A stretch of 64,000 nt of DNA. It comes from an uncultured Clostridium sp. Its GTDB lineage: Bacteria; Bacillota; Clostridia; Oscillospirales; Butyricicoccaceae. Below the pieces are notes generated by a model, which saw nothing but the letters and a program-made list of their open reading frames with translations, had not been told where the DNA came from and did no database searches. Positions 1 through 64,000 of the stretch are shown piece by piece (position 1 is the stretch's first letter; each line of letters opens with the position of its first letter). Both the position numbers and the translations under genes were made by a program. Location: NCBI GenBank assembly GCA_947427035.1, contig CANEGK010000005.1, positions 1-64,000 of the forward strand, read 5' to 3'.

Positions 1-610
1 ACGCCTCGATGGCGTGGGTCATGGCGTCCATGCCGGTGTGCGCCGTCAGCTTTTTGGGCATGGTCTGGGCAATGGTTCCGTCGAGCACGGCGATGTCCGG
101 GGTGATTTCAAAGTCGGCCAGCGGGTATTTGACCTTGGTCGAATAATCGGTGATGACGGAGAAGGCCGTCACTTCGGTCGCAGTGCCCGAAGTCGAAGGA
201 ACGGCGACAAAAATGGCTTTCTGGCGCAGCTTGGGCAACGAGAACGGATCCTTGATGTCGTCAAAGCGTTTTTCCGGATACTCATAGAAGACCCACATGG
301 CCTTGGCCGCGTCGATGGGCGAGCCGCCGCCGATGGCGACAATGACGTCCGGCTCAAACTTGCGCATGGCTTCGGCCCCGCGGTAAACGGTCTCGACCGA
401 CGGATCGGGTTCAACGCCCTCAAAAAGGCAGACTTCCAGCCCGGCGTCCTTCAGCACGCCCTCGAGCTTTTGCAAAAAGCCGTTCTTTTTCATGGAACTG
501 CCGCCGGTGACGACAAAGGCCTTTTTATGACCTTTCAAAACCTTGAGCTCTTCCATCGCGTTGTCTCCGAAATACAGGTCTCTGGGAAGTGTGAAGCGTG
601 CCATCATCAT
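1..610 (-). CDS. iron-containing (group III) alcohol dehydrogenase, N-terminal part; the gene runs off the window start
   Basis: The minus-strand translation begins MMMARFTLPRDLYFGDNAMEEL...VTGGSS...AIGGGSPIDAAKAM, which is typical of Fe-ADH. An AAAGGAG RBS sits before the ATG. The track's plus-strand ORF 14..631 is its antisense shadow. Confidence 0.8.
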   Translation of the reverse strand, partial: MMMARFTLPRDLYFGDNAMEELKVLKGHKKAFVVTGGSSMKKNGFLQKLEGVLKDAGLEVCLFEGVEPDPSVETVYRGAEAMRKFEPDVIVAIGGGSPIDAAKAMWVFYEYPEKRFDDIKDPFSLPKLRQKAIFVAVPSTSGTATEVTAFSVITDYSTKVKYPLADFEITPDIAVLDGTIAQTMPKKLTAHTGMDAMTHAIEA

Positions 611-835
611 GCATCCTTTCTTTATGTATAATCGTTGCGAGTGTTTTGTGATTCATTTAACGATTATATTTTAACAATTCTCCCTGTATTTGTCAAGAAC
701 TTTTGATATTATTTTATCAGTATATTTTCTGAATTTTCCTTTTCAAAAAAGCGGCGCGCCGCATTTTCCTCAAGGTATAAAGATGTCCCCGCAGCACATA
801 CTAACTGTCGAATCAATGCGAGGAGGATTTTTGCA

Positions 836-1159
836 ATGACCCGGCTGACCTGTAGCGTTTCCAACTGCATCAACAACGAAAATAACCTGTGCTGCCGCCC
901 CGATATCAAGGTCGACGGCAGCCATGCGCACGACAAAAACCAGACCTGCTGCCACTCGTTCAACCACCGCAGCGATTGCGTAACCGCCAGCATGGCGGCC
1001 AACACGCCCTGTGAACAGACGCAGGTCCGCTGCGACGCGTGCGAATGTGCGTACAACGAAAACACCGTCTGCACCGCCGACTGCATCTGTGTCGAAGGCG
1101 ACGGGGCCTGCGACTGCCAGCAAACCTGCTGCGGCTCTTTCCGCTGCGGCAGCAAATAG
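836..1159 (+). CDS. small cysteine-rich protein with repeated C-x-V-x-N/C-x-Y-N-E-N-x-x-C motifs (DUF1540-like)
   Basis: An AGGAGG RBS lies 8 nt upstream. The 107 aa carry two copies of the CSVSNC.NNENNLCC / CDACECAYNENTVCTADC pattern typical of DUF1540 proteins. A terminator follows. Confidence 0.6.
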   Translation: MTRLTCSVSNCINNENNLCCRPDIKVDGSHAHDKNQTCCHSFNHRSDCVTASMAANTPCEQTQVRCDACECAYNENTVCTADCICVEGDGACDCQQTCCGSFRCGSK

Positions 1160-1179
1160 CATCGGCCCTTGATAACAGG

Positions 1180-1214
1180 CAGCCCGGCAGCGCCGGGCTG
1201 CTTTTTATTTTTTT
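1180..1214 (+). terminator. Rho-independent terminator
   Basis: Hairpin cagcccggcagcgccgggctg followed by a T-run. Confidence 0.7.
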
Positions 1215-1406
1215 CTGCGGTATTGGCGGCTTGATTCAGCCTCCGCCCCTTTTGAATCCGATGGGCCTGTCCGCCTTTACATATCGAAAAAGACAACATT
1301 TTCTCTGTTTTTAAGAATCGGCTATTTCCCCCGTCATTTCCCGATCTTTGTCCGCTGCCTCTGCGCTTAAAATGGAAGTAAATACCATATAAGGAGCGGA
1401 TAAAGT

Positions 1407-3326
1407 ATGGACAAGCAACTGGATCTGCGGCTTAAAGAGGCCGCGCAGCGTACGCTGCTATTGACCGAAGACCCCCGCTACGCACCCTTGCTGCGCCAGG
1501 CGGGCGTTTTCGCGCTTTCCTTCCTGCTGGCGGGCCTGCGGCTTCCCCCGGGCGGCGCGCCGTATGGGCTGGCCTATGCCGCTTCGCGGCGAAGCCTGCG
1601 TGAAGCGCTCGCCGCCTTTGCCGGCGCTTTTGCCGGCGCGCTGTGCTTTTTCGGCATGTCCGGTGTGCCTTATGCCGCGGCCGCTGTTTTGTGCTGCACT
1701 TGCCGCAGCGTTTTTTCCGGGCTGCGGCAGCCGACTGCTCTTTTTTTTCCGCCCCTGTGCGTCGGGGTTTCCATCGCTTTTATCAAAAGCGCCCTGGCCT
1801 GGGGTCAGGGCGCGCGCGCCATCCTCCTTCTGCTGCTTGAAGGGGCGCTGGCCGGAGGTGTCTGCCTGCTGCTCAGCCTATGCGGACAATCCAAAACACC
1901 CCAGCCGCTCCTGGCGCTTTGCCGCAGTGTGTACATCGGTATGACCAGCGCTTCCGGCGTGCAGTCGATCCGCCCGATGCCTCGCCCGACGCGCGCCGGG
2001 CCGCGCCTTCAGGCTATCGCCCGCGCCGTCTCCGACCTGGGCTGCGCCATTTCCCCGCTCTCCGCCGCGCGTACCCAGGCCGACCGCGAAGACATTTCCC
2101 GTATCTATGATCGGGCGGCCGACGAAGTCTGCCGCAAATGCTCGCTCGCTTCGCTCTGCTGGAGCCGCGAAGCGGTCGAAAGCTACGACGCTCTCAACAA
2201 CACAGCATCCCGTCTGCGCGAACAGGGCTCACTGTCGCCCGAGGACTTTCCCCCGCATTTTTCCAACCGCTGCGTCAACATGTCAAAGTTGTGTGACGCC
2301 ATCAACAGCCAGTACCGCTCCCATCTGCGGCGCTGCGCCATCCAGCGGCGGAGCGAACAAAGCCAGCGTCTGATGCGCGAAGGCTACAGCAGCCTGTGCG
2401 GCGTTCTGACCGGCGTGGCCGACGCCGTCGATCGAGCGCCCGAATACTACCCGGGGCTGGAAAACCGCGTCAAAAATATCGTCCACGCCTACTCCCCCAG
2501 CGCGCTGGTCAGCGTCTATTCCGAATCGGGGCGGCTGCACATTGAAATCGGCGTGCGCGGCGACGCGCCGCCTTTGCCCGACAGCGACGCCTTTCTGCAA
2601 AGCCTCTCGCTGGCGCTCGGCCGCACCTTTTGCCCGCCGGTGGAAACTCCGTCCAAGACGGGGCGCACCGTCCGCATCAGTGAAAGCGAACGCCTGCGCG
2701 CGTCGGTCTGCCGCGCGGTTCGGCAAAAGCAGGGGGAAGCCGTGTGCGGCGATTCCAGCGCGCATTTCCGCACCGACGACGGGCGCGCCGTTGTTCTTTT
2801 GTCCGACGGTATGGGCACCGGCGCCGAAGCGGAAAAGCTGTCGCGGACTGCTCTGACGCTTGTCTCACAGTTTGTCCGATCCGGCTGCACTGTGCAGGAA
2901 AGCGCGCGCGCCGTTCTCCCCGTCCTGGCCGCCCGGTTCGAAGACTGCGGCTTTGTCACCCTCGATTTGCTGGAGATCAATCTGTTCAGCGGCGAAAGCT
3001 GCCTGCTGAAGTATGGAGCCGCCCCGACCTTTGTGCTGCATGACGGCGCGGTGCGCCGCATCTTTTCCACCGCCATGCCGGCCGGCGCCGACCCGACGCT
3101 TCCCTCGCCCGAGCCCGCGCTTTTCAGGCTGTGTGCAGGCGACCGCGTTGTCATGGTCAGCGACGGCGTGTGCGACGGCGCGGACACCGGCGCCATCGCT
3201 CTTTTGTGCCGCGACGGCAGTTTCAGCCCGCAGGAGCTGGCCGGGCGCATTCTCAGCGCGCCCGACAGCGCCAAAACCGGCGACGACTGCACCGTGCTGG
3301 TCATTTCTCTTGCCGCTGCCGAATAA
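1407..3326 (+). CDS. spoIIE: stage II sporulation protein E-like PP2C serine phosphatase with N-terminal multi-TM domain
   Basis: The N-terminal third is hydrophobic. The C-terminal PP2C domain has the LSDGMGTG motif and a second Asp cluster VMVSDGVCDG. An AAGGAG RBS precedes the start. Confidence 0.75.
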   Translation: MDKQLDLRLKEAAQRTLLLTEDPRYAPLLRQAGVFALSFLLAGLRLPPGGAPYGLAYAASRRSLREALAAFAGAFAGALCFFGMSGVPYAAAAVLCCTCRSVFSGLRQPTALFFPPLCVGVSIAFIKSALAWGQGARAILLLLLEGALAGGVCLLLSLCGQSKTPQPLLALCRSVYIGMTSASGVQSIRPMPRPTRAGPRLQAIARAVSDLGCAISPLSAARTQADREDISRIYDRAADEVCRKCSLASLCWSREAVESYDALNNTASRLREQGSLSPEDFPPHFSNRCVNMSKLCDAINSQYRSHLRRCAIQRRSEQSQRLMREGYSSLCGVLTGVADAVDRAPEYYPGLENRVKNIVHAYSPSALVSVYSESGRLHIEIGVRGDAPPLPDSDAFLQSLSLALGRTFCPPVETPSKTGRTVRISESERLRASVCRAVRQKQGEAVCGDSSAHFRTDDGRAVVLLSDGMGTGAEAEKLSRTALTLVSQFVRSGCTVQESARAVLPVLAARFEDCGFVTLDLLEINLFSGESCLLKYGAAPTFVLHDGAVRRIFSTAMPAGADPTLPSPEPALFRLCAGDRVVMVSDGVCDGADTGAIALLCRDGSFSPQELAGRILSAPDSAKTGDDCTVLVISLAAAE

Positions 3327-3377
3327 CGGCTTTGCGCACGGGAAAACTGAAAGAAAATCCCATAAGGAGGATGCGCC

Positions 3378-3650
3378 GTGGTCAAAGGTGTTTCCAAGCA
3401 AGCTGTCATCGTTCCCTCGCCCGATCCCAAAAAATTTGAGCAGGCCATTTTTATCGTCTCCGGTGAAGAGGGCCACGGCATCCAGTCGGCTGACGAAATG
3501 CTCGACCTTGCCTGCCGGCTGGCCGCGCGCTATAACGTCGCCACTCCACCCGCCCGGGGCCGCACCCATCGGCTGCTGGCGCCTGTACTGTCCTTTTTGC
3601 TGGGCAGCGGCGTCACTGCGCTCGCCTGTTTTCTTTTATCCATCCTGTAA
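3378..3650 (+). CDS. hypothetical small protein with C-terminal TM helix
   Basis: A GTG start lies 8 nt after a perfect AAGGAGG. The 90 aa have a hydrophobic C-terminus, and a terminator follows immediately. Confidence 0.4.
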   Translation: MVKGVSKQAVIVPSPDPKKFEQAIFIVSGEEGHGIQSADEMLDLACRLAARYNVATPPARGRTHRLLAPVLSFLLGSGVTALACFLLSIL

Positions 3651-3663
3651 ACTGTTATGCGAA

Positions 3664-3692
3664 AGGCCCCTGCCGGGGCTTTTTTGCTGCCT
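3664..3692 (+). terminator. Rho-independent terminator
   Basis: Stem ggcccc/ggggc followed by a T6 run. Confidence 0.65.
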
Positions 3693-3852
3693 GCCCCCAG
3701 GCCGCCCGCACTGACACACCATACATACGAAGGCCAACGGCGCGCCAGAACCTTTTCTTTTTTATTTTTCACATTCCTGCGCAACATTTTCGGCTCTCTG
3801 CGCGTCCAAATAATGATTCCGCCCATTTCGTCAAAAAGTTATCAAAACTCTA

Positions 3853-3881
3853 TTGACAATCATATGACCATTTGTTATAAT
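3853..3881 (+). promoter_or_regulatory. sigma-A type promoter (TTGACA-17-TATAAT)
   Basis: A perfect -35 TTGACA and perfect -10 TATAAT with 17-nt spacing, in an AT-rich island upstream of the HTH gene at 3964. Confidence 0.7.
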
Positions 3882-3963
3882 CTAATCACCGTAATGCTTC
3901 GGCCGAAGCGGCCCGCCGCAAGCGGGTTGCGGGGCGCGGAATCTGACAAAAGAGGTGGTACCC

Positions 3964-4521
3964 ATGGTAAGTATACTGCCGGGCACAGCGCTCGAGGTCG
4001 ACCTGGAGCGCAAAGACGCCGCCGACACCATGCTGAGTTCGCTGTTTTTAACCGGCGGGCTGGTTCTGTCGCAGGTCTCCCTGCTGACCGGGCTTGAGCC
4101 CCACACCATTCAAAACTGGGTGAAAAGAGGTTTCCTTCCGCCGCCTGTCAAAAAAAAGTACAGCCGCCGGCAGGTATGCCGCCTTTTTATCATCAACATG
4201 CTGCGCGACAGTATGCAGATCGATCGGATTTGCCGCCTTCTCTCCTACGTCAACGGCCGTCTTGACGACGAGGGGGACGACATCATCGACGATTCGGCGC
4301 TTTACCTGCACATTGTCGCCCTGACGGCCCGAATGGGGGATGAACTCCCCTCGCCCGGGCAGCTTCACGAATGGTGCGGTGAGGTTCTTTCCGAATATCG
4401 TGAGCCTTATGGCGGCGCCCGGGCGCGGGTCGCCGCCGCTCTGGAAATTATTTTGACGGCCTGGCTGGCGTCCTGTCTGCGGAACCGTGCCGATCTTCTG
4501 CTCGCGCATCTCGACGCTTAA
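3964..4521 (+). CDS. MerR-like HTH protein (DUF1836-type)
   Basis: The N-terminal sequence LSQVSLLTGLEPHTIQNWVKRGFLPPP is a MerR-type HTH as seen in DUF1836 proteins. The start was re-placed at the ATG 9 nt after GAGGTGG. Confidence 0.55.
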   Translation: MVSILPGTALEVDLERKDAADTMLSSLFLTGGLVLSQVSLLTGLEPHTIQNWVKRGFLPPPVKKKYSRRQVCRLFIINMLRDSMQIDRICRLLSYVNGRLDDEGDDIIDDSALYLHIVALTARMGDELPSPGQLHEWCGEVLSEYREPYGGARARVAAALEIILTAWLASCLRNRADLLLAHLDA

Positions 4522-4568
4522 TTTTGCTCTGGTGCTTTCCGCAACACATCACAAAGGGGGATTGTATT

Positions 4569-5225
4569 ATGATTCAGTGGTTTGAATCTCTGTCGGCCAT
4601 CCAACGCTTCTTTGCTTACATCGCCATTCCGTCCACACTGATTCTCGCCATCCAAACCATTCTTTTGATTTTCGGTCTGGCCGGCGGCGGGGACGGGGAC
4701 GCCGACTCTGACGGGCTCGAGTTCGAGCCGGGCGGCGGCGTTGACCTGGACGGTGACGGCGAAATCGACATTCCCGGCGAAGATTTTTCGGCCGACGACC
4801 TTTCTTCCGCGGCCGACGGCGGCCTGCGGCTCTTCACCATCCGGGGGTTCATCGCCTTTTTCACCGTGTTCGGCTGGGGTGGGCTGGCCCTGCTCCGCGC
4901 CGGCATCCCGACCCCCGTCTCGGCGCTTTTGGCCGGTGCGATGGGCCTGTGCTCCATGCTGGTCATGGCCGTCATCTTCAAGCTGGCCATGCAGCTCCAG
5001 TCCGACGGCACCATGCAGCTTGAAAACGCCGTCGGGCAGAGCGGCAGCGTTTATCTGACCATTCCCCCCGCCCGCCGCGGCCGCGGAAAGGTCGAGGTCG
5101 TCGTGCAGGAGCAGGTGCGCGAGCTCGAGGCCGTCACCGACGAAAAAGAGCCGCTCCCCACCGGCTGCGAGGTCGTCGTCACGGCGATTTCCGGCCGCAG
5201 CACACTGGTCGTGTGCAAAAAATAA
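4569..5225 (+). CDS. NfeD-family membrane protein (C-terminal OB-fold), partner of flotillin
   Basis: AAGGGGG RBS. The protein has TM segments, an acidic Gly/Asp linker, and a C-terminal NfeD beta-barrel-like region. It lies immediately upstream of a flotillin gene, as in the B. subtilis yuaF-floT arrangement. Confidence 0.7.
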   Translation: MIQWFESLSAIQRFFAYIAIPSTLILAIQTILLIFGLAGGGDGDADSDGLEFEPGGGVDLDGDGEIDIPGEDFSADDLSSAADGGLRLFTIRGFIAFFTVFGWGGLALLRAGIPTPVSALLAGAMGLCSMLVMAVIFKLAMQLQSDGTMQLENAVGQSGSVYLTIPPARRGRGKVEVVVQEQVRELEAVTDEKEPLPTGCEVVVTAISGRSTLVVCKK

Positions 5226-5270
5226 ACCCTGTTACCCCATAGCAAAGTCAATATAAAGAGAGGTATGAAC

Positions 5271-6704
5271 ATGGAAAGCTTAATTCTGGTATGTGTCATC
5301 GTCGTCCTTTTGTTCTCGCTCCTGATCGTCATTCTTTCGCGGTACAAAAAGTGTCCTTCGGACAAGGTCATGGTCATCTACGGTAAGGTGGGCAGCAACA
5401 AAGACGGCTCGACCCGCAGCGCCCGCTGCATCCACGGCGGCGCAGCCTTTGTCTGGCCGGTCTTTCAGTCCTTCGAGTTTCTCGATCTGACCCCGCTTTC
5501 CATCTCGGTCGATCTGGAAAATGCCCTGTCCCGCCAGAATATCCGCATCAACGTTCCCTCGCGCTTCACCGTCGGCATTTCGACCGAGCCGGGCGTCATG
5601 CAGAACGCCGCCGAGCGCCTGCTCGGCCTCAAGTTGCAGGAAATCCAGGAGCTTGCCAAAGACATTATCTTCGGCCAGCTGCGTCTCGTCATCGCCACCA
5701 TGGACATTGAGGAAATCAACACCGACCGCGACAAGTTCCTCGAAGCGGTGTCGCGCAACGTCGAGGGTGAGCTGAAAAAAATCGGCCTGCGGCTTATCAA
5801 CGTCAACGTCACCGATATCTCCGACGAGTCCGGCTACATCGCCGCGCTCGGCAAGGAAGCGGCCGCCAAAGCCATCAACGACGCCAAAAAGAGCGTCGCC
5901 GAAAAAGAGCGCGACGGCTCGATCGGTGAAGCGCAGGCCCACCGCGATCAGCGCGTGCAGGTGGCGCAGGCCAACTCCCTCGCCATTCAGGGCGAAAACA
6001 CCGCGCAGGTCGAAATCTCCATGTCCAACGCCGCCCGCCGTGAAAAAGAGGCCGAAGCCCTCAAGATAGCGACCTCTGCCGAAAAAATCCAGGCCGCCCG
6101 CGCTTTGGAAGAGGCCTACGCCGCCGAGCAAAAGGCCGAAGCCGCCCGTTACGCCCGTGAAAAGGCAACGCAGGAAGCCGACGTCATCGTCAAAACCGAA
6201 ATTGAAAAACGCAAGAAAGAACTGGAAGCCGAAGCCGAGGCCGAGCAGATCCGCCGCCGCGCCCGCGGCGAAGCCGACGCCATTCTCTCCAAAATGCAGG
6301 CCGAAGCCACCGGTATGCAGGCCATGCTGACCAAGCAGGCCGAAGGCCTGAAGGACATTGTCACCGCCGCCGGCGGCAACGCCAACGATGCGCTGCGCCT
6401 CATGCTGGCCGACAAGATGGAAGAGCTTCTGCGCATTCAGGTCGACGCCGTCAAGAGCATCAAGATCGACAAGGTCACCGTCTGGGACAACGGCGCGGGC
6501 GGTCAGGACGGCAAAACAGCGACGGCCGGCTTTGTCTCCGGCATGATGAAAAGCATCCCGCCCCTGGGCGAGCTATTCGACATGGCCGGCATGAAGCTAC
6601 CCGAATATCTGGGCACGGAAAAATCGGCCGAGCCGTCTGCGCAGGCTCCTGCCGCCGACCCGCACCAGGCCGAATCCCCCGCTGACCAAGCGGTTCCCGT
6701 CTGA
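5271..6704 (+). CDS. floT: flotillin-like SPFH/band-7 protein (FloT/YuaG-like)
   Basis: N-terminal TM, an SPFH domain, and long Ala/Glu-rich coiled-coil repeats (EAEAEQIRRRARGEADA). Confidence 0.85.
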   Translation: MESLILVCVIVVLLFSLLIVILSRYKKCPSDKVMVIYGKVGSNKDGSTRSARCIHGGAAFVWPVFQSFEFLDLTPLSISVDLENALSRQNIRINVPSRFTVGISTEPGVMQNAAERLLGLKLQEIQELAKDIIFGQLRLVIATMDIEEINTDRDKFLEAVSRNVEGELKKIGLRLINVNVTDISDESGYIAALGKEAAAKAINDAKKSVAEKERDGSIGEAQAHRDQRVQVAQANSLAIQGENTAQVEISMSNAARREKEAEALKIATSAEKIQAARALEEAYAAEQKAEAARYAREKATQEADVIVKTEIEKRKKELEAEAEAEQIRRRARGEADAILSKMQAEATGMQAMLTKQAEGLKDIVTAAGGNANDALRLMLADKMEELLRIQVDAVKSIKIDKVTVWDNGAGGQDGKTATAGFVSGMMKSIPPLGELFDMAGMKLPEYLGTEKSAEPSAQAPAADPHQAESPADQAVPV

Positions 6705-6758
6705 TTTTCTTTCTTCGCCGCCCAAAAGGCCCGGGCGGCAACAGATAGCATACTTGCT

Positions 6759-6797
6759 TCCACCGGCGCGCCCGTCACCAGGCGCGCCGGTTTTCAC
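6759..6797 (+). terminator. Rho-independent terminator
   Basis: Hairpin ccggcgcgcc...ggcgcgccgg followed by TTTTC. Confidence 0.7.
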
Positions 6798-6916
6798 GTC
6801 TGCCTGCGCAAAAACCCCTGCCGCAACTGCCGGTTGACAAAAAACCATGCGCAGGCGGTGGCGCCGCAACCGCGCCGTGCGGTATGATCAGGCCATCACC
6901 AGAAAGGAGATTCCCT

Positions 6917-7516
6917 ATGAATCTGTCAGATCGAATTCAAAGCCTGCGAAAAGCCGCCGGGCTTTCACAGGAAGAGCTTGCCGACCGCATCGGCGTCTCC
7001 CGCCAGGCCGTATCCAAATGGGAAAGTGAGCAGAGCGCGCCGGATCTCGATAAAATCATTTTGCTGAGCGAATGCTTCGGCGTCACAACTGACTATCTGC
7101 TCAAAGGCATCGAGCCTGCGGGGCACACCGCCGGACAGGGGCTGAGCCGGACGGCTGGCCAGGCGCTTTACCTTGCGTCGGCGGCTTTTCTCGCCATCGG
7201 GCTTTTCGCCGCCTTTGGCGGATGGTACGCCGAGCAGTCGGACAGCGCCATCTGGGGCAGCATGATCGTCCAGGTGGTCGGCGCCATCGGGTATTTTGCC
7301 GCCCGTATGATGTCCCCTGTTCAGGCGCCGGCTGCCCTCATACGGCTTGACGCCGCGCTCGCGCTCTTCCTGCCGGTTTCGCTGCTCGTCTCTTTTATGC
7401 TGCGCCGCCCCGCCGCGCCTTACCCGATCGATGTTGTCAGCGGCCTTTTGTTCTGGGCCCTGTACGCCGCCGCCTGCGCGCTGGCCTTCCGGGCAATCCA
7501 GAAGAAAAAAGAATAG
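6917..7516 (+). CDS. XRE-family HTH transcriptional regulator with C-terminal transmembrane domain
   Basis: AGGAG RBS. The N-terminal [21 protein letters not shown] is a Cro/C1 HTH. About 4 predicted TM helices follow. Confidence 0.75.
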
Positions 7517-7582
7517 CCCGCTTTGCGGAACAAACCGCCCTCTTTCCCGTCTAAATTGAAAACAAGGGAAAGGGGCGGTTTT

Positions 7583-8575
7583 ATGAAGCGCCTGCGGCTC
7601 GGCGTTTATTCTTTGGCGCACTGCGCCGTCGATTTTTCCTGCGCTTTTCTGCTTTTGGGCGTTGCCTGCCCCCGCGGCGACGCCGCTCTGTTCCTGTTGC
7701 TTTACAACTTCTGTGCCTTTGCCCTGCAAATGCCCCTGGGCCTGCTGGCCGACCGGCTGGGGCGCTGTCATGTCTGGGCGGCCGGCGGCTGCCTGCTGGT
7801 TCTGGCCGCCTTTGCCCTGTCCCCGCTGCCCGCTGTGCTGTGCGCCGGCGTGGGCAATGCCGCCTTTCACATCGGCGGCGGCCTTGACACGCTGAACAGC
7901 TTTACAAAAAGCGCGGCGCTCGGCCTGTTCGTCTCCCCCGGGGCCTTCGGCCTTTTCCTCGGCGGCGCCGCCGCCCGCGTCGGCCTTTCCTTCATCCTTC
8001 CCTGCGCTGTGCTGGCTGCCTCTGCGCTCGCCGTTTCCCTGCTGTGCCGCGGCGGCGCGCCCAACGCCCCGGTCAGTCTGGCCAGCGCAAGACATGCGGG
8101 TACGCCCGCTGCTTTGTGCGCGCTCTTCTTTGTCGTCGCACTGCGCTCAGCCGTCGGGCTTTTGCTGCGATTTCCCTGGAAAAGTGAGTTTGCCCTGCTG
8201 ATTGTGATTGCGACTGTGCTGGGCAAAGCCTGCGGCGGGCTGCTGGCCGACAAGCTGGGTGCCAAGCGCACCGCCGTCGTGACACTGGCGGCCGCCGCCC
8301 TGCTTTTTGTCTTTTCCGACCTTCCTGTGTGCGGGCTGGCTGCCGTCTTTCTTTTCAACACCACCATGCCGCTGACCTTGCACGCTTCGGCACAGCTGCT
8401 GCCGGGCGCCAAAGGTTTTGCCTTCGGCTTTTTGACCTTTGCCCTCTTTGCCGGCTACCTGCCCGCCGCCCTTGACTGCGCATTCCCGTCCAACCCCATG
8501 CTGTACGCGCTGGGCGCAGCCGTTTCGCTGCCGCTTCTGCTCCTGGGGCTGCGCAAAACCGACGCGCCATGCTGA
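7583..8575 (+). CDS. polytopic membrane protein, MFS-like (two GxLaDrxGr/k loop motifs)
   Basis: The motifs LGLLADRLGR and GGLLADKLGAKR sit at equivalent positions in the two halves. The protein is highly hydrophobic. An RBS is present. Confidence 0.5.
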   Translation: MKRLRLGVYSLAHCAVDFSCAFLLLGVACPRGDAALFLLLYNFCAFALQMPLGLLADRLGRCHVWAAGGCLLVLAAFALSPLPAVLCAGVGNAAFHIGGGLDTLNSFTKSAALGLFVSPGAFGLFLGGAAARVGLSFILPCAVLAASALAVSLLCRGGAPNAPVSLASARHAGTPAALCALFFVVALRSAVGLLLRFPWKSEFALLIVIATVLGKACGGLLADKLGAKRTAVVTLAAAALLFVFSDLPVCGLAAVFLFNTTMPLTLHASAQLLPGAKGFAFGFLTFALFAGYLPAALDCAFPSNPMLYALGAAVSLPLLLLGLRKTDAPC

Positions 8576-8883
8576 TTATTTTTCTGCTGTCGCTTGCCCT
8601 GACCCTGGCCGTCGAGCTGAGCTTTGCCCTTTTATGGGGATTGCGTGGGCGCGACCTGCTGCTGTGCGCGCTTGTCAACCTGCTGACCAACCCCGCTGTC
8701 GTGCTGCTTCACCAGCTTTTCCCGCGGCCCGCCGCGACGGCTGTTTTCGAGTGCGTCGCCTGCGCCGCCGAAGGGTGGTATTACAGCCGTTACGGCCGGC
8801 ACATCCGCGCTCCCTGGCTTTTTTCGCTGTTGTGCAACGGCCTGTCCTTTTCCTTTGGCCTGCTCATCAACGTATATTGTTAG
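8569..8883 (+). CDS. hypothetical small membrane protein
   Basis: The ATGCTGA start/stop overlap with the preceding gene suggests translational coupling. About 3 hydrophobic helices are predicted. Confidence 0.35.
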   Translation: MLIIFLLSLALTLAVELSFALLWGLRGRDLLLCALVNLLTNPAVVLLHQLFPRPAATAVFECVACAAEGWYYSRYGRHIRAPWLFSLLCNGLSFSFGLLINVYC

Positions 8884-8900
8884 ATTCAGGAGGGATTTTG

Positions 8901-9698
8901 ATGAAAAAGCTTCAACGCATTGTCCTGTTTGTCCTGCTCGCCGGCCTGCTGGCCGCACCGGCTGTATACGCCGATTTGATTATTGAACCGCGCGGCGACT
9001 CTTTTTACAATACGCATGGCGCTGAGTGCAACTATTTATACCGTCAGTATACTACAAATGGCGTTTCGGGCTATGTCTCTTTTTATAAAAGCCCGCTGAA
9101 AAACACAGTGCAGGAAAATGTCTTCAACGGCGAAACCTTCTCCTGCTCCTTTCTCTACACCGATGAAAGCGGTGCGGTGTGGGGCGGCGTCAACGACGAC
9201 CAGAACTATTCGCTGCGCGGCTGGGTCCGTCTCAGCGACTGCGTTGCCGTGCCCGACTACCTCTCGTTTGCCGAAGCGCACCGGAGCGAGTTTATTTCCT
9301 ATGACGGCGCCTATGACGACACGCTGCATCAGGCCGATCGCGTTGTTTTGTGGAAGTACCCCGGCTCGGGCGTCATTATTTACGAAGCCGACAACGACTG
9401 GTTTGACGAAAAGGGCGCCGATTATTTTTCGCAGTGCTACCGCGACGGCGACGGGCGTTTTTGGGCTTATGTCGGTTACTGCTATGGCATTCGCAATACC
9501 TGGCTGTGCCTGAGCGACCCGCAAAGCACCGATATTCCCGCCGACCCGGACATTCTGCCCGCCGGGCCGGAGCTCATTCCGCCCGCCGGCGAACTCCCCG
9601 CGGCCGACCGCAGTTTCCCGCTGCTGGCTGCCGGGCTGACGCTGGGCGTTGTGTGCGGTACGGCCGTTCTCATCCGCGTTCTTTTTCGTCCGCAATAA
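8901..9698 (+). CDS. secreted cysteine-containing protein with signal peptide and C-terminal TM anchor
   Basis: AGGAGGG RBS. The signal peptide MKKLQRIVLFVLLAGLLAAPAVYA and the C-terminal hydrophobic segment LLAAGLTLGVVCGTAVLI are present. No family was recognised. Confidence 0.5.
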   Translation: MKKLQRIVLFVLLAGLLAAPAVYADLIIEPRGDSFYNTHGAECNYLYRQYTTNGVSGYVSFYKSPLKNTVQENVFNGETFSCSFLYTDESGAVWGGVNDDQNYSLRGWVRLSDCVAVPDYLSFAEAHRSEFISYDGAYDDTLHQADRVVLWKYPGSGVIIYEADNDWFDEKGADYFSQCYRDGDGRFWAYVGYCYGIRNTWLCLSDPQSTDIPADPDILPAGPELIPPAGELPAADRSFPLLAAGLTLGVVCGTAVLIRVLFRPQ

Positions 9699-9773
9699 AA
9701 ATGAAAACAGTGGCAAAGACGCCCCTAATAGGGTATACTGAAACGGGCGGCCATCGGCCGCACTGAAAGCGAG

Positions 9774-10424
9774 GTGCTGTCTTTGCGTAAAACTCCTGCC
9801 GGCTGCGGCCTTTTATTCTGGGGCTGCCTGTCCTCCATGTGCGGCTCCGCCCTGCTCGCTTACGCTCTCATTGCCCTGCATGGCGCCGCCCGCTGGCTGG
9901 CGCTGGCCGGCGCCGCGTTTTTTCTCGGCATGGCGGCCATGTGCCTGTATATCATCCGCCTGGCGCACAGGCTTCCGGACGCCGTGCCGCCGCCGACGTC
10001 CGTTCAGCCCTTTCCCGCAGCCGATTCGCTGACTTATGACGACGTTCTTTCCCGCCTGATGCCGTACATGGAATCGTATTTCACCGCGGCAAAAAATGCG
10101 CCGCACCTTATCCGGCTTTCCGCCCCGCCGCAGTTCGAGCGGCTCATCTGGCCCTGCTGGTTTATCGAGGTCGTCGACCGTTACGACGAGCAAAACTTCA
10201 GCGCGTTGCTGGCCGTCGACAAAACGGTCATCGACTTCATCTGCGACGGCCTTTTCAACCTTGGAATGGACGACGTCGTGCGCCGTCTGCAATATTATCG
10301 CGCTTCGGCCCCTGCGCTCGACGCCGAAGCCCGCGCATGGTTCCGCGCCGAAGCCCCCCATATGAAAGAGATCGTCGTACAGCATGTGCGCGAACACATC
10401 GACGAATACCAGCCCCCTGCCTGA
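9774..10424 (+). CDS. hypothetical protein with two N-terminal TM helices
   Basis: The ORF carries a weakly placed RBS. The start is ambiguous among the GTG at 9774, the TTG at 9783 and the ATG at 9838. Confidence 0.4.
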   Translation: MLSLRKTPAGCGLLFWGCLSSMCGSALLAYALIALHGAARWLALAGAAFFLGMAAMCLYIIRLAHRLPDAVPPPTSVQPFPAADSLTYDDVLSRLMPYMESYFTAAKNAPHLIRLSAPPQFERLIWPCWFIEVVDRYDEQNFSALLAVDKTVIDFICDGLFNLGMDDVVRRLQYYRASAPALDAEARAWFRAEAPHMKEIVVQHVREHIDEYQPPA

Positions 10425-10435
10425 AAACAGAGAAA

Positions 10436-10488
10436 AACCCTGCGGCAAAGCAGTGTCCCCACTGCCCTGTCCGCAGGGCTTTTTTATT
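10436..10488. terminator. bidirectional Rho-independent terminator between convergent genes
   Basis: Stem ccctgcgg/ccgcaggg followed by T6. Confidence 0.65.
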
Positions 10489-10505
10489 GCAGAAACGGCG
10501 TCCGG

Positions 10506-12113
10506 TTACTTTTTGCCGTGGATCAATCGCTTGCCAGCTTTGACGCCGGTCGCGGTGCCGTCTTCGACGGCCAGCTTGCCGTTGACCAGCACCCAGCGGA
10601 TGCCGGTGTTGGGCGCGAACGGATGCAGATAATCGTTGGTGTCGCCAATGGTATTCCAGTCAAATACGCAGATGTTGGCGTCATACCCTTCTCGCAAAAA
10701 GCCGATGCCCGGCACGCCGCAGATTTCGGCCGCCATGCCGGTCACGCGGTACACGGCCTTTTCCATAGGCATCATATTGTGCTCGCGCACCAGGCGCAGG
10801 TGGCGCGGCAGCGTGCTCATTCCGCGCGGGTGCGCGCCGCCCAGCTTATCGGGGCCGAACTTTTCCACCTCGTGCCACCAGTCGCTGCCCGCCGTAATGC
10901 GCGGGTGCGCCAGAATGCGCAGCATGTCCTCTTCGTTCTGCTGGAAGAAAGCCATATTGACGCGGCCGTCGTTTTTCTCGAGCAGGTCATAGGTCGTCTC
11001 GTGCGGGTCTTTTCCCCATTCGGCGGCGACGTCGGCCAGCGTTTTTCCGATGTATTCCGGCGTGTTGAGCGCGCCGAGGATCAGGCAGCCCTCGAACCCG
11101 CAGTCGCGCAAAAAGTTTTCGCCCGGCAGCCCGGCCTTGAGCACGGCCGTCACCTCGTCGCGGAAAGCGCGCTGCGCCAGCTTTTTGACGAAGGCGTCGG
11201 GCCCTTCGGTCATGTATTGCGGCGGCATGGCCGAAATCAGCCCGGTACAGCCGGCCAGATAAGGGTACTGGTCGCCGGTGACGCGCACGCCGCGCGCATT
11301 GGCCTCGTCGATCATTTTGAGCGTCTGCACCGATTTGCCCTGGTTTTGTTTTCCCGCCACCTTGTGGTGCGAAATATGGACCGGACACCCTGCCTTTTCG
11401 CCGATTTCAATGGCTTCGGTCACCGCTTCAATCAGTGTGTCGCCTTCGCCGCGGATGTGGCTGGTGTAAACGCCGCCGTACTGCGCCACCACTTTGGCCA
11501 GCTCGATCAGCTCGGGTGTCTTGCCGTAAATAGAAGGCGGGTAAATCAGGCCGGTCGACATGCCGACAAAGCCGTTTTTCATCGCTTCGGCGACAATGGC
11601 CTTCATCTGCTCGAGCTGTTCGGCCGTCGGCTCAGCGTCGGTGTGGCCCATCACGCGGGCACGCACACTGCCGTGGCCGAGCAGGAAGGCCATGTTGGTG
11701 CCCAGCTCCATCTGGTCGACATGGCGGCAGAAGGACGTGACATTGTCGCAGACCTTCATCATCTCTTCGCTGGGAAAGCTGCCGCCCGTCAGCATCTCGG
11801 TGTCGGCGAACACGCCCGGGTAGGACGGGGCCGGCGAGCTGCCGCACTGCCCTGCAATTTCACAGGTAATGCCCTGCTCCAGATAGTTATAGGCGCTCGT
11901 CCCCGCTAAAAAAGTGGTGTCGCCGTGCGAGTGGTTGTCAACAAAGCCGGGCGAAACAACCAGCCCTTCAGCGTCGAGCACACGGGTGGCCTCTTCGTCA
12001 ATGGCAGGGGCTATTTTGGCAATCTTCCCGTCTTTGACGGCGACGTCGGCGCGAAACGCCTTTTCCCCCGTGCCGTCAGCCACCAGGCCGTTTTTGATCA
12101 AGATGTCGTACAT
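10506..12113 (-). CDS. N-acyl-D-amino-acid deacylase (D-aminoacylase, amidohydrolase superfamily)
   Basis: The VDNHSHGD metal-binding motif is present and the overall architecture fits D-aminoacylase. AAGGAGG RBS. Confidence 0.8.
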   Translation of the reverse strand: MYDILIKNGLVADGTGEKAFRADVAVKDGKIAKIAPAIDEEATRVLDAEGLVVSPGFVDNHSHGDTTFLAGTSAYNYLEQGITCEIAGQCGSSPAPSYPGVFADTEMLTGGSFPSEEMMKVCDNVTSFCRHVDQMELGTNMAFLLGHGSVRARVMGHTDAEPTAEQLEQMKAIVAEAMKNGFVGMSTGLIYPPSIYGKTPELIELAKVVAQYGGVYTSHIRGEGDTLIEAVTEAIEIGEKAGCPVHISHHKVAGKQNQGKSVQTLKMIDEANARGVRVTGDQYPYLAGCTGLISAMPPQYMTEGPDAFVKKLAQRAFRDEVTAVLKAGLPGENFLRDCGFEGCLILGALNTPEYIGKTLADVAAEWGKDPHETTYDLLEKNDGRVNMAFFQQNEEDMLRILAHPRITAGSDWWHEVEKFGPDKLGGAHPRGMSTLPRHLRLVREHNMMPMEKAVYRVTGMAAEICGVPGIGFLREGYDANICVFDWNTIGDTNDYLHPFAPNTGIRWVLVNGKLAVEDGTATGVKAGKRLIHGKK

Positions 12114-12148
12114 ACGCTTCCTCCTTTATTACCGGGCCAGAGCCCGTT

Positions 12149-12721
12149 TTAATACCAGATATCTGCCAGCATGGCGCGGCCGCGCGGCTCTGCATAAAAG
12201 CGGCCGCGGCTGTCCTGTCCCGCCGACAGACGCAGGCAGCCGCCCGCCGGCACAATGCAGCCGCCGTCATCCCAGCGCGCCATGACGGGGTCGGCCGCAT
12301 ACAGCAGGTGGGCGCTGTGCGCAAAGCCGGGGCGGCGCTCCAGCGAGATCTCCCCTTCATGCAGCGGCCGCACTTCGCCCTCGCACCGACCCTTGCGCAG
12401 CATCAGGTTGAAATCGACGGCGCAGCCGCGGCTTTCGACCCGCACGCCGCCGTCAAACCGGTAGGGCTCGCCCGGCCGCAGAACGATATGCCCGGCATTT
12501 TCCACATCGAGCGCCAGCTCGCCGCCCAGCAGCGCGATGATTCGGTTGTAATCGGGCAGGCTGGTGAAGACCGAGCTTTCGCACTCGACCGTGGCCGAGC
12601 TGAGACGCCACAGAAAATCGCGGCGCTGGTACGAGCCTTCGGGCGGCCACAGGGCGATTTCCGCCGTCTGGCCGCCGCTCCAGCGGCTGATTCGCGGCAA
12701 AGGCAGCAGCTGCGCCTTCAT
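12149..12721 (-). CDS. HutD/Ves-family protein
   Basis: The RWSGGQTAEI motif resembles the HutD WKNGGG.T.EI signature. Its start overlaps the stop of the upstream Sir2 gene by 4 bp. Confidence 0.5.
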   Translation of the reverse strand: MKAQLLPLPRISRWSGGQTAEIALWPPEGSYQRRDFLWRLSSATVECESSVFTSLPDYNRIIALLGGELALDVENAGHIVLRPGEPYRFDGGVRVESRGCAVDFNLMLRKGRCEGEVRPLHEGEISLERRPGFAHSAHLLYAADPVMARWDDGGCIVPAGGCLRLSAGQDSRGRFYAEPRGRAMLADIWY

Positions 12722-13434
12722 TCTGCATCCACCCCCAGCACATCGCCGATTTTGTCGGTGATCACCAAATCGGCGCGGCCGCTGACGCGCGTCGGCTCGC
12801 GGTTGATGAGCACCAGCCGGTCGCCGCGGTAGTAATCGACCAGGGCGGCCGCCGGCCAGACGACGAGCGAAGTCCCGCCGACGATGAGCATGTCGGCCTG
12901 CATAATGGCTTCGACAGCCTCCTGCAACACATTCTGATCCAGCGCTTCCTCATACAGCACCACATCGGGCTTAATGATTCCGCCGCAATGGCAGCGCGGC
13001 ACGCCGGCCGAGTTTTTGATAAACTGCGCGTCGTAAAACGCGCCGCATTTTTGACAGTAATTGCGGTGCACCGAACCGTGCAGCTCCAGCACCTTTTTGC
13101 TGCCCGCCGCCTGATGCAGTCCGTCGATATTCTGGGTGACGACGGCGGTCAGCTTCCCCTCGCGCTCCAGCGCCGCCAGCCTGCGGTGCGCGGCGTTGGG
13201 CAATGCGTCGAGCGCCAGCATTTTTTCACGGTAAAAGCGGAAAAAGGTCTCGGGCTCGCGCACAAAGAAGCCGTGGCTCAGGATGGTTTCGGGCGGCACG
13301 TCATAGCTCTGGCTATACAGCCCGTCCACACTGCGGAAATCGGGAATGCCCGACTCGGTGCTGACGCCCGCGCCGCCGAAAAATACAATGCGTTCGCTCT
13401 TCTCAATCCATTTTTCCAGCGTCTGATGCATCAC
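12718..13434 (-). CDS. cobB: NAD-dependent protein deacylase, Sir2 family
   Basis: The GAGVSTESGIPDFRS motif and a Zn-ribbon (CxxC...CxC) are present. Confidence 0.9.
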   Translation of the reverse strand: MMHQTLEKWIEKSERIVFFGGAGVSTESGIPDFRSVDGLYSQSYDVPPETILSHGFFVREPETFFRFYREKMLALDALPNAAHRRLAALEREGKLTAVVTQNIDGLHQAAGSKKVLELHGSVHRNYCQKCGAFYDAQFIKNSAGVPRCHCGGIIKPDVVLYEEALDQNVLQEAVEAIMQADMLIVGGTSLVVWPAAALVDYYRGDRLVLINREPTRVSGRADLVITDKIGDVLGVDAE

Positions 13435-14123
13435 AGATCCCCCTTCAAAACGTCAATGAACTGCGCAAGCCGCTCGATGCGGAAATCATACGCGCCGGGC
13501 GGCGCGGACTTTTCCCGGTCGGGACAGTACCAGCAGGCGGCGACGCCGGCGGCGCGCGCGCCCTTCATGTCGCTGGTCAGGCTGTCGCCCAGCAAAACCG
13601 CATCTTCACGCCGTACAGGGCCGATGGCGGCGAACACCTTGTCAAAAAAAGCAGCCGACGGCTTTTGCACGCCCAGCTCGTGCGAGATAAAGGACGCTTC
13701 AAAAAAGCCGTCCAGCCCGGCCTTTTTCAGCCGCTGCCGCTGCACCGGCCCCACCCCGTTGGTGACGATGAACAGCCGCGCCAGGTGCGACGCCTGTTCC
13801 AGCATCTGGCGCGCGCCGTCTGTGGGAAAGGCCTGCGTGCCCAATGAATCCATATAACAGCTGTTGATGCCGGGCGGCAGCGGGCGCGAAAGCTCGCGGA
13901 AAAGCTGCGTAAACCGCTCTTCCCACAGGCCCTGACGGTCGATTTCCCCCTTTTCCAGGCGCTTCCACAGCGCGTCGTTGATTGCATGGTAGCGCGCGGC
14001 GACCCCGTCGTCAAACGGGACGCCCGACGCCGCAAACGCCTCGGCCAGCGCCGCCTTCTCCGCACGGCCAAAGTCCAAAAGGGTGTCGTCCACGTCGAGC
14101 AGCGCAATGCGGTAGCGCATCAT
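13431..14123 (-). CDS. HAD-superfamily hydrolase (YjjG-like nucleotidase subfamily)
   Basis: The DVDDTLLDF motif I is present. The start was re-placed at MMRYR, after a GGGAGGGG RBS. It overlaps the Sir2 start by 4 bp. Confidence 0.8.
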   Translation of the reverse strand: MMRYRIALLDVDDTLLDFGRAEKAALAEAFAASGVPFDDGVAARYHAINDALWKRLEKGEIDRQGLWEERFTQLFRELSRPLPPGINSCYMDSLGTQAFPTDGARQMLEQASHLARLFIVTNGVGPVQRQRLKKAGLDGFFEASFISHELGVQKPSAAFFDKVFAAIGPVRREDAVLLGDSLTSDMKGARAAGVAACWYCPDREKSAPPGAYDFRIERLAQFIDVLKGDL

Positions 14124-14270
14124 TTCCCCTCCCGCCCGGTTTTTCATCATAATTACAGTATACCATAAGCGCGGCGTAAAAGCGATGTTTTTATATAAAC
14201 CGCGCTGCACACCGCAAATCAAAAGCACGGAGAAGCGCCCGCTCCCCCGTGCTTTGTTTTTACCCGCAGG

Positions 14271-15029
14271 CTACAGCAAATCCTTTACATCATTGGCCGT
14301 CGCCCGCAGGCGGAACACAATGCTCATCTTTTTCTCCAGTATCCGCTCCCTGGGGCCGGAAACGCTGATGGCCGCCACCGGCTGGCCGGCCTGATCCAGA
14401 ACGGGCACGGCGATGCTCATCAGGCCGATTTCCGACATCTGGTCGTTGACCGCATATTTGTCCCGCCGGATCTCCTCGACCGCCTGGCGAAGCGCGTCAG
14501 GCGTTGTGATGGTGTGCCCGGTGATTTCCGTAAAGGTGACATGCTCGATATAATCATCCAGCTCGGCGTCGGTTTTCTGGGCCAGCAGGGCCAGCCCCGT
14601 GCTGCTGGTATGCGGATATTTGGCAAGGCCCAGATAGGTGTCGGCCTGCATGGTGGCATACGGAAAGGTCTTGTCGATCAGAATGACATGGTAATCGTCA
14701 GCCCAGACGACCAGCTGTACGCTTTCCTGCAAAACCGCGGCCAGATTATACATGTGCGGCCGGAATACCCGCACCAGGTTGGAGCGAAAAAAGGCCGAAT
14801 TGCCCAGTACCAGAAGCCGCAGCCCCAAAATATACTGCCCGTTGTCCCGCTTGACCAGATACCCGTGGTGCGCCAGCGTGGCCACCGTGCGGAACACCGT
14901 GCTGCGGTTGAGCCCCAGCAAATCGGAAATCTGCTGGAGCGACAGGCTGGGCTTTGTGCCGAACAGATTCAGAATTCTCAGGGCATTGTCCACCGACTGG
15001 AGAATGTATTTTTCATTATTCTGCGCCAT
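14271..15029 (-). CDS. IclR-family transcriptional regulator
   Basis: An N-terminal winged HTH (LSLQQISDLLGLNRSTVFR) and a C-terminal IclR effector domain. It is divergent from the 15257 operon. Confidence 0.9.
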   Translation of the reverse strand: MAQNNEKYILQSVDNALRILNLFGTKPSLSLQQISDLLGLNRSTVFRTVATLAHHGYLVKRDNGQYILGLRLLVLGNSAFFRSNLVRVFRPHMYNLAAVLQESVQLVVWADDYHVILIDKTFPYATMQADTYLGLAKYPHTSSTGLALLAQKTDAELDDYIEHVTFTEITGHTITTPDALRQAVEEIRRDKYAVNDQMSEIGLMSIAVPVLDQAGQPVAAISVSGPRERILEKKMSIVFRLRATANDVKDLL

Positions 15030-15256
15030 TTTTCGCTCTACTTTCCTGTTTAGACATGGCTTTATTATATCCGCTTTCCCCCTTTATTGCAAGATAAACA
15101 GCACTTTTAGCCTTGTAGCCGCCGGAGTGTTCAAAAGCTGTGACAAAATTTTGTCGATTTTGCGCATTTACTTTTTGGATGCGTCGGTGTATTCTTTATA
15201 TAAATTATATATTCGTATAGAGAAATATTAATTCTTAAAACGAGCGAGGTATTCTT

Positions 15257-16333
15257 ATGACGCAAAGAACGGTATTTATTACAGACGACTTTGATTTGCC
15301 TGAGACCATGGACGCCATCAGCGAGCGGTTGGCTGCGCAGGGAATCAACGTCATCCGCGGCCCCAAGACCATCAAGGGCCAAAAGCTGGTCTATCCTGCC
15401 GAAAGGCTGAACGAGCTTTTTGGCCGCGCCGACGTCGCCGTGTTCAGCTCGCGCTCCATCTGCTCCAAAGAGGTCATCATGGCGGCGCCCAGGCTGCGCG
15501 GCATCGTCGCCCCCACCATCGGCACTGAAACCATCGACGTCAAGACGGCCAGCGAGCTGGGCATCATCGTGGGCAACGGCGCTATTCCGGAAAATTACAT
15601 CAGCGTGGCGGAATCGACCGTTTTGCTCATGCTCATGCTGCTGTACGACCCCAACCGCACGGCGGCCATCCTGCGTGAAAACAGGCCCAAGCCCGGCGAA
15701 TCCCAGCACTGGGCCAAAATGATGCGGGGCCGCACCATCGGCTTTGTCGGCTTTGGGCGCATCGCGCGCAATGTCGCGCAGCGGCTTCAGGGCTGGGACG
15801 TCAACCTCATCGCCTATGACATCAAGCCGCCCGCAGAAATGCCCTTCGGCGTCAAACTGGTCGATCTCGATACCCTGTACCGCACCAGCGACATTGTCGG
15901 GCTGTTCGTCGTCGTCAACGACGAAACCCGCGGGATGATAAGCGAGCGGGCGCTGTCGCTCATGAAGCCCGACGCCTACCTGGTCAACACGGCCCGCGGG
16001 GCGCTGGTCGACGAAGCCGCGCTGGTTCGCGCGCTGGAAAACAGGCAGATCGCCGGCGCTGCGCTCGACACCTTCCAGTCCGAGCCGCTGCCCGCCGACA
16101 GCCCGCTGCGCAGGTTCGACAACGTCTTCCTGACCCCGCACATGATAGGCCACACACAGGACGTTTACGCCATTCGCCCGGGCAACCCCTTCCCCGACGC
16201 CACCTGTTTTTCCGATACGGCCGTCGGCAACATTCTCAGCATTTTGAACGGCGAGCCTCCCAAATACTGCGTCAACCCCGATGTCATACCCCTGTTCAAA
16301 GAGCGGTGCAGCCGTCTGGACGCTTCGCTTTAA
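15257..16333 (+). CDS. D-isomer-specific 2-hydroxyacid dehydrogenase family, NAD-binding
   Basis: The GFVGFGRIARNVAQRL segment is a GxGxxG Rossmann motif. A catalytic-domain His is seen (TPHMIGHT). Confidence 0.85.
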   Translation: MTQRTVFITDDFDLPETMDAISERLAAQGINVIRGPKTIKGQKLVYPAERLNELFGRADVAVFSSRSICSKEVIMAAPRLRGIVAPTIGTETIDVKTASELGIIVGNGAIPENYISVAESTVLLMLMLLYDPNRTAAILRENRPKPGESQHWAKMMRGRTIGFVGFGRIARNVAQRLQGWDVNLIAYDIKPPAEMPFGVKLVDLDTLYRTSDIVGLFVVVNDETRGMISERALSLMKPDAYLVNTARGALVDEAALVRALENRQIAGAALDTFQSEPLPADSPLRRFDNVFLTPHMIGHTQDVYAIRPGNPFPDATCFSDTAVGNILSILNGEPPKYCVNPDVIPLFKERCSRLDASL

Positions 16334-16363
16334 AATATAAGCAACGAAAGAGAGGAAATCACT

Positions 16364-17548
16364 ATGCTTTACGATCGCCATGCTCCCATCGTTTCCCCCA
16401 CCTCGCACGCCGAATTTGACCGCCGCCGCGCCGCCGTGCAGGCCGAGCTCAAAAAACTTGATGTTGACTGCGTCCTTCTGTACTCCAGCTATCTGCGCCA
16501 AAGCGGCGGACTGCGCTATTTTCTCGACTTCCCCACCTGCGGCACCAACGCCGCCTTTGCCATTCTGCCTGCCGAAGGTGATTTGAGCGTTTTCGGCCAC
16601 GGCTTCCAGGGCGGCACGACGGTGCCCAAAAACCTGGCCTACAAGCTGGAGGAAAACTTCGGCTACCCGTATGCCTGCGTCATGAACGTCACCCTGCCGC
16701 ACCTGTTTGAAGGGGTCGTTAAGTATGTGAAAAAGCACAACTTCCACAAAATCGGCCTGTACCGCAAAGGTCTGCTGCCTTACGCCTTTGTGCAAAGCGT
16801 TGTGGAAAACTGTGAAAATGTCAGCATTATCGACTGCGACGACGCCATCGACCACGTCATGGCTATCAAGAGCCCCGAAGAGCTCGAGCACCTGCGCGCG
16901 GTGTGCGAACTGCACGACAACGTCTACGGCGCGCTCAAAGCGCTGGTACGCCCCGGCAAGCGTGAAAAGGACCTGGCCAACGAAATCCGCGACCTGTGCT
17001 TCAAGATGGACTGCGAGGAGACCAACATCATGATAGGCGCCGGCAACCCCGTCGCCCACCACACCCACTATCCGTTCCAGACCAAGGAGATTCGGGAAAA
17101 CGATTTCCTCGACCTGCTGGTCGAGGTCGGCGGCCCCGGCAACTATTACGGCGAGCTGTCCCGCATGTGGGCGCTGGGCGAGCCGTCCGATGAGCTTGTG
17201 CGCGTCAACAACGACTGCCTGAAGATTCAGGACATTTTGCAGGAAACGGCCCGGCCCGGCGTTCCCGCCCGCCACATGATGGAAGTCCTTCTCGACTTCC
17301 AGAAGGAAAACGGCTACAAGCCGGAAGGCCGCTTCTTTGGCCACAGCCAGGGCGTCGACTTGACGCAGCGTCCCGTGTTCCGCCTGGAAGAAACCATGCT
17401 GCTGGAGGAAAACATGTTCATCTCCATCCACCCCGCCCTTGAAACGCTGGACGGCAGCATGTGGGTCATGAACACCGACAACTACATCATCACAAAAGAC
17501 GGCACAGAGCGCATCAACAAGACGCCGCGCGGCATTTTCCGCCCGTAA
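16364..17548 (+). CDS. M24-family metallopeptidase (Xaa-Pro peptidase/creatinase-like)
   Basis: A pita-bread fold signature with HGxGxxxHE-like residues (FGHSQGVDLTQRP; EENMFISIHP). Confidence 0.75.
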   Translation: MLYDRHAPIVSPTSHAEFDRRRAAVQAELKKLDVDCVLLYSSYLRQSGGLRYFLDFPTCGTNAAFAILPAEGDLSVFGHGFQGGTTVPKNLAYKLEENFGYPYACVMNVTLPHLFEGVVKYVKKHNFHKIGLYRKGLLPYAFVQSVVENCENVSIIDCDDAIDHVMAIKSPEELEHLRAVCELHDNVYGALKALVRPGKREKDLANEIRDLCFKMDCEETNIMIGAGNPVAHHTHYPFQTKEIRENDFLDLLVEVGGPGNYYGELSRMWALGEPSDELVRVNNDCLKIQDILQETARPGVPARHMMEVLLDFQKENGYKPEGRFFGHSQGVDLTQRPVFRLEETMLLEENMFISIHPALETLDGSMWVMNTDNYIITKDGTERINKTPRGIFRP

Positions 17549-17596
17549 CGGCCGGCGGCGCAGTTAACTTTTCCATATTAATACGAGGTGCTGAAC

Positions 17597-18919
17597 ATGA
17601 TCACATCCGTTCCCATCATTTCTCTGCTGCTGGTTTTGTTCTTTGTCGCAGCGATTGTCATTGCATTTGTCCGCAAGGTCAACGTCGGCATTGTCGGCCT
17701 GGCCTTTGCCATCATCCTGGCCGCGCTCACCGGCCTGAAATTCAACAACATCGTCTCTGCCTTCCCTGCATCCGTCGTCATCACCATTTTCTCTGTGACG
17801 CTCTTTTTCGGCTATTTCGCCGAAAACGGCACCATCGAGTACATGGCCAATGCCATCATGCACCGCTTCTGCAAAAACTCCAAGCTGATTCCCTATGCGT
17901 TTTTCCTCATGGCCATGCTGCTGGCGGCCGTCGGCGGGTGCGATATGGTTGTCTTTTCGGCCGCCGTCACCTTCCCCATCGGAAAGGCCGCCGGCATGAA
18001 GGCGCACCAGACCGGCTGCACCACCATGCTGGGCTCCATGCTCGGCTCCTTCCTGCCCTGGTCGCTGCACGGCTCCACCGCCAAATCCATCATCGAGACG
18101 ATGAACGACGGCTACTGGGCCGAGTCGGCCAACACCATTGCATGGGGCACGTGGCTGAGCGCCCTAGCACTATATCTCATCATCGTCACCGTCTGCTACT
18201 TTGCTTTCAAAAGCTATAAGCTGGCCGACGTTGAAATGAAAAAGCCCGAACCCGCCACCCCGGTTCAGAAGAAAAGCCTGGTTATCATTCTCATCGCCTT
18301 CTGCTTTATCGTCATCGTCCCCATTCTGAAGAATGTAATCGGCGGCGCTTTCCTGGGCACGGTCAGCAAATTCTGCGGCGTCGCGCCCGTCTGCCTGATC
18401 GGCGCGCTGGTCAATACCATTTTGAAAATCGGCAACGAAAAGGACGTCATGAAAAAGCGCATTCCCTGGAATACCATCACCATGCTGTTTGGCATGGGGA
18501 TGCTTTTAGGGCTTGGTTCTGTCCTGGGTGTCAACGACTACCTGGGCGAGCTTGCGCAGCAGCTGCCCGCATCAGCCGTCGTTTTGTTCTTTGTTCTGCT
18601 GGCCGGCGGTATGAGCCTGTTCTCCAGCAGCCTGAGCGTCGTCTACCCGACGTTGCTGCCCCTGGCCGGCGCTCTGGCCATGACGGGCGCTGTCAACCCG
18701 GTCGCCGTTATGGCCGGCGTCGTCATCGGTTCGGCGACGACCGCCATGAGTCCGCTGTCCACGGCCGGCGGCCTTCTGCTTTCCGGCTGCCCCGACAGCA
18801 TTGCCGAGGGCAACGAGATCTTCAACAAAATGCTCATGATGGCCGTCCTCTGCATGGCCGCTCTGGCTGTGGCGGCACTGCTTGGCATGTTCGGCCTGTG
18901 GGGCCTTATCCGCGTATAA
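17597..18919 (+). CDS. ion-transporter-superfamily permease (CitMHS/DASS/ArsB-like)
   Basis: A protein of about 440 aa with roughly 12 TM helices and an internally repeated topology. The RBS is ACGAGGTG. Confidence 0.55.
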   Translation: MITSVPIISLLLVLFFVAAIVIAFVRKVNVGIVGLAFAIILAALTGLKFNNIVSAFPASVVITIFSVTLFFGYFAENGTIEYMANAIMHRFCKNSKLIPYAFFLMAMLLAAVGGCDMVVFSAAVTFPIGKAAGMKAHQTGCTTMLGSMLGSFLPWSLHGSTAKSIIETMNDGYWAESANTIAWGTWLSALALYLIIVTVCYFAFKSYKLADVEMKKPEPATPVQKKSLVIILIAFCFIVIVPILKNVIGGAFLGTVSKFCGVAPVCLIGALVNTILKIGNEKDVMKKRIPWNTITMLFGMGMLLGLGSVLGVNDYLGELAQQLPASAVVLFFVLLAGGMSLFSSSLSVVYPTLLPLAGALAMTGAVNPVAVMAGVVIGSATTAMSPLSTAGGLLLSGCPDSIAEGNEIFNKMLMMAVLCMAALAVAALLGMFGLWGLIRV

Positions 18920-18946
18920 CCGGCAGTTTCACGCAGCGCAGCAAAA

Positions 18947-18977
18947 ACGGCATGGCCGCTGGCCATGCCGTTTTTGC
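18947..18977 (+). terminator. Rho-independent terminator (copy 1 of a duplicated hairpin)
   Basis: cggcatggccgctggccatgccg followed by TTTTT. The identical 27 nt recur at 19108. Confidence 0.75.
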
Positions 18978-19107
18978 ATTTCAGCGATTTGATTTTTCCC
19001 GGGCCTGTACCGGGAAAAATCACCTTAACCCACCGGTTTTCCGCCAAAACCGGTGACATCGCGCCGCAGTGCGGAACCTTTTTGCCGAAAACCTTGTTTT
19101 CGGCAAT

Positions 19108-19138
19108 TTCCGGCATGGCCGCTGGCCATGCCGTTTTC
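19108..19138 (+). repeat. second copy of the cggcatggccgctggccatgccgtttt hairpin
   Basis: An exact 27-nt repeat of the terminator at 18948. Three further hairpins lie between the two copies. Confidence 0.7.
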
Positions 19139-19163
19139 TTCTTCCCGCCGGGGGTACCGTTTT

Positions 19164-19183
19164 TTGTCTTTCTGTGATATACT
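19164..19183 (+). promoter_or_regulatory. putative extended -10 promoter (TGaTATACT) for the EamA gene
   Basis: A TG-N-TATACT element lies about 35 nt upstream of the TAAGGAGG RBS. The -35 is weak. Confidence 0.4.
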
Positions 19184-19220
19184 GAACTTCGTCCGTAAAC
19201 CATAAGGAGGCTGAATCTGT

Positions 19221-20168
19221 TTGAAACTCTCGAAAAAGCTGCGCGGCAACCTGCTGCTCATTTTGACCGCCTTTATCTGGGGCGTTTCCTTTGTCGCCCA
19301 ATCGGTGGGCATGGAATACGTCGGGCCTTTTACTTTTAACGCCACCCGCTTCTTTCTGGGCGGCGCCGTTCTGCTGCCCCTGGTGTGGCGCAACGCCAAA
19401 CGCGCCCGGCGGCAGAACGGCGGGCAGGCCCCCGTGCCGCTCAAAACAGTGCTGCTGGGCGGCTTTCTGTGCGGCGCCGCCCTCTTTATCGCCTCTACGC
19501 TTCAGCAGCTGGGCATTCAGACGACCTCGCCGGGCAAGGCCGGCTTCATCACTGCCCTTTACATTGTCATCGTTCCCCTGCTCGGGCTGTTTCTGAAGAA
19601 AAAGCCCCCTGTTCTTGTGTGGATCGGCGTGGCTCTGGCCGCCGCCGGCATGGCGCTTTTATGCCTGAACGAAGGGTTCAGCATTTCGCGCGGCGATACG
19701 CTCGTCTTTTTGTGCGCCGTCTGCTTTTCTTTCCATATTCTCATCATCGACCATTTTTCGCCCAAGGCCGACGGCGTCACCCTGTCCTGCATCCAGTTTT
19801 TCGTCAGCGGCTTTGCCTCGCTTGTCCTGATGCTTGTGTTTGAAACCCCCACCGCCGCGCAGATCAAAGACGCCTGGATGCCCATTGCCTATTCCGGCGT
19901 TCTGTCCTGCGGCGTGGCCTATACCCTGCAGGTTGTGGCGCAGAAGGATACGGACCCCGCCGTCGCTTCCCTGCTTTTGAGCCTGGAATCGGTCTTTGCC
20001 GTGCTGGGCGGCGGCGTACTGCTGCATCAGTGGCTCAGCGCGCGCGAAGCCCTTGGCTGTGTGCTGGTTTTTGCCGCCATCATTCTGGCGCAAATCGATC
20101 CGGCGGAGCTGCGCCGGCGCCTGAAAGGCGGGCAATCCCCTTCTCAACCGGAGTCCGGCCAGTCCTGA
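19221..20168 (+). CDS. DMT-superfamily EamA-like transporter
   Basis: A TTG start lies 10 nt after TAAGGAGG. Ten TM helices are predicted with duplicated EamA domains. Confidence 0.8.
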   Translation: MKLSKKLRGNLLLILTAFIWGVSFVAQSVGMEYVGPFTFNATRFFLGGAVLLPLVWRNAKRARRQNGGQAPVPLKTVLLGGFLCGAALFIASTLQQLGIQTTSPGKAGFITALYIVIVPLLGLFLKKKPPVLVWIGVALAAAGMALLCLNEGFSISRGDTLVFLCAVCFSFHILIIDHFSPKADGVTLSCIQFFVSGFASLVLMLVFETPTAAQIKDAWMPIAYSGVLSCGVAYTLQVVAQKDTDPAVASLLLSLESVFAVLGGGVLLHQWLSAREALGCVLVFAAIILAQIDPAELRRRLKGGQSPSQPESGQS

Positions 20169-20198
20169 AAACGGCTTGCGCCCTGCACAAAACAGAAC

Positions 20199-20232
20199 CC
20201 CTTCGGCTGTGCCGAAGGGGTTTTATGCATTG
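20199..20232. terminator. bidirectional terminator
   Basis: aaccccttcggctgtgccgaaggggtttt. Confidence 0.7.
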
Positions 20233-20235
20233 CTT

Positions 20236-21387
20236 CTATTTGACCAGCGCCTGTGCCAGCGCCTGAAGCTGCTGCACATCGCTGTCCTTGACCGCGCCGC
20301 GCAGGGTGACAACCGGCTCGAGCACGGTGATTTCTTTCATCTGCGACAAAATTTCTTTCATCGTGCGGGCCGACGAGGGGGCCCACGAACCGTTTTCGAT
20401 CAGGGCCACAGTGCGCTTCTGATAATTTTTCCCCTTGAGGTGGTGCAAAAACTTATCCATAAAGGGCATGACCCCGCCGTCGTAAGACGATGCCGCCAAA
20501 ACGACCTTTCCGAACTCAAACGCGCCTTCGACGGCCTCGGCCATGTCGCCGCGCGCCAGGTCGATCATTTCCACTTCAGGGCAGCCGGCGCTTTTCAGCA
20601 GTTCGGCCAGTTTGTGCGCAGCCTGCGCCGTGTTGCCATGCAGGCTGGCATAGGCGATAAAGACGCCTTCGCTTTCAACGCTGTAACTGCTCCAGATGTC
20701 GTACTTTTCCAGATAATAGCCGAGGTTCTCTTTGAGCACCGGGCCGTGCAGCGGGCAGATGATTTGAATATCGAGCGCCGCCGCCTTTTTCAGCAGCGCC
20801 TGCACCTGCCCGCCGTATTTGCCGACGATGTTGAAGTAATAGCGCCGCGCTTCGCACGCCCAGTCCTCGTCGGCGTCCAGCGCGCCGAACTTGCCGAAGC
20901 CGTCGGCGCTGAACAGCGCCTTGTCGCAGCTGTCGTAGCTGACCATGACCTCGGGCCAGTGAACCATGGGCGCCATGACAAAGGTCAGCTCGTGTTTGCC
21001 CAGCTTGAGGGTGTCGCCGTCTTTCACGGTGACGGCGTCCTTGAGATCCAGCTCGAAATACTGCGCCAGCATGGGGAAGGTTTTGGCGTTGCCCACCAGT
21101 TTGACGCCGGGGTATTTGTCCACCAGCGCTTTGACGCTGGCCGCATGATCCGGCTCGACGTGCGACACAACAAGATAATCGGGCTTTCTTCCCTGCAAAG
21201 CCTGTTCGAGATTGTCCAGAAACTGCGCGGTGGCGCGTTTGTCCACCGTGTCCATCACGGCGATTTTCTCGTCCATGATGACGTACGAGTTGTAGGAAAC
21301 CCCGTTGGGGACGACATACTGCCCCTCGAACAGATCGATGGTTTTATCGTCAACGCCGATGTACCGGATATCCTTTGTAATGGTCAT
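20236..21387 (-). CDS. fprA: flavodiiron protein (FprA/rubredoxin:oxygen oxidoreductase; metallo-beta-lactamase plus flavodoxin domains)
   Basis: The VVSHVEPDHAASV di-iron site in a beta-lactamase-like domain and a C-terminal flavodoxin domain. The start was re-placed at MTITKD, after AGGAGG. Confidence 0.85.
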   Translation of the reverse strand: MTITKDIRYIGVDDKTIDLFEGQYVVPNGVSYNSYVIMDEKIAVMDTVDKRATAQFLDNLEQALQGRKPDYLVVSHVEPDHAASVKALVDKYPGVKLVGNAKTFPMLAQYFELDLKDAVTVKDGDTLKLGKHELTFVMAPMVHWPEVMVSYDSCDKALFSADGFGKFGALDADEDWACEARRYYFNIVGKYGGQVQALLKKAAALDIQIICPLHGPVLKENLGYYLEKYDIWSSYSVESEGVFIAYASLHGNTAQAAHKLAELLKSAGCPEVEMIDLARGDMAEAVEGAFEFGKVVLAASSYDGGVMPFMDKFLHHLKGKNYQKRTVALIENGSWAPSSARTMKEILSQMKEITVLEPVVTLRGAVKDSDVQQLQALAQALVK

Positions 21388-21511
21388 AAACATCCTCCTG
21401 TACTTTTCATTTACACGACTGATTATAACACAGCCGCCGCGGACCTGCCAGTCCCCCGGCCATAAAAATGGCGATGGGCCTTTTCTGCCCATCGCCATTC
21501 TGCCGGTTTAA

Positions 21512-22516
21512 TTACTTGCGGTAAGCCCGCAGCTCTTCGACAAGGGCGGGGACGACCTTCAGCACGTCGCCGACAATGCCGTAATCGGCCACTTCAAAAA
21601 TCGGGGCCGTTTCGTCTTTGTTGATGGCGACGATATAGTCGGAATCTTCCATGCCGGCCAAATGCTGAATGGCGCCCGAAATACCGCAGGCGATATACAG
21701 CGTGGGCCGGACGGTCTTGCCCGTCTGGCCGACCTGGCGGTCTTTTGCAATCCACCCGGCGTCGACGGCCGCGCGCGACGCGGACACCGTGCCGCCCAGC
21801 TCTTCAGCCAGCTCTTCCAGCAGCTTGAAGTTGGCGGGACCGCCCATGCCGCGGCCGCCCGAAACCAGAATCTTGGCGTCCTGGATGTCGACCGTTTCGG
21901 CAATGGCCTTGACGACTTCCAGAATCTCGACGTTCTTCGCTTCGGCGGGCACTGCCCAATCCAGGTTGACGACTTCGCCCTTCCGCGCGCTGTCGGCCGG
22001 AATGCGCTGCATAACGCCGGGGCGGACGGTGGCCATCTGCGGCCGGTGCTCCGGGCACAGAATGGTGGCCATGATGTTGCCGCCAAAAGCCGGACGGGTC
22101 ATCATCAGGTTGCCGCTTTCTTCCTGAATATCGAGTCCCGTGCAGTCGGCCGTCAGGCCGGTATGTACGCGGGCCGAAACGCGGGGCGCCAGGTCGCGGC
22201 CGATGGCCGTCGCCGGGGTCAGAACGATTTCCGGCTTGAACTCGTTTACGATTTTGGCCATGGCCCAGGCATACGGCTCGGTCATATAGGTTTCAAGCTC
22301 GGGCTTGTCAAGAACGAGGACGCGGTCAGCGCCCGCGGCAATCAGCTCGCCGGTCAGGCCGCTCACTCCGCTGCCCAGCAAAACGGCCGTGACCTGCGTC
22401 CCGCGGGTCTGCGCCAGCTCGTGCGCTTTGCCGAGCAGCTCGAAAGCGACGCCGGCGACAATGCCGTCGACCTGCTGGGCGAAGACAAAGACGCCCTTAA
22501 AATCACTGATGTTCAT
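21512..22516 (-). CDS. etfA: electron transfer flavoprotein alpha subunit
   Basis: An FAD-binding C-terminal domain with the PTLYIACGISGAIQHLAG motif. Confidence 0.95.
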   Translation of the reverse strand: MNISDFKGVFVFAQQVDGIVAGVAFELLGKAHELAQTRGTQVTAVLLGSGVSGLTGELIAAGADRVLVLDKPELETYMTEPYAWAMAKIVNEFKPEIVLTPATAIGRDLAPRVSARVHTGLTADCTGLDIQEESGNLMMTRPAFGGNIMATILCPEHRPQMATVRPGVMQRIPADSARKGEVVNLDWAVPAEAKNVEILEVVKAIAETVDIQDAKILVSGGRGMGGPANFKLLEELAEELGGTVSASRAAVDAGWIAKDRQVGQTGKTVRPTLYIACGISGAIQHLAGMEDSDYIVAINKDETAPIFEVADYGIVGDVLKVVPALVEELRAYRK

Positions 22517-22530
22517 CTTTCTCCGCCTCC

Positions 22531-23313
22531 TTAAATAATGTGCTTTTCAGCAAGATGCGCGACGATGGCCTGTGCGCCCTCGCGCGGGTCGAGCTTTTCA
22601 ACCGTACCGGCGGCCTTGGGGGTCTTGGTAAAGGATTTGAATACGCGGGTGGGCGAACCGGCCAGACCGATGTTGTCGTCGCTGATGTCGAGATCGGGAC
22701 GGGTGAAAATGGTGACCTTTTTCTCGCGGAACGCGTCAAAGATGCCGCCCGGCGTCATATAACGCGGGGTGTTGAGCTCGCTCAGCGCCGTGATCAGGCA
22801 GGGCAGTTTGGCGCGGATGGTGTGATAGCGGTCCTCGTACTGGCGCTTGACGACGACGCTGTCGCCCTCGAGCTTGATGTCCTCGGCATAGCTGATGTGC
22901 GCCAGACCCAGGTGCTCGGCAATCTGCGGGCCGACCTGGGCGGTGTCGCCGTCGATGGCCTGCCGGCCGGTGATGATCAGGTCATAGGGCAGCTTTTTGA
23001 TGGCGGCCGCCAGGGTCGACGAGGTCGCCCAGGTGTCGGCGCCGCCGAAGGCGCGGTCGGTGATGAGCACGGCTTCGTCCGCGCCCATGGCCAGCGCTTC
23101 ACGCAGCGCCAGGTCGGCCTGCGGCGGGCCCATGCTGACGACAGTAACGTGCGCGCCTGTCTGATCCTTCAGGCACAAAGCAGCTTCCAGCCCGGCCTTG
23201 TCGTCGGGGTTGATGATGGACGGCACGCCGTCGCGGATCAGGGTGCCGGTCACGGGGTCGAGACGCACTTCCGTTGTATCGGGCACCTGTTTGATGCAAA
23301 CGATAATGTTCAT
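22531..23313 (-). CDS. etfB: electron transfer flavoprotein beta subunit
   Basis: The N-terminal sequence MNIIVCIKQVPDT is typical of EtfB. Confidence 0.95.
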   Translation of the reverse strand: MNIIVCIKQVPDTTEVRLDPVTGTLIRDGVPSIINPDDKAGLEAALCLKDQTGAHVTVVSMGPPQADLALREALAMGADEAVLITDRAFGGADTWATSSTLAAAIKKLPYDLIITGRQAIDGDTAQVGPQIAEHLGLAHISYAEDIKLEGDSVVVKRQYEDRYHTIRAKLPCLITALSELNTPRYMTPGGIFDAFREKKVTIFTRPDLDISDDNIGLAGSPTRVFKSFTKTPKAAGTVEKLDPREGAQAIVAHLAEKHII

Positions 23314-23328
23314 GTCCTGTCTCCTCCC

Positions 23329-24462
23329 TTACAGCGTGCCGGCGATGACCATGCGCTGGACCTCGCTGGTGCCCTCGTAGATTTCGGTGATCTTGGCGTC
23401 GCGCATCATGCGCTCGACCGGGTATTCGCGGGTGTAGCCGTAGCCGCCGAAGAGCTGTACGCACTTGGTCGTCACTTCCATGGCGGTCTCCGCCGCGAAG
23501 AGCTTGGCCATAGCGGCTTCTTCCGAAAAACGCTTCTTGGTGTCTTTGGCCATGGCGGCGCGGTAAACGAGCAGCCGCGCGGCCTCGATGCGGGTCTTGA
23601 GATCGGCCAGGGTGAACTGGGTGTTCTGGAACTTCATGATGGGCCGGCCGAACTGCTTGCGCTCTTTGACGTATTTGACGGTCTCGTCAAACGCGCCCTG
23701 CGCCAGGCCGAGCGCCTGGGCCGCGATGCCGATGCGGCCGCCGTCCAGCGTCTGCATGGCGATGCCGAAGCCCTTGCCCTCTTGTCCCAGCAGGTTTTCG
23801 GCGGGGACGATGCAGTTTTCAAAGATCAGCTCGGTCGTCGAGCTGCCGCGAATACCCATTTTCTTTTCCTTGGTGCCGATGGAAAAGCCCGGGAAGTCCT
23901 TTTCGACGATAAAGGCCGAAATGCCCTTGGTGCCCTTGGATTTGTCGGTCATGGCAAAGATGATGTACACGTCGGCCTGGCCACCGTTGGTGATAAAGAT
24001 TTTGCTGCCGTTCAAAACGTAGTGATCGCCCTGCTTTTCAGCGCGGGTCTGCTGGCCCGAAGCATCGGTGCCGGCGCCCGGCTCGGTCAGGCCGAAAGCG
24101 CCCAGTTTTTCGCCCTTTGCCAGCGGGACAAGGTATTTCTGAATCTGCTCGGGGGTGCCGAACTGCTTGATGGGGTTTGTGCCGAGCGACGTATGCGCCG
24201 ACACGATGACGCCCGTCGTGCCGCAGACGCGCGACAGCTCTTCAACGCACATGATGTAGGTCAGTGTGTCGCAGCCCTGACCGCCGACCTCGCGGGGGAA
24301 GGGGATGCCCAGGAACCCGTATTTCTTCAATTTTTCCACCGTTTCACGGGGGAAGCGTTCGGTTTCGTCCACCTCTTGCGCCAGGGGCTTGACCTCTGTT
24401 TCAGCGAACTTGCGGAACAGTTCGCGCGCCATGACGTGCTCTTTCGACAGAGCAAAGTCCAT
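23329..24462 (-). CDS. bcd: butyryl-CoA dehydrogenase (short-chain acyl-CoA dehydrogenase)
   Basis: Acyl-CoA dehydrogenase signatures (GAFGLTEPGAGTDA; QLFGGYGY). It is adjacent to etfBA. Confidence 0.95.
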   Translation of the reverse strand: MDFALSKEHVMARELFRKFAETEVKPLAQEVDETERFPRETVEKLKKYGFLGIPFPREVGGQGCDTLTYIMCVEELSRVCGTTGVIVSAHTSLGTNPIKQFGTPEQIQKYLVPLAKGEKLGAFGLTEPGAGTDASGQQTRAEKQGDHYVLNGSKIFITNGGQADVYIIFAMTDKSKGTKGISAFIVEKDFPGFSIGTKEKKMGIRGSSTTELIFENCIVPAENLLGQEGKGFGIAMQTLDGGRIGIAAQALGLAQGAFDETVKYVKERKQFGRPIMKFQNTQFTLADLKTRIEAARLLVYRAAMAKDTKKRFSEEAAMAKLFAAETAMEVTTKCVQLFGGYGYTREYPVERMMRDAKITEIYEGTSEVQRMVIAGTL

Positions 24463-24480
24463 GCTAGTCCCTCCCTTTAT

Positions 24481-25317
<837 letters not shown>

Positions 25318-25364
25318 GTCTTCTTTCCTCCAAGTCTCTTGTTTATGTCCTGACAAGTGCTGAT

Positions 25365-26141
25365 TCAGCGGTTTTTAAAGCTCTCGACCTTGCGCTTTTC
25401 CAAAAAGGCCTGCATTCCCTCGCGCTGGTCTTCCGTTTCAAAGCAGCTTCCGAACAGCTTTTCTTCGATGACGACAGCGCTGTCCATATCGACCTGCATT
25501 CCTTCATTGATGGCTTTTTTGCAGGCGCGCACGGCGATGGGGGCGTTTTTGGCGATGCCGGCGGCCATTTTTTTCGCGGCGGGCAGCAGCTCTTCCTGCG
25601 GGTAGACGGCGTTGACCAGTCCGACGCGCAGGGCCTCGTCCGCCTTGATGTTGCGGGCGCCGTAAATCATCTCTTTCGCCTTGCCCAGTCCGACGACGCG
25701 CGGCAGACGCTGCGTGCCGCCAAAGCCCGGTGTGATGCCCAGACCGACTTCGGGCTGGCCGAACACCGCGTTGTCCGAGCACAGGCGGATATCGCAGCTC
25801 AGCGCAATTTCGCAGCCGCCGCCCAGCGCAAAGCCGTTGACCGCAGCGATGACGGGGATAGGCAGTGTTTCGATGAGCCGGAACAGGTCGTTGCCCTTTT
25901 TGCCCAAAGCCTCGCCTTCCGCCTTGCTCAGCGTGCTCATTTCACCGATGTCCGCGCCGGCGACAAAGCTCTTTTCCCCCGCGCCGGTCAAAACGACGCA
26001 GCGGACCGTTTCCAGATCAATGGCTTCGAAGGTCTGGCGCAGCTCGTCGAGCACGGCGCTGTTGAGCGCGTTGAGCGCCTTGGGGCGGTTGACGGTGACG
26101 ACGGCCGTTGCGCCGTCCTGCTCGTACAGTACGTATTCCAT
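25365..26141 (-). CDS. crt: short-chain enoyl-CoA hydratase (crotonase)
   Basis: A crotonase fold with catalytic Glu residues ([11 protein letters not shown]; FGQPEVGLG). Confidence 0.95.
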
Positions 26142-26153
26142 AAAACTTCCTCC

Positions 26154-27335
26154 TTACTCGCGCTCGACAACGGTGGCGCAGCCCATACCGCCGCCGATGC
26201 ACAGCGTGGCCAGGCCGCGTTTGCTGCCGCGCTTCTGCATTTCATGCAGCAAGGTGACCAGAATACGGCAGCCCGAAGCGCCGACCGGGTGCCCCAGCGC
26301 GATAGCGCCGCCGTTGACGTTGACCTTTGCCATGTCAAACCCGAGATCGCGCGCCACGGCAACGGACTGCGCGGCGAACGCCTCGTTGGCCTCGATGAGA
26401 TCGAAGTCGTTTATGCTCAGGCCGGTTTTTGCCAGCACCTTCCGGGTGGCGGCGATCGGTCCGGTGCCCATAATGGCAGGGTCGACGCCGCCCAGCGCGC
26501 CGGCGACCCATACGGCCATCGGCTTGACGCCCAGCTCTTTGGCCTTTTCCTCACTCATAACGACGACGGCCGCCGCCCCGTCGTTGATCGATGAGGCATT
26601 GCCGGCGGTGACCACGCCGCCCTGTTTAAAGGCAGGACGCAGACGGGCCAGCCCTTCCAGCGTCGTGCCGGGGCGCGGGCCCTCGTCGGTATCTACAACG
26701 ATTGTCTCTTTTTTCTTTTTGACCTCGATGGGGACGATTTCGTCTTTAAACCGCCCGCTTTCGCGCGCGGCGCAGGCCTTATTCTGGCTGTCTACCGCAA
26801 AGCTGTCCAGCTCTTCGCGGGTCAGTCCCCATTTTTCCGCCACATTCTCGGCGGTAATGCCCATGTGGTAGTCGTTAAAAGCGTCCCACAGGGCGTCATG
26901 CACCATGGCGTCGACCAGTTTTCCGTCGTTCATGCGGTAGCCGTAGCGGCCGTTCTGCACCAGATACGGTCCCTGCGACATATTTTCCATGCCGCCGGCG
27001 ACGACAATGTCGGCTTCGCCGCATTCGATCAGCCGCGCCGCCGTGTTGACGCTTTCCAAGCCCGAGCCGCAGACGACGTTAAGGGTGATGGCCGGCGTTT
27101 CGACCGGCAGACCGGCCTTAATGGAAGCCTGCCGCGTGACGTTCTGCCCAAGGCCGGCCTGAATGACACAGCCCATGTAAACCTGATCCACCTGTTCGGG
27201 CTTCACTCCCGCCCGCTCCAATGCAGAACGGATGACGGCAGCTCCGAGATCGGCGGCAGGCACTGTGCTCAAAGCGCCACCCATACTGCCGACTGCGGTG
27301 CGGCAGGCACCTGCCAAAACAACTTTTTTGGACAT
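26154..27335 (-). CDS. thl: acetyl-CoA C-acetyltransferase (thiolase)
   Basis: The Cys-88-like active site (AVGSMGG...NQ) and the C-terminal GGGMG..CIGGG. The start was re-placed after AAAGGAG. Confidence 0.95.
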
Positions 27336-27420
27336 GCTGATTTCTCCTTTTCTGTTTTTTAGTGCCGCGGGCATAACAGCACCGTGGTCTGTTTCATAGG
27401 CTCCGCGGGAGCCTTCTCCT

Positions 27421-27452
27421 TTCAGTGTACTCTTTTTTGGAGCAATGTCAAA
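27421..27452 (-). promoter_or_regulatory. putative promoter of the thl operon (TTGACA-16-TACACT) with an upstream AT-rich region carrying direct ATTGATA repeats
   Basis: This is the minus-strand reading, about 100 nt upstream of the thl start codon. Confidence 0.4.
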
Positions 27453-27503
27453 CAATTATCAATATTTTTTTATCAATTTTTTATTGGGGCTTTCGCAGAC
27501 AGG

Positions 27504-27833
27504 CTACAGCCCGTAATGAATGACGTATTTACCTTCCTTTTTTGCTGTCTGCAAAAGCTTTTTCAGGCCGTCAAAGGCCGGAATTGCTTCTATACTATGC
27601 AGCATCTTGTCAAGAGAGTCGGGCGGAATCAGATTAATGCCGCAGTAGTCCAGCCCTTTCCCCAGCGTGTCCAGCGTGTGCCAAAAGCAGTCCATGTCCG
27701 CAAGTTCCGGCATCACCGGTTCCACCCAGTCGTCGTCGACGGCGATACAGCGGTACTTCTCCGGCTGGTACTCGTCGTAGCGTTCGCCCGGCCGGGGCGC
27801 GCGATCCATGATTCCGAATTCATGTGTTGCCAT
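27504..27833 (-). CDS. hypothetical small acidic protein
   Basis: The ORF has an RBS. No family was recognised. Confidence 0.4.
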   Translation of the reverse strand: MATHEFGIMDRAPRPGERYDEYQPEKYRCIAVDDDWVEPVMPELADMDCFWHTLDTLGKGLDYCGINLIPPDSLDKMLHSIEAIPAFDGLKKLLQTAKKEGKYVIHYGL

Positions 27834-27911
27834 ATTTTCTCCGTCCAAGGTTAAAAAGAGCGTGATGCGGCTTGTTTTCCGCCCAACGCCCTTTTTTGGT
27901 GGTGTACTAAT

Positions 27912-29351
27912 TTATACCCGGATTTCGGCGACAGCCGCCGCGCTCTGATATTTGTCCAGGACAGGCTGTACCTGCCCGCGCAGGAAGTCCTCGGTCTGCA
28001 TGGGGGCGCAGCCGACGAAATCGCGCGGGTTCATGTGCTTTTCCAGCTCTTCACGGCTGACGCCGAAAGCGGGGTCGGCCGCGATGCGATCGAGCAGGTC
28101 GTTGTCGCCGCCCTCCATTTTGACGACGCGGCCGGCCTCCATCGAATGGATGCGGATGCGCTCGTGCAGCTCCTGCCGGTCGCCGCCGCGCTTGACGGCG
28201 TCCATCATGATGTTCTCCGTCGCCATAAAGGGCAGCTCGGCGCGCAGATGCTTTTCGATGACTTTCGGGTACACGACCAGCCCCGACGCGACATTGAAAT
28301 ACAGGCTCAGGATGGCGTCGCAGGCCAAAAAGGCTTCGGCCACGGCGATGCGCTTGTTGGCGCTGTCGTCCAGCGTGCGCTCGAACCATTGTGTCGCCGC
28401 CGTGACAGCGGGGTTCTGTGCGTCGACGATCAGGTAGCGCGCCAGCGAGGCGATTCGCTCGCTGCGCATGGGGTTGCGCTTGTAGGCCATAGCCGACGAG
28501 CCGATCTGCGTCTTTTCAAAAGGCTCTTCGATTTCTTTCAGGTGGGCGAGCAGGCGGATATCGTTGGAAAACTTGTGGGCGCTCTGCGCAATCTGCGCCA
28601 GCAGGTTGACGACGCGGCTGTCCGTCTTGCGCGAATAGGTCTGGCCCGAAACGGGAACCGGGCGCTCAAAGCCCATTTTCTGCGCCACCAGGCGGTCAAG
28701 CGCCTTGACCTTCTGATAATCGCCGTCAAACAGCTCCAAAAAGCTGGCCTGTGTGCCCGTTGTCCCCTTGACGCCGCGGGGCAGCAGCGACCCGAGCACA
28801 AACTCCAGCTCTTCCAAATCGAGCAGCAAATCGTTCATCCACAGCGTGGCGCGTTTGCCGACCGTCGTCGGCTGCGCCGGCTGAAAATGGGTGAAGCCCA
28901 GCGTCGGCAAATCTTTATACTCGGCTGCGAAGCCGGCCAGCACGCGCAGCACGGCGACCAGCCTGTCGCGCACCAGCAGCAGCGCTTCGCGCATAATCAG
29001 AATATCGGTGTTGTCGCCGACAAAGCAGGATGTCGCGCCCAGGTGAATGATGGGCATGGCTTTGGGACATGCCTCGCCAAAGGTATGGACATGGGCCATC
29101 ACATCGTGCCGCAGGCGCTTTTCGTGCCGCGCCGCCGCTTCAAAGTCGATGTCGTCCAAGTGGGCGCGCATTTCGTCCAGCTGCTCGTCGGTGATGTTCA
29201 GCCCCAGCTCCTTTTCGCTTTCGGCCAGCAGAAGCCACAGACGGCGCCAGGTTGAAAATTTATATTGTGCTGAAAACAGACGCTGCATTTCGTCGCTGGC
29301 ATAGCGCGACGAGAGCGGCGACTGGTAGCGCAGGTTCTGATTCTGTTCCAT
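27912..29351 (-). CDS. purB: adenylosuccinate lyase
   Basis: The fumarate-lyase signature [11 protein letters not shown]. The start was re-placed at MEQNQNLRY. Confidence 0.9.
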
Positions 29352-29471
29352 TTTCATCGTCCCCCAAAGCTTTTTTTCCATTTTACACTAAATCCGGGCG
29401 GAATGCAATGCGCTTGACTTGCCTTTCGGCGCTTGTTATACTGTTGGCATCCGCTTGTAAAGGAGTTCGCT

Positions 29472-29591
29472 GTGGGAAAGAAAATTTTGCGCGCGCTGAA
29501 AATTATCGGCGTTATCCTTGTCATTCTGGCCGTTCTCGGCGGCCTGTTTATTCTGCTGTGCGAATGGCCCGTTTACCAGGAAATTTAGGCT
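29472..29591 (+). CDS. putative 39-aa hydrophobic micro-protein (not in the ORF track)
   Basis: A GTG start lies 7 nt after AAAGGAG. The sequence is MGKKILRALKIIGVILVILAVLGGLFILLCEWPVYQEI, a single TM helix. A terminator follows. Confidence 0.3.
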
Positions 29592-29613
29592 GCCCGAAAG
29601 GCTGTAAACAGAG

Positions 29614-29660
29614 CGCGGCCCGGACGCTTTCAAGGCGTACCGGGCCGCGGTTTTCCTTTT
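29614..29660. terminator. bidirectional terminator
   Basis: gcggcccgg...ccgggccgc followed by ggttttcctttttatt. Confidence 0.65.
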
Positions 29661-31702
29661 TATTGCTGTGGCCGGCTTCTCCAATCCTCTTCCAGTCCCA
29701 GGCTGGCGTAATAATCGTTGTCCAGAATGAGCGTGGAATAGGCCATTTTGTTGGATACCACCGCCGAATAATATTCGCGGTAGCCTTCCGGCAGTTCTTC
29801 GCCGCCCGTCGCCTCCAGCTCCCCTGTTTTGGTGTTGTAACGGGCCTTGTCGGTGATAAAACTGCGGTTTGACAGCACGACGAGCGGCTCCGCGTCGGAA
29901 AAGATGTCGCGCCCCATCATAAGCCGCGAATCAAACGGCAGCCCGAGCAGATTGGACACGGTGGGCAACAGGTCGATGTTGCTGCACGGCGCGTCGACGG
30001 TCTCGCTCTCCATGCCTTTTTTATAGATGATGCAGGTGTTGCGGTACAGCTCGAAATCGGGCTCGACTTCATGCCCGGCCAACTCCGAAATCTCATCAAG
30101 CGACAGGCCGTAGGGGTAATGGTCGGCCGACAGCACGATAACAGTGTTGTCCAGCGTGCCGGCCTGTTCAAGCCGCTCGAGCAGCAGCGCAAGCGCGCGG
30201 TCCAGCTCGATATTGCAGGCCAGATAGGCCTGTACGCCCTCGGAATACGGCAGATCCTCGACCAGCCCGCGGTTTTTAATCGCCATGTCATTGCTGATGA
30301 AATCGTACATCAAATGCCCGCTCACCGTCATGTAATAGGTGTGAAAGGGCTCGTCCTTTGCATATTCGCCGGTGGTGACGTCGATCATTTCCAGGTCGGA
30401 CTCCGGCCACTGGTCGGTGATTTCCAGCCCGTTGCCCACCGCCTTATAATCATAGCCCATGTTGGGGTGCGATTCGTCGCGGTTGTAATAAGTGTAGCTG
30501 TGGTCGTGGTAGGCCCGGCAGGAATACCCCTGCGCTTTCAGCTGGTTGCCGGCGGCAAAGGGCATGGCGTTCTGTGACGACTGATAAAAGCTCCACGCGC
30601 CCGCTTTGGGATAAAGGCTGGTCAGTCCGACGTATTCGCCGTCCGATGTGCTGACGCCCCACAGCGGCGTATACCAGTTGGTGAAGCGGAAGCCTTCGTT
30701 TTGCAGCCGGTAGAGGGTCGGCGTCAGGTCTTTGTCCACCGCGTACTGCGAAAAGCCCTCGGCCGTGATCCAGATGAGGTTGCAGCCGGCGAACAGGCCG
30801 GTCTTTTCATTTTTTCCGCTCGGCTCCAGGCTGCCGAAATACCGGTGCATGTCGGCGATGGTCGGGTTGCTTTCGGCGGCGGCCAGGGCGTCAAAATCGA
30901 TGTCGAGCGCATTGACGCCATATTCCGGGCCCGGCTCGGGATCGGCCGGGCCGTCGACCGGCTCGTCCGGCATCTGGTCGGGCGGCACGACGGTGGGAAC
31001 GGGCGGCGGGGCCTGCACGGCGTACTCCGGCTCGAACCCGGTCGCCAGCCGCCACAGGTCAAGGCGCATGGTGTTGAGCACGCCCAGCCGCTCCATCGAA
31101 TAGTCGATGGAGACCGTTTTATAGTATAAATCCCAGGCGCTGAAGTCCTCTGTCCCGCCCAGCGGCAGCGCCAGCCGGCACAGGACATGCAGGCAGGCCG
31201 CCATAAGGACGCCCAGCCCCTGCTGAAGCGCGGGCCGCCGCTCGAAGCAGAGCACCATTTGCAGCGGGGCCCACAGAATGAGCGGGATGAGCAGCGTCAA
31301 AAGCTGCACCCAGTTGCGTTTGATGGCGAAGAGGATTTCGTTGATAAACTCGAGCACCTGCCCGCCGTTGGCCGCCGAGTAAACGGTGTAATAGGTGTAA
31401 AAAATATGGTGGTACACCATCTGTGAAGCGTACACAACGGCAACCGCCGCCACAATCACCCATGCGATCACGCGGTTGGCGCGGCGCGGCAGCGAAGTGG
31501 ACAGCACCCACAGTAAAAGGGCCGCCGGCACGCAGAAGATCAGCGAAAACCACAGCCCCGCGCCGTGGAAGTCGGGGATTTCCCAAACGCGAAAGGTCCA
31601 CTCAAACGCCCACAGCATGGCCAGATAAAAGACCGGCAGAGCCAGCGGGTGGCGCAGCGCGGTCAGGCAAACCGCCGCGGCCTTTTTGATTTTTTTCTTC
31701 AT
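29660..31702 (-). CDS. LTA-synthase-family (LtaS-like) membrane sulfatase-fold protein
   Basis: Five N-terminal TM helices followed by an extracellular alkaline-phosphatase/sulfatase-like domain. Confidence 0.75.
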   Translation of the reverse strand: MKKKIKKAAAVCLTALRHPLALPVFYLAMLWAFEWTFRVWEIPDFHGAGLWFSLIFCVPAALLLWVLSTSLPRRANRVIAWVIVAAVAVVYASQMVYHHIFYTYYTVYSAANGGQVLEFINEILFAIKRNWVQLLTLLIPLILWAPLQMVLCFERRPALQQGLGVLMAACLHVLCRLALPLGGTEDFSAWDLYYKTVSIDYSMERLGVLNTMRLDLWRLATGFEPEYAVQAPPPVPTVVPPDQMPDEPVDGPADPEPGPEYGVNALDIDFDALAAAESNPTIADMHRYFGSLEPSGKNEKTGLFAGCNLIWITAEGFSQYAVDKDLTPTLYRLQNEGFRFTNWYTPLWGVSTSDGEYVGLTSLYPKAGAWSFYQSSQNAMPFAAGNQLKAQGYSCRAYHDHSYTYYNRDESHPNMGYDYKAVGNGLEITDQWPESDLEMIDVTTGEYAKDEPFHTYYMTVSGHLMYDFISNDMAIKNRGLVEDLPYSEGVQAYLACNIELDRALALLLERLEQAGTLDNTVIVLSADHYPYGLSLDEISELAGHEVEPDFELYRNTCIIYKKGMESETVDAPCSNIDLLPTVSNLLGLPFDSRLMMGRDIFSDAEPLVVLSNRSFITDKARYNTKTGELEATGGEELPEGYREYYSAVVSNKMAYSTLILDNDYYASLGLEEDWRSRPQQ

Positions 31703-31834
31703 GGATTCATTCCTGCCTTTGAAAAGGATGCGCTTTTTGCGCCGGCTCCCGCGGCGCGTCTTTTACAAATTTTGATTATAGCCGCACGGCCCCGCGCGCG
31801 CAAGCGGCGACATAAAATGTTAAGAAATCTTTCG

Positions 31835-33229
31835 TTATTTCTCTCTTTTCCACGCGCGCGCCAAAAGCGCGCACGCCGGCTCGATCTCGTCGGCGCTCAG
31901 TCCACCGTAGCCCAGTACGACGGTGGGGATGCCGGCCGGCGGGTGCTGGCAGTAACCGCCCAGCGCATATACGCGCACCCCCTGCGCCGCCGCCGCCGCT
32001 GCCAGCTCTTTTTCGTCCATGCCGTTTTCCACCTGCACCGGCATGTGCAGGCCGGTGTGTACGCACAGGGGCCGCGCGCAGTCCCCCAGCTCGCTTTTGA
32101 GCGCCTGCACCAGCCGATCGCGGCGGCTGCGGTACACATTGCGGATGCGGTTGATGTGCCGGGCAAAGTGCCCCTCTTCCATAAAGCGGCTGAGCGTGTG
32201 CTGTTCAAAGCGCGACACAGTGGACGCATAGCCGCCGTACAGCGTGCGCCAGCGCTCGAGCAGGCGCTCGGGCAGCACCATGTACGCTACGCGGATCGCG
32301 GGCGCCAGGCTGCGCGAAAAGGTGCTGATATACACGACGCGGCCGCCGCCGTCCAGCCCCTGTAACGCGGGAATGGGCCGGCCGTCAAAGCGGAATTCGC
32401 TGTCATAATCGTCTTCGATGATAGTGCATTCCCCCTCGCGCGCCCATTGCAGCAGCTCGGCGCGCTCGGGCGCCGGCATGGTGACGCCGGTGGGAAACTG
32501 ATGCGAAGGGGTGACGCAGACGGCGCGGCATCCGCTTTTCCGCAGCAGGTCCACGCGCACTCCGCGCTCGCCGACGGCCACCGGGCGCGCCGGCACGCCG
32601 GCGTTGCGCAGGACGTCGGCGGTTTTGCCGTAGCCCGGGTCCTCGACGGCGACGCTTTCGCCCGCTTCCAGCAGGCGCACCGCCATGCCGAGCAGCGTTT
32701 CGCTGCCCGCCCCGACGACGATCTGCGCCGGCCGCGCGCGCACGCCGCGGTATTCGTGCAGATACCGGGCAATGGCGCGGCGCAGGCACTCGTCCCCCTG
32801 CGGATCGCCGTGGTTTAAAAGCTGCGCGCCGCCGTGCATGACGTCGCGGCAAATGCGCGCCCAGGTGCGGACGGGGAAGAGCGAAACGTCGATGCTGCCC
32901 GTCGCAAAGTCATACTGCCAGCGCGGCCGCAGCGGGCTTTCCCCCGCTTCCGCCGGCTTTTCGGGGGGCGGCACCAGCCCCTGTACCCCCTGCGCACAGA
33001 CGAAAAAGCCGCTTTTGGGCACGGCCTGCACATAGCCCTCGGCCGCCAGCATCTGGTACGCGGCGTCGACGGTGTTGAGGCTGAGCCCCAAATGCGCCGC
33101 CAGAGCCCGGCGCGACGGCAGGCGTTCGCCCGGGGCCAGCGCGGCGCTCCGTATCTCGCCCAGCAGCATTTCATACAGCTGTCGGTACAGCGGCGCGCCG
33201 GGAACCGGCGAAAAGGTAAGGTTCTGCAT
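31835..33229 (-). CDS. MocR/PdxR-family regulator (GntR HTH fused to an aminotransferase-like PLP domain)
   Basis: An N-terminal GntR HTH (YRQLYEMLLGEIRSAALAPGERLPSRRALA) followed by a fold-type I aminotransferase domain. The start was re-placed at M8. Confidence 0.85.
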   Translation of the reverse strand: MQNLTFSPVPGAPLYRQLYEMLLGEIRSAALAPGERLPSRRALAAHLGLSLNTVDAAYQMLAAEGYVQAVPKSGFFVCAQGVQGLVPPPEKPAEAGESPLRPRWQYDFATGSIDVSLFPVRTWARICRDVMHGGAQLLNHGDPQGDECLRRAIARYLHEYRGVRARPAQIVVGAGSETLLGMAVRLLEAGESVAVEDPGYGKTADVLRNAGVPARPVAVGERGVRVDLLRKSGCRAVCVTPSHQFPTGVTMPAPERAELLQWAREGECTIIEDDYDSEFRFDGRPIPALQGLDGGGRVVYISTFSRSLAPAIRVAYMVLPERLLERWRTLYGGYASTVSRFEQHTLSRFMEEGHFARHINRIRNVYRSRRDRLVQALKSELGDCARPLCVHTGLHMPVQVENGMDEKELAAAAAAQGVRVYALGGYCQHPPAGIPTVVLGYGGLSADEIEPACALLARAWKREK

Positions 33230-33352
33230 AACCCCTCCATCTGGATCCATGTTTTTTTCATATTCTGGCTATTTTAATGGGTCCAACTTTGTTCTACAAT
33301 AGCACTTGACAAAAGGCCTTGTCAATTCCTTTCTGACGATGGAGGTTCGACG

Positions 33353-33868
33353 ATGAACGATAAAAATATCCGCCTGCTCTGCTTTTCGGCCATGTTCGCC
33401 GCTTTGATTCTGGTCTGCACCATGTTTGTCAAGCTGCCGGTTCCCGCCACGACCGAGTACATTCACATCGGCGACGGCGTTTTGTACCTGGCGGCCGCCC
33501 TTTTGCCGCTGCCCTATGCCGTCGTAGCTTCCGCCGTCGGCGCGGCGCTGGCCGACGTGCTGGCCTCTTACGCCGTCTGGGCCCCCTTTACCTTTGTCAT
33601 CAAGGCGCTGATGGCCCTGTGCATCGGCAAGCTGTGCCCGCCGGGTTCGGGCAGGGGCCGCCTGGCGCTGGCCGGACTGGCCGCCGGTGCTGTCAACGTC
33701 GCGCTGTACTTTGTCTCCAGCGCCATTCTGTACGGCGTCGCGGGCGCCGCAGCCGGCATTCCCTTTAACATTTTGCAGTCGGCCGTCGCCGCCGTCATCT
33801 TTGTTCTTCTGCTCGCGCCGGTGCAAAAGGCGCTGGCCGGACTGCTGCCCGGCAAACACCAGGATTAG
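33353..33868 (+). CDS. ECF transporter S component (substrate-capture subunit)
   Basis: A 171-aa protein with about 6 TM helices. It is divergent from the MocR regulator. GGAGG RBS. Confidence 0.6.
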   Translation: MNDKNIRLLCFSAMFAALILVCTMFVKLPVPATTEYIHIGDGVLYLAAALLPLPYAVVASAVGAALADVLASYAVWAPFTFVIKALMALCIGKLCPPGSGRGRLALAGLAAGAVNVALYFVSSAILYGVAGAAAGIPFNILQSAVAAVIFVLLLAPVQKALAGLLPGKHQD

Positions 33869-33879
33869 GAGGCTTTTGC

Positions 33880-34467
33880 ATGAACACCCACCGCTTTTTC
33901 AACACCCGGCGGCTTTCCGTCATCGGCCTGATGGCCGCGATGGTTTTTGTCGCCACCTATTTTCTACACATCGACATTCCGACCCCGCTGGGCAAAACCA
34001 TGCTGCACTTCGGCAACGTCATGTGCGTGCTGTCCGGTTTGCTCTTCGGCGGACTGACGGGCGGGCTGGCCGCCGGCATCGGCTCGGCCATTTACGACCT
34101 GATGGATCCGGCCTTTGCCCCGGAGTTCTGGATCACCTTTCTTCTCAAGTTCGCTATGGCCTTTATCGCCGGCGTCATCGCGCACCCCCGGGCCGATCGG
34201 CCGGTGCGGCCCGCCCGGCTCGCACTCGCCGCTGCTGCCGGGGCGCTCAGCTACACCGCCCTGTATGTCTGCAAAACCGTCATCATCCAGTATTTTGTCA
34301 TGCGCGCCGAATGGGCGACCGTCATGACGGTCGTTGCCACCAAGGGTTCGGTTTCCCTTTTCAACGCCATACTGGCCGCCGCCGTTTCCTGCATTCTGGC
34401 ACTGGCGCTCCGCCCCGCGCTTGAACGCGCCGGGCTATACCGCAAGCTGGAAGGGGAACGCGCATGA
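33880..34467 (+). CDS. ECF transporter S component, second paralog
   Basis: A 195-aa protein with about 6 TM helices. AGGAGG RBS. Confidence 0.6.
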   Translation: MNTHRFFNTRRLSVIGLMAAMVFVATYFLHIDIPTPLGKTMLHFGNVMCVLSGLLFGGLTGGLAAGIGSAIYDLMDPAFAPEFWITFLLKFAMAFIAGVIAHPRADRPVRPARLALAAAAGALSYTALYVCKTVIIQYFVMRAEWATVMTVVATKGSVSLFNAILAAAVSCILALALRPALERAGLYRKLEGERA

Positions 34468-35402
34468 AGCAGGAAAACCTCGTCGTCCCGTCGCAGTTCG
34501 ACGGCCTGCCGCTTTCTGTCCTGATCACCTTGCCCGAGGGAACCCCTCGGGCTTTGGTGCAGTTTTCACACGGCATGTGCGAATACAAAGAGCGTTACCT
34601 GCCCTTCATGGAATTTCTGACCGGACACGGCTTTGCCTGTATCATCAACGATCATCGCGGCCACGGCAAGAGCGTCCGCAGCCCGAAGGATCTGGGGTAT
34701 TTCGGCGAAAAAGGGCAGGGAGCCGAGGGACTTTTGCAGGATCTGCACCAGATCACCGGGCTTTTTAAAGCGCGCTTTCCCGGCCTGCCGCTCTATTTGT
34801 TCGGGCACAGCATGGGCTCGCTGGCGGCGCGCTGCTACGCCCGGCGCTGGGACAGCGAGCTGAACGGCCTTGTCGTCTGCGGCTGCCCGGGGCACAACCC
34901 CGCCGTCGGCCTGGGGCTGCGGCTCAGCCGTTTTCTGTCCCTTTTCGGCGGCCAGCACCACAAAAGCCCCCTGCTGGCCGGCGTGATGTTCGGCTCTTTT
35001 AACCGCGCCGTCGGCGCAAAAGGGCGCAACGCCTGGGTCTGCCGCAATGAAGAGGTGGTTTCGTCCTATAACAGCGACCCGCTGTGCGGCTTTATCTTCA
35101 CCGTCAACGGCTATGAATCCCTGTTCCGCCTGATGATGGAATGCTATGGCGAAGACGGCTGGGCCGTTTCGCAGCCGCAGCTGCCCATCGCCTTTATTTC
35201 GGGCGGCGACGACCCCTGCCGCGTCAGCGACCAAAGCTTTGCCGCGGCCGGCGAACACCTGCGCGCGCGTGGATACCAAAACGTGACGCAGAAGCTTTAC
35301 CCCGGCCTGCGGCATGAAATCCTCAACGAAGGCGATATGCAGGTCTGGCAGGACGTCTGCGACACCCTGCTGCGCTGGCTGGGCGAAGAGCCCGCTCGAT
35401 AA
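34464..35402 (+). CDS. alpha/beta hydrolase (lysophospholipase/monoglyceride lipase-like)
   Basis: The GHSMGS nucleophile elbow and the HGxxE motif. Its start overlaps the upstream stop by 4 bp. Confidence 0.8.
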   Translation: MKQENLVVPSQFDGLPLSVLITLPEGTPRALVQFSHGMCEYKERYLPFMEFLTGHGFACIINDHRGHGKSVRSPKDLGYFGEKGQGAEGLLQDLHQITGLFKARFPGLPLYLFGHSMGSLAARCYARRWDSELNGLVVCGCPGHNPAVGLGLRLSRFLSLFGGQHHKSPLLAGVMFGSFNRAVGAKGRNAWVCRNEEVVSSYNSDPLCGFIFTVNGYESLFRLMMECYGEDGWAVSQPQLPIAFISGGDDPCRVSDQSFAAAGEHLRARGYQNVTQKLYPGLRHEILNEGDMQVWQDVCDTLLRWLGEEPAR

Positions 35403-35467
35403 GCTCTGGAAATTCTCCCCGCCATGCGGTACAATGGCAATATCCCGATTTGAAAAGGAGATGCGCC

Positions 35468-36394
35468 ATGCTGACCTTAAAAGACACCTGTAAAATTGCC
35501 GTCGTGCAGGCGAGCCCCATTTTATTTGACAAGGGCGCCTGCACGGAAAAGGCTGTTGATCTGATTGCGCAGGCGGCCCGCAAAGGGGCCGAACTCATCG
35601 TCTTCCCCGAGCTTTTTATTCCCGGTTACCCTTACGGCATGACCTTCGGCTTCACGGTGGGCAGCCGCAATGAAAACGGCCGGCTCGACTGGAAGCGCTA
35701 TTACGACAACTCCATTGTCGTTCCCGGCGACGAAACGCGCCGTATTGCCGAAGCGGCCCGCGCCGCCCGCGCGTATGTCAGCATCGGCGTTTCCGAGCGC
35801 GACCCCTTCAGCGCCACGCTGTACAACACCAACCTGTTCTTCTCGCCCGAAGGCGAGCTGACCACCGTTCACCGCAAGCTCAAGCCGACCGGCGCCGAGC
35901 GCGTCGTCTGGGGCGACGCCGACAGGGCGTATTTCCCCGTCCTCGGCACGCCGTGGGGCAACATGGGCAGCCTCATCTGCTGGGAAAGCTACATGCCGCT
36001 GGCGCGCGTCGCGCTGTATCAGAAGGGCGTCACACTGTACATCTCGCCCAACACCAACGACAACGAGGAATGGCAGGCCACCATTCGCCATATCGCCATC
36101 GAAGGGCACTGCTACTTCATCAACTGCGACATGTTTTTCACCCGCAGCGCTTACCCCAAAGACCTGCACTGCCCGGATGAAATCGGCCGCCTGCCCGACA
36201 TCGTCTGCCGCGGCGGCAGCTGCATTGTCGACCCCTACGGGCATTATGTCACCGAGCCTGTGTGGGACAGGGAAGACATTATTTTCGCCGAGCTTGACAT
36301 GCAAAAGGTCCCGGCCAGCCGCATGGAGTTTGACGCCTGCGGGCACTACTCCCGCCCTGACGTTCTCGACCTGCGCGTTCACGAAGGGGAATAA
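35468..36394 (+). CDS. nitrilase / carbon-nitrogen hydrolase family
   Basis: The E-K-C triad context (FPELF...; ICWES). The start was re-placed 7 nt after AAGGAG. Confidence 0.85.
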   Translation: MLTLKDTCKIAVVQASPILFDKGACTEKAVDLIAQAARKGAELIVFPELFIPGYPYGMTFGFTVGSRNENGRLDWKRYYDNSIVVPGDETRRIAEAARAARAYVSIGVSERDPFSATLYNTNLFFSPEGELTTVHRKLKPTGAERVVWGDADRAYFPVLGTPWGNMGSLICWESYMPLARVALYQKGVTLYISPNTNDNEEWQATIRHIAIEGHCYFINCDMFFTRSAYPKDLHCPDEIGRLPDIVCRGGSCIVDPYGHYVTEPVWDREDIIFAELDMQKVPASRMEFDACGHYSRPDVLDLRVHEGE

Positions 36395-36493
36395 CCGGCA
36401 AAACCGCCCCTGCACCGCGTATATCCGGCAATCCATCAAAAAACAGCGTGGCTTGGGCCCCGCTGTTTTTTTGCCCCGGGCCGGCGCCCGAGT

Positions 36494-36521
36494 TGATCTT
36501 TTATGCGCAATCGGGTACAAT
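36494..36521 (+). promoter_or_regulatory. putative sigma-A promoter (TTGATC-16-TACAAT)
   Basis: Upstream of the GNAT-CPBP gene, following a terminator-like hairpin at about 36449-36475. Confidence 0.45.
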
Positions 36522-36593
36522 GACTCCAGATACCGATCTGTCATACGTCGCCGCCGGGCGCGATATGCTTCTGTACAGAGGGGAGGAAACGCT

Positions 36594-38057
36594 TTGGAAA
36601 TCAGACGCGAAGACATCGTCATCCGCGACATGCGGCCTTCCGATATTGCCGACCATCTGCGCTGGCGCACGGTGGAAACCGAATGGATGAACTGGGACGC
36701 CCCCTGGCAGCAGGATCCCTCTTTGCCGGCGTCTGTCATCGAGCGCCGGCTGCGCGGGCTGGCGTCCGCCCCGCTTCCCGCCGTGCGCACCCGGTTTGAA
36801 ATCGCCCTTTCCGGCGGCGAACACATCGGCTGGATGAACTCCTATCTGGTCGACGGCCAGCCCGGCTGCACCGCCATCGGCATTGACATTCCCGACCCCC
36901 GCCTGCGCGGCTGCGGGCGCGGCGAACGCGCCTTTTCCGCTTTTATTCATTACCTGTTCTCTGCCGGCCTGCCCTGCGTCTACACAGAGACCTGGTCGGG
37001 CAACCTGCCTATGATCCGCCTGGCCGGCAAGTGCGGCTTTTCTCTGGTGCAGCGCGGCAGGCAGGACCGGCTGGTCGACGGCCGGCCGTATGACAGCCTG
37101 CTCTTTTGCGTCACGCCCGGCGATTTTTATAAAAAGCAGACCTTTGAGCCGACGCCCAATCTCAAAAAGCCCCTCAGCCGCTGCGGCTGGGCGCTGTTCG
37201 CTCTGGTTTTGTGCGCGCAGGCGGGCGCCTTTCCGCTCGCGCTTCTTTTACAGCGGTTTTTCCCGGACTTTCTGCACAGCGCCGCGGGACCCTTTGCCCT
37301 GTCTGCTTTTGCGCTGTACGGCTTGGGACTGGGGGCCTTTGCCCTCGTTCTTCGCCGGCAGCCGGCTCCCGCGCCGGCGCCGGTCGAACGGCCGGGCAGC
37401 GGCTTTCTTCTCCGGCTTCTCGTTCTCTGCCTGGGCATGGGGTACCTGGGCCAGCTGGCGGGCAGCACGGTCATCACCTTTTTGGAAAAACTGCTGGGGC
37501 ACAGCTACTCCAACGCCCTTGACGGCGTTCTGGGCGGATCGGATCCCGCCGTCATCTTCCTGTTCACCGTCGTCCTCGCCCCGGTTTTTGAAGAGTTGAT
37601 TTTTCGACGTATGCTGCTGCGCCGCCTGCTCCCCTACGGCGAAGAGTTTGCCATCGGGGTTTCCGCCGTTGCCTTCGCCCTGTTCCACTGCAACATCGGC
37701 CAGATGTTTTACGCCTATTCCGCCGGCCTTATTCTGGCCTACGCCGTCGTCTCTACCGGCCGGCTTCACGTCAGTATTCTGCTGCACGGCTGCTTCAATC
37801 TCATCGGCTCGCTGCTCATGCCTGCTCTGCTGGCCTCGGGCAATCAGACGGCTATTGTGCTGGCTTCCCTGTGCATTCTGGCCCTGATGGCGGGAAGCGT
37901 CCTGATTTTTACGCACGGCAGGGGCCACATGCATCTTCAGAGCGGCTCGCTGCCTTTAAGCGACGGTCAAAAGCGCCGGCTGCTCGCCCGCGCCCCCGGC
38001 GCGGTTGCCTTTCTGCTCCTCTGCCTGGGTCTGACCGTATGGACTTTTTACCGCTAA
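36594..38057 (+). CDS. fusion protein: N-terminal GNAT acetyltransferase domain plus C-terminal CPBP (CAAX/Abi) intramembrane metalloprotease domain
   Basis: A TTG start lies 6 nt after GGGGAGG. The GNAT region is residues 1-170. The CPBP motifs EELIFRR, FALFH and HGCFN lie within 6-8 TM helices. Confidence 0.65.
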   Translation: MEIRREDIVIRDMRPSDIADHLRWRTVETEWMNWDAPWQQDPSLPASVIERRLRGLASAPLPAVRTRFEIALSGGEHIGWMNSYLVDGQPGCTAIGIDIPDPRLRGCGRGERAFSAFIHYLFSAGLPCVYTETWSGNLPMIRLAGKCGFSLVQRGRQDRLVDGRPYDSLLFCVTPGDFYKKQTFEPTPNLKKPLSRCGWALFALVLCAQAGAFPLALLLQRFFPDFLHSAAGPFALSAFALYGLGLGAFALVLRRQPAPAPAPVERPGSGFLLRLLVLCLGMGYLGQLAGSTVITFLEKLLGHSYSNALDGVLGGSDPAVIFLFTVVLAPVFEELIFRRMLLRRLLPYGEEFAIGVSAVAFALFHCNIGQMFYAYSAGLILAYAVVSTGRLHVSILLHGCFNLIGSLLMPALLASGNQTAIVLASLCILALMAGSVLIFTHGRGHMHLQSGSLPLSDGQKRRLLARAPGAVAFLLLCLGLTVWTFYR

Positions 38058-38122
38058 AGCCATCGCCGCGTATTTTCCCCGGTCATCGATCCATAATAAG
38101 GGCAGAACAAGGAGGAATCATC

Positions 38123-38503
38123 ATGTGTGAACACCGTTTTTTCATCTGCCGGCACTGCGGCAACCTTGTCGGCCTGATTCATGACGGCGGGGCGCCGCTT
38201 GTCTGCTGCGGCCAGCCCATGACCGCGCTGGAACCCGGCACGACCGATACCGGTTCTGAAAAGCACCGGCCCGTCGTCGAGGTTCAGGGCGATACCGTCC
38301 GCGTCTGCATCGGCTCTGCCGAGCACCCTATGGTTGAAGATCACTGGATCGAGTGGGTCTATTTGCAGACCGCCCAGGGCGGCCAGCGCAAATGCCTGCT
38401 GCCCGGCCGCAAGCCCGAGGTTTCTTTTGCCCTTATCGACGACCGGCCCGTGGCCGCCTATGCCTACTGCAACAAGCACGGTCTGTGGCGCGCCGACCTG
38501 TAA
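38123..38503 (+). CDS. dfx: desulfoferrodoxin (two-domain superoxide reductase)
   Basis: An N-terminal desulforedoxin-like Cys4 domain (CRHCGN...CCG) and a C-terminal SOR domain with His/Cys ligands. AGGAGG RBS. Confidence 0.85.
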   Translation: MCEHRFFICRHCGNLVGLIHDGGAPLVCCGQPMTALEPGTTDTGSEKHRPVVEVQGDTVRVCIGSAEHPMVEDHWIEWVYLQTAQGGQRKCLLPGRKPEVSFALIDDRPVAAYAYCNKHGLWRADL

Positions 38504-38571
38504 CGCGGCTTGCAGCCCCTTTCTCCTGAAACAGACCTTTGCCCTGCAAGTCCAGCCCCCTTTAAGCAAGC

Positions 38572-38610
38572 AAACGCGCGCCGCAAAACGGCGCGCGTTT
38601 TTCTGTACCC
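38572..38610. terminator. bidirectional terminator
   Basis: cgcgcgccgcaaaacggcgcgcg followed by TTTTT. Confidence 0.7.
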
Positions 38611-38618
38611 TTTTTTCA

Positions 38619-39830
38619 TCAGGCCGGGTTTCCCTCCCGTGCCCGGCGCTGCTGCTCTTCACGGCAGGCGCGCTCAAAGCATTCGCACATGCTGCTGCCG
38701 ATATACCCGCGGTCGGCGCATTTGGGGCAATCGGGCGTGTCGCTGAGCCAGTCGTCCGGCAGGCCGTTTTGGCGCAAAATCTCCTGCCGAGCCTGCAAAA
38801 GCTCCCTTTTCCGCCGCTCCAGCTCTTCGCGCTGCGGCTCGTCCCCCAGTGCGGCGCGCGCCGCCTTTGACGCGCACAGCCGCAGCCCTTTTTCGTTTTC
38901 CGCAAAGCGCGGATCGCTCTTCATCAGGTTCCGGAGCCGCTCTTCCAGCCGCTCTTCCCGCGCTTTCCGCTTTTCCTCAAAAGCACGGGTCACCGCCTGC
39001 ACCACGCTTTCCTGCCCGGCCGGCGCAGAGCGGGGCGGCGGCGTCCGCCGGTCGCCCGTTTCGACCTGCCGTACCGTTTCAAAGCCCTGGCTGTGCCAGC
39101 TTTCCAGTATTTTGTCCATATACCGCCACTCCAGCCGGCCGCAGCGCAGAACGGTGCGGTCATAGGCCAAGCGCAGCAAATCATCCTGTACGCCCCAGTC
39201 GCTCCAGCGGGCGATGTATTTTGCTTCAGATTCCGACGGGCGGCGGTCGTAAACGCCCAGCATCCGCAGCACCCGTGCCCCTTCGGCGTGCAGATACTGC
39301 TGCCGGCGCATATAGCGCTCGGCCTCTTCATAGGTGGTCAGCCCGGCGTCGGCCCAACGATACGCCTGCTTTTCCATCTCCCGCGCGCTCAAATTGTCGC
39401 GCATTTTACAGTAATTGATGAGCAGCATCAAAACATCGGCCGGAAGATTGAGCTCGGTGTAGACGCTGTGGAGCGTCTCCAGCTCGCTTTTGCGCAGCAC
39501 GCGGCCAAAGGCGCCCTCTGCATGACTGACAAGCCCGCGGAAGACGGCGTCTTCGCGCCGGGCCTTTAAAAGCTCGCCCGGCGGTACTGAAATTTCAGCG
39601 CGCGGCGGCGGTGTGGCCGCGTCGCGCCCCAGACCGTACAGCACGAGCAGGCTGGCGGCCTTTTGGACCTGTTCTTCGGTCATGTGCAGCGTCTCCGCCG
39701 CGTCCTTCAGACTGGCGTCCCCGCCCGCGGCCAGCGCACAGGCGTACAGCAGAGCGGCAGCGCCGTCGGCAGCCTGCGTCAGACGGCCCATGGCCTCGCG
39801 CCCTTCCAGCTGTATGTGAATCCGACGCAT
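38619..39830 (-). CDS. DnaD-domain protein (replication initiation/membrane attachment family) with C-terminal Cys4 zinc ribbon
   Basis: The DnaD-like C-terminal domain with YIARWSDWG and the zinc ribbon CPKC...CEC. The start was re-placed at MRRIHIQ, after AGGGAGGG. Confidence 0.55.
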   Translation of the reverse strand: MRRIHIQLEGREAMGRLTQAADGAAALLYACALAAGGDASLKDAAETLHMTEEQVQKAASLLVLYGLGRDAATPPPRAEISVPPGELLKARREDAVFRGLVSHAEGAFGRVLRKSELETLHSVYTELNLPADVLMLLINYCKMRDNLSAREMEKQAYRWADAGLTTYEEAERYMRRQQYLHAEGARVLRMLGVYDRRPSESEAKYIARWSDWGVQDDLLRLAYDRTVLRCGRLEWRYMDKILESWHSQGFETVRQVETGDRRTPPPRSAPAGQESVVQAVTRAFEEKRKAREERLEERLRNLMKSDPRFAENEKGLRLCASKAARAALGDEPQREELERRKRELLQARQEILRQNGLPDDWLSDTPDCPKCADRGYIGSSMCECFERACREEQQRRAREGNPA

Positions 39831-39956
39831 AGCGCGCCCTCCCTTCGCTCGTCCCTTCATCCGCACAGGCGGCGTGAGTATCATTGTACCACAACTGCGC
39901 CCAAAGCGCAAAGGGGCCATTCCCCCCGCCGGGCTCGCTTTTTTCAGCATAAAGCC

Positions 39957-39985
39957 TTGGTTTTTTTCTTTTTATGTGCTATACT
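39957..39985 (+). promoter_or_regulatory. putative promoter of glmU-prs (TTGGTT-17-TGcTATACT, extended -10)
   Basis: Sequence match in the AT-richer intergenic region. Confidence 0.45.
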
Positions 39986-40044
39986 CGTTTTGTGCCGCCG
40001 CGTCTTGATACGGGCGTGCAAATGAAGTTTAAAGGATGAAGCAG

Positions 40045-41226
40045 ATGGCACCCATTGATTCCCTGATTCTGGTCCCCCGGCAGGACGCCGCTTTTCATAT
40101 CGAGCTTTTGTCCTGCACGGTTTTTGATCATCTGGCCTCTGCCGCCGCGGCCTTTTCGCCCCACTGCGTTTTCAGCCGCGGGCTGTGCGCCGGCAAAAGC
40201 GAATTTTCCGTCTGCCTGGCGGCCGACGACCCCGCGGCGCTGATCGACGCGTACCTGCTCGCGTCCGACGCGCCTTCGGTTCTGCTGCTTTTTAAGCCGT
40301 CGCCCGTTTTGTCGCCGCAGACGCTGAACGCGCTGGCGCAGCTCGCCGAGTCGGCCAACGGCGCGGCCGTTTTGCGCGACGGCGACGAGGCGCTCGCCGT
40401 GCTTTTGCCGCGCGAATCGCTTGAAGCCTATGACTTCGGCGATTTTTCCGATCTTTCGGCCGCGCAGCTGTGCGAGGATCTCAACGCCGTGGCGCACGAC
40501 GTCCCCCCCGCCGAAAAGCATATTGTCACCGACACGGTCAGCGCCTATTACGCGCAGGAGGCGCTGCGCGCGCGCATCAACTATTTCTGGATGGAGCAGG
40601 GCGTTTTCCTCATGGACCCCAACACGACGTACATCTCTCCCCTGGCGCGCATCGGCGCAGGCAGCGTCGTCCTGCCCGGCTGTTTTCTGAACGGCCGCAC
40701 CAGCGTCGGCGAAGGCTGCCGCATCGGCCCTAACTCCCTTTTGCAGAACGCCGACATCGGTGACCGTGTCACGGTCAATTCTTCGCAGATTCTGGACAGC
40801 TCGGTCGGCGACGATACCACCGTCGGCCCCTTTGCCTACATCCGCCCCGGCTCCCTGGTCGGCAAAAAGGCGCGCATCGGCGATTTTGTCGAGCTGAAAA
40901 AAGCCCGCATCGGCGACGGCACCAAGGTCGCGCACCTGACCTATCTGGGCGACGCGACGCTGGGCGAGCGCGTCAACGTCGGCTGCGGCGTCGTCACCGT
41001 CAATTATGACGGCAAAAACAAATATCACACCACCGTGGGGGACGACAGCTTTATCGGCTGCAATGTCAACCTGGTTTCGCCCGTCACCGTCGGGCGCGGC
41101 TCCTATCTGGCCGCCGGCACCACCGTGACCGACGAGGTCGCTGAAGATTCCCTGTGCATCGGCCGTGTGCGCGCCACCGTCAAGCCCGGCTGGGCAAAAA
41201 AACGGCGCGAAAGCGGCAAGCTGTAA
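40045..41226 (+). CDS. glmU: GlmU homolog: the C-terminal left-handed beta-helix GlcN-1-P acetyltransferase domain is intact, but the N-terminal nucleotidyltransferase domain lacks the canonical motifs
   Basis: The C-terminal domain is near-canonical (NYDGKNKYHTTVGD; AHLTYLGDA). The N-terminal 200 aa lack the LAAGxGTRM and LGTGHA motifs. The gene sits in the glmU-prs-pth-mfd synteny. Confidence 0.75.
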   Translation: MAPIDSLILVPRQDAAFHIELLSCTVFDHLASAAAAFSPHCVFSRGLCAGKSEFSVCLAADDPAALIDAYLLASDAPSVLLLFKPSPVLSPQTLNALAQLAESANGAAVLRDGDEALAVLLPRESLEAYDFGDFSDLSAAQLCEDLNAVAHDVPPAEKHIVTDTVSAYYAQEALRARINYFWMEQGVFLMDPNTTYISPLARIGAGSVVLPGCFLNGRTSVGEGCRIGPNSLLQNADIGDRVTVNSSQILDSSVGDDTTVGPFAYIRPGSLVGKKARIGDFVELKKARIGDGTKVAHLTYLGDATLGERVNVGCGVVTVNYDGKNKYHTTVGDDSFIGCNVNLVSPVTVGRGSYLAAGTTVTDEVAEDSLCIGRVRATVKPGWAKKRRESGKL

Positions 41227-41268
41227 TGTTGAAAATCAAACAGATTTGAATCTTGGGGGTAAATACAT

Positions 41269-42228
41269 ATGATTTCGCATGGTACGAGCATCAAGATTTT
41301 CGCGGGCAATTCCAACCCGGCGCTGGCGCTGGAAATCGCCACGTCGCTGGGCCTCGAGCTGGGCAAAGCCGTCGTCACCAAATTCTCGGACGGCGAAATT
41401 TCCGTCTCCATCAACGAGACGGTGCGCGGCGCCGACGTTTTCGTCGTGCAGTCGACCTGCAACCCTGTCAACGACAACCTGATGGAAATGCTCATCATGA
41501 TCGACGCCTTCCGCCGCGCCAGCGCCGGCCGCATCACCGCCGTCATGCCCTATTTCGGCTATGCGCGCCAGGACCGCAAAACCAAGGCGCGCGACCCCAT
41601 TTCAGCCAAGCTGGTCGCCGACCTTATCGAAGCGGCCGGCGCCGACCGCGTGCTGACCATGGATCTGCACGCTTCGCAGCTCCAGGGCTTTTTCAACATC
41701 CCGGTTGACAATCTGCTGGGCACCTCGGTGCTCATCCCCTATTTTGCCGACAAGTTCGGCATGAGCAACGACGATGTCGTCGTCGTCGCCCCTGACCTCG
41801 GCTCGGTCGGCCGCGCCCGCAAATTCACCGAACGCCTTGACCTGCCGCTGGCCATCATCGACAAGCGCCGGCCGCGCGCCAATTTTTCCGAAGTCATGAA
41901 CATCATCGGCGACGTACAGGGCAAGCAGGTCATTCTGGTCGACGACATGATTGACACGGCCGGCACCCTGTGCAACGCTGCCAGCGCTTTGATGAACCTG
42001 GGCGGCGCCAAAAGCGTCGTCGCCTGCGCCACGCACGGCATTCTGTCCGGCCCCGCCATCGAGCGGCTGGAAAACAGCGTCATTTCAGAAGTTTATCTGC
42101 TCGACACCGTTCCCTTGCCGGCCAACAAAAAGATTGATAAAATCAAAGTGCTGCCGGTGGCCAGCATGTTTACCGAGGCCATTCGCCGCATTTATGAAGA
42201 GACCTCCGTTTCGGAAATTTTCGGTTAA
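41269..42228 (+). CDS. prs: ribose-phosphate pyrophosphokinase
   Basis: The PRPP-binding motif VILVDDMIDTAGT and the start MISHGTSIKIFAGNS. Confidence 0.95.
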   Translation: MISHGTSIKIFAGNSNPALALEIATSLGLELGKAVVTKFSDGEISVSINETVRGADVFVVQSTCNPVNDNLMEMLIMIDAFRRASAGRITAVMPYFGYARQDRKTKARDPISAKLVADLIEAAGADRVLTMDLHASQLQGFFNIPVDNLLGTSVLIPYFADKFGMSNDDVVVVAPDLGSVGRARKFTERLDLPLAIIDKRRPRANFSEVMNIIGDVQGKQVILVDDMIDTAGTLCNAASALMNLGGAKSVVACATHGILSGPAIERLENSVISEVYLLDTVPLPANKKIDKIKVLPVASMFTEAIRRIYEETSVSEIFG

Positions 42229-42261
42229 TGCGCGCGTAGGGGCTTCCCGCCCCGTTTCAGG

Positions 42262-42294
42262 GACCGGCGGCTTTTCGCCGCCGGTTTTCTATGC
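42262..42294 (+). terminator. Rho-independent terminator/attenuator after prs
   Basis: ccggcggcttttcgccgccgg followed by TTTT. Confidence 0.6.
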
Positions 42295-42321
42295 ATTTTT
42301 TCACCAAAGGAAGTGTTTTCC

Positions 42322-42927
42322 ATGTTCAGGCGGCACAAAGCCCCCGCCGTACAGACAGCCGATTTCATTGTGGCCGGTCTGGGCAACCCCGGCCGGAAAT
42401 ATGAAGTCACACGTCATAATGCGGGTTTTATGGCGCTCGACCTGCTGGCCGAACGTCTGGGCGCCGGCCGGCTTACCAAGACGCGTTTTCAGTCGACCTA
42501 CGCCCTTTGCAGCTGGAGCGGGAAAAACATTCTGCTCATGAAGCCGCAGACCTTTATGAACCTTTCCGGCGAGGCGGTGCGCGACATGGCAGGCGCCTTT
42601 TCCGTGCCGCCCGAGCGCATTATCGTCGTTTTTGACGACGTCTCTCTCCCTGCCGGGCGCATCCGCGTGCGCCGCAGCGGCTCGGCCGGCGGGCACAACG
42701 GCATCAAAAGCATCATCTACCAGCTCGGCTCCGATGCTTTCCCCCGCGTCAAAATCGGAGTCGGCGCCCCGCAGAAGGGAGTCGAAGACATGCGTAATTT
42801 TGTTCTGGACACGTTGGACAGCGAAGCCTACAGCGGGGTCAAAATGGCGCCCGACGCCGCCTTGTGTATCATTGAAAAGGGCCCCGATGCCGCCATGCAG
42901 GAGTTTAACGGGAAGGTCGGGCTGTAA
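42322..42927 (+). CDS. pth: peptidyl-tRNA hydrolase
   Basis: The motifs GLGNPG and GGHNGIKS. Confidence 0.95.
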   Translation: MFRRHKAPAVQTADFIVAGLGNPGRKYEVTRHNAGFMALDLLAERLGAGRLTKTRFQSTYALCSWSGKNILLMKPQTFMNLSGEAVRDMAGAFSVPPERIIVVFDDVSLPAGRIRVRRSGSAGGHNGIKSIIYQLGSDAFPRVKIGVGAPQKGVEDMRNFVLDTLDSEAYSGVKMAPDAALCIIEKGPDAAMQEFNGKVGL

Positions 42928-43082
42928 AGGCGGCCTCCATCATTCTATACTCGTCTTGGCCCCGCTCATTTGATACTCGCCGGCTCGGACGCCAACACCC
43001 GTCGGCGGCTCGGCGCACGCCTCGCGAGCAAAACGGGCTAATCTTGCAAACGAACCTATGTAAAAGTTCGTCAACGGGGGAG

Positions 43083-43142
43083 CCGCGAGGGGGCACGACC
43101 AAAGCGGAGCGAGCCATTGCGGGCCCCCTCGCGTCGTTTTTT
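43083..43142 (+). terminator. Rho-independent terminator after pth
   Basis: Stem gccgcgagggggc...gggccccctcgcg followed by TCGTTTTTT. Upstream segments could form an alternative pairing. Confidence 0.6.
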
Positions 43143-43247
43143 GGTACTTTTTGTCGACACAAAAAGTACCAACACTCTCTTCTCCCCCGTACAGGGGAAC
43201 TGATTTAAAAACCTGTTGGTACCTTTGCTCGAATGCAAAAGTACCAA
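43141..43247 (+). repeat. pair of related 32-bp stem-loops (TTGGTAC-N18-GTACCAA) immediately upstream of mfd
   Basis: The first is ttggtactttttgTCGACAcaaaaagtaccaa at 43141-43172 and the second is ttggtacctttgcTCGAATgcaaaagtaccaa at 43216-43247. The stem differences are compensatory. Confidence 0.6.
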
Positions 43248-43269
43248 ACCTTTCTTTCAGGGAGATTTC

Positions 43270-46200
43270 ATGGACACACACGAGACATTGCTCAAGCTGG
43301 TGCGCGATTTGCCCGAATACCAGCAGCTTTTATCTGAAATACAAAGGGACAGCCGGCGGGTTGTCTCCCTTTATGGTGTCTCTCACATTCACAAAGCGCA
43401 TATCGCTGCCGCGCTTTCCTGCGACCTGGGCCGGCCTTTGTGCGTCGTCACGCGCGACGAGCAGAGCGCGCGCCGCATGGCGCTCGATATTGAAAGCTTC
43501 TGCGGCCGGAAAACGGCCTTTCTGCCGGTGCGCGACTTTGTCTTCCATAACATTGACAACGTCTCCCGCGAATACGAACATCAGCGTCTGGGCGCGCTTC
43601 ACGCCTTTTTTACGCAGGAAGCCCCCGTGCTTGCCGCCCCGGTCGAAGCCATGATGCTCTCTACCCTCCCCCCCGACATGATGCAACAGGCGACACTGTG
43701 CCTGCGCCAAAACGAGGATTACGATCTTTCCGATCTGGCCTCCCGCCTGACCCGGGCCGGCTACGCCAGCGCGCTGACCGTCGAAGGGCCGGGTCAGTTC
43801 GCCCTGCGCGGCGGCATTCTGGACATCTTCCCCATCGGCCAGCCGGCGCCTGTACGCGCCGAGTTCTTCGGCGACACCGTCGATTCCCTCGGCGTTTTCG
43901 ACCCCATGACCCAGCGGCGCAGCCGGAACATCGAGCAGTGCGATATTTTGCCGGCGCGCGAGGTTCTGCCGCACATGGCCAGGGACGGCCTTCCGGGGCT
44001 TTTGAAAACGCTGGCTGCCCTGTCCCGCCGCGCCGGTGACGCCCTGCATGAGACATTGCGGCAGGACGCCGAGCGGTTGGAGCAGAACGGCCTGTTTGCC
44101 GCCTGCGACCGCTACCTGCCCCACATCTATCCTCGCCAGGCCACTGCCTTTTCCTACCTGCCTCCGGACGCTCTCATCGTGGTCGACGACACGCCCGCCG
44201 TGCTGGAAAGCGCACGCGCTATGGCCTACCGCCAAAGCGAGGATCAAACCCACCTGCTGGAAAACGGCGTGCTCGCGCCGTCCCGCTATGGCTTTTCCCT
44301 TTCAGACGGCGAGGTTCGCGCGCAGATTGAATCGAGCTCTGCCGTGCTGCTCGACGCCTTTTTGACCCAGACCGCCCTGCGCCCGCACGCGCTCATTTCC
44401 TTAAACTGCAAACAGCTCCCCTCGTACGGCGGCAGCCTGGACACGGCTGTCAGCGACCTTGAAAGCTATCTGTCGCTGCACTACACCCTGTTTGTGCTGG
44501 CCGGCGGCAGCCAGCGCGCCGCCGCTCTGCGCGAGCTTTTGGAAAGCCGCTCTCTCCCCTGTGTTTCCGACCCGGCACAGGCTGGGCCGGGCCGCATCTG
44601 CGTCCTGCCGCAAAATCTTTCGGCCGGCTTTGAATACCCCCTGACCGCCACGGCCGTCATCACCGAAGGGCAGCTGAGCGCACAGCACGCAAAACGCAGA
44701 AAATATGGTAAAAAGTCCTCGCGCAACCGGCTGAAAAGCTATTCCGATCTGACGCCCGGCGACCTTGTCGTGCACGACCATCACGGCATCGGCCGCTTTG
44801 TCGGCGTCGAGCGCATCGCTGTCGACGGCGTGCAGCGCGACTATATCAAAATCGCCTATGCGGGCACCGACTTTGTCTTTGTCCCCGCCACCTCGCTCGA
44901 CCTGGTGTCCAAATACATCGGCGCGGGCGAGGCCGACGCCGTCAAGCTCAACAAGCTGGGCGGCACAGCCTGGCAAAAGACCAAGACGCGCGCCAAAAAA
45001 GCGGCGCAGGACCTGGCCGAAGGGCTTATTGCCCTGTACGCGGCGCGGCTCAAGCGCCCCGGCTTCGCCTTTTTTCCCGACGACGACATGCAGCGCTCGT
45101 TTGAAGAGAGCTTCCCCTACGATGAGACCGAGGATCAGCTGCTCTGCGTGCGCGACATCAAGCGTGACATGGAACAGCCCCATCCCATGGATCGCCTGCT
45201 GTGCGGCGACGTCGGCTTCGGCAAGACCGAAGTGGCCTTCCGCGCTGTTATGAAGTGCGTTCTTGCCGGCAAACAGGCCGCCATCTTGGTTCCCACCACC
45301 GTGCTGGCCCGCCAGCATTACCTGACGGCCTCCCAGCGGTTTTCCGGCTACCCTGTCAAGGTCGAAATGATGTCGCGCTACCGCACCGCCGGGCAGATGC
45401 GCGAAACGCTGGCCCGCCTGCGCACCGGCCAGTGCGATGTGCTCATCGGCACCCACCGCATTTTGCAGAAGGACGTGCATTTTAAAGATCTCGGCCTGCT
45501 CGTCGTCGACGAAGAGCAGCGCTTCGGCGTTTCACACAAAGAGCAGATCAAGCAGATGACGACGGCCGTCGACGTGCTGACGCTGACGGCCACCCCCATT
45601 CCGCGCACCCTTAACATGGCCCTATCCGGCATCCGCGACATGTCGGTGCTGGAAGAACCGCCGCTCGGCCGCCAGCCGGTGCAGACCTATGTGCTCGAGC
45701 ACGACAATGTCATCATCCGCGACGCCATCCGGCGTGAGCTGTCGCGCGGCGGGCAGGTTTACTACCTGCACAACCGCATCGACTCCATCGAACAGACCGC
45801 TTCGTTTTTGCGCCAGCAGTTCCCTGACGCCGTTGTCGCCACCGCCCACGGCCGCATGGGGGAAGAGCAGCTTTCCGACGTCATGAGCCGCACCTACGCC
45901 GGCGAAATCTCCATTCTGGTGTGTACCACCATTATCGAAACAGGCGTCGACATTCCCAATGTCAACACCTTGATCATCGAAAATGCCGACGCTATGGGAC
46001 TTGCGCAGCTGCACCAGATCCGCGGCCGCGTCGGCCGTTCGCCGCGCCATGCCTATGCCTACTTCACCTATCGGCGCGGCAAGGTGCTGAGCGAAATTTC
46101 ACAAAAGCGGCTTTCCGCCATCCGCGAATTTGCCGAATTCGGTTCGGGCTTTAAAATCGCCATGCGCGACCTTGAAATCCGCGGCGCGGGCAATGTCCTG

Positions 46201-46767
46201 GGCGCCGAGCAGAGCGGCCACCTGATGAACGTCGGCTATGACCTGTACCTGCGCCTGCTGGAGGAAGCGGCGGGCGAGCTGACCGGCTCGCCGGTTTCCG
46301 AGCGCATCGAGTGCACCGCCGATATCCTGGTTTCGGCCGGCCTGCCGCAAAGCTATATCCCCGACGCCGGCACCCGCGTCGACCTGTACCGCCGCATTGC
46401 CCTCATCCGCTCGGAGGAGGACTACCTCGACATGCAGGACGAGCTCATCGACCGTTTTGGCGACCCGCCGGGGCCGGCGCTCAACCTTTTGTCCATTGCC
46501 CTGCTGCGCGCTCATGCGTCCGAGTGCGGCGTCTGCGAAATCACTCACCGCACCGGCTCGGTGCAGTTTGTCTTTGTCCCCGGCGCATTGCAAAGCGCTT
46601 CGGCCGTCTGCGCCGAACCGTCGCTCAAGGGCCGCATTCTGATGAGCGCCGGTGAAAAGCCTTACCTTGCCCTGCGGCTGAAGCCGACCGATGACGTTTT
46701 GAAGGCGGCGTCCGGCCTGGTTTCGCTCTGGCGGCAAAAAATCGAGGAAGCCGCGCCGGCAAAATGA
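43270..46767 (+). CDS. mfd: transcription-repair coupling factor
   Basis: A UvrB-homology region, a superfamily-2 helicase domain (DEEQRFGV; LTATPIPRT) and a TRCF C-terminus. The start was re-placed at MDTHE, after CAGGGAG. Confidence 0.95.
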   Translation: MDTHETLLKLVRDLPEYQQLLSEIQRDSRRVVSLYGVSHIHKAHIAAALSCDLGRPLCVVTRDEQSARRMALDIESFCGRKTAFLPVRDFVFHNIDNVSREYEHQRLGALHAFFTQEAPVLAAPVEAMMLSTLPPDMMQQATLCLRQNEDYDLSDLASRLTRAGYASALTVEGPGQFALRGGILDIFPIGQPAPVRAEFFGDTVDSLGVFDPMTQRRSRNIEQCDILPAREVLPHMARDGLPGLLKTLAALSRRAGDALHETLRQDAERLEQNGLFAACDRYLPHIYPRQATAFSYLPPDALIVVDDTPAVLESARAMAYRQSEDQTHLLENGVLAPSRYGFSLSDGEVRAQIESSSAVLLDAFLTQTALRPHALISLNCKQLPSYGGSLDTAVSDLESYLSLHYTLFVLAGGSQRAAALRELLESRSLPCVSDPAQAGPGRICVLPQNLSAGFEYPLTATAVITEGQLSAQHAKRRKYGKKSSRNRLKSYSDLTPGDLVVHDHHGIGRFVGVERIAVDGVQRDYIKIAYAGTDFVFVPATSLDLVSKYIGAGEADAVKLNKLGGTAWQKTKTRAKKAAQDLAEGLIALYAARLKRPGFAFFPDDDMQRSFEESFPYDETEDQLLCVRDIKRDMEQPHPMDRLLCGDVGFGKTEVAFRAVMKCVLAGKQAAILVPTTVLARQHYLTASQRFSGYPVKVEMMSRYRTAGQMRETLARLRTGQCDVLIGTHRILQKDVHFKDLGLLVVDEEQRFGVSHKEQIKQMTTAVDVLTLTATPIPRTLNMALSGIRDMSVLEEPPLGRQPVQTYVLEHDNVIIRDAIRRELSRGGQVYYLHNRIDSIEQTASFLRQQFPDAVVATAHGRMGEEQLSDVMSRTYAGEISILVCTTIIETGVDIPNVNTLIIENADAMGLAQLHQIRGRVGRSPRHAYAYFTYRRGKVLSEISQKRLSAIREFAEFGSGFKIAMRDLEIRGAGNVLGAEQSGHLMNVGYDLYLRLLEEAAGELTGSPVSERIECTADILVSAGLPQSYIPDAGTRVDLYRRIALIRSEEDYLDMQDELIDRFGDPPGPALNLLSIALLRAHASECGVCEITHRTGSVQFVFVPGALQSASAVCAEPSLKGRILMSAGEKPYLALRLKPTDDVLKAASGLVSLWRQKIEEAAPAK

Positions 46768-46833
46768 TTTGCCAAACGCCGGGCAAGATGGTATGATAAA
46801 GGGTAGCTTTTTGCCTGAGGAGGTCGATTGCTT

Positions 46834-47823
46834 TTGAAAAAGACTGTGCTTTTCTGCCTTGTTTTCTGCCTGCTGCTGTGCGGCTGCTCGCCCAGCCCGG
46901 TGGCCGTCACCGTCGGCGAGCGCAAGGTGGACATGGCGGCTTACGCTTTTTACATTCACTATAACCTGATGAACCTGGGCGTTGATTACGGCTACAGCCC
47001 GGACACGCTGTATTCTGACGAAATGACCGAGCAAATCAAGGCCGACGCGCTGGATCAGGCGGTGACGGCCGAGGTTGTGCGGCTGCTGTGCGCCGAAAAG
47101 GGGCTTTCGCTGTCCGACGAGCAGCTGGAAAAGCTGGCGGCCGACAAAAAAGACTTCATCGAATCCATGGGCGGAAAGCATGCGTACCTGGCTTTTCTGC
47201 GCGAATCGGCGCTGGCCGACCGCGTGTACGACGCATCGCAGGAAAACTCGCTTTACTACGATATGCTTTCGGAATACTATTACGCCGAAGCGACCGAATA
47301 TTACAACGATGAAAACCTGCGCCAGTTCTTTTCGGAAAACTACATCACCGTCAAATACATCCGTCTGGGCATTCTCAATGACGAGGGACTTCCCCTTTCG
47401 GAAATCGACGCGGCCGGCAAGCTGACGCTGGCCAACAGCCTGCTTGCGCAGGCAGGGCAGCCGGACGCCGATTTTGACGCGCTTGTCGCGCAGTACAACG
47501 ACGATGCCGTCATGGAAGCAAACCCCGACGGGCTTGTCGTCAGCATTGCCGAAGCGGGGGAAAGCGCCTACCTTGCCCCTGCTTTTGATTTGGCCGAAGG
47601 GGAAATCGGCGGCGTTTACAGCGCTTCGGACGGATATTACATCGTCAAACGCACCGCTGTCGGCGCCGGGTATTTTGAAGAAAACCAAAGCCTCATTTTA
47701 CAGGACGCCATTGACCAGTATTTTACGCAGGCGCTGGAGCAGAAAAAGGCCGAAACGCCCGTCAGCACCACAAACGCCTATAAAAAAATCAATCTCGACA
47801 ACTATATGGACTATGTGAAATAA
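46834..47823 (+). CDS. lipoprotein with SurA/PrsA-like N-terminal chaperone region (putative foldase; no clear parvulin motif)
   Basis: A signal peptide and lipobox (LLLCGC). It sits in the post-mfd position where PrsA-like genes occur in Firmicutes. The start is either the TTG at 46828 or at 46834. Confidence 0.55.
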   Translation: MKKTVLFCLVFCLLLCGCSPSPVAVTVGERKVDMAAYAFYIHYNLMNLGVDYGYSPDTLYSDEMTEQIKADALDQAVTAEVVRLLCAEKGLSLSDEQLEKLAADKKDFIESMGGKHAYLAFLRESALADRVYDASQENSLYYDMLSEYYYAEATEYYNDENLRQFFSENYITVKYIRLGILNDEGLPLSEIDAAGKLTLANSLLAQAGQPDADFDALVAQYNDDAVMEANPDGLVVSIAEAGESAYLAPAFDLAEGEIGGVYSASDGYYIVKRTAVGAGYFEENQSLILQDAIDQYFTQALEQKKAETPVSTTNAYKKINLDNYMDYVK

Positions 47824-47856
47824 AAAAGCCGCCCGGCATATGCCGGGCGGTTTTTT
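47824..47856 (+). terminator. Rho-independent terminator
   Basis: aaaaaagccgcccggcatatgccgggcggtttttt. Confidence 0.8.
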
Positions 47857-47979
47857 CCGTTGTGCGGTAAACTCTCTCTGTCTTTCTGCCGTCAGCTGCC
47901 GGCAACAAACGGCGCGGCTTTCTCTATCCGCCGCCGGCCGCTGTCAGCCGGGCTTCCCGCTTGTATCCATACGCCGGGG

Positions 47980-48543
47980 CTACCACAGCCGGCCCTCCCC
48001 CAGCTCCAAAACGAGATCCGTATTTTCAAAATCAGCCCGGTGCGCCTGCGCCCTGTCTGAAAAGAGCCGAATCATGGTTTCCAGCTGAAAAGCGTCGCTC
48101 CGCAGCGGCTTTTCCTTTGTTCCCCCTACAAGGCAGACGTTTTTTGCCCGCTCCCAGCCGGCCCGCGCATAAAGAGGTACTCTGCCCTCTTCACAGGTAA
48201 AAATGCTGATATCAGGCTCTTGCGCGGCCATAAAATGCGCGGCCCGCCTGATCAACTGTGAAGCGAGTCCCTGCCGGCGATGATCGGGGTGGGTTACCAC
48301 TTCGCTGAGCCCATAGGCGCTGTATTCCCGCCCCCGGTGCCGCAGCCGGCTTTTTCGCACTGCCACATGGCAGACGGCCAGACTGCCCTCCAACAGAACA
48401 AAGGATGACATATATGTATCGGGGGCAGACGGAAAAGGCTCTTCCGCGCCGCTCCATTCCAGGCTTTCCAGAGCCTGTATTTTTTCTTGAATCCATGGGC
48501 CGCAGTCTCCCTGCGGATATTGTACCAGCGTCAAATGTTCCAT
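47980..48543 (-). CDS. GNAT-family N-acetyltransferase
   Basis: The acetyl-CoA-binding motif HRRQGLASQLI. Confidence 0.65.
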   Translation of the reverse strand: MEHLTLVQYPQGDCGPWIQEKIQALESLEWSGAEEPFPSAPDTYMSSFVLLEGSLAVCHVAVRKSRLRHRGREYSAYGLSEVVTHPDHRRQGLASQLIRRAAHFMAAQEPDISIFTCEEGRVPLYARAGWERAKNVCLVGGTKEKPLRSDAFQLETMIRLFSDRAQAHRADFENTDLVLELGEGRLW

Positions 48544-48557
48544 TCCGTTTCCTGCCG

Positions 48558-49253
48558 TCAGCCCAGCAGCCGCATACAGATGGGCGCGGCGACTACGGTG
48601 ACCAGCCCGCAGACGGCGACGGCTGCCGAGCTCATCGCCCCCTCGACCTCGCCCATTTCCAACGCTTTGGCCGTGCCGACGGCGTGGCTGGATGCGCCGA
48701 TGGCCAGCCCTTTGGCCACAGGGTCGGTGATCTTAAAGAACCGGCACACCGGCCCCGCCGTCAGGTTGCCGCACAGACCGGTCAGAATGATGACGGCGAC
48801 CGTCACGGCGGGAATGCCGCCCAGCTCTTCCGAAATGCCGATGCCGACGGCCGTGGTCACCGATTTGGGCAGCAGCGTCGCCGTCTGCTGCGCGTCGAGC
48901 CGAAAAATCAGCGACAGCAGCAGGATGCACGCCGCGCTCGACAGCACGCCGACGGCGACGCCCACGGCGGCGGCGAGGGCGTTTTTGCGCAAAATCTCGA
49001 TCTGCCGGTACAGCGGCAGCGCCAGGCAAACGGTCGCCGGCGTCAAAAGCCAGCTGACGGGCTGCGCGCCCGCCTGATAAACCCCGCAGTCTATATCCAG
49101 CAAAAACAAAACGGCCATGACCAGCAGCACGGCGATGAGCAGCGGGTTTGCAGCGTCGCGCCCCGTTCTGCGCCGCACGGCCTGCCCTGCGGCAAAGGCC
49201 CCTATGGTCAGCAATGTGGCAAAACAGGCCGAGCTTTGCAGCATCTCTTTCAT
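48558..49253 (-). CDS. lrgB: LrgB-family membrane protein (antiholin-like / CidB-LrgB)
   Basis: A 231-aa polytopic protein of the LrgB family. It overlaps the lrgA stop (ATGA). Confidence 0.85.
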   Translation of the reverse strand: MKEMLQSSACFATLLTIGAFAAGQAVRRRTGRDAANPLLIAVLLVMAVLFLLDIDCGVYQAGAQPVSWLLTPATVCLALPLYRQIEILRKNALAAAVGVAVGVLSSAACILLLSLIFRLDAQQTATLLPKSVTTAVGIGISEELGGIPAVTVAVIILTGLCGNLTAGPVCRFFKITDPVAKGLAIGASSHAVGTAKALEMGEVEGAMSSAAVAVCGLVTVVAAPICMRLLG

Positions 49254-49609
49254 TCCCCGTCTCTCCCCCGGCGTTTTCTGATCTTCTGCACGCTGACGCC
49301 CGTTGCGGCCATGACGACCACGGTGATCGGGACAATGGCGACGGCAAGCGGCGCCAGCATCCGCCGCGCGTCGGCCCATACCGAAATCAGTCCCACCGCC
49401 GCCGGAATAAACAGCATGGTCATGATATTGAGCAAAAATCCGGCGGCCCGCGCGATGTTTTTTTCCTTTACAATGCCGGTCAGCAGCAGCACAAGCAGCA
49501 GGCACAGCGCGTAAATACTGGCCGGCACCGGCAGCGGCAGCAGCCAGTGCAGCAGTTCGCCCGCCAGGCAGACGGCCAGAATAATTCCAAACTCATAGAC
49601 AAGGCTCAT
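49250..49609 (-). CDS. lrgA: LrgA/CidA-family holin-like protein
   Basis: A 119-aa protein with 4 TM helices. AGGAGGGG RBS. Confidence 0.85.
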   Translation of the reverse strand: MSLVYEFGIILAVCLAGELLHWLLPLPVPASIYALCLLLVLLLTGIVKEKNIARAAGFLLNIMTMLFIPAAVGLISVWADARRMLAPLAVAIVPITVVVMAATGVSVQKIRKRRGRDGE

Positions 49610-49713
49610 GCCCTTTCCCCTCCTGTCAAAGACGCCATTATTGTAACACGTCCGGCGGCAGGGGAGCAAGGGCAGGGCAGAAAAAAAGACGGCTTTCGCC
49701 GCCTTTTTGCGGG

Positions 49714-50295
49714 TTAACCCGCCTTTTTTTCGCCCATAATGCGCAGGGCCAGCTTGTCGTTGGCCTTTTCAATGGCGTAGACGGTGCCGTCCTTGATCCA
49801 CTGGGGTCGGTTGTCCGCCGTGTCTGCACCTTCCGGCGTCTTGGGCTCGCCAAACTCGTCGGTCAGCGCTTTGTTCCAGCGCTCTTCATCGACATCGGGC
49901 AACTCGGCGTCCGCCGAAACAATATTGCCCTGTTCGTCCAGCGCGACATGAACCGGCATTTCCTCGCCGAAAATTTTCATGGTGTAGCGCCGGCCGGTCG
50001 TGATTGCATTTTCAACGACGGCCTCGCCCTCGCCAAACGCTTTGACCAGTTCGTCGTCCGCCTTGCCAATCAGGCCGCGCAGCGTGCCCATGTGGTCTTC
50101 CGCCGTCGAACCGCTGCCGCCGGGCGTGTTTGTGTCGCCCGGTGTGTTGTTGTCGCTGTTCCCCGGCTGGTTGTTGCCCGGCGTGCCATTTCCGCCTGTA
50201 TTCGGCTCTTTGTCGTCCGTTCGATTGCAGCCGCCCGCAAACAGCAGCAGCAACACAACAGACAGCGCCAGACACAGGGTTGTCTTTTTCTTCAT
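49714..50295 (-). CDS. lipoprotein of unknown function with low-complexity N/G/P/T-rich linker
   Basis: A signal peptide with lipobox FAGGC. GGAGGG RBS. Confidence 0.55.
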   Translation of the reverse strand: MKKKTTLCLALSVVLLLLFAGGCNRTDDKEPNTGGNGTPGNNQPGNSDNNTPGDTNTPGGSGSTAEDHMGTLRGLIGKADDELVKAFGEGEAVVENAITTGRRYTMKIFGEEMPVHVALDEQGNIVSADAELPDVDEERWNKALTDEFGEPKTPEGADTADNRPQWIKDGTVYAIEKANDKLALRIMGEKKAG

Positions 50296-50412
50296 CAGGG
50301 ATCCCTCCGTAACTGAAATAATGGTGTTCCCGCACTTATTTTTTTCAGCTTCCGGCCTCTTTATCCCTGGCAAAAACAGCGAATTGCATTTTTGTAATTC
50401 GTTGTTTTTTGT

Positions 50413-51666
50413 TTATCGCTGTTGCAGCATTCCCTGCGCCGCCGTCAAAATGCCCAGCTTGCCCGCTTCATAGGTCAGGCCGCCCTGAAGATAGGCGATG
50501 TAAGGCGGGCGCATGGGCGCGTCGCATGACAGCTCGATGGACGCGCCCTGTACAAAAGCGCCCGCCGCCATGACGACCGGGCAGTCATAGCCCGGCATGT
50601 CCCACGGCTCGGGCGTCACATACGCGTCGACCGGCGCGCCGGCCTGAATGCCGCGGCAAAAGGCCAGCAGCGGCTCGGGCGCGCCGAAACGGATGGTCTG
50701 GATGATGTCGCAGCGCTCCTCATCCCAGCGCGGGGATACGTCGCAGCCCAGCTCTTCGAGCAGCGCGGCGCAGAACACCGCTGTTTTGAGCGACTGAGCC
50801 ACCGTGTGCGGCGCCATGAAAAAGCCCTGGTACATCGAACGGTTGAGCCCGAAGGTGGCGCCGCATTCCCCGCCGATGCCCGGCACTGTCAGGCGATACG
50901 CCGCCTTTTCCACCAGGTCGGCGCGCCCCGCGACATATCCGCCCGAAAGCGCCAATCCGCCGCCCGGGTTTTTGATGAGCGAGCCGCAGATCAGGTCAGC
51001 GCCGCAGTGCGTCGGCTCGCTCGTCTCGCAAAACTCGCCATAGCAGTTGTCGACGATGACGGCTGCCCGCGGGTTGACCGATTTGACCAAAGCGCAGATT
51101 TCGCCGATCTCGGCGCTCGTCAGGCTTTTGCGGTCGCCGTACCCGCGCGAGCGCTGGACAAACACAGCCTTTACGCCGCTCTTCTGCGCCGCTTCGCGAA
51201 TGGCAGGCAGGTCGGGCGCGCCGCCTGAAAGCGGCACCTCCCGGTAGCCGATGCCATAGTCGGCAAAGGTGCCGCCCAGCGCGCCGCGCGCGCCGGCAAC
51301 GGTGCGCAGCGTGTCGTATACGCTGCCGGTCGCCGAAAGCAGCGTATCCCCCGTTTTGACGGCGGCGAACATGCCGCACGCGATGGCGTGCGTCCCGTTG
51401 ACAAAGCTGTGTCGCACCAGCGCTTTTTCACAGCCGAACACATCGGCGTAAATCTCTTCCAGCCGGTCGCGTCCGACGTCGTCGTAACCGTAACCCGTCG
51501 TGCCGGCAAAGCAGCCGTCGGCCACGCGATGTTTGGCAAAGGCGGCCAGGACGCGCGCCGTACACTGCTGCGAAACGGCGTCGATGGCGTCAAAGCGCTG
51601 CCGCGCCTTTTGCTCGGCCTTGTCGGCCAGCGCCCGCAGCTCGGGGGAAAAGCAAAAATCCTGCAT
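50413..51666 (-). CDS. PLP-dependent Cys/Met-metabolism family protein (methionine gamma-lyase family, YnbB-like)
   Basis: The fold-type I PLP enzyme family often annotated as aluminium-resistance protein. AAGGAG RBS. Confidence 0.65.
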   Translation of the reverse strand: MQDFCFSPELRALADKAEQKARQRFDAIDAVSQQCTARVLAAFAKHRVADGCFAGTTGYGYDDVGRDRLEEIYADVFGCEKALVRHSFVNGTHAIACGMFAAVKTGDTLLSATGSVYDTLRTVAGARGALGGTFADYGIGYREVPLSGGAPDLPAIREAAQKSGVKAVFVQRSRGYGDRKSLTSAEIGEICALVKSVNPRAAVIVDNCYGEFCETSEPTHCGADLICGSLIKNPGGGLALSGGYVAGRADLVEKAAYRLTVPGIGGECGATFGLNRSMYQGFFMAPHTVAQSLKTAVFCAALLEELGCDVSPRWDEERCDIIQTIRFGAPEPLLAFCRGIQAGAPVDAYVTPEPWDMPGYDCPVVMAAGAFVQGASIELSCDAPMRPPYIAYLQGGLTYEAGKLGILTAAQGMLQQR

Positions 51667-51687
51667 GGCAAAAACTCCTTAAAAAAG

Positions 51688-51720
51688 CTTTTCCGGCGGC
51701 ACAGCACCGCCGGAAAAGCC
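51688..51720 (-). terminator. Rho-independent terminator after the M42 peptidase triplet
   Basis: cttttccggcggtgctgtgccgccggaaaag followed by CTTTTTT on the minus strand. Confidence 0.65.
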
Positions 51721-51747
51721 GGTATTTGTTCAAACGGAACCTGTCTT

Positions 51748-52767
51748 TTACAGCTCGCTGAGCGCGCACTGCGCCAGCAGGCGGGCTGCCTCTTCCACGT
51801 CTTTTTTATTGATAATTTCACAGGGGGAGTGGATGTGGCGGGTGGGAATGCTGATGCAGCCGGAGTACACGCCGCCGCGGGTGCGCTGCATGGCGCCGCT
51901 GTCGGTGCCGCCGGCCAGCAGGATTTCGTCCTGGTATTTGACGCCGATTTCGTCAGCCGCCGCACGCATGTGCTTGACAGCCTGCGGGTTGCAGATGAGC
52001 GAGCCGTCCTTGATCTTGATGGTCGGCCCCTCGCCCACCTTGACGGCCATTTTCACGGTGGTCGACGGCGTATCGCCCGTCGAGCACACATCGACGGCAA
52101 TGCCCATGTACGGGTCGATGTGGTAAGCCGCCGTCATCGCGCCGCGCAGACCGACCTCTTCCTGCGTGGAAAAGACAAAGTACAAATCATTTTTGCTCTT
52201 TTTGTCTTTGAGGTTTTCCATGGCCAGCAGCAAAACGACGCAGCTGATGAGATCGTCGGCATACGGGGTCATGACGTTGCCGCCCGCCAGCTCGACGGTC
52301 GGGGAGTTGAAGACGGCGACGTCGCCGATTTTGACCAGCTTTTCGGCCTCTGCCTGATCCTTTGCGCCGATATCAATGTACAAATCGCTGATTTTGATGG
52401 CAGTAATCGCTTTGCTCAGGTTATCGCTCTGCTTTTCCAGACGGATGCAGCCGTTGACGCCGCTTTCAAAGCGCACGGGCACGCCGACCAGCGTGGCGGG
52501 CATATGGCCGCCGATGCCCTCGAAGCGGATAAAGCCGCCCTCTTCGATATAGGTGGCCATAAAGCCGATGGTGTCCATATGCGCCGGCATCATCAGGCGC
52601 TTGCCCTCGCCCTTTTTGTGGCAGATGACGTTGCCCAGCGCGTCGGTGTAAACCTCGTCGACAAAGGGGCGGGCCAGTTCGGCGAGAACCTCGCCCACGT
52701 TCTTTTCAAAGCCGGACGGCAGGGCCGCGGCGACCAGTTTTTTCTGTGTTTCGACGATATTAATCAT
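51748..52767 (-). CDS. M42-family aminopeptidase (TET/FrvX/CelM-like), paralog 1
   Basis: The start was re-placed at MINIVETQKK. The metal-binding motifs HMDTIGF, D...EEVG and a C-terminal H are present. Confidence 0.85.
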   Translation of the reverse strand: MINIVETQKKLVAAALPSGFEKNVGEVLAELARPFVDEVYTDALGNVICHKKGEGKRLMMPAHMDTIGFMATYIEEGGFIRFEGIGGHMPATLVGVPVRFESGVNGCIRLEKQSDNLSKAITAIKISDLYIDIGAKDQAEAEKLVKIGDVAVFNSPTVELAGGNVMTPYADDLISCVVLLLAMENLKDKKSKNDLYFVFSTQEEVGLRGAMTAAYHIDPYMGIAVDVCSTGDTPSTTVKMAVKVGEGPTIKIKDGSLICNPQAVKHMRAAADEIGVKYQDEILLAGGTDSGAMQRTRGGVYSGCISIPTRHIHSPCEIINKKDVEEAARLLAQCALSEL

Positions 52768-53785
52768 GATTCTCCCCCGTTTCCTGAATAAAAATACGCG
52801 CCATTTTTTCGACTTCTTCCACGTCGGGCAGGTGGACCATGTTGCAGGCGCAGTGAATGTAGCGGGTCGGCGCCGCCAGGCCGAAGGCCAGGCAGCCGGC
52901 GTTGGCCTTGTGGATGCTGCCGGCGTCGGTGCCGCCGTTGGCGCTTTTGCGGTACTGCCAGCGCACGCCCTGCCGGTCGGCTTCGGCCGTGATGCGGCGG
53001 TACAGCTCGCGGTTATAAACGGTGCCCTTGTCCATGATGGAGACAACGGCGCCCTCGCGCTGGCTGGTCGAGCGGCAGTGCTTGGGCACATCGGGCATGT
53101 CGGCCGCCGTCGTTCCTTCGACGATGCAGCAGGCGGCGGCGTTGAGGCGCTGCGCAGCGACGATGCTGCCGCGGCCGACCTCTTCGCCCACTGAAAAGAC
53201 AAAGTGCGTGTCATAGGGCAAATCGCTTTCGATCAGCTTGATGAGCACGGCGCAGCCCACACGGTCGTCGATGGCTTTTCCCTTGACGCAGCGGTCGCCC
53301 ATCTCGTAAAAAGCGCTGTCAAAAAAGGCGGGGTCGCCGATTTGTACCAGCTTTTCCACTTCGGCCTTGCTCTGCGCGCCGATATCGATGTAAAGCTGAT
53401 GCAGCCCGGGGGCGGTTTTGCGCTCCTCCGGCGTTGTCAGGTGAATGGCCTTGAGCGAGATGACGCCCGGCACCTTCTGCGGGCCGACCTTCATCCGCCG
53501 GCCGATCAAAACGCGCGGATCGATGCCGCCGGCCGCCGCCAGGCGGATCATGCCGTCGTCGGTGATGCCGCGGACCAGAAAGCCGACTTCATCCATGTGC
53601 GCGCACAGCAAAACGGGACGCTCGCGCTTTTTGGCGCCCTGCTTGAAGACAATGAGATTGCCCAGCGGGTCGACCGTCATTTCGCTGACATGGGGGGCGA
53701 TTCTCTTTTCGATGGCCTTGCGGACCTCTTCTTCATAGCCCGCCACGCCGTCGAGCGTACACAGCTCCTTCAAAAGCTCTTTCAT
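52760..53785 (-). CDS. M42-family aminopeptidase, paralog 2
   Basis: The motifs HMDEVGF and SVGEEVG. It overlaps paralog 1 by 8 bp. Confidence 0.85.
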   Translation of the reverse strand: MKELLKELCTLDGVAGYEEEVRKAIEKRIAPHVSEMTVDPLGNLIVFKQGAKKRERPVLLCAHMDEVGFLVRGITDDGMIRLAAAGGIDPRVLIGRRMKVGPQKVPGVISLKAIHLTTPEERKTAPGLHQLYIDIGAQSKAEVEKLVQIGDPAFFDSAFYEMGDRCVKGKAIDDRVGCAVLIKLIESDLPYDTHFVFSVGEEVGRGSIVAAQRLNAAACCIVEGTTAADMPDVPKHCRSTSQREGAVVSIMDKGTVYNRELYRRITAEADRQGVRWQYRKSANGGTDAGSIHKANAGCLAFGLAAPTRYIHCACNMVHLPDVEEVEKMARIFIQETGENHD

Positions 53786-54831
53786 AACTGCCCCTCCTTC
53801 AAATCTTCGACAAAGGCGGCCAGCAGCGCGCCGACATTTTTCACATCGCTCATGCGCAGCATTTCAACCGGCGAGTGCATGTATTTGAGCGGCAGCGAGA
53901 CGACCAGCGTCGTCACTCCCTCGGCAACGATCTGAATGATCCAGGCGTTGGTGCCGGTGTGCGCGGGCGCGGCGTCCACCTGGTAGGGGATGCGCTTGGC
54001 GCGCGCGACTTCCATCATGCGCCGCGCATAATGCGGGTTAGAGTTGATGCCCACGGTGACGACGGCGCCGCCGCCAAACTCGTGAACGCTGTCGCCCGGG
54101 CCGGCGTCCGGCGTTTTTGCGTGGCAGACGTCAATGGCGATGGCGAGATCGGGCTTTTCGTACCAGGCGCGGGTCTGCGCGCCGTGGCCGCCCATCTCTT
54201 CCTTGGTCGTGCCGGTGATGATGAGATCGACGGCCAGCGGCTTGTCCTTCAGCAGCTCGAGCGCGTGCAGAATGCAGACAAAGCAGGCGCGGTCGTCCAT
54301 CGCTTTGCCGCAGACAACGTCGCCCAGCAAATCCATGGCGTCGTTGGCAAAGGCCATGTAGTCGCCGACGCGGACCTCTTTTTTGGCCTGCTCGCCCGTC
54401 ATGCCCAAATCGACGACCATTTTGTCAATGGGCACCGATTTTTTGTTGTCGCCGGGGTTTTGCAGGTGCGGCGGCATGGCGGCGACGATGCCCGGCAGAC
54501 GCTTGCCCGTTTGGGTCAGCACCGTCAGCTCGCTGCCCAGCAGCATCCGCTGGTCGACGCCCATTCCCATAAAGCGCAGGAAGCCCTCGTCGGTCACCTC
54601 TGTCACAAAGAAGCCGATCTGGTCAATATGCGCGTCCAGCATCACCTTTTTCGCGCCGGGAATGCCGCAGCGGCGGATGCCGGTGACATTGCCGAAACCG
54701 TCGACGTCAACCTCGTCGACATACGGGCGCAGCAGCTCGGCCGCAATGGCGCTCACTTCATACTCATTGCCGGAAACGCCGTATGCATTGACGAGCTTTT
54801 TCAGTTTGTCCCGAAGTTCCAATGACAACAC
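53782..54831 (-). CDS. M42-family aminopeptidase, paralog 3
   Basis: The motifs DAHIDQIGF and TKEEMGGHGA. It overlaps paralog 2 by 4 bp. Confidence 0.85.
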   Translation of the reverse strand: MLSLELRDKLKKLVNAYGVSGNEYEVSAIAAELLRPYVDEVDVDGFGNVTGIRRCGIPGAKKVMLDAHIDQIGFFVTEVTDEGFLRFMGMGVDQRMLLGSELTVLTQTGKRLPGIVAAMPPHLQNPGDNKKSVPIDKMVVDLGMTGEQAKKEVRVGDYMAFANDAMDLLGDVVCGKAMDDRACFVCILHALELLKDKPLAVDLIITGTTKEEMGGHGAQTRAWYEKPDLAIAIDVCHAKTPDAGPGDSVHEFGGGAVVTVGINSNPHYARRMMEVARAKRIPYQVDAAPAHTGTNAWIIQIVAEGVTTLVVSLPLKYMHSPVEMLRMSDVKNVGALLAAFVEDLKEGQL

Positions 54832-54879
54832 CTCTCTATCTTACTTGATTCTCTTTATAAGCAGGGCAAACGCCCTTTC

Positions 54880-56274
54880 TTATCGTTTTTCTTCTCCGCC
54901 GGGCAGCGCGCGCACCAGTTCTTTAAAGCGTTCGCCGCGCTTCATGAAGTTGGGGAACTGATCAAAGGACGCGCACGCAGGTGAAAAGAGCACCGTGTCG
55001 CCCGGTTTGGCCAGCGCATACGCCTTCTGCACGGTATCCTCCAGGTTTTCCAGCCGGAAAATGCGGGGCTTTCTCTCCCCTGCGGCCGCCCGAACGGCCG
55101 CTTCGATTTTATCGGCCGTCGCGCCGCACAGCAGAAGGGTGTCAACGCGCGCGCAGATCTCGCGCCCCAGCTCGTCAAAAGGAATATGCTTGTCGTAGCC
55201 GCCCGCGATGAGGACAATCGGGCCGCCAAAGCACCTGAGCCCCGCGATGGCGCGGGTTGGGCTGGATGCGATGGAATCATTATACCACGCCGCGCCGCCG
55301 ATTGCACGCACTAGTTCCAGCCTGTGCTCGACGCCCGCAAACTCGCGCGCGACCTTCTGCATGACGGCGGGCGGCGCCAGCCCCGCGACTGCGGCGCAGG
55401 CCGCCATGTAATTTTCCACGTTATGCTCGCCGGGAATGCGGATGTCCTCTTTGCGCATCAGTTCCCCGCCGTCGTACACGATGCGGCCGTTTTCCAGCCA
55501 CACGCCGTGAACCGGCCGGTCAAGCCGGGAAAAAAAGCGCACTTCTGCCCCGCTTTCGGCGGCAAACGAACGGGTGATGTCGTTGTCCAGGTTTAAAACG
55601 AGCACATCCTCCGGGCTTTGAAAACGGAAGATGCGGCGCTTGGCGTCAATGTACTCCTCCATATCGCGGTGTACGTCAAGATGGTTGGGGGCCAGATTGG
55701 TGACGACGGCGATGTGCGGGCTCTGCCGCATACTCATCAGCTGAAAGGAAGAGAGCTCGAGCACACAGATATCCCCGGGCGACATTTCGCCCGTTTTGTC
55801 GAGCAGCGGCGTGCCGATATTGCCGCCCAGCCAGACGGTCCGCCCGGCCCCGCGCAGCATTTCGGCGATGAGCGTCGTCGTCGTCGTTTTGCCGTCCGAA
55901 CCGGTGACGGCGATGATGGGGCACGGGCAGACGGAGAAAAAGACCTCCATCTCGCTCGTCACCCGGGCCCCGCGCAGCCGCGCGCGCTCCAGCGCCGGCA
56001 GGTCGGGGCGCATTCCCGGGGTACGGAATACCACTTCGGCGCCCGACAGCTCGACGCCGTCCAGGTAATCAGGCCCTGTATACAGACCGACGCCCAGTGC
56101 GCGCAGTTCGGCCGCGCGCGCACCCAATTCCTCTTCACTCTTTTTATCACAGGCCGTGACAACCGCGCCGGCCGACACCAGCAGCCGCAAAAGCGGCGTG
56201 TTGGACACGCCGATGCCCAGCACCGCGACCTTTTTGCCGCGCAGGGCGCGCAAAGCCTCTTCAAAAGCTGTCAT
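54880..56274 (-). CDS. murD: UDP-N-acetylmuramoyl-L-alanine:D-glutamate ligase
   Basis: The Mur ligase P-loop VTGSDGKTTTTTL and the N-terminal Rossmann motif VAVLGIGVSN. Confidence 0.85.
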   Translation of the reverse strand: MTAFEEALRALRGKKVAVLGIGVSNTPLLRLLVSAGAVVTACDKKSEEELGARAAELRALGVGLYTGPDYLDGVELSGAEVVFRTPGMRPDLPALERARLRGARVTSEMEVFFSVCPCPIIAVTGSDGKTTTTTLIAEMLRGAGRTVWLGGNIGTPLLDKTGEMSPGDICVLELSSFQLMSMRQSPHIAVVTNLAPNHLDVHRDMEEYIDAKRRIFRFQSPEDVLVLNLDNDITRSFAAESGAEVRFFSRLDRPVHGVWLENGRIVYDGGELMRKEDIRIPGEHNVENYMAACAAVAGLAPPAVMQKVAREFAGVEHRLELVRAIGGAAWYNDSIASSPTRAIAGLRCFGGPIVLIAGGYDKHIPFDELGREICARVDTLLLCGATADKIEAAVRAAAGERKPRIFRLENLEDTVQKAYALAKPGDTVLFSPACASFDQFPNFMKRGERFKELVRALPGGEEKR

Positions 56275-56386
56275 ACCATACCTCCCGGGCCATCCGGCCC
56301 CTGTCTGCCGTCAAATCCTATCTTTTCTATTGTATCTCAATTTCAGCTCATGTCAAAGGTTTTTCCGGCGAAAAACAGGCTTTTGG

Positions 56387-56416
56387 TTGACACTTCTGCT
56401 TCCCGGCGCGTATAAT
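56387..56416 (+). promoter_or_regulatory. promoter of rnpB (TTGACA-18-TATAAT)
   Basis: Both hexamers are perfect. The transcript start fits the RNase P RNA 5' end. Confidence 0.6.
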
Positions 56417-56422
56417 GGACAA

Positions 56423-56785
56423 GGCAAGTATGCCGAACAGCCGCCTGCGCCGGCGTAAGGCTGCGCGGGAGGAAAGTCCGGGCTTCACAGAGCAGGATAG
56501 CGGATAACGTCCGCCGAAGGCGACTTCAGGACAAGTGCAACAGAGATATACCGCCCCCGGCAATTGCCGGAGGTAAGGGTGGAAAAGCGAGGTAAGAGCT
56601 CACTGAACCCATTGGCAACAATGGGCTCCTGTAAACTCTATCCGAAGCAACATCAAGCGGGGGCTGCGCTTTGCGCAGGGCTTGCTCGGCCCGCCCCCCA
56701 AAAGGGTGGCTTGAGGCGCGCGGCGACGCGCGACCCAGACAGATGGCTGTTTTTTAACAGAACCCGGCTTACACGCATGCTTGCC
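56423..56785 (+). ncRNA. rnpB: RNase P RNA, bacterial type A
   Basis: The conserved elements GGGAGGAAAGUCCGGGCUUCACAGAGCA, GUGCAACAGAGA, GGUAAGGGUGAAA, GGUAAGAGC and the 3' ACAGAACCCGGCUUAC are present. P1 pairs GGCAAGUAUGC with GCAUGCUUGCC. Confidence 0.9.
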
Positions 56786-56792
56786 AAAAAAT

Positions 56793-56822
56793 GCCCCGAG
56801 ACGCATGTCCCGGGGCGCTTTT
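56793..56822 (+). terminator. Rho-independent terminator after rnpB
   Basis: gccccgagacgcatgtcccggggc followed by GCTTTTT. Confidence 0.75.
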
Positions 56823-56845
56823 TGACCCTCCGCTTTCGGTCGGCC

Positions 56846-57135
56846 TTAATCCGCCGTGTTTTGCAGCGCGTATTTTTCAATCAGCTCCTGCGCCAGCTCG
56901 GGCGTAGGCAGGTAGACTTCGTCGTCAATGACGAGCGTGGGCACGCCGATGGTGTGCTTTTCACGCACGGGCGCATGGGCCTGCGACGTATCGCGGATTT
57001 TCATAAACGCGCGCAGGGGCGTAATGCCCGAAGTGATGTCGATATAAACAAACTTGACCTGATTCTGGCAAAGAACCTCTTTGACCGGGCCGCAGCCCCC
57101 TCAATGCGGATTGCCGTACAGTGCTACCTTATGCA
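56846..57135 (-). CDS. glutaredoxin-like thioredoxin-fold protein with in-frame TGA at codon 12 within a U-G-G-C motif (candidate selenoprotein or pseudogene)
   Basis: An AAGGGGGAG RBS lies 4 nt before the ATG. The translation MHKVALYGNPH[TGA]GGCGPVKEVL...TIGVPTLVIDDEVY has a Grx/NrdH-like fold with a cis-Pro. A hairpin with a GGU loop and a bulged U lies 15 nt downstream of the TGA. Confidence 0.45.
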
Positions 57136-57287
57136 TAACGCTCCCCCTTTGTTATTGATTATCAAAATAAAATTTTCTTTTATTATAGTTTATTCAAATG
57201 CCTATGTCAAGCCGCTGCGCCGCCCTGCCCTGCGGCGGCAGAACACATATGCTATGCTTTCCCAAACGCTGATATTTTAAAAGGAGG

Positions 57288-57758
57288 ATGAGTAAACCAA
57301 TGGATACAATCTGCGGTGTGGACTGCACAGCGTGCAGTATGCAGCACGAATGCGGCGGGTGCGCCCGGACAAACGGCCGTCCCTTCGGCGGCGAATGCGT
57401 GCTGGCGGCCTGCTGCCGGCGCAGCGGGTATGAGGATTGCGGCGGGTGCGCCGCCCTGCCTTGCAGGCTCAAAGAACAGCTTATCGCAGAATTTAACGCG
57501 CTCGGCATCGAAGATATGGCGCAGGTCACCGGGCTCAACGCGCTCAGAGGCTCGTTCATCAACCTGGAATACGCGCTGCCGGGCGGGCAAACGGTCAAGC
57601 TGCTGGAAGACGGCAGGATTTATCTGGGGAATCAGGTTTGCAAAAAGGGCAGCGACCGCTGTTACGGCCTGGCCGCCGACGAAAACCGGCTGCTGGTCTG
57701 CGAATACGGCGAAGGCGGCTCGGATGCGGAAATCATTCTGTATAAAAAGAGAAAATAG
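57288..57758 (+). CDS. cysteine-rich protein (DUF3795-like)
   Basis: The N-terminal CGVDCTACSMQHECGGC...C motif cluster. AGGAGG RBS. The start may instead be the ATG at 57300. Confidence 0.55.
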   Translation: MSKPMDTICGVDCTACSMQHECGGCARTNGRPFGGECVLAACCRRSGYEDCGGCAALPCRLKEQLIAEFNALGIEDMAQVTGLNALRGSFINLEYALPGGQTVKLLEDGRIYLGNQVCKKGSDRCYGLAADENRLLVCEYGEGGSDAEIILYKKRK

Positions 57759-57807
57759 ACGTAAAAAAGCCCTCTGTTTTGCCAAAACAGAGGGCTTTGC
57801 AGGTATT

Positions 57808-59697
57808 TTACTTCAAAAGATTGCTGTTGTTGACAATGGCGGCGCTGTACAGCAGTAGGATATCGGCATCGGTGAAGTCGACATGCTGGGACAGCAGCTT
57901 GCTGGGCAGATACCGCAGATCGACAACCGTAATCTTAGAATACTGCTCGAGCAGCAGGGGCGCCAGGCTGCTGCCGTAGGAATCGGAAAAGAGCACCAGA
58001 TGCCGTTCCCGCTTGGCGCTGGGGCAGTTGATGACGGTCAGCGGGCTGAGGCCAGACAGGAAGACGTCGTAGGCCGAACTGCCTTCGAGCAGGGCGGTGT
58101 TGTAAACCATGGTACCCGCGGGGGTCTGCATGTTGGAAACGCTGGCCGCTTCGGTATACGGGCTGGTCAGCCAGGTGATGGTCTCGGGCTTTATGCCGTC
58201 GACCAGGCGGCCGTAAGAGCCGGTAAAGCCGTTTTCGCGACGCTGCGGTGAAAAGGCCGAGGCGTCAATGCTGAAGCCCATTTTTTCGCCCAGCGCGTTG
58301 ACTACCCCCAAAAGCTCTTCCTGCTTCCAGTGCGGGTCCGTCAGGTAAAAATCATCAAGCGCCAGCTCGTCTGCGATGTCGATGAGGTTCCAGTCAAACA
58401 GCTGATTGCGCACTGCGCTCATCATGGCATCGTGGCTCAGGTACCGGGCAACCTGCGCGCGGGCATAGTAGCTTTTGTCGGGGATGATGGAGAGGTAGAC
58501 GTCATTTTCGGGGAAGTTGGCCTCGGCCAGCGCCGTCATCTTTTCCGTAAAAAGCGCGATGGACGCGCTGTCGAGCTCGGCCGGATTTTCGACGTATGTA
58601 TCGCCGACCTTCATCATGCCGTTGGCGTCGGGCACGGGCAGTGTGGAATCGAGCGAGCGGAAGGCGTTGGCCAGCGCGTTGCCGTATTCATTATCCATGG
58701 CGAGCAGAACCAGGTTGCCGATGCTTTCGACAAAAACGTTGCCCTCGTCGACGCCGACACAGATCCACTTGCGGGGGTTGACGTTTTCGCGAATGGCCTT
58801 TTTGGCGGCCTCGACGTCAGCCCCTTCAGGCAGGCGGAGCAGGCAGACGGAATGCGCCATTGTCATCATCATGGGCTCGGCGGCCAGGCCCTCGGCAATC
58901 TTCACCGAGTCGGTCCCAAGGTAATACTGAATATTTTCATCGGTGATGTCCGCTTCCAGCAGACGGCTGGTTTCAATCTGCCCGCCCACTTTGGCATAAA
59001 GCCACGCCATGATCATGGGCAGTTCGCTGTCAGCGGTCACCGTTTCACCGGTCAGAACCCGGGCGACGCGAAGCGAAAGCTCGCTCAAGCGCATTTCACT
59101 GACCATTTTCTGCGCCAGAGTCATATCGCTGCCCTGTACTTTGGCGTCCAGCGCTGCGTAACAGAGCGAAACCATGTCGCCGCGCAGAAAGTTTGTCAGA
59201 TCGACATCCCCGGGCAGCGTCATGGCGTCATGCAGCAGCTGCTGCCAATTGTCCCAGACCGAGCCCTGCTCACCGTCCCGATAGCCGAGGGCACGCAGCA
59301 CAAAGGTGGAAAACATCTGTGCGCTGGCAGGGGATTCGGGATCGAAATGGGTGGCGTCGGCGCCGGTGGTCAGGCCGGTTGAATAGGCATAGGCCAGGTA
59401 CTTGGTTGCATCCTCCCAGCCGGGGGCGTCGGTAAAGGGGTGCGTGTACTCTTCGCCGTACAGGGCGGTCGTTTCCTCGCCCAGCAGGCGGATGAGCATG
59501 ATGATGGCTTCCATACGGGTGGGGGCGCGGTTCAGCTCGTACCCATTGTCCGAGCCGCGCAGCAGCGACATGGCTTTGAGCGCATCGGCCTTTTGCTCGG
59601 CTGTAGCCGCGTCATAAGCGGCGGCGGACGGGATAAAGCCGGCGAACAGGCACAAAACGAGCGCCGAAGCCGCCAGCCTGCGGAAAATACGGTTCAT
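57808..59697 (-). CDS. secreted protein with signal peptide, N-terminal SLH-like repeat and large extracellular domain
   Basis: AGGAGG RBS and the signal peptide MNRIFRRLAASALVLCLFAGFIPSAAA. The segment YELNRAPTRMEAIIMLIRLLG resembles an SLH motif. The C-terminal LVLFSDSYGSS is an SGNH/DltD-like motif (weak). Confidence 0.5.
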   Translation of the reverse strand: MNRIFRRLAASALVLCLFAGFIPSAAAYDAATAEQKADALKAMSLLRGSDNGYELNRAPTRMEAIIMLIRLLGEETTALYGEEYTHPFTDAPGWEDATKYLAYAYSTGLTTGADATHFDPESPASAQMFSTFVLRALGYRDGEQGSVWDNWQQLLHDAMTLPGDVDLTNFLRGDMVSLCYAALDAKVQGSDMTLAQKMVSEMRLSELSLRVARVLTGETVTADSELPMIMAWLYAKVGGQIETSRLLEADITDENIQYYLGTDSVKIAEGLAAEPMMMTMAHSVCLLRLPEGADVEAAKKAIRENVNPRKWICVGVDEGNVFVESIGNLVLLAMDNEYGNALANAFRSLDSTLPVPDANGMMKVGDTYVENPAELDSASIALFTEKMTALAEANFPENDVYLSIIPDKSYYARAQVARYLSHDAMMSAVRNQLFDWNLIDIADELALDDFYLTDPHWKQEELLGVVNALGEKMGFSIDASAFSPQRRENGFTGSYGRLVDGIKPETITWLTSPYTEAASVSNMQTPAGTMVYNTALLEGSSAYDVFLSGLSPLTVINCPSAKRERHLVLFSDSYGSSLAPLLLEQYSKITVVDLRYLPSKLLSQHVDFTDADILLLYSAAIVNNSNLLK

Positions 59698-59769
59698 GTT
59701 GTTGTTCCTCCTCTAACGGATAATAGAGTATCGGTGGTATTAGACGGCGAAAAACAGAAAAGGTTCCCG

Positions 59770-59802
59770 AAAAATAAAAAGCGGCGGCTTGGGGCCGCCG
59801 CC
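59770..59802 (-). terminator. Rho-independent terminator after dapH
   Basis: gcggcggccccaagccgccgc followed by UUUUUAUUUUU on the minus strand. Confidence 0.7.
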
Positions 59803-59812
59803 TGCAAATCCC

Positions 59813-60508
59813 TCACAGCGCGCGCAGAGCGTCGACGATTTCCGTCTTCTGCATGGTCCGTTCGTCCTTCTGCTTGATAATGCGCGCCGGCACGCCGGCT
59901 ACCACGACGCCGGGCGGGACGTCGCTGACGACGACGGCCCCGGCGGCGACAACGGCCCCGGCCCCGACGCGGCAGCCTTCGAGCACGACGGCGTTGGCCC
60001 CGATGACAACATCGTCTTCAATGACGACAGGTACGGCGCTGGCCGGTTCAACAACGCCGGCCAGAACGGCGCCGGCGCCGATGTGGCAGTTTTTCCCGAC
60101 CGTGGCGCGGCCGCCCAGTACAACCCCCATGTCGATCATGGTGCCGGTGCCGACAACGGCGCCGATGTTGATGACGGCCCCCATCATGATGACGGCGTTG
60201 TCGCCGATTTCCACCTGATCCCGAATGGTGCAGCCCGGCTCAATGCGGGCGTTGAGCCCTTTGATGTCCAGCAGGGGAATGGCGCTGTTGCGGCGGTCGC
60301 TGTCGATCACCAGCTGTTCGATGTCGCCGGCGCGCGCCGCCAAAACCGGCTCGATATCGCGCCATTCGCCGCAGACGATTTTAAGGCTGCCGCTGCCGAA
60401 TACCGTGCAGCCGGGGAAATCGACGGGCGTTTTCTCGCTCAGCGTCACGCGCACCGGCGTCTTTTTGTCGGCCGCGCGGATAGTTTCGATGATTTCCTGT
60501 GCATTCAT
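59813..60508 (-). CDS. dapH: 2,3,4,5-tetrahydropyridine-2,6-dicarboxylate N-acetyltransferase
   Basis: Hexapeptide-repeat LbH acyltransferase with the DapH-type N-terminus. It overlaps the dapB stop by 4 bp. Confidence 0.85.
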
Positions 60509-61248
60509 ATGCTTTTTCCTCCAAACAAAACGTCATCCATGGTGTAAAGCCCGCGGGGAGCCGAAGCGGCAAAGAGCGCAGCGCGCAAAGCGCCGGCGGC
60601 AAACAGCCGTCGGGACTGCGCGGTGTGCCGGATGCTTAAAACCTCGTCCTCGCCGGCGAAAAGCACCTCGTGTTCGCCGACAATGGTGCCGCCGCGCACG
60701 GCGTGAATGCCGATTTCCCCCTTTTTGCGCGGCGCGACGCCGTCGCGCCCATGCACTTCGACAAAATCGCCGCCGCTTTCAACGGCCTGTGCCAGTGCAA
60801 GCGCCGTGCCCGAAGGGGCGTCGATTTTCCGGTTGTGATGCTTTTCGATGATTTCCACGTCAAAACCGGCCAAAACAGGCGCGATGGCGCGCAAAACCCG
60901 CTCCATGACGCAGACGCCGAGCGACATGTTGCGCGAGCGCACAATGGCGGCGAAGGCAGCCAGTCCGGCCAGCTGCTGCTCTTCGCGGGGGGAATAACCG
61001 GTGGTGCACAGCACGGCGGGCGTGCCGTGCGCTTCGATGTACTGCGCCAGCATGGGCAGATTGGCCGGATGGGAAAAGTCGACGATGACGTCAGGCTCTT
61101 CGGCCAGCGCACCGAGCGCGGGCAGACAGGGCGAAGCGGCCAGCGGATCGACCATGCCGACCAGCTTCAGATCAGGATTATCTTCCAGCAATCGGGCGGT
61201 GTTTTGGCCCATGACGCCGCTGCCGACCAGCGCAACGCGTTTTTTCAT
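60505..61248 (-). CDS. dapB: 4-hydroxy-tetrahydrodipicolinate reductase
   Basis: The N-terminal NAD(P)-binding motif [11 protein letters not shown] and the signature E.HH..K.D.PSGTA. Confidence 0.9.
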
Positions 61249-61284
61249 AGTTTACTTCCTTTACTGGTGTAATAAAAGATAAGG

Positions 61285-61485
61285 GCCCGGGTGGGGGTCA
61301 GCGAGCTGCGCGAGCGATAAGGGGGAGCCTGCTCCCCTTTATCCGCCATCGGCAGGATTCATTCCGACGATGGCTCCTCTGCCCGCCCCAAGCGCCGCAG
61401 CGCGGCGGCGGAACCGGGCGGCAGCCCGGGTGGGGGTCAGCGAGCTGCGCGAGCGATAAGGGGGAGCCTGCCTCCCCCTTATCCC
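61285..61485. repeat. two 62-bp direct repeats (61285-61346 and 61424-61485), each containing a GATAAGGGGGAGC...GCTCCCCTTATC palindrome
   Basis: The copies are about 95% identical over 62 bp and 139 bp apart, in the dapA-dapB intergenic region. A GC-rich hairpin lies between them. Confidence 0.75.
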
Positions 61486-61522
61486 CCTGCTCCTCCTTAT
61501 TCCCCCCTTATGTGCGTACATT

Positions 61523-62410
61523 TTATGCCAGCACCGCCAGCTGCCTGCGCAGCGTTTCGATATTTCCGGCGTCCATGGGGCCCAGGGGCAGACGGCACGG
61601 GCCGCAGTCAAAGCCGATCAGCTCCATGGCTTTTTTGACGGGAACAGGGTTGGTTTCAATAAAAAGGGCGTTTATCAGCGGCAGCAGTGAAAGCTGAAGC
61701 TCGCGGGCGCGGCGCGCATCGCCCGCCAAGAAGGATGCGACCATGTCATGCGTCTGCCGGGGCGCGACGTTGGCCAGCACCGAAATAACGCCCGATCCGC
61801 CCAGCGAAAGAAGGGGGACGACGCTGTCGTCATTGCCCGAAAGGAGGCAGAAGCCGTCGCCGACCAGCCGGGCGCACTGCGCGGCATAGGAAATGTCGCC
61901 GCTGGCCTCTTTGATGCCGACGATGTTGGGGACGCGGGCAAGCTCGGCCAGCACGTCGATGGAAATGGAGCAGCCGGTGCGGCCGGGGACGTTGTACAGG
62001 ATGACGGGCAGGGATGTGGCCGCCGCCACCGTTTCGAAGTGGGCGCGCATCCCGCTTTTGTTGGCCTTGTTGTAATAGGGCGTGACGACGAGCAGCCCGT
62101 CGGCGCCCAGCGCTTCATACTGCCGGGCCAGCTCGGCGGCGTGCTGCGTATTGTTGGAGCCGGCGCCGACAATGACGGGAATGCGGCCGCCGGCACGGTC
62201 GATGACGCGGCGGGCGACGGCTTCTTTTTCCCCGTCGTTCAGCGTGGGAGTCTCGGCCGTTGTGCCGAGGGCGACAATGCCGTCGGTCCCGTTTGCGAGG
62301 TGAAAGTCGACCAGGCGGTCGAGCATGTCGAAGTCAACCCCGCCGTGGGAAGCAAAGGGGGTGACGAGAGCGACCAGAGAGCCGCTGAAGGTTCGGACGG
62401 GCTTTTGCAT
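61523..62410 (-). CDS. dapA: 4-hydroxy-tetrahydrodipicolinate synthase
   Basis: The Schiff-base Lys region (GIKEASGD) and YNVPGRTG. The start was re-placed after AAGGAGG. Confidence 0.9.
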   Translation of the reverse strand: MQKPVRTFSGSLVALVTPFASHGGVDFDMLDRLVDFHLANGTDGIVALGTTAETPTLNDGEKEAVARRVIDRAGGRIPVIVGAGSNNTQHAAELARQYEALGADGLLVVTPYYNKANKSGMRAHFETVAAATSLPVILYNVPGRTGCSISIDVLAELARVPNIVGIKEASGDISYAAQCARLVGDGFCLLSGNDDSVVPLLSLGGSGVISVLANVAPRQTHDMVASFLAGDARRARELQLSLLPLINALFIETNPVPVKKAMELIGFDCGPCRLPLGPMDAGNIETLRRQLAVLA

Positions 62411-62423
62411 GGTGTATTCCTCC

Positions 62424-63626
62424 TTACAAATCAAACGCGCGGGCAAGGGCGGCGACCGCTTTGCCCTTGTTTTCCGGGTCAATGGTGAACGAAATCGAGA
62501 TTTCCGACGTCGTTATCTGGTAATAGGGTATGCCGGCGTCGGCCAAAACGCCAAAAACCCGGGCGGCCACGCCGGTGTGCGTCGCCATGCCGACGCCGAC
62601 CACGCTGATTTGCGTATAGCCGCTGCGGATGTCAGGTTCGAGCGCGCCCAGCGTTTCACTGCTTTGCAGAGCGGCGCGCAGCTCGGCGGCCTGCGCGTCG
62701 GGGCAGCTGAAGGAAAAAGCGATTTTGCCGCCGATGACGTTTTGATTGATGATATCCAGGTTGATGCGGCTTTGCGCAATCAGGTCAAAGGCCGAGGCCA
62801 CGCTGTTTGATGCGTATTCCATGGGCGGAAAGGAGACAATGGTGCAGCCGTCCTTGATGCTGATGCCGGTGATAGGCATATCTTCAAACATGATTTTTTC
62901 CTGTGACATAACGGTGGTTCCCTTTCTTTCGGTTTCAAGAGTGCGGCCCAGGTACAGCTCGACGCCGTATTTTTTTGCGAGCTCGACGCAGCGCGTTTCC
63001 AGAACGCCGGCGCCGCAAACGGACATTTCCATCATTTCTTCATACGAGATGCGCTTCAAGGGCCGGGCGCCCGGGTACAGGCGCGGGTCGACGGTATAGA
63101 CGGCGTCGACATCGGTGTAGATATCGCACGCGCAGCCCAGCGCCGCGGCCAGCGCAACGGCCGTCGTGTCCGATCCGCCGCGGCCCAGCGTGGTGATGTC
63201 GCCGCCCTCGGTAATGCCCTGAAAGCCGGCGGCCACAACGACCTTTCCCTCTTGCAGGCAGCGTTCGATGCGGTCGGTGCGGACTTCTTTGATAAAGGCG
63301 CGCGAATGCGCGTCGTCGGTGATAAAGCCCGACTGAAAGCCGGTCATGGAAACGGCGTCGCAGCCGAGGCTCTGCAGAGCCATCGCCATCAGCGTCACCG
63401 TCTGGATTTCGCCGGTGGACAAAAGCGCGTCCAGCTCCCGCCGGCTGGGTGAAGAAGAAATTTGCCCGGCCATAGAGAGCAGGCCGTTTGTTGTTTTGCC
63501 CATTGCGCTGCAAACGACGACCAGCTCGTGCCCCTGTGCGCGCAGCCCGGCAATTCGCCGCGCGATGGCCTGGATCTGCTCGGCAGTGGCCACCGAGCTT
63601 CCGCCATATTTGTGAACGATTCTCAT
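62424..63626 (-). CDS. lysC: aspartate kinase
   Basis: MRIVHKYGGSSV and the C-terminal ACT domains. The start was re-placed 8 nt after GGGAGG. The track's N-terminal extension is in fact the riboswitch. Confidence 0.9.
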   Translation of the reverse strand: MRIVHKYGGSSVATAEQIQAIARRIAGLRAQGHELVVVCSAMGKTTNGLLSMAGQISSSPSRRELDALLSTGEIQTVTLMAMALQSLGCDAVSMTGFQSGFITDDAHSRAFIKEVRTDRIERCLQEGKVVVAAGFQGITEGGDITTLGRGGSDTTAVALAAALGCACDIYTDVDAVYTVDPRLYPGARPLKRISYEEMMEMSVCGAGVLETRCVELAKKYGVELYLGRTLETERKGTTVMSQEKIMFEDMPITGISIKDGCTIVSFPPMEYASNSVASAFDLIAQSRINLDIINQNVIGGKIAFSFSCPDAQAAELRAALQSSETLGALEPDIRSGYTQISVVGVGMATHTGVAARVFGVLADAGIPYYQITTSEISISFTIDPENKGKAVAALARAFDL

Positions 63627-63670
63627 GTTTTCCGCCTCCCGGGAATGAATGTGTGTGCAAGCTCCCGGCC

Positions 63671-63892
63671 GCAAAAAAAGCCGGAAGAGCAGCAGAGATG
63701 CTCTTACCGGCTGAAAAATGCGCAGAGTAAGATAGCACAACTGCAAACAGATTGCAGACAGTCCTGCGGCTGTTGACCGCAGACCCACCGCCTGCGCACG
63801 CCTGCGCAGACAGTTCGGCGGATGTGCCTTTCGCCACCTTCGCAGCCTGCCGGCTCCAGTGGGTACTCATCGTCTCCGCGCCTCTATCAATG
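63671..63892 (-). promoter_or_regulatory. lysine riboswitch (L-box) with intrinsic terminator in the lysC leader
   Basis: The minus-strand sequence GAUAGAGGCGCGGAGACGAUGAGUAC...GGAG...GCUGCGAAGG...GAAAGG...CCGCCGAACUGUC matches the L-box core. The P1 3' strand is GCUAUCU. The terminator gccggUAAGAGC...GCUCUUCCGGC is followed by U7. Confidence 0.85.
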
Positions 63893-63900
63893 TTCCCCAT

Positions 63901-63935
63901 CATACCACGCAAAACGGCGCTTGTAAACAGCCGGA
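63901..63935 (-). promoter_or_regulatory. promoter of the L-box-lysC operon (TTTACA-17-TGgTATGAT, extended -10)
   Basis: Read on the minus strand, about 10 nt upstream of the riboswitch P1. Confidence 0.5.
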
Positions 63936-64000
63936 TTGCAAAACGCCGGAAAATCTTGCAATATGCCGTGAAAAGAGTATAATTTGAGTGGATTCTTTAT

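Follow-up and report, generated by a model that had tools for sequence, protein, structure and literature searches.

An in-frame TGA in a glutaredoxin-fold gene of uncultured gut Clostridia probably encodes selenocysteine

The DNA analyzed here, a 64-kb stretch of 64,000 nucleotides from an uncultured Clostridium sp. (hereafter, the window), carries on its minus strand a 96-codon reading frame whose twelfth codon is TGA. The locus raises the question of whether this codon ends a short peptide, marks a damaged or wrongly sequenced gene, is read as a standard amino acid, or encodes selenocysteine (Sec). An earlier note on the same DNA had argued for Sec recoding of a thioredoxin-fold protein rather than for decay of a gene that had lost its first active-site cysteine.

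The translation of the window at 57136..56846 on the minus strand reads MHKVALYGNPH, the TGA, and GGCGPVKEVLCQNQVKFVYIDITSGITPLRAFMKIRDTSQAHAPVREKHTIGVPTLVIDDEVYLPTPELAQELIEKYALQNTAD up to a stop codon; in abridged form, the part that follows the TGA is GGCGPVKEV...TIGVPTLVIDDEVYL...QNTAD, with QNTAD as the C-terminus. The minus-strand frame of 96 codons had been recognized earlier, but its ATG had been placed at 57135, which belongs to the wrong frame; the start codon is located at 57136. The other elements described at that time were recovered: a strong ribosome-binding site (GGGGGAG, 4 nt before the ATG), TGA at codon 12 giving N-P-H-U-G-G-C, and the GVPT motif of a thioredoxin-fold protein with a cis-proline. 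The features of the locus, in the order of transcription, are the following.

57182..57210, minus strand: sigma-70 promoter, TTGACA, 17 nt, TATAAT, with 12/12 matches to the consensus.
57141..57147, minus strand: Shine-Dalgarno sequence GGGGGAG, 4 nt 5' of the ATG, from reading of the sequence.
56846..57136, minus strand: coding sequence of a probable 96-residue glutaredoxin-fold selenoprotein (95 standard residues and the predicted Sec12), from translation, PF00462, and selection.
57101..57103, minus strand: in-frame TGA, codon 12, probable Sec at the first position of U-G-G-C, from ortholog conservation and alignment.
57092..57094, minus strand: TGC encoding Cys15, the resolving cysteine of U-x-x-C, invariant in the family alignment.
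57067..57086, minus strand: core of a SECIS-type hairpin, GG-U(bulge)-CAAAGA / GGU loop (57077..57075) / UCUUUG-CC, from RNAfold and covariation.
56939..56941, minus strand: CCC encoding Pro66, the presumed cis-proline before beta3 (G-V-P-T); G64 and P66 are invariant in 26 members.
56848..56846, minus strand: TAA stop codon, from translation.
56784..56816, minus strand: intrinsic terminator with a 10-bp stem, 8 G-C pairs, and a following T-run, from the sequence.

The same arrangement of TTGACA and TATAAT was also detected upstream of the gene in five other loci (L001, L005, L008, L012, and L013), a GGAGG-type ribosome-binding site was present at the equivalent position in every ortholog whose DNA was read, and terminator-like hairpins were found 3' of the gene in L012, L013, and L024. 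With its own promoter, ribosome-binding site, stop codon, and terminator, the locus is a self-contained monocistronic unit.

The encoded protein was compared with known families using Cys as a placeholder for Sec. Residues 4-73 matched the Pfam family Glutaredoxin (PF00462) with 26.8 bits against a gathering threshold of 22.9, so the wording “Grx/NrdH-like” chosen in the earlier note was fair. The best PDB match of the family profile was Clostridium oremlandii Grx1 (cGrx1; 7c10/7c12, E = 6.9e-10), to which the window protein as a single sequence matched with E = 0.055. The AlphaFold model of the closest natural Cys form, which is 51% identical to the window protein (P0109; pLDDT 83.5), showed the canonical glutaredoxin topology (beta-alpha-beta-alpha-beta-beta-alpha), in which helix H20-29 starts at the CxxC motif (residues 17-20) and Pro71 directly precedes strand E72-75 (beta3). 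Foldseek matches of this model were overwhelmingly glutaredoxins (Grx), Mrx, NrdH, or methanoredoxins, with cGrx1 superimposing most tightly (rmsd 2.4-2.7 A). The modeled fold includes strand beta1, which is encoded 5' of the TGA, as an integral component. On the Pfam score and the model of its homolog, the window protein is predicted to belong to the glutaredoxin fold and family, with a cis-proline and with U-x-x-C at the start of helix 1.

Classical glutathione-binding glutaredoxins carry the motifs CPYC, TVP, and GG-x-D-D. By inspection, the window protein has U-G-G-C (U-P-G-C also occurs in the family), G-[VIL]-P, and no G-G before the D-D of strand 4. Residues R48, D49, G64, and P66 are invariant across 26 members of the family, which is characterized by the signature [FY]LK[IL]RD...G-[IVL]-P and by a first motif of the form H-U-[GP]-G-C. 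The locus represents a distinct and so far unannotated clade of the known Sec-glutaredoxin family, marked by a “FLKIRD” insert.

An exhaustive HMMER search of 1.8 billion representative proteins returned 84 relatives, which comprised fragments beginning with “MKEVLS”, forms with “W” at the TGA codon, and true CxxC forms; about 15 further “W” forms and the Cys ortholog P0105 came from an alignment-based search. All close database homologs of the window gene were truncated calls of 52-70 aa. In the public collections searched, the gene occurred only as nameless fragments of 52-80 aa or at full length with “W”, and the sole name was the JGI designation “glutaredoxin-related protein”. Nowhere in the collections and literature searched was the clade named as a selenoprotein. 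In the “W” forms (P0005, P0012, and P0094-P0108), the gene caller had switched to code 4. No NCBIfam model reached its cutoff with either Sec or Cys forms; thus, automated pipelines are likely to keep missing the gene.

When orthologs were read as DNA, TGA was found at the codon homologous to codon 12 in 14/14 distinct TGA-bearing orthologs, which are 42-100% identical to the window protein and lie on contigs of 29-61% GC. The set consisted of the window, the haplotypes L016, L018, and L023, the loci L001/L004/L012, L005/L007, L008, L024, and L013, and, in addition, L025, L028, L026, L027, L014, L009, and L029. The window and the three haplotypes are four within-species variants of the gene, all with TGA, and lineages that are just 42-49% identical to the window protein still carry it. 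The same TGA was seen in no fewer than 28 loci that had been assembled independently, from varied samples and lineages, and that comprise 18 distinct gene sequences; L029 is a further TGA-bearing ortholog beyond this set of 28. TGA occupied the same codon in a 43%-identical gene on a contig of 28% GC (L009), as well as in L013 and L014, which come from Clostridia and Bacillota metagenome-assembled genomes. The DNA 5' of the gene calls of close homologs contained the same ATG in the same frame and TGA at the same codon. None of the orthologs read contained a frameshift or an extra stop codon.

Two scans extended this sampling. The metagenome scan used peptide patterns lying wholly downstream of codon 12, so it was blind to that codon; it yielded five new loci (L024-L028; 42-77% identical, GC 29-54%), all with TGA. 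The genome-contig scan, which was partly biased because it used a Cys placeholder and one of its two patterns matched TGY only, recovered no Cys ortholog and gave one spurious 12-residue match (L015).

Nucleotide substitutions were counted by the Nei-Gojobori method over six high-GC orthologs. For codons 2-11, 5' of the TGA, pS was 0.455 and pN 0.139; for codons 13-25, directly 3' of the TGA, the values were 0.103 and 0.022; for codons 26-96, they were 0.665 and 0.153. The pN/pS ratio was therefore 0.31 for codons 2-11 and 0.23 for codons 26-96, and codons 13-25 form the most conserved stretch of the protein (pN 0.022). Purifying selection on both flanks indicates that codons 2-11 are translated as one frame with the rest of the gene. 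Since both flanks are coding in one frame, the locus is not a pseudogene, a product of sequencing error, or a split gene.

TGA is an ordinary stop codon in these organisms. The codons neighboring the gene in L009 (about 1,700) and L029 (about 1,660) included no in-frame TGA, and Trp was encoded by TGG. In L001/L012, the ortholog's own frame stops at a TGA with a terminator behind it, and many long open reading frames of the window terminate at TGA. Public protein calls that show “W” here, such as P0005 and P0012, reflect a gene-caller artefact.

The region downstream of the TGA was examined as RNA. The earlier note had described a hairpin with a GGU loop and a bulged U, 15 nt after the TGA, and RNAfold recovered it at 57086..57067 when folding began at the UGA. 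It has the form GGUCAAAGA-GGU-UCUUUGCC, begins 15 nt after the TGA, and presents its GGU loop 23 nt downstream of the UGA; its lower stem possibly extends over about 57096..57051. The diagnostic value assigned to this single sequence had been overstated: the 71-nt region folded no better than dinucleotide shuffles (z = 0.12), the fold of the whole region did not select the hairpin, and when the protein was fixed and codons were resampled from window usage, 5.5% of the resamples folded equally well. Judged from one sequence, the hairpin exceeds chance only modestly and constitutes weak evidence by itself; its significance derives from the comparative data rather than from the single-sequence fold.

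According to the published consensus of bacterial SECIS (bSECIS) elements (PMC13188914 Fig. 2A), the loop measures 3-9 nt with G in its first two positions, the upper stem comprises 4-16 bp, the loop lies 16-37 nt downstream of the UGA, and the MFE does not exceed -7.5 kcal/mol. The window hairpin agrees with this consensus in all five respects, with a GGU loop, a 6-bp upper stem, a spacing of 23 nt, and an energy of -10.0 kcal/mol when the lower stem is included, and it covaries. Scoring in orthologs was restricted to the conserved loop position. Six of 12 orthologs agreed with all five criteria, and the other six differed in energy only (-7.1 kcal/mol in four and about 0 in L009 and L026, which have weak hairpin stems). 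An unconstrained scan for the best single hairpin preferred other hairpins in several orthologs. Searches of Rfam with the gathering and with a permissive threshold gave no SECIS match; no broad bacterial SECIS family would be expected to match.

In an alignment of 11 orthologs, the hairpin register paired 85.2% of the cells versus at most 65.9% in slid registers. In none of 500 shuffles did the paired cells, the cells changed on both sides, or the covariation score attain the observed values; the tally of pairs altered on both sides was unremarkable (317/500 shuffles). For example, stem pair 24-38 is CG in four orthologs, GC in two, AU in one, and UA in one. The RNAalifold consensus was weak (-2.5 kcal/mol). 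Within the clade of the window, synonymous change was reduced about 6.5-fold in codons 13-25: among degenerate codons with an invariant amino acid, 2/12 varied near the TGA vs 36/41 elsewhere (Fisher p = 8e-6). The fixed codons after the TGA include minor codons of this genome, namely CTT (13% of Leu), GTT (20% of Val), and GGG (18% of Gly). No such suppression was found in the low-GC clade (7/12 variable near the TGA vs 28/44, p = 0.75), which folded best when the register was shifted by one nucleotide (loop AGUU). Because of this slipped preference, part of the pairing signal may stem from the conserved peptide V-K-E-[VF]-L. When the full alignment was used, the alternative register of the low-GC clade scored no better than its controls.

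Relatives with Cys in place of the TGA-encoded residue provided a further comparison. The note had left open whether orthologs carry Cys or TGA at this codon: the TGA orthologs keep it, and more distant relatives and one close low-GC ortholog have TGC. Many CxxC relatives were found in the exhaustive protein search, and TGC at the aligned codon was confirmed in DNA for L032 (P0018, H-C-S-G-C), L033 (P0105), and L034 (P0109). At the aligned position, homologs have Cys, never Trp or Arg, and every “W” checked in DNA corresponded to TGA. The recent Cys convert L033/P0105 shares 85% identity with the Sec form L026 and is syntenic with the Sec-form loci L026 and L009. Its hairpin retains the stem and has lost the sole G of the apical loop through a synonymous GAG>GAA change, a loss that may be regarded as a suggestive natural control and of which L033 is so far the single example. 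Among the more distant Cys forms, L034 has no hairpin and L032 has a weak, G-U-rich one only.

The Sec machinery and the genomic surroundings were searched as well. No tRNA genes were present in the 64-kb window, no tRNA-Sec was found in 17 related loci, and no SelA, SelB, or SelD domains were detected by Pfam in the window open reading frames scanned. Neither the window nor the related loci yielded selA, selB, selD, or tRNA-Sec, which is not evidence of absence, because only 64 kb of the genome was examined. Other TGA-interrupted frames in the window were off-frame noise only and gave no second selenoprotein candidate. In the clade of the window, the gene is flanked by DUF3795 or an M20 peptidase upstream and by RNase P RNA and murD downstream; in the low-GC clade the order is PTAC-grx-ptb-buk, and in L029 the neighbors are rpsB and coaX. 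Such differences between clades suggest a general redox carrier rather than a pathway-specific protein. The lineage of the window was seen in mouse and human gut metagenomes, and butyrate-pathway genes were present.

Taken with the evidence above, several explanations of the codon were weighed. A pseudogene, or a sequencing or assembly error in an ordinary Cys-glutaredoxin gene, would account for the public calls at the locus, which are nameless fragments of 52-70 aa such as a broken gene would give. However, an error or a decaying gene would not be expected to keep TGA in at least 28 independent assemblies and 18 distinct sequences with pN/pS of about 0.2-0.3 on both sides of it, an intact promoter, ribosome-binding site, and terminator, and no frameshift or further stop in any ortholog; decay and error are excluded, and we give them practically no credence. 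The SNP-level damage that would have betrayed decay was absent. Reassignment of TGA to Trp or Gly under code 4 or 25 draws on public gene calls that read the codon as W (P0005, P0012, and P0094-P0108), but it is refuted by the lack of in-frame TGA in the neighbors of L009 and L029 and by the use of TGA as a stop in the L001/L012 ortholog and in many window frames. A split gene, with an 11-residue leader and a separately initiated truncated protein, fares no better: orthologs share no conserved start codon after the TGA, the codons immediately following it (13-25) are the most conserved, and beta1 is integral to the fold. Reassignment and splitting together are extremely improbable, if marginally less so than decay.

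Read-through of UGA12 without Sec deserves somewhat more consideration. A near-cognate tRNA (Trp, Cys, or Arg), perhaps aided by the hairpin, would place a standard residue at position 12, and this would agree with the failure to find Sec machinery in the window or related loci, with a single-sequence hairpin that is not compelling (z = 0.12; 5.5% of resamples as stable), and with the lack of synonymous suppression in the low-GC clade. Nevertheless, residue 12 is the catalytic nucleophile of a CxxC-type center at which homologs have Cys, never Trp or Arg. TGC lies one mutation away and would supply Cys far more efficiently, yet TGA has been kept across deep divergence. In addition, the hairpin has the loop G[G/U], the spacing, and the size of SelB-binding SECIS elements, and the nearest solved homolog, cGrx1, is a proven selenoprotein at the aligned residue. 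We therefore consider read-through unlikely. UGA12 very probably encodes Sec, and the product is best described as a small glutaredoxin-fold thiol/selenol-disulfide oxidoreductase with a catalytic Sec near the N-terminus. The earlier preference for recoding over decay is supported by the conservation of TGA among haplotypes and in lineages of 42-49% identity and by pN/pS of about 0.2-0.3 on both flanks.

We infer that Sec, rather than another residue, is inserted and that SelB is the decoding factor. Under Sec recoding, transcription would proceed from the consensus sigma-70 promoter and translation would begin at ATG 57136. At UGA12, the hairpin at 57086..57067 would recruit SelB-GTP-Sec-tRNA(Sec), and Sec would be inserted and termination avoided. 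The product would fold as beta1-alpha1-beta2-alpha2-beta3-beta4-alpha3, placing U12-G-G-C15 at the helix-1 N-terminus, with the cis-proline segment G-V-P66 opposite it. Sec12 would attack a substrate disulfide, sulfenate, or selenenylsulfide, Cys15 would resolve the mixed intermediate to give an intramolecular selenenylsulfide, and an upstream reductase would re-reduce it; by analogy, this catalytic cycle would resemble that of C. oremlandii Grx1.

A bolder reading is that the clade forms a separate, almost obligately Sec-dependent glutaredoxin-fold family, with the motif H-U-[GP]-G-C, the [FY]LK[IL]RD insert, its own type of SECIS element, and a reductant and substrate unlike those of cGrx1, and that it is widespread but invisible to annotation in gut butyrate-producing and other Clostridia. 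We regard this as possible but rather doubtful; if it is true, part of thiol redox homeostasis would be tied directly to the selenium supply of the gut.

The locus represents neither a new recoding mechanism nor a new kind of selenoprotein. Its analysis corrects the annotation of a gene that public collections show as unnamed fragments or, at full length, with a spurious Trp, and it adds a distinct clade with its signature to the Sec-glutaredoxin family. Natural Sec/Cys pairs such as L026/L033 may be useful for the study of Sec-to-Cys conversion and SECIS decay. An uncultured lineage of mouse and human gut Clostridia is also identified as a probable selenium user, which bears on how the selenium status of the host shapes the microbiota.

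The SECIS element of Escherichia coli fdhF is an intragenic hairpin directly 3' of the UGA; its apical loop is small and contains GGU, and its stem bears a bulged U. The window hairpin is likewise intragenic and 3' of the UGA, with a G-G-U loop and a bulged U; however, its sequence is unrelated and its stem is shorter and rich in A-U pairs, and in the low-GC clade the extra nucleotide lies in the loop (AGUU) rather than being bulged.

Among NCBIfam models, the best match of both Sec and Cys forms was YruB (TIGR02196, E about 1e-8). Members of that family are likewise small clostridial glutaredoxin-like proteins with no obvious glutathione-binding motif; however, scores of 27-38 bits (34 for the window protein) against a cutoff of 88.55 make the proteins studied here non-members. 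Weak similarity over the N-terminal half was also found to the UXX-star selenoproteins (NF041212, NF041114, and NF041211; E = 2e-4 for the window protein), with 16-29 bits against cutoffs of 66-100 (21.6 against 66 for the window protein and NF041212). By the family name, the Sec of the UXX-star proteins stands three residues from the C-terminus (U-x-x-stop), whereas here it would be residue 12 in U-x-x-C.

Sec-glutaredoxin genes have long been reported in Alkaliphilus, Moorella, and Geobacter (PMC1794560), and the bacterial selenoproteins with experimental verification include glutaredoxin (Grx, PF00462, UxxC; PMC13188914 Table 1; PMC9312934). The closest known system is Grx1 of Clostridium (Alkaliphilus) oremlandii OhILAs. 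This protein naturally contains Sec, its motif is U(C)-P-X-C, its catalytic residue is number 13, and it has been proposed to reduce the selenoprotein MsrA (PMC7642778). Both proteins come from Clostridia and have a small glutaredoxin fold with Sec, probable in the window protein, as the first residue of U-x-x-C at helix 1; the TGA codon of the window aligns with catalytic residue 13 of cGrx1 (native Sec13). The peptides following the motif are also alike, TVKEFLSENN in cGrx1 and PVKE[VF]L..N here, the latter encoding the SECIS-type hairpin. In none of the loci examined here does msrA adjoin the gene. When superimposed, the P0109 model and cGrx1 have just about 19-20% identity, and the U-P-H-C motif of cGrx1 is replaced here by U-G-G-C or U-P-G-C. 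The family described here further differs from cGrx1 by an insertion of about 12 residues between alpha2 and beta3, which contains the invariant [FY]LK[IL]RD.

Among the low-GC homologs of the glutaredoxin-fold selenoprotein in public protein collections, approximately 25 full-length sequences carry "W" at the selenocysteine (Sec) position (P0005, P0012, P0019, P0030, P0033, P0034, P0039, P0047, P0048, P0061, P0094-P0104, and P0106-P0108). The position was read on DNA at two related loci:

L009, 2554-2832
L029, 4705-4974

The codon was TGA in both of the loci checked (2/2), and the genes neighbouring it in L009 and L029 contained no in-frame TGA. Gene callers choosing code 4 on AT-rich contigs disguise selenoproteins as Trp-containing proteins.

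The RNA element of the low-GC clade was compared using the low-GC orthologs L009, L014, L026, and L027 in alignment A3. Synonymous suppression near the TGA was absent in this clade (7 of 12 codons variable vs. 28 of 44, p = 0.75). The register of the low-GC hairpin is slipped by 1 nt relative to that of the high-GC clade, and the hairpin has an extra base within the loop, whereas its high-GC counterpart is a bulged U.

A form with Cys at this position was compared with the Sec form of L026:

L033, 4700-4996, Cys (TGC) ortholog

This syntenic ortholog is 85% identical to the L026 form; the hairpin stem is kept, and the loop G has been lost through a synonymous GAG>GAA change. As a single example, L033 may represent a snapshot of SECIS decay following Sec-to-Cys conversion. 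In addition, some Cys-form relatives (P0041, P0062, P0063, P0080, P0087, P0090, P0093, and P0119) are extended at the C-terminus by a tail that is absent from the Sec clade. The tail finishes with a Cys-rich motif, often C-x-[LI]-D-G-x-G-C, and could provide an additional redox or metal site.

The surroundings of the selenoprotein gene in the window include the following features:

56425-56787, plus strand, bacterial class A RNase P RNA (RF00010, 282 bits)
56784-56816, minus strand, terminator of the selenoprotein gene
57288-57758, plus strand, Cys-rich DUF3795-like gene (~152-156 aa)
57808-59697, minus strand, ORF of 629-630 aa with an N-terminal signal-like sequence (counterparts: L001, 2716-4608; L005, 2399-4288)
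63725-63894, minus strand, lysine riboswitch (RF00168, 92.5 bits)

The RNase P RNA and selenoprotein genes are convergent. Because the terminator stem starts just 6 nt past the RNase P 3' end, the terminator may be bidirectional. On the other side, the DUF3795-like gene forms a divergent pair with the selenoprotein gene in the window's species only; relatives have an M20 peptidase gene in its place. The 629-630 aa ORF, for which no Pfam hit is on record, adjoins dapH, an arrangement conserved in three lineages (the window, L001, and L005). The lysine riboswitch is located upstream of an apparent minus-strand lysC-dapA-dapB-dapH operon, the gene order being taken from the Pfam annotation of L016, a locus near-identical to the window.

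Two further sets of genes in the window bear on the host:

21512-27455, minus strand, butyrate-pathway genes (thiolase, crotonase/ECH, and ETF alpha)
1407-3326, plus strand, SpoIIE phosphatase

The presence of both indicates that the host is probably a spore-forming, butyrate-producing member of the Clostridia.
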